Assembly (NCBI GenBank): GCA_964016885.1
Contig: OZ024756.1
Span: 35,712,001 to 35,776,000 of the forward strand
Source of the DNA: Eledone cirrhosa
Lineage: Eukaryota
Length of the DNA stretch: 64,000 nt
Direction: 5' to 3'
Shown one piece after another: positions 1-64,000 of this stretch. The position numbers and the translations under genes were made by a program. The notes beneath the pieces were generated by a model. That model did no database searches and was not told the DNA's origin. It saw only the letters and a list, made by a program, of their open reading frames with translations. Numbering within the stretch: position 1 is the first letter of the stretch; each line of letters opens with the position of its first letter.

Positions 1-2326
1 AAGAAACATCAGTCAGATATTGGAACCTCTCCGTCAATGCCGAACATTAGAAACCTAGGAAAAGACAGATCGAGTTCACTCCGAAGAAAGAGTTCCCAAG
101 TGAGTACACACTCACATGAAAAACGATTCACAGGTTCATCGAAAAGCCTAGCAACTTTTTCGATCAGACGTCATGTGGATGGGACTCTACACATGGAAAA
201 TGTCAGTAACAAGATTTCAGAACAATGTAAAGGTGAAAAGTCATTTTATTCGGTCCCAAATGTGAAAAAACTTGCCAGTGAGACTCAACAAGTTGGTGGG
301 AAAGTAACGACTTCACTGGTTGACATTAGAAACAGTAAATTCTCGCTGTTGACTGATTTTCCCCAGTTTGATTCCATTCTGAATACAGATAAAACTGATC
401 AAACACACAGTAGTAAATGTGTGACCTTTTCTAAGCTTTCGACTGAGCAGGACATCAAAAGTTCATGGGCATCACTTTCATCGGGGACAAAAGTACTCCC
501 TAGAACAACATCTGTGGAACTCAAGTCTGGTGTGCTGCCCAACTCACAAACCTATGTTCAGTGTTCAAAAGATAAAAAATCCGTGCCAGAGAAGTGTGAA
601 AAACTTTCCAATTCACTTCTTGACCAGATTGCCGATTACTGGAAACCGCCGTCTATATTGAAACAGTTGTTCAACGCACCTATATTTATAGAAAGTTCCA
701 CAGATCCTATACCATTACAGGAAAACTGCAAGATTCCAAACTTACCCGAGATTGTTGAAAGTTTAAAGAAACCTCAACGTAAAAAATCTAAGAAACTAGG
801 TAACTCTTATGCCATTGTAGACCAAGCATTGAAGGACATGAAGTACAGGAATTTGTTGAACACTTACACTGATGAAGACCTTGCAGTGTTGCCTTCTCTT
901 TCGAATCCGTCAGTACAAGGAGAAAGAACCTTACTTTCGTCTGTTGATGATGTTAATGTCAGTAACATGGAAAACATTAGTGAAGAAACAAACCTAACAA
1001 AGATATATGGCACGCCAGTTGACATTTTAGCATCCCAGCAAGAAAAACAATTCACGTTTCAACAACCGTTTGGAAAGCCATCACAGTTAATAGTCGTTGA
1101 ATGTCCCCAAAATTACTCTGTTTCTAATGTTGATTCTGGTCAGTTTGTAGACCCAGCTAAATTCACCCAAGAAATATCAAAATCTGCAGATTTTCACATC
1201 AAATTTGATAGAGCTGAGAAGAGACCCTCAGCGTTTCGATCGTTTCCGACATCTTCATTAAACAACAATTATAATGAACATATAGACAACAGCCTAACTC
1301 CAGACCAGCAACGGCGAATATCTTTGCAGCACTACAACATTCGAGATGTGTCTGGGACAAACGTTGATACTGACAGCAAAATATTACAGCAGCAGCAATT
1401 ATTGCAACAACATCTCCAAAAATATCTGGAACCCTCTAGTTCTGGCAGTATTGTTGAAGTAGCAAGTGATGAAGATCTCAAAGCTAATGATAGATCCCCT
1501 AACTTCCCTTATATTGATGTTGAAGCTACTGTAAGACAGTCTTATGAGAATCAGAATCAACCCCACCAACAACCAAGGTTTTCGACAAGGTCTACCTATT
1601 ATGAAAGTTATGAAGAAGTGAAATACCTCACATCAAGAAAATTATCTTGTTTACCCCCCCTTTCGGAAGTTGAAAGCGATGAAATATCTACATTGTCTGA
1701 AATAAGTAATTCTTCTACTACCCAAACTACATCTGCCATCGATATGGTAAAACCCACTTTGAAAATCTTTACCTCTGCTGAACCATTACCTACAATAAAA
1801 ACGCCCAGAGAAGCTGTAACGAAAAATATGTCAAGAAAGAAATTAAATCAATCAACAAAAAGTATGACAGCTTTTCTAGCCGAAACAGCACCAAATAAAT
1901 GCCCTCCAGCCTACTATATGCGCAGCACAGGCAACCTGCAAAATAAGGCCACCTTTGCAGATGTTGTACTTGCTAGTACGAAAATGCTTCGTCACCAAAA
2001 ACCAGGATTATCAACGAGCTGTCTCGATATGGGAATGGTTGTTAGTAATCGAATATTTGATCAACAAAGAGAATTTGGCGCCCCTAAAACGGCCATTTCT
2101 TTGTCAGATATGAAATACATTGGAAGTAGAACAAGTCAGTCAAGCCCAAGTAATATGTCAAATTCGATGGCTGATGTAGGCTCGATGAGCAACAAATTAT
2201 CAAAAAGCGCAGGCAGAAGATATTCATATTCGATGTCAGATGTAAAGAATCTAAAGAATTCAATGTCAGGAAGCAACAAGGGATCCACCAAGTCACTCAG
2301 TAGGATTGGCTCTGCCATTATGAAAG
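1..2326 (+). CDS. Nav2: Giant coding exon (>=2326 nt, open from base 1), Ser/Thr/Gln/Lys-rich low-complexity segment, probable DII-DIII cytoplasmic linker of the channel
   Basis: Frame 1 is open from position 1 (KKHQSDIGTSPS, then MPNIR...) to a strong donor AAAG|GTAAGT at 2326/2327 (phase 1). This matches the phase-1 acceptor at 45376. No recognisable domain, so linkage to the channel is inferred from phase and position. Confidence 0.7.
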
Positions 2327-2966
2327 GTAAGTTTTTCTTCTGAATTATTGGTTTGTTTTTGTAAACGGAAAAAAAAAAATTAATTAATTAAACGTTAATA
2401 ATAGTGGATCATTGTTAAAAATGCAAGCCTTTTTAGAGTTCACTAGTTTTCACATGTCTAGGAATATCTTCTGTTAACGTTGAAACACCTTCATATTTCA
2501 CTGAATTAAAATTGTAAACACCTTGATTTCTTTTCACTAAATTACAATTGTAAACACGTTGATAATTCACTAAATTAAGATTGTAAACACGTTGATAATT
2601 CACTAAATTAAGATTGTAATGAAACTGATCTCAATTTGCAATGTTCAATAACATTTCATTGATTATACACAGAACACTTGCTTGATTGTACGTATTAACA
2701 GTGGTAACTAGAGAGATATTAGTGAAAGTAATTGTCTACAGATATAGGAAGTGGTACCTACAGTGTACAGTGTTACCAACAGTGATACTGTCTAGGTATA
2801 TGAGGGGTTACCTATAGCATTCACTGCTACAGTGATAGTCGTTGTCTAGATACACAAAGTGATACCTACATTTCATTAGATGCCGGGGAAAATATTGAGA
2901 TTTTTATTACATTATAATTATTTAGATGTTTAAAATTGCTCCCTCAACAGCACAATTTCCGTATAA

Positions 2967-3143
2967 GGTAAAATTCCGTTATAACGAATACCATTATAAA
3001 GATTTTTTCAGTATAACAAAATTTTTTTTCAATCCCTGGCCACACACTCGATGTGTTTCGATCAATCTCGTTATAAAGAATTTTTCGTTATAAAGAAGTT
3101 TTTTTATACCCTGTGAATTTCGTTATAACGGAATTTCACTGTA
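2967..3143. mobile_element. Tc1/mariner-like MITE remnant
   Basis: AAATTCCGTTATAACGAA ... TTCGTTATAACGGAATTTCACTGTA inverted ends and internal CGTTATAA subterminal repeats. Confidence 0.55.
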
Positions 3144-3416
3144 TAGATCGTCATCATCATCATCATCATCATCATTTTGTGTCCCTTTTCCAAGTTGAAT
3201 GGGTCATCATAGCCCAGGTCATCATAACCATATTTGTAGCTACTGCCATCTTAGATGGATCTAGGGATTGCATCTTGCTCATAAATTTCACTTTTGGCCT
3301 GGATTCTGTGAGCAGATGCCCTTCCTAGCACCAACCACTTTACACAGTCTACTCTGTGTGTATTTTATCCTGGCACCAGCATTACAGAGACTGTCTGCTG
3401 TTGCAGCCTAAAATAC

Positions 3417-3467
<51 letters not shown>

Positions 3468-3714
3468 AGTTCATTGTTCGGTGTGTAATTTATTCTGAGA
3501 GGTAATTTTAATTGATTTTTCAATGTCCAATTAATATTAATTTCAAGGCAACTAATATAGGAATAGTTTTGTCTGACCAAGAATATTGAAACATTTATTA
3601 GCTGCTTATGTAGTTATAGAAATAGACTTATTTAGCTTCTTCAGAATAACCCATTCCTAAGTGTCTATTATATTGCCATGATATATCTATGATATATTTA
3701 TATATACATATATA

Positions 3715-3780
<66 letters not shown>

Positions 3781-3990
3781 TCATATACATCTTAATTACT
3801 ATTGGAAGTTAAATTTCATTTTAGTAGTCTGGTTTATCAAGCTAGAAGATTTTACAAAATTTTATTTACGCTGGATAATAGAGAAGACTTTTTTCAAATA
3901 ACTATTTCTTATTTCTTTAGTCTCTTTCTCTTTCTTGTACTCTCTCTCTCTCACTCTCTCTCTCTCTCTCACACACTCTCTCGCTTTGTA

Positions 3991-4036
<46 letters not shown>

Positions 4037-4251
4037 ACACACACTCTCTCTATCCCGCTCTCTCACTGTCTCTTTCACACACACACTCAAACTTTTTCCT
4101 TATTAAGTTGGTATTTTGGAACATAATTCAACAAAGGTTCTTACATAAAATTATGATGGGAGATTTTTAGATAAATACAACCTTTTCTAAAATGAACAGT
4201 TTTGGTATCATAGAACCAGGGATGGTTTGAAGTGATTTGCTATAGAAATGT

Positions 4252-4480
4252 TTAACCCTTTAGCATTTACATTACTCTATATTTACTATTGTATTTTCAC
4301 AGTAAAGGTTTTACCTCACATAATTATCTCAAATAATATCGAATCTATGAGATTTTGATATTATTTATTTTGTAAACAATACCTTAACATCAGTATGAGT
4401 GGCTGGTTCCAGATGATTTGAACAGAAAGAGGTGTGAGAATAGTGGCCGGATATGACCGGTTTAAATGCTAAAGGGTTAA
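4252..4480. mobile_element. piggyBac-type MITE family 1 (copies also at 6507-6725, 16616-16796, about 29395-29612, 51444-51672, 52964-53189)
   Basis: TTAA-CCCTTTAGCATTTA ... TAAATGCTAAAGGG-TTAA terminal inverted repeats with TTAA target duplication; present in both orientations. Confidence 0.85.
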
Positions 4481-4737
4481 ACATACATGAAATTATTTTC
4501 CTAAAGTTGGAACAAGTGTAGTAAGTTCATATGTTCTGTATAATGACTCATTTCTAAATCAGACACCATTGAAATAGCTTCAGGTTGAAACATTTATAAT
4601 TTGTAATTGTTATAATTCTAATTAGACTGAATGAACAGTGGTAGTTGATGTGTATAGAAGTAGAATGGTAGAACAAATTGATGTATTCTGCAGGTTTTAG
4701 CTTGTATTGTGTTGTCGTTGTGGTGGCTGTGATGAAG

Positions 4738-5005
4738 TACAGTTGTGCCCTGGTATTCGTGGGGGTTACATCCCTAGAGCACCCACGAAGAGTGTGAAAA
4801 GCCGCGAATATTGGACACGGTCCATAAAAATGCCTATAAACGTCAAAACATAACGTAAAATATAGGCCAGCAAATGCGATATACCGTTATTAATAATTTA
4901 GTGTTAAAAAGCATAATATGCGGTGGTTTCCATGAACAATTATTAGTTAGGTTCTATGGAAAATTCCGCAAATGCTGGGACCGCGAATGCCAGGGGTACA
5001 CTGTA
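4738..5005. mobile_element. Tc1/mariner (pogo/Tigger-like) MITE
   Basis: TA-CAGTTGTGCCCTGGTATTCGTGG ... CCGCGAATGCCAGGGGTACACTG-TA imperfect TIRs with TA duplication. Confidence 0.65.
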
Positions 5006-5270
5006 TTATTAAATATTTAATGGTAGAAAAGCCTTTCTTCTACAACTTTCTTTTAGCCGAACTAGAAATCTTTAGTTTAGTGTTTGATGTGTTTAAAGAA
5101 CAACCCTGTTATCAAACTCAATAGAAAAATGTTTTTTTAGTACTTCTCTCTCTTTCTCATCCCTCTCTCTCTCTCCCTCTCTCTCCCTCTCTCTCTATAT
5201 ATATATATATATATATTAGCGTGTATATATGTATGTATATATATATATATATGTATGTATACATATATAG

Positions 5271-5303
<33 letters not shown>

Positions 5304-5547
5304 TACATATGTGTGTGTGTGTCTGTATATATATATATAAATATGGTTTCCACATTTTACATGTTTTGCAATGTCTCTCTATCAATATTATGAAAACTAA
5401 TTTGACTATTTCTATTTCTGTGAATGTATTGTTTTTTAAAGTATAACTTTAAAGAATTGGTCTAATATCATAAATTTCTGTGATTTTATGAATTTAAGAT
5501 GTAAAGACTACAGGTTCCCTCCTTGACTGGAGTACTCAAATGATATA

Positions 5548-6501
5548 TACACCATATACACTTGTATATAAGTCGCAGTGATAGATAAGTCACACTTCCT
5601 CTGTGTGTTTGTAATATTGCACCTTCAGCCTTTGACCTGTGCATAAGTCATGTGTTGCTCTTCATAGATGTTATTTGCAACATCAATTGCAGTTATGTTT
5701 AGCAAAAAAACAAACAATTGAAATAATCCTAGTCATTGCCAGTACAGTCTAGCAATTGTAGTTATGTTTAGGAAACAAATAATTGAAATAATCCTAGTCA
5801 TTGCCAGTACAGTCTAGCAATTGTAGTTATGTTTAGGAAACAAATAATTGAAATAATCCTAGTCATTGCCAGTACAGTCTAGCAATTGTAGTTATGTTTA
5901 GGAAACAAATAATTGAAATAATCCTAGCCATAGCCAGTACAGTCTAGCAATTGTAGTTATGTTTAGGAGAAAAAAACATTGAAATAATCCCTGTCACTGA
6001 CAGTACAGTCTAGCAATTGTAGTTATGCTTAGGAGAAAAAAAACAATTGAAATAATCCCAGCCATAGCCAGCACAGTCTAGCAAAGTCCTCGAACTATAG
6101 ATACAATAGCAATGTGTTTTTATGTCATTCAAGTACTAGTTGACTGACAATATATATAACATCCAATGGACATTGGGATTACAGCTAGTTGATAGAAAAC
6201 TATGTGTAAAGGTTCCACACATGTGGAAGTCGTTTTTGTTTTCATTTGTGACATCCTCAATTTACAACACTGATATTTATATAGTTAATATTGACATGAC
6301 CAACCCACCTTATAGGTTCAATTATTTGTTAGTGTGTGTATGTGTGTTTGAGTGTGTGTGTGTGTGTGCGTGCATGTGTGTTAATGAGTGCTGCACATTT
6401 CAAATCTATAGCAAGGTTTGGTAGATAAGTTGTATGCAATTCTTCACACATCTTTTTCTAGTAAAAAAAAAACATGTGACTTATCTATGAGTATATATGG
6501 C
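5548..6501. mobile_element. Decayed mariner/Tigger-like non-autonomous element containing a 65-bp tandem repeat (about 5690-6085)
   Basis: CCATATACACTTGTATATAAGTCGC ... GTGACTTATCTATGAGTATATATGG ends; internal units start at 5731, 5796 and 5861. Confidence 0.5.
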
Positions 6502-6810
6502 ATCTATTAACCCTTTAGCATTTAAACCAGCCAGAATTCTCTCACCTATTTCTGTTCAAACCAGCTGTAACTGGCCACTCACACCTACATTAAGGTATTG
6601 TTTTCAAAATAAATAACATCAAAATCTCGTAGGGTCAATATTATGTGAGATAATTATGTAAGATAAAGCCTTTACTGTGGAAATACAATAGTATATATAG
6701 AGTAATGTAAATGCTAAAGGGTCAAAATGGTGACTTATATATATGTATATATGGTACACCTTAACTGTATATATATATGATATATCTTAACTGTATGTGG
6801 TATATCTTAA

Positions 6811-6852
<42 letters not shown>

Positions 6853-6946
6853 TATATTTTAACTGTGTATATATATGGTATATCTTAACTATATATATAT
6901 ATATATATGGTATATCTTAACTGTATATATATATGGTATATCTTAA

Positions 6947-7006
<60 letters not shown>

Positions 7007-7108
7007 GGTATATCTTAAGTGTATATATGTATATATGGTATATCTTAACTGTATATATATACGTGCTATATCTTAACTCTATATATATATATATATGGTA
7101 CACCTTAA

Positions 7109-7187
<79 letters not shown>

Positions 7188-7216
7188 CTGTATATATATA
7201 TGTGGCATATCTTAAC

Positions 7217-7256
<40 letters not shown>

Positions 7257-7285
7257 CTGTATATATATATGTGGCATATCTTAAC

Positions 7286-7331
<46 letters not shown>

Positions 7332-7360
7332 CTGTATATATATATGTGGCATATCTTAAC

Positions 7361-7413
<53 letters not shown>

Positions 7414-7641
7414 TATATCTTAAAATCAGACAGAAATGGAAACAGTCAGAAAGTGTTTCCTAATAGCCAAACTGTATTGTTACAGCTCAGTGGCTTAGAG
7501 TAGAAGACATGTCTCTACTGGAATGATTGCTAGTAGAAATAGTGTAGTTACTGAGTCCTTTGTAATAATTTTAGTATTGTGTATTATATATATATATATA
7601 GGATATATATATATATATATATATAGGATATATATATGTTT

Positions 7642-7679
<38 letters not shown>

Positions 7680-7726
7680 TGTTGTATATAAACGTATTAT
7701 ATATGTTTATATGTTTTCATATACAC

Positions 7727-7763
<37 letters not shown>

Positions 7764-7786
7764 GATAGATATATATGATGTGCATC

Positions 7787-8130
7787 ATCATCATTTCATC
7801 ATTTCATTTTACGTCCGCTTTTCCCTGCTTGCAAGGGTGGGACGGGAACTGATTCTGGCTTGATTTCTACAGCTGGATGCCCTTCCTAACACCAACCTCA
7901 TTTACAGTGAGTGCTGGGTGCTTTTTTGCCGTGGCACCTACACGACCACTTTGCAGTGGAATGATAAGGACCTCAGTCCCTATCATCTCATTTCTACAGC
8001 TGAGTAAACTGGAGCAATGTGAAATAAAGTGTCTTGCTCAAGGAAACAACACACCACCCGGTCTGAGAATTGAACTCACAACCTTTCGATTGCAAGGCCA
8101 ATGCTCTAACCACTAAGCCATGTGCCTCCA
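7787..8130 (-). mobile_element. Composite SINE (tRNA head, CORE-like segment, RTE-type (GAT)n tail); near-identical copy at 60638-60970 (-), partial copy at 32455-32718 (+)
   Basis: The two copies align almost base for base; the minus-strand 3' end is GGACGTAAAATGATGATG. Confidence 0.8.
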
Positions 8131-8155
8131 TGTGCATATAAATACATATATGATG

Positions 8156-8402
<247 letters not shown>

Positions 8403-8440
8403 GGAACAAGTAAGACCCCGACGGCAGAGCTCAAGCCGTT

Positions 8441-8510
<70 letters not shown>

Positions 8511-8661
8511 TACATATATATATAAACATATATGTATGTATACATGTATATATAATATATATATATATATACATATATATGTATATATATATGATGTATG
8601 TGTATATATATATGTATATATATATATATAGAGAGAAAGAGAGAGAGAGATAGATAGATAC

Positions 8662-8694
<33 letters not shown>

Positions 8695-9214
8695 TACACA
8701 CACATATATATACATATACACACATATATATATATATATAGAAACAGTATACTTTGTTGTTTTCTGTCTTTTCATCCAATATTGGGAGTAAATTATAGTG
8801 GTGGTAGGTCGATATAGTAAAATGACAGACAAGGAGTGAGTGGAAAGCTTTGATTTCCTAACGAGGGTGGTGGGGTAACTATATCGGTAACTTTTATTCC
8901 AAAGTTCTATTCCAGCTGACACCTTTAATAAACCACCATCTTTCGGCCTTCAACATCTCTTTGGTTCCTTGCATTATATCAATTTAACAATATATGGTAG
9001 TGTAAGTGTATGTGTGCATATGTGTATGTGTGTATGTGTATGTGTGTATGTGTGTATGTGTGTATGTGTGTATGTGTGTATGTGCATGTATACCCACTCT
9101 ACATCTCACCAAGTATCGAGTACTCACATAATTAGTGGTCTCCTCGGTCTCAGCACTGCAGACTCTATTTATACATATATATATATATATATGAAATATA
9201 AGAATCAATGCTAA

Positions 9215-9257
<43 letters not shown>

Positions 9258-9272
9258 AAGAATCAATGCTAA

Positions 9273-9319
<47 letters not shown>

Positions 9320-9630
9320 GGGAAAAGCGGACGTAAAATGATGATGATGATGATGATGATGATGAAATGGAAAAGAATGAAACGAAATTTCATTTCTCAC
9401 TCTTAGTACGGCTGATACCTAAATATAAGTATGTATACGTACATACATATATGTGTACAGACGCACTGTAGTATGTATATTTATACATACATGCACACAT
9501 ATATATATGTACGTATGGGTTTACCGAACATTTATTATAATGTTCGGTTTGTTTGTAAACAAACAGCCCGAATTACACCGTACAGTGCTCGGCAACCATC
9601 GTCGCCCTTTTGTTCAACACTGACACAGGA

Positions 9631-9673
9631 ACGATGTACTAGTTTCAAGCTTATTAGCTATTGTCAGCATCGT
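9631..9673 (-). ncRNA. Degenerate minimal hammerhead ribozyme
   Basis: Reverse complement reads ACGAUG-CUGACAA-UAGCU-AAUA-AGCUU-GAAA-CUAG-UA-CAUCGU. The core has G8 changed to A (CUGACGA to CUGACAA), so it is probably inactive. Confidence 0.55.
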
Positions 9674-9850
9674 ATACCTTTCTGTCAGCTGATTGAACGT
9701 CTGTCAGATGATTGAATGTGTGCATGTATGTATATATATACATACTTCTGTGCGGCTGTACACATATATGTATGTAAGTATTTATATATATATATATATA
9801 TAATATCAATAATATTAATAAATGGAAAATATCTTTATAAAACCATATTT

Positions 9851-9909
9851 ATTTTATTATACGTATTTCAAAGGTACTAATATTTAAGTACGCTTTCATC
9901 AGATAAAAT
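9851..9909 (-). ncRNA. Minimal type I hammerhead ribozyme (Penelope-like-element type)
   Basis: Reverse complement reads AUUUUAU-CUGAUGA-AAGCGUACU...AGUACCUUU-GAAA-UACGUA-UA-AUAAAAU: 7-bp stem I, intact core and palindromic stem III. Confidence 0.75.
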
Positions 9910-10075
9910 ATAATAATTGGTGTAAAGATAGTGACATATCTTCATGTGAACTTCATGTTATAAGTTCAGTGAGGATATTATTGATATTAGTGATACTCTG
10001 GATAAAACTGTTGAGTGCTTCTAATCTGTTGTAAAATTAACTTTGTTGAATAATCAACAAACCAAATAACTCATT

Positions 10076-10112
<37 letters not shown>

Positions 10113-10120
<8 letters not shown>

Positions 10121-10270
10121 ATGTAGAAATGGCTTCTACAGGACTAGAACTGTTTCATTCAAATGAAACATTCTAGTCCTGTAGAAGCCTTTCTGTTTTA
10201 AATATTTATACTCTGTTTTGTATTGAGTACCTTACTTACTGTGGTTACCCCCCGATTGAACTCGGGATAC
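10113..10270 (+). mobile_element. Fold-back half-hammerhead element family B (also 46625-46815 and reversed 58723-58920)
   Basis: Palindrome GCTTCTACAGGACTAGAACTGTTTCATT / AATGAAACAGTTCTAGTCCTGTAGAAGC with tail GTATTGAGTACCTTACTTACTGTGGTTACCCC...GGGATA; mostly in (TA)n. Confidence 0.7.
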
Positions 10271-11039
10271 ACACATATATATATATATATTTATATATAT
10301 GTGTGTGCGTGTATATATATATATATAACCCTATTTATATATATATATGTACATATGTATACATATATGCATATGCATGTTTGTGTATGTATGTATATAT
10401 ATATATGTATATTTCTCTACCTCTCACACACACATAGAGACACACAGACACACACATCCTTATGTCTCTCCTCTCCATCTTCTAGTAATAGTGTTGTATT
10501 AGCACCAGTAGCTACTAAGTAAATCAGTCCGATGATCACATGAAATATGTACCAATAAACAAAAACAGTTTCACTTTAACAATAGTTCAATAAATACAAA
10601 AAATAAAACAAAACAAATTGTTAATTGGGAGATGTGAATTTCCAAGTCATCACCTCGAAATGGCAATAACTCGTCTTCTTCTTCTTCTTCTTCTTCTTCT
10701 TCTTCTTCTTCTTCTCGTTCTTCTTCTTCTTCTTCTTCTTCTTCTTCTTCTTCTTCTTCTTCTTCTTCTTCTTGTAGTGGTTTTAGTTGTTTTTCTCTCA
10801 CTCGTTAGTTTGTCAGTAATTAGTGAACTCGTTAATACATTTTAAATTCTCAACCAACATAGCCTCTGTGTAATTATCAATTAGAGAAAGCTGTTGCTTC
10901 TGTCACTTGTCTTTCTCTCTCACCTGGTGGCCACCTGGTTGTTGATAGTTGGGGGAGATGTCGCACCTGTGTGGACACAAATCTAATAGACACTAACACA
11001 CAATCACATATACACATACTCACATATATGCATATACAC

Positions 11040-12390
11040 ACATACACAGTCATACATACTTAATGACTTACTCATACACGCACACACAATCACACACACA
11101 TACAGTCACACAGTCATACACACATACAGTCATACACACACATACAGCCATACACACATACAGCCATACGCACATATACAGTCATACACACGCATACAGT
11201 CATACACACACACAGTCATACACACACATACAGCCATACACATACAGTCATATATACACATACAGCCATACACACACACAGTCATACACATATACAGTCA
11301 TACACACACATACAGCCATACACACACAGTCATACACACACATACAGCCATACACACACAGTCATACATACACATACAGCTATACATACACATACAGCCA
11401 TACACACAGTCATACATACACATACAGCTATACATACACATACAGCCATACACACACAGTCATACACAGGCAGTCATACACAGACAAACACACAGTCATA
11501 TGCACACATACAGTCATACACAGACAGTCATACACAGACAGTCATACACAGACAGTCATACACAGACAGTCATACACAGACAGTCATATACAGACCCAGT
11601 CATACACAGACAGTCATATACAGACAGTCATATACAGACAGTCATACATAGACACAGTCATACACAGACAGTCATACACAGACAGTCATATACAGACAGT
11701 CATACATAGACACAGTCATACACAGACAGTCATATACAGACAGTCATACGCAGACACAGTCATACACAGTCATATGCAGACAGTCATACACAGACAGTCA
11801 TACACAGATGTCATACACAGACAGTCATACACAGACAGAGTCATACACAGACAGTCATACACAGACAGTCATACACAGACAGTCATATACAGACACAGTC
11901 ATACACAGACAGTCATACACAGACACAGTCATACACAGACAGTCATACACAGACAGAGTCAAACACACAGTCATACACACACATACAGCCATACAGTCAT
12001 AAACACAGATACAGACATACGCACACAGTCAAACACAGTCATACTCACACATACACACATACACATACAGTCACACAGTCACATACACACACAGTGAAAC
12101 ACAGTCATACTCACACATACGCAGTCATACATACTTAATCACTTACTCATACACACCCCTAGTCATACTCACACACATAATCATACACACATACACACAC
12201 ACACACATACATACAGTCATACTTAATCACTTACTCATAAACACCCAGTCATACACACATACAGAGTCAAACACTGTCATACACACACTCACACACACAA
12301 ACTCACACACACACACAAACTCACACACACACAGAGTCAAACACTGTCATACACATACACACACATACACACACACACACACACACATAT
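11040..12390. repeat. (CAGTCATACACAGA)-type CA-rich minisatellite
   Basis: Direct inspection; source of the His/Thr/Ser/Tyr spurious ORFs. Confidence 0.9.
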
Positions 12391-12786
12391 ATACACAGCA
12401 GCAGTTGTTGTTGTCACTGTACAACAACAACTCACAACTAATTAGGAAGACGACAGAAAGTTTGTGTTGACCTTGTTTTTCATTTTGTTGATTATTGCAT
12501 CATAGACTGTGGAAATATAGTTAGAAACTCTCTTACAACATACAACTACTACTACTACTACTACTACTACTACAGCAACAAATACTACAACTACTACTAC
12601 TACTACTACTACTACAGCAACAAATACTACAACTACTACTACTACAGCAACAACTACTACAATATACAACAACTACTACTACTACAACTACTACTACAAC
12701 AACAACTACAACAACACATGTTCAAAAGATACTGCACATATTAGATGCACTTGCACTAATTCACATATGTGCATTCGTGCCTACAC

Positions 12787-13065
<279 letters not shown>

Positions 13066-13117
13066 ATATATATAAATATTTATATATTTATATATATATA
13101 TTATATATATAAATATT

Positions 13118-13148
<31 letters not shown>

Positions 13149-13180
13149 AGATCAAAAGATGGTTAAAGGAGTTCCATATA

Positions 13181-13247
13181 TTTTATTATGCGCATTTCAA
13201 AAACAAACATCATCAAGCAATAATATTTGTGTTTTCATCAGATAAAA
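13181..13247 (-). ncRNA. Minimal type I hammerhead ribozyme, related to 9851-9909
   Basis: Reverse complement reads UUUUAU-CUGAUGA-AAACACAAAUAUUAUU...UGAUGAUGUUUGUUUUU-GAAA-UGCGCA-UA-AUAAAA. Confidence 0.72.
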
Positions 13248-13567
13248 CAGGAGAACATGATATGAAGGCTAAAAAAACACTTGTTGATAGTGCAGTTTTA
13301 AATCAACATATATATATATATATATATCAACATATACATATATATATTTATATATATTATATATATACATATATATATATACATATTTATATATATATAT
13401 TTATATATGTATATATATACATATATATATATATATTATATATATATATGTTATATATATACATATATATACATATTTATATATATATACATATTTATAT
13501 ATATATACATATTTATATATATATTTATATATATATATATAAATATTTATATATATATATATATACA

Positions 13568-13623
<56 letters not shown>

Positions 13624-13647
13624 TTTATATATATATATTTATATATG

Positions 13648-13679
<32 letters not shown>

Positions 13680-13740
13680 TATATATACACACACACATAC
13701 ACACACATATATATATATATATATGTGTGTGTGTATAGTG

Positions 13741-45905: not shown

Positions 45906-46100
45906 TAGGAACGAGTAGGACCCCGACGGCTGAGCTCAAGCTGTTTCGACGGCTAATTCTGAGTCCAGAATTAGCCGTCGAAACGGCTTGAGCTCAGCCG
46001 TCGGGGTCCTACTCATTCCTATTACCCACTCTACTACCCTAAGTATTGAGTACTTTGGTGCGTTATGGTCCATCTGGTTCCTTACCACATTTCCTTCGTT
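45906..46100 (+). mobile_element. Fold-back half-hammerhead element family A (also 57369-57562, diverged inverted copy about 46145-46315, fragment 8401-8444)
   Basis: About 115-bp palindrome whose right arm reads GAAAC-GGC...GCC-GTC-GGGG. A shared tail CCCTAAGTATTGAGTAC...CCTTACCAC follows; copies are flanked by (TA)n. Confidence 0.7.
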
Positions 46101-47082
46101 ATATATATATATATATTAAAATAATGGATGCAGTAAAAACCTGTTGTTAGACCATTACTCACCAGAGTACTCAATACTTGGACTAGTAGAGTGTGGTAAT
46201 ATGAAAGATTTGGGACCCTGACGGCTGAACTTTTGGTGTTTCAACAGCTAGTTCCAGTTTGAAACTAGCTGTTAAAACGGCAAGAGCTCAGCGATTGGGA
46301 TCCTGACATTTTCATGTATATATATATATATATATATACATATACATACAATCATACATATAATATATATACACACATACATACATATATACATATATAT
46401 ATATATGTGTTGGTGTTAGGAAGGGCATCCAGCTGTGAAAAACCTGCCAAGGACAGTTCTGTATGAGCGAGACATGGTTGCCCGACCAATCTTGCCTCAA
46501 GTGGAACAAAACCGTCCAACCCATGCTAGCGTGGACGATGGATGTTAAACGATGATATGATGATGATGATGATGATATATATATAGCATGGAAAATGGAC
46601 ATTAAATGATGATGATGATATCTATATTTAATATAGAAATGGCTTCTATAGGACTAGAGCTGTTTCATTCGGGAGCATCAGAGCATCCTAATGATTTGTC
46701 CCGAATGAAACAGTTCTAGTCCTGTGGAAGCAATTTCTATATCAAATATTTATACTCTGCTACGTATTGAGTACCTTACTTACTGTGGTTACCCCCGATT
46801 GAACCTGGGATAAACTTATATATCTTCCTGGTAGCATTAGAGAGTTTATTGGGTATATATATATGTATATATACATATATATGTATATATACATATATAT
46901 ATACCCAATAAACTCTCTAATGCTACCAGGAAGAGTCGAGATTCTAGTTTGTTCTAATTAATGATTATTTTTTGTTCTAAATGAATATTGTTTTCTCTAA
47001 TTCTCTCCCACATCCACCACCACCATCTTCAATCTACTCTACTCAGCCATTACTATTTCGTTATTTATTTAGTTTCATTACT

Positions 47083-47159
<77 letters not shown>

Positions 47160-47328
47160 TTTATTTTGGTTAGTTATGTTGCTAGTTTTTATTTTTATTT
47201 TATTTTATTTTATTTTATTTTATTTTATTTTATTTTATCTGTGAGCTATAAGAGGATTGATGATGAAGTTTATTGGAAACAAATCCCAATAATGTAGAAG
47301 GGGTGGAAATAAATCGATGAATGATGAC

Positions 47329-47378
<50 letters not shown>

Positions 47379-47379
<1 letters not shown>

Positions 47380-47775
47380 CTTTAAAATGAGGGTATGCCT
47401 GCTAATTGATATGTCCGTTCCAATAGACAAGAATGTATCTATAAAAACATTTGAAAAATTGAGCAAGTATAAGGACCTGGAGATAGAAATTGGAAAAATG
47501 TGGAAGTTGAGAACTAAAACAATACCTAAAGGGTCTAATGATTACTTATCCCAAATCCCAGAAACCCGCGTATAGAAGAAATACAAAAGATAGTACTAAT
47601 GGGAACTGCCCATATACTAAGAAAGATTCTGTCAATATAAATACATCACAGGTCTAAACACCTAAAGATACATGTATGTGTTCTTTCTTGAACATGGTGG
47701 ACCTTGTTGTCTCTTGAAGTCACTGGTTGTGACTTGGTGAAAACTCGTATGAACATAAAGCAAGATAAATGAAAT
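47379..47775 (+). mobile_element. 5'-truncated R4/Dong-like non-LTR element (restriction-like endonuclease C-terminus plus 3' UTR) inserted in (TAA)n
   Basis: CLLIDMSVPIDKNVSIKTFEKLSKYKDLEIEIGKMWKL...EEIQKIVLMGTAHILRKILS; TAA repeats on both flanks. Confidence 0.75.
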
Positions 47776-49136
47776 AATAATAACAATAATAATAATACTA
47801 ATAATAACAGTAATGACAATAAAAATAATAATAAGTTTAAAAAGGAAAAAAAAACTGCCACAAATTTTCAAAAAGTATTTAGTGAGTAGGTGTGTTATTA
47901 AGATATTTTCCATTGCTCTGATATTAATGGAAATTCATTTAGTTAAAGTTTGTAATATTTATTGTAACCATCATTGCCGTTTAACATCCATTTTTCCATG
48001 CTAGGGTTAGATGAGCTGTCCCATTGTGAGACAAGCCAGGTTGGATGACCATGTCTTGTTCATATATATATATATGATATTGGGTATATATATAGTATTG
48101 TGATGCAACTCCCAGGGGTCCCAGAAACCTATCAAAGATTTTATCAATTTTCTATTGATTCTAATTGACTCAAAATGGTCCAAGTTAATCTTAAACCATT
48201 TTGTATTTATTGTTGTTGTGGTTATAAGTATGGCCACTGTATTCAGTCGTTTTTCTTTGTGTCACACCTTATAACTGTTATATATCATAATCATCATCAT
48301 CATCACCGTTTTACATCCGTTCTTCCACGCTAGCATGGGTTAGACGGGTTGTCCTGTTGTGGGCAATGTCCTGTCGGCTGACCATGCCTTGCTCATACAG
48401 GAACTGATTCTGGCTTGATTTCTACAGCTGGATGCCCTTCCTAACATCAACCTCATTTACAATGAGTGCTGGGTGCTTTTTTCCCGTGGCGCCTACACAT
48501 CCACTTTACAGTGTGGGCTGGGTGCTTTTTTGCCGTGGCACCTCCATGACCACTTTGCAGTGGGAGGAGGCGGGGGCATATTGTCTATATGCTATGACAC
48601 AACAGTCCACACTGTAAGGTAGTCATGTAGGAGACACGGTATAAAGGCTCCCAGTTCACACTGTAAATGTGGTTGGTGTTAGGAAGGGCATCCACCTGTA
48701 AAAAACCTGCCATACGACACTTCCATACGAGCGAGACACAGTTTTCCAACCATTCCCACATCAACTGGAACAAAACCGTCTAACCCATGCTAGCAAGGAA
48801 GATGGACGTTAAACAATGATGATATATATACATATATATATATATCATCATCATCTTCATCATTAAATGTTCATTTTCCCTAGCAAAGATTGGATGGTCT
48901 TGACAGGCTTAGTTATTACTCAAGTGGGACTACTTATGATCCTGTGTTCAACTGAGTGCATTTTATGATGACACTAGCACTAGGGAGGCCAACTTGTCTT
49001 TGACATAACTGAAGAATGTTCTCAACCCTCTATTTAGCATAGATTCTAAGGCTGAATGCCCTTCCTAACCACCTACCACTTTACAGGCTGTTACTAATTT
49101 CTTTTATTCTCTTTGTTTTATTCTTTTTGTTTGAAG

Positions 49137-49294
49137 GATGATATGATAATGGAGATCAACTGTACCAATGAAAGTCTTTGTAGCTTAGGCTCCCTGGGTA
49201 GCATCCCTGACATTATGGAAAATTCAAGTGCAGTAGATTCATCGTATACTGAGAAAGATATACAACCTTGCTTACCCCTTTTTATCACATCCAG
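49137..49294 (+). CDS. Nav2: Linker exon DDMIMEINCTNESLCSLGSLGSIPDIMENSSAVDSSYTEKDIQPCLPLFITS(R)
   Basis: Polypyrimidine tract then GAAG|GAT; donor CAG|GTAAGT (phase 2). Contains the pre-DIII PCLP motif. Confidence 0.85.
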
Positions 49295-49812
49295 GTAAGT
49301 GGCACACTATTTCAACAAAATCATGTCACCATTTTTAACCCTGCAGCAAAATCATATTTAAATGAGTTTTGTTATTGTACGAACTAAGGTGTATTTTCGT
49401 ATTGTATTAATCTCTACTCTGTCTGACTATAACCAGTACTATACCAGTCTATAACCACTACAATACCAGACTATACCAGACTATAACCAGACTATACCAG
49501 ACTATAACCTCTACTATACCAGACTATAACTAGTACTATACCAGACTATAACCTCTACTATACCAGACTATAACCAGTGCTATACCCGACTATAACCAGT
49601 ACTCTGAACTTTTTCCAGCCTGTTAAAAATAATGATGGAAGATTTTTAGATTATTACTTGTATATACACTTTAAAATAAGCAGTTCTGTATCCTAGAACC
49701 AGGTTTCAGGTGTTTTGATATCAAAAGGGTTAAAACCTTACCTTCATTTCTGTGGTTAAACTATAAAAGAGTTTATATTATTCATTGATGTTAAGACTGA
49801 TTATTATTATTT

Positions 49813-50560
49813 AGGTGGAGTGGATGGCAGTATCGGTAGAGGGTCGGACGTCATGCTTTGACGCATAGAGTTACGCCCCTTGCCATTCTGAGTTCAAATC
49901 CCGCCAAGGTTAACTTTGCCTTTCATCCTTACGGGGTCGATAAAATAAAGTACCAGTAATGTACTGGGTAATTGCTGGCCTTGTGCCAATAGTAGAAACA
50001 ATTATTTAGGTGGATTGGCAGTATCGGTAGAGGGTCAGACGCCATGCTTTGATGCATAGAGTTACGGCCCTTGCTATTCTGAGTTCAAATCCCGCCAAGG
50101 TTAACTTTGCCTTTCATCCTTACGAGGTCAATAAAATAAAGTACCAGTAATGTACTGGGTAATTGCTGGCCTTGTGCCAAAAGTAGAAACAATTATTATT
50201 TAATTCTTTGGGCGGTGGATTGGCAGTATCGGTAGAGCATCGGACACCATGCTTTGTAGCATAGAGTTATAGCCCTTTGCGTTCCGAGTTCAAATCCCGC
50301 CGAGGTTAACTGTTCCTTTCATCCTTACAGGGTCGATAAAATAAAGTACCAGTAATGTACTGGTAGTTGCTGGCCTTGTGCCAACAGTAGAAACAATTAT
50401 TTTATAAATTTAAATGGCATAGAGTTACGGCCCTTTGCGTTCTGGGTTCAAATCCCTCCAAGGTTAGCTTTTCCTTTCATCCTTACAGGGTAGATAAAAT
50501 AAAGTACCAGTAATGTAGTGAGGTAATTGCTGGCCTTGTGCCAAAAGTAGAAACCATTAT
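49813..50560 (+). mobile_element. Tandem array of four tRNA-derived SINEs (Meta-domain-like core); other copies at 32194-32418, 39551-39737, 40851-41043, 51877-52100, 53832-54012 (+), 61210-61401 (-), and partial at 23421-23532, 34255-34355, 41835-41905
   Basis: A-box-like TGGCAGTATCGGTAGAG, B box GAGTTCAAATCC, core GCCTTTCATCCTTACGGGGTCGATAAAATAAAGTACCAG and tail GGCCTTGTGCCAAAAGTAGAAACAATTATT. Confidence 0.85.
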
Positions 50561-50583
50561 TTAATTATTTGTCAACTTTACAG

Positions 50584-50725
50584 ATTCAAGTGTCTTCGAG
50601 AATTTGATGAGACAGCCCACGGTAAAAAGTGGAATAATCTCCGTCAACACTTGTTGATGGTTTGTGAAAACAAATATTTCGAAACTGGTGTTTTAATAAT
50701 GATTTTTGCAAGTAGTATTTTATTG
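50584..50725 (+). CDS. Nav2: Pre-S1 and DIII S1 exon, FKCLREFDETAHGKKWNNLRQHLLMVCENKYFETGVLIMIFASSILL
   Basis: TTTACAG| acceptor and TTG|GTAAGT donor. Shows the WxxLR...E.KYFET...SS.LL pattern of Nav DIII S1. Not in the ORF track. Confidence 0.93.
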
Positions 50726-51039
50726 GTAAGTAAGACAACTGATATATATATGTATATATTCTTTTTCTTCTTCTTCTTCTTCTTCTTCTTCTTCTTCTTC
50801 ATCCACTTATTCCTGGGAGGGTTGTGAGGGCGTGTGGCCTAGTGATAACTGTGTTGGACTTATGATCAGAATGTCGTGGGTTCGATTCCTGGGCTGGCTT
50901 ATGTGTTGTGCTCTTGAGCAAAACACTTCCTTTCATATTGTTCCAGTATACTATATATATATATATATATACAGATATATATACATATATATACTTACAC
51001 ACACACATATAATATATATATATATATATACACACACAC

Positions 51040-51116
<77 letters not shown>

Positions 51117-51143
51117 ATGTGTGTGTATATATATATATATATA

Positions 51144-51188
<45 letters not shown>

Positions 51189-52587
51189 AAGTATATATAT
51201 GTATGTGAAAGCACATGCTCTAGTGGTAAGGGTGTTGGACTTACAATCATAATGTCGTGGGTTTGATTTCAAAACACTTCATTTCACATTGTTCTAGTAT
51301 ACTCAGCTGAAAATGAGTACCAAAAATAGCTGGGGGTTTTAACCCTGCAATGGACTGGTGTCCTGTCCAGGAGGGACTCTTGTACTCTCAGTCACTTCGT
51401 GCCATGAAACCGGGATAAGCACCACCCTAACGAGCTTTCTGGCTTAACCCTTTAGCATTTAAACCGGCCGTATCCGGCCAGAAATCTCTCACCTCTTTCT
51501 GTTCAAATCAGCATGAAATGGCTGCTCATACTGACGTTAAGGTATTGTTCTCAAAATGAATAACATCAAAATCTCATAGATTTGATATTATGTGAGATAA
51601 TTATGTAAGATAAAGCCTTTACCACAAAAATACAATAGCATATATAGAGTAATGTAAATTCTAAAGGGTTAAAACAGACTCTAATTGTTGAGGCAGAGTA
51701 CTCCTCAAACACGCCGAACCCCTAAATGTTATCCAACCACCTTGCTCATGGTCTACCCCTGGGTCTCCTGCTGGTTGGTTTTGGCCTGTAAAATATGTCC
51801 AGCAATTCTTTCCTGAGACATTCTAACCACATGTCCATAATATATATCTGATATATAGTGTCATTATTATACATCAGGGCTGTGGATTGGCAGTATCGGT
51901 AGAACATTGGACAGCATGCTTTGCAGCATAGAGTTACGGCCCTTTATGATCTGAGTTGAAATCCCACCAAGGTTAGCTTTGCCTTTCATCCTTACAGGGT
52001 TGATAAAATAAAGTACCAGAAACGCACTGGGGTCGATTTAATCGACTTTCCCCTCCCTCCCCCAAAATTCTTTGCCTTGTGCCTAAATCAGAAACCATTA
52101 TCATACATCAGTTATGAGATATCAGATATTTGATAATGTCTAATGATATTATACATCAGTTATGATTTATCTGATGTATAATGACATTTACTAGGGGATA
52201 TAACGTAGCTATCCACAACCCTGTATATATTACTGGGGAGGGTAATTTAGCTACCCACATCCTTGTGTATTTTACCAGAGGCGGGTGTGACTTAGCTATC
52301 CACACACCTGTGTATTTTACTGAGTGGCAGAGGTGTAACTTAGCTATTCAAACCCCTGTGAACAGTAATATATAACTGTACAACACTAAATTTTAATAAA
52401 GAAATAAATTTAAATACTCGTCCAACATATTTAAGTTTTTTGAAACAGCATGTTCATTTTGATAAAAATTTGTTGGATGAAAAATCATTTCAATTAAATA
52501 TTTGTTGAATGAAATCTCGTAGAACCATTTAGATTTCATATATTTCCAATATAAACTACCATTGTGTTGTTCTCTGTTTCTCTGCAG

Positions 52588-52761
52588 GCATTTGAAGATA
52601 TTTATTTACATGAAAAGCCTTATTTAAGACTTGCTCTTTTTTACTTGGATATTACATTTTGTTTGCTGTTCTTCCTTGAAATGATTCTGAAGCTTTTAGC
52701 GCTTGGATTCGTCCATTATTACACGCATTTCTGGACAATTCTTGATTTTACCATTGTTTGC
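52588..52761 (+). CDS. Nav2: DIII S2-S3 exon, AFEDIYLHEKPYLRLALFYLDITFCLLFFLEMILKLLALGFVHYYTHFWTILDFTIVC
   Basis: CTGCAG| acceptor and |GTAAGT donor; AFEDIY, EM.LK and W..LDF motifs. Confidence 0.95.
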
Positions 52762-52764
52762 GTA

Positions 52765-52950
52765 AGTAGAATATTTCCATAAGTCCACATCTGTCATCTA
52801 GCTCTTAGAATATTTCCATGATTCCACATCTAGTCATCTAGCTCTTAGAATATTTCCATGGTTCCACATCTAGTCATCTAGCTCTTAGAATATTTCCATG
52901 GTTCCACATCTAGTCATCTAGCTCTTAGAATATTTCCATGGTTCTACATA
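52765..52950. repeat. 40-bp minisatellite beginning at the 5' splice site of the S2-S3 exon
   Basis: AGAATATTTCCAT at 52768, 52807, 52847, 52887 and 52927. Confidence 0.9.
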
Positions 52951-53633
52951 TACTGTTTAACTATTAAACCTTTAGCATTTAAACCGGCCGTATCCAGCCA
53001 CAATTCTCTCACCTCTTTCTGTTCAAACCGGTCGTAACTGGCTGCTCATACTGATGTTAAGGTATTGTTCTCAAAATAAATATCAAAATCTCATAGATTC
53101 GATATTATATGAGAGAATTATGTGAGATAAAACCTTTACTGTGAAAATATAATAATATATTTAGAGTAATGTAAACACTAAAGGGTTCACTATTAATGTC
53201 CTGTACCACATGAAACCACATTCACTGTATAATTATTAATGTCCTGTACCACATGTGAAGGCACATGGCTTAGTGGTTAGAGCATTGGGTTGTGAGTTCA
53301 ATTCTCAGACCGGGTGATGTGTTGTTTCCTTGAGCAAGACACTTTATTTCACGTTGCTCCAGTTTACTCAGCTGTAGACATGAGATGATAGAACTGGGCT
53401 CCCTATCATTAAATCACCCAAGACACCTCCAACGAGATATACCTTGGAGGAGGCCAGCTAAACCTGCATAGGTGTGAGCTGTAACAACAACAACATGAAA
53501 CCACATCTATTGTATAATTTTTAATGTCCTGTACCACATGAAACCATGTCTTTATACCTTTCAGCCTGGAGAATTCACTAATTTAATTGTTGTTTTTTTT
53601 TTGTGTCTTTTTTTTTTATTTTCTTGTCTATAG

Positions 53634-53756
53634 ATAACAGTTATAAGTCTGGCAGCCTCAGGTTTAGGTATGGAACAAATTACTGCTTTTCGATCCCTCC
53701 GAACACTTCGTGCACTGCGACCACTTCGAGCGGTCTCTCGGTGGCAAGGAATGAAG
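53634..53756 (+). CDS. Nav2: DIII S3-S4 voltage-sensor exon, ITVISLAASGLGMEQITAFRSLRTLRALRPLRAVSRWQGMK
   Basis: Long T tract then TATAG|; donor AAG|GTATGT. Canonical DIII S4 RTLRALRPLRA. The ORF track shows this region in the wrong frame. Confidence 0.96.
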
Positions 53757-54955
53757 GTATGTCTATATTCTCTCTAAACCATATTATTCCTAAACCATGG
53801 TATTGTTAGAACATATTTCTAAAACATATATTGGCAGTATCGGTAGAGGGTCGGACGCCATGCTTTGAAGCATAGAGTTACGGCTCTTTATGGTCTGAGT
53901 TCAAATCCCGCCGAGGTTAACTTTGCCTTTTATCCTTACGTGGTCGATAAAATAAAGTACCAGTAATGCACTGGGGTAATTGCTGGCCTTGTGCCAAAAG
54001 TAGAAATAATTATTTCTAAAACATATATATTGATAGAAAGGTCTCAATGCTAAATTACTGCTTATCCTCATCAACACCACCATCCTCACCATCATCATCA
54101 CTACCATCACCATCATCATCAACACCATCATCATCACTACCATCACCATCATCATCACCGTCATCATTATCATCATCATTATCATCATCATCGCTATCAT
54201 CACCGTCACCATCACTAACATCACCACCATCATCATCATCATCATCATCACCATCACTATTATCACCATCATCATCATCCTCACCATCATCACCATCATC
54301 ACCATCATCACCATCATCATCACCACCACCGTCACTATCATCAGTATCACCATCACCATCATCATCATAATCATCATCCTCACCATCATCACCACCATCA
54401 CCATCATCACCACCACCATATCTATCATCACTATCACCATCACTACCATCACCACCATCACCATCACCACCATCATCCTCATCACCACCATCACCATCAC
54501 CATCACCATTACAATCACTATCATCAATACAAGGTGGGCAGCTAGTAATATCAGTACTGTACCAATGAATCTAAAACGAAGACTGCCAGATGCTACAAAA
54601 TACAATATGGTGGACGTTTTAGATAAAATTAAAAGCAAGTATGTTAAAACTGAAAAACAAGAAAAGTTTGACTTTAAATTTAAATGTAGGACTGGTTAAT
54701 GGTTTCAGTTTGAAATATATTGTATAAAGGTTGATGTTGGCAGATTTTCAAATTTCCAGACATGCTTTTCATTTTGTTTCCACAATCAGAATTTGAAATC
54801 TTTTAGAATTCATCTCTTTAAAATACATTTCTACATTTCTTCAGGGAGTCTCAACTTTTATATTTTTACTGACTTCTTTCTTTTTTTAAAGTAGTTAAAT
54901 GGTTTGTAGAAAATACTGAAGCACATACATGTATATATTATTCTCAAATAGATGT

Positions 54956-55241
54956 CATCATCATCATCATCATCACCGTTTTACGTCCATTCTTCCACGC
55001 TAGCATGGGTTAGACGGGTTGTCCTGTTGTGGGCAGTGTCTGGTCGGCTGACCATGCCTTGCTCATACAGGAACTGATTTGGCTAGATTTCTACAGTTGG
55101 ATGCCCTTCCTAACACCAACCTCATTTACAGTGAGTGCTGGGTGCTTTTTCGTGGCGCCTACACGTCCACTTTACAGTGTGGGCTGGGTGCTTTTTTGCC
55201 GTGGCACCTCCATGACCACCTTGCGATGGGGGTGTGGGGGC
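54956..55241 (-). mobile_element. RTE-tail SINE / non-autonomous retroelement (other copies at 15712-16043, 48290-48595, 59568-59895, 32750-33030 on -; 46408-46575 and 48620-48822 on +)
   Basis: Shared CATCATCACCGTTTTACGTCC...CTAGCATGGGTTAGACGGG...GGATGCCCTTCCTAACACCAACC; flanked by a 171-bp direct repeat. Confidence 0.85.
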
Positions 55242-56908
55242 ATCAGAATTTGAAATCTTTTAGAATTCATCTCTTTAAAATACATTTCTACATTTCTTCA
55301 GGGAGTCTCAACTTTTATATTTTTACTGACTTCTTTCTTTTTTTAAAGTAGTTAAATGGTTTGTAGAAAATACTGAAGCACATACATATATATATTATTC
55401 TCAAATAGATGTGTGTGCATATATGTGGTTAACCCTACGAGTGCCAGGTCTTTCCATTGCAGATAACATCTCTGTCAGACCCAGCTCCCGGCAAATAGGT
55501 GTACGTGTGTGTATGTATGTGTGTGTGTGTGTGTGTGTGTGTCTTTATGTGTGTGTATGTGTGTGCGTGTATGTATGTGTATGTATGTGTGTGTATGTGT
55601 GTATCTGCGTGTGTGTGTGGATGTGTGTGTACGTGTGTGTATGTGTGTGTGTATCTGTGTGTATCTGTGTGTGTGTGTGTGTGTTTAACCCTAATATCTG
55701 TCAGACCCAGCTCCTGGCAAATAGGTGTATGTGGGTGTGTGTGTGTGTGTGTACGTGTGTATGTGTGTGTTTGTGTGTATCTGTGTGTGTGTGTGTGTAT
55801 GTGTGTGGATGTGTGTATCTCTGTGTGTGTTTATGTGTGTGTATGTATGTGTATGTGTGTGTGTGTGTGTTTATGTGTATGTACGTGTGTGTATCTGTGT
55901 GTGTTTAACCCTAACATCTGTCAGACCCAGCTCCCGGCAAATAGGTGTATGTGTGTGTATGTGTGTATATGTGTATGTGTGTGTATGTGTATCTGTGTGT
56001 GTATGTGTGTATCTGTGTGTGTGTGTCAGTCCCAGTGTCTGGCAAATAAATGTGAATGTGTATATGTGTGTGTGTATGTGTGTGTATGTGTGTATGCGTG
56101 TGTATCTGTGTGTGTGTGTGTGTGTGTGTGTCAGTCCCAGTGTCTGGCAATAAATGTGAATGCGTACATGTGTGTGTATGTGTGTGTATGTGTATGTGTA
56201 TGTGTGTGTGTGTATCTGTGTGTGTGTGTGTGTTTAACCTTTGGAGTGCTGTTATCTGCCAATAACGGCTCCCGGCTAAACAAGGCAGGATTTGAACTCA
56301 GAACAGACAGAACTGGATCACACCCAATAAAACATCTTATCTAACTTTAACTATACCCCCAATCTTCTTCTCCTCGACTTATTTATAGCCATGCGCTACT
56401 GCCCCACATATTGAGTACTCTATTGAGTAATTATTGGCTATCCTGATTTATATGTATATATATACACACACACACACATATACATATATATGTGTGTGTG
56501 TGTGTGTGTGTCTAGGGTCCGTCGAGCTGCCGATCATTGAGTTGGGTAGGATCGATACAGATCGAACCTTGAGCTGATCAGTGGTGAAACACGTGTCACC
56601 AACCAATAACTGCAATGAAGGAGTAATCAATCGTCCTTGTTATCCTTTCAATATATTACACTCTGTATAGCTCTACACCTCATCACAGAAGTGAACCTAG
56701 ACATCGAGTGCTCTCCCGGGTGAACCTGCAGTAACTCCAAGTTACACCCCCTGGATATATACATATATATATATATATATGTATATACACATATATATAC
56801 ACATACATATATATATATATATATATACACACACATATATATACACACACGCATATATATATATACACACACACATATAAAATATATATATATATATTTC
56901 TCATTCTT

Positions 56909-56944
56909 TCTTCTGATGAAGGACTAGTGTCAGAAACGTTAAGA
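56909..56944 (+). ncRNA. Degenerate minimal hammerhead in a Penelope-like pLTR fragment; the downstream part recurs at about 62242-62312
   Basis: UCUU-CUGAUGA-AGGAC-UAGU-GUCA-GAAA-CG-UU-AAGA. The closing pair of stem II is broken. Confidence 0.5.
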
Positions 56945-57559
56945 CCCTCTTCCTGTTATTTCAAGCGTTAACCTAATATATTCCTTCGATATACTGTACC
57001 GATTGTGTTGTTATCTCTGTTTACCTTTTACACACACACACACATACACACATACATACATACATACATACATACATACATACATACATACATACATACA
57101 TACATACATAGGTGAAGGCACATGGCTTAGTGGTTAGAACATTGAGCTTGCAATCGAAAGTTCAATTCTCAGACCGGCTGATGTGTTGTTTCCTTGAGCA
57201 AGACACTTTATTTCACATTGCTCCAGTTTACTCAGCTGTAGAAATGAGTACCGGCCTGCCCGACCAGCAAGTGGGATGGCGTTATCTTATGGCTAAAACA
57301 GCACGACGTGCTGTGACCAGCGGCGCCCGACAGACTGGTCGGTCAAGGTGATCAAGGTGATATATATATAGGAAAAGGTATGACTCCGACGGCAGAGCTC
57401 AAGCCATTTCGACGCCTATTTCTGGTCCAGAAATAGCCATTGAAACGGCTTGAGCTCTGCCGTCGGGGCCATACCTTTTCCTGTTTCCCACTCTACTACC
57501 CTAAGTATTGAGTACTCTGGTGTGTTATGGCCCATCTGGTTCCTTACCACAATTCCTTC

Positions 57560-57593
<34 letters not shown>

Positions 57594-57682
57594 CATTGGT
57601 GGTGTTGATATTTAGAGCTATGAACAATATGTTAATAAAACCTTGAATGCTAGATCCTAACGCTATCTTTTCTCTATTCCAG

Positions 57683-57946
57683 ATCATAGTTAATGCTTTG
57701 ATGCTATCTATTCCTTCCATCTTCAACGTCTTGTTGGTGTGCGTTGTATTCTGGTTGATATTTGCTATCATGGGAGTGCAGTTATTTGCGGGCAAGTTCT
57801 ACAAGTGTGTCAACGAGACAAATATGAGGATCTCCTCAACGGAGGTGGCCAGCAAACAAGAATGTCTTTATAAAAACTATACGTGGGTTAATTCGAAAGT
57901 AAATTTTGACAACGTAGGAGGAGCCTTCCTTGCTTTATTTCAAGTG
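57683..57946 (+). CDS. Nav2: DIII S4-S5 linker, S5, extracellular turret and P1 helix exon ([42 protein letters not shown]...[15 protein letters not shown])
   Basis: TTCCAG| acceptor and GTG|GTGAGT donor; 88 codons with a highly conserved Nav DIII signature. Confidence 0.96.
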
Positions 57947-58147
57947 GTGAGTAAGTTAATTTGTTCAGTCCATTCTGGAGCCTTCTTTGTTTTATTTCAA
58001 GTGGTAAATAAGTTAATTTGTTCAGTCCATTCTGGAGCCTTCCTTGCTTTATTTCAAGTAAGTAAGTCAAATTGCTCAGTCCATCCTGGAGCCTTCCTTG
58101 CTTTATTTCAAGTGGTAAGTAAGTTAAATTGCTCAGTCCATTCTAGA
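57920..58147 (+). repeat. 4-copy tandem repeat (57, 57, 54 bp spacing) of the exon 3' end plus 5' splice site
   Basis: Units begin GGAGCCTTC at 57920, 57977, 58034 and 58088, each encoding GAF(L/F)(A/V)LFQ(V) followed by GT. Confidence 0.95.

Positions 58148-64000: not shown

Follow-up and report, generated by a model that had tools for sequence, protein, structure and literature searches.

Tandem arrays whose first unit spans an exon/intron boundary, so that the splice donor is repeated, are described for intron 7 of human F7 (a 37-bp VNTR), intron 13 of CBS, intron 2 of the interferon-inducible gene 6-16, LMNB2 and intron 4 of PDGF (PMC1557585). According to the same source, F7-type arrays hold a few to tens of units and vary in copy number, as does the array studied here. 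In F7, the most upstream donor alone is used, even against downstream copies whose consensus value had been raised to 91, and perfect downstream sites capture 70-90% of splicing. CBS and 6-16 make use of the nearest pseudo-sites. The preference for the first donor, i.e., a scanning rule, has been demonstrated in mammalian cells only (PMC1557585). In the marine invertebrate amphioxus, tandem copies of exon/intron boundaries known as mirages are described for Adh3 and the globin genes BflGb6 and BflGb9. The copies are 81-100% identical and unstable in number, and regular splicing is apparently undisturbed (PMC3087553).

A second group of relevant systems consists of four-domain channels with alternatively spliced pore loops. 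Examples are NALCN exon 15a/b and invertebrate Cav3 exon 12a/b (PMC6259924), as well as exons 8a/8b of Calanus Nav1.1, which also affect domain III (DIII) (PMC5660226). As these sources describe them, the switches are whole duplicated exons that were seen in RNA, and those of NALCN and Cav3 are long conserved. Turret splicing alters selectivity in snail Cav3, and the length of L5III turrets ranges from 40 to 60 aa between channel families (PMC6259924). DIII P-loop splice variants are reported for copepod Nav1 (PMC5660226). We also found two tandem DIII pore loops, with the spacing of the NFD motif kept, in the copepod para gene models P0002, P0121 and P0122; these are probably mutually exclusive exons merged by annotation, as in Calanus 8a/8b.

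The array described here belongs to the first group, the minisatellites at exon-intron junctions (F7 IVS7 type or mirage). Its units are arranged head to tail, and their period of 57 nt lies within the range of ~10-160 nt.

A minisatellite at the end of a Nav2 pore exon

In 264 kb around the window (the whole stretch of Eledone cirrhosa DNA that was analyzed, 64,000 nt of contig OZ024756.1), 24 coding exons have matches of 75-100%, in unchanged order, in the Abdopus aculeatus record named 'voltage-gated sodium channel invertebrate type 2'. The four pore loops (TQDYW, CGEW, TFEGW and TSAGW) form a D-E-E-A ring, with no lysine in DII or DIII; a DEEA ring is the definition of Nav2 (PMC6259924). 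These properties support assignment of the host gene to Nav2 (DSC1/BSC1 class), a four-domain channel. The Abdopus match and the DEEA ring also bear out a preliminary description of the sequence, in which the host was recognized as a channel exon encoding the DIII P1 helix. Hapalochlaena is reported to have one Nav1 and one Nav2 (PMC7656900). A protein search among records of 295-2000 aa gave no cephalopod protein among the best 120 listed. Further upstream in the gene, a single exon of ~2.5 kb (window 1-2326 plus ~180 nt upstream of the window) accounts for ~835 aa of the DII-DIII linker and shares 89% identity with Abdopus Nav2. A 43-kb intron then separates it from a small exon (45375-45437).

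The features of the region are as follows, with slashes marking the exon/intron border of each donor.

57683..57946, plus strand: Nav2 exon for DIII S5, L5 turret and P1 helix; 88 codons, phase 0 at both ends; ends GAFLALFQV; 94.5% identity to Abdopus P0224
57920..57976, plus strand: unit 1, 57 nt; final 27 nt of the exon, native donor GTG/GTGAGT (57946) and 30 nt of intron; out-of-frame donor at 57950
57977..58033, plus strand: unit 2, 57 nt; exon copy bears L>F and A>V; weak phase-0 donor GTG/GTAAAT (58003)
58034..58087, plus strand: unit 3, 54 nt (3-nt deletion); phase-0 donor CAA/GTAAGT (58057) and out-of-frame donor at 58061
58088..58144, plus strand: unit 4, 57 nt; exon copy equal to the native end; phase-0 donor GTG/GTAAGT (58114) and out-of-frame donor at 58118
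58145..58155, plus strand: degenerate start of a fifth unit (4.2 copies according to TRF)
58187..58189, plus strand: TAA, first in-frame stop of the read-through, in the frame read from the exon start at 57683
61101..61154, plus strand: DIII selectivity-filter/P2 exon, 18 codons, ATFEGW...; filter Glu codon GAA at 61110-61112

The repeat was detected by TRF as a 57-nt minisatellite with 4.2 copies, 87% matches and a score of 360, far above chance. Its first unit straddles the authentic exon/intron boundary, which agrees with octopod Nav2 proteins, and the splice donor is thereby repeated. The units differ from each other by 2-7 substitutions, and the array stretch matches its own genome at one place. 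The preliminary description had proposed four triplet, stop-free units at 57/57/54-nt spacing, and this is confirmed: the units measure 57, 57, 54 and 57 nt, and the frame that starts at 57683 passes through all four without a stop until the TAA at 58187.

Splice donors and their likely use

The donors at 57946, 58003, 58057 and 58114 are all in phase 0, like the acceptor at 61101 that opens ATFEGW, and use of donor 2, 3 or 4 would add 19, 37 or 56 aa, as had been proposed. The earlier count of three extra donors is correct for in-frame sites, but it overlooked three out-of-frame donors located at +4, with the sequence TGA/GTAAGT at 57950 and TAA/GTAAGT at 58061 and 58118. Each of these three would lead to a stop inside the filter exon. 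The idea that downstream donors place a variant helix before ATFEGW also needs modification. Whereas the copy in unit 2 carries L>F and A>V, the exonic part of unit 4 is identical to the native one, so that splicing at the downstream donor with the best score would leave the P1 helix unchanged, preceded by a 56-aa insert.

To compare donor strengths, a matrix was built from the 22 other donors of the gene, in which GTAAGT is the usual donor sequence (16/23). The native donor scored 8.7 bits, donor 2 5.4 bits, donor 3 10.9 bits and donor 4 11.5 bits; the +4 out-of-frame donors, with 9.7-10.5 bits, also exceeded the native site. Duplex energies with the animal's own U1 gave a different ranking, with equal values for the native donor (-10.8) and donor 4 (-10.7) and -7.2 for donor 3. 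Neither measure predicts usage. No pairing partner of the filter exon stood out within the array (-21 to -24 kcal/mol; mean -15.6, sd 9.2), and a 9-bp hairpin over the spliced junction, found for donors 1, 2 and 4, was not significant (z -0.9 to -1.8).

Donor use was examined in contigs from 6 of 23 read runs (X1, X4, X5, X6, X10 and X16). Run X4, which is probably RNA from organism A and amounts to 88 million letters of contigs, contains one 203-nt contig, with a depth of 3.7, that aligns up to 57947 and has 4 further letters. Neither 57948-58345 nor the filter exon is covered by X4, to which no weight is given, as contigs document presence alone; no RNA run is listed for 57683-58200, which has no bearing on expression. 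A contig of X10 (organism C, which lacks the array; assumed to be RNA) also ends at 57947, with 10 letters left, whereas the DNA runs continue. Because the G at 57947 is common to the intron and the next exon, both contig ends are compatible with splicing at 57946, which is a weak hint in favor of native donor use. No joint between a donor and 61101 was present among the 15 listed of 1339 joints, which are dominated by intronic repeats.

The reading that we consider most probable, at about 0.75, is that the locus carries a junction-spanning minisatellite with pseudo-donors that would be mostly silent and a first donor that would be preferred. The array probably arose through slippage or unequal crossing-over in the common ancestor of this species and organism B, a close relative discussed below. 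The spliceosome, by analogy with F7, would mostly ignore the repeated pseudo-donors and favor the first one. The open frame would then be a left-over of the 57-nt founding unit, and not a product of selection. Arguments against this explanation are that perfect downstream copies in F7 and the nearest pseudo-sites in CBS and 6-16 do get spliced, and that donors 3 and 4 outscore the native donor on the matrix derived from the gene.

The same scores favor an unregulated leak, in which >5% of the transcripts would use donor 3 or 4 and encode a 37- or 56-aa insert that is likely misfolded, tolerated and non-adaptive. We regard such a leak as unlikely, but as a serious alternative. With the frame open, leak transcripts would escape nonsense-mediated decay, and the use of proximal pseudo-sites in human CBS and 6-16 (PMC1557585) provides a precedent. 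The predicted insert, with up to three Cys and a mean hydropathy of up to 1.5 over 19 residues, also fits a leak. On the other hand, the only probable RNA contig of organism A ends at the native donor, which argues weakly against it, and both F7 and the amphioxus mirages splice normally in the published accounts (PMC1557585, PMC3087553).

The mostly silent junction minisatellite that we prefer matters little in itself, being one more such array in a repeat-rich octopod genome. It does offer a natural test, in a mollusc, of the first-donor preference described for F7, as its downstream donors have the higher scores and their products would not be masked by nonsense-mediated decay. The frame-broken array of organism B would serve as the control for such a test.

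Reading frame, relatives and the pore

A triplet, stop-free founding unit passes its open frame on to tandem copies for free. The probability that a founding unit is both triplet and stop-free is ~0.22, and the probability of remaining stop-free after 10 random substitutions is ~0.57 (8 distinct substitutions were seen). The open frame of the array is only modestly beyond chance. The sole indel among the units is 3 nt long and lies between two adjacent GT dinucleotides, where slippage yields 3 nt. That the single indel is of this size would lower the chance probability further. Substitutions between units comprise 6 nonsynonymous and 2 synonymous changes, compared to 121:40 expected at random. 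The changes look neutral, and a purifying signal is absent.

Arrays of this kind are frequent in the host gene (181 kb), which contains 22-30 complex minisatellites, with a triplet period in 9 of 22. A complex minisatellite starts between -30 and +200 nt of the donor for 5-6 of 23 donors (4-5 of 22 without the focal one), compared to 0.6-0.9 of 23 under random placement; this interval was chosen after the data were seen, and the random model ignores the share of introns taken up by microsatellites and transposons. With many arrays near donors, some are expected to be in frame. DIII contains another array at the end of an exon, a 40-nt minisatellite (4.6 copies, 96%; window 52767-52949), which begins 6 nt past the donor of the DIII S2-S3 exon (52761) and has a non-triplet period.

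The array is also present in organism B (run X5, a close relative, depth ~20), the contigs of which cover it. The exon segment 57790-57946 shows one listed difference from the window, and the array itself differs by -4 at 57947, +1 at 57984, -1 at 57990, a 55-nt skip (58046>58102), +3 (GTG) at 58057 and +1 at 58116. The skip corresponds to one 54-nt unit plus a 1-nt loss already listed, and the record lengths fit the gaps. Chaining of the four array contigs by 31-mers (records 4, 7, 5, 7, 6) gave a reconstruction with six units of 53, 58, 56, 56, 57 and 58 nt; record 7 has a depth of 43 compared to ~20, and two haplotypes of unequal length are also possible. Five of the six reconstructed units are non-triplet, and donors 3-6 are out of phase. 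The codons past the native donor read V-S-stop, with TAA as the third codon, so that donor 2 is closed as well. This stop lies in one contig and is independent of the chaining.

In organisms C and D, which are more distant, the DNA contigs (runs X6 and X16) agree with the window up to 57953, beyond which they enter unrelated intron, so the array is absent. Presence in A and B and absence in C and D indicate that the array is lineage-restricted and arose in the A/B lineage. Copy number has turned over, with four units here, six (reconstructed) in organism B and none in C and D. In both X6 and X16, a second contig matches 36 nt across the donor (window 57925-57960) with 5 differences and unmatched flanks; this match is unexplained and may be due to chance or to another locus.

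These comparisons bear directly on the headline proposal of the preliminary description, namely that the array is a repeat-born pore switch, for which preservation of the frame among related species was suggested as a test. In organism B the frame is lost, through 5/6 non-triplet units and the in-frame TAA, a result that the description had itself listed as refuting the switch, and the headline proposal is accordingly not supported. The second option of that description, a neutral slippage array, is supported by the neutral-looking unit changes and by this broken frame. A comparison that points toward the switch is the number of frame-breaking indels, 0 here against 4 in organism B, which is suggestive, although with a probability of ~0.13 (0.6^4, hand arithmetic) it is not significant.

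To evaluate what the extended isoforms would look like, we compared the spacing of pore elements among homologues. Use of donors 2-4 would insert 19-56 hydrophobic residues between the NFD motif and the P1 helix and filter, while the filter residue would be unchanged in every isoform. The distance from an NFD-type motif to the filter that follows it is 15 residues in 197 of 221 homologues (23 lack the filter pattern and 1 lacks the motif). From GVQLF (S5) to the filter, each of the 193 homologues measured has a length of 58-62 aa; the homologue set consists of top hits and is thereby biased against insertions. In the octopod Nav2 cluster (n=7), this length is exactly 58 in five members, the sixth keeps this spacing and carries a variant filter, and the seventh is fragmentary. 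A search with the 56-aa insert against proteins of 99-2000 aa gave 77 candidates, none with E<=10; full octopod Nav2 proteins (~2300-2370 aa) fall outside this range. A conducting extended channel is possible but unlikely.

An adaptive switch would require that the in-frame donors 2-4 were co-opted after the split from organism B, lengthening the DIII turret by 19-56 aa and thereby tuning selectivity, gating or toxin block. It would draw support from the three spacings, which are all triplet and stop-free, from the effect of turret splicing on selectivity in snail Cav3 together with the 40- to 60-aa L5III turrets (PMC6259924), and from the DIII P-loop variants of copepod Nav1 (PMC5660226). Nevertheless, we find it very improbable. 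The frame is broken in the one relative that bears the array, the 6:2 ratio shows no purifying signal, and out-of-frame donors of similar score lie 4 nt from three of the four donors. Moreover, every isoform would have the same filter residue and the fixed NFD-to-filter spacing would be lost, whereas the known switches are duplicated whole exons that preserve this spacing. If extended isoforms are made and do conduct, they would represent a new route to pore diversity, caught early.

An assembly artefact, which the preliminary description had itself named as a possible objection, is hardly credible: short tandem arrays are prone to mis-assembly and no single contig covers all four units, but the units are distinct by 2-7 substitutions, X1 (possibly the source sample of the assembly) contains 46/46 sampled words and has contigs equal to 57640-57981 and 58013-58413 with 0 differences, and the array is present in organism B, which comes from a separate study.

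A different type of pore variation was encountered in Abdopus aculeatus Nav2 P0224 (QPI69432.1), which has the filter sequence ATFGGW with Gly at residue 1839 (DEGA), where the window and five other cluster members have ATFEGW. A-to-G changes by themselves would account for 19 of the 26 private substitutions in P0224, and G-to-A for 1. For comparison, A-to-G-type changes make up 3 of 22 in each of two contig-linked cluster members (P0225 and P0226 are near twins with no private changes, and P0223 was excluded from the comparison set). A fraction of 19/26 is what A-to-I editing would be expected to leave in a sequence derived from a transcript, and recoding by such editing is described as abundant in coleoids (PMC8382921). 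The Glu>Gly change in the Abdopus DIII filter is thus likely to reflect A-to-I recoding, although it is found in one record and may instead be a genomic change or an error. The filter codon GAA (61110-61112) of the present species could be edited likewise. When spliced from 57946 to 61101, the transcript can form a 9-bp stem whose 4-nt loop lies at the junction and in which the A of the filter codon is paired (0.98); this stem is not significant (z -0.9) but could bear on editing of the codon. Sodium-channel rows are absent from one supplementary file each of PMC8382921 and PMC9068888, and editing tables elsewhere may bear on the recoding. A literature search, with most subscription papers outside its scope, found nothing on Nav2 filter editing or on the array. 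If the recoding is real, the octopod Nav2 DIII filter would be switched by editing and not by the array, and A-to-I recoding of the filter Glu is a more plausible pore switch at the Nav2 locus than the array is.

Comparison with known arrays and pore switches

The host gene shares with Nav2/DSC1/BSC1 channels the D-E-E-A ring and a long II-III linker, and its native splice form shows no relevant difference from them. Compared to the pore-loop switches of NALCN, Cav3 and Calanus, the array is of another kind. Its units repeat the donor side only, which displaces the NFD motif by 19-56 aa, so that the exon is only lengthened and the filter stays the same. Furthermore, the open frame is not conserved, in view of the non-triplet units and in-frame TAA of the nearest relative, and the array is known from sequence, whereas the switches were seen in RNA (PMC6259924, PMC5660226).

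The resemblance to junction arrays is much closer. As in F7, the first unit spans the exon/intron boundary, but the copied coding part is 27 nt here and 4 nt in F7 (PMC1557585). Unlike in F7, the units of the present array have diverged, some of them outscore the native donor, and the read-through is in frame and stop-free in this species. The similarity to amphioxus extends to the position of the repeat, as BflGb9 also copies the 3' boundary of an exon (PMC3087553). The array differs from the mirages in phylum and gene and in its location in an ion-channel pore exon, and its copies retain both their GT donors and the reading frame.
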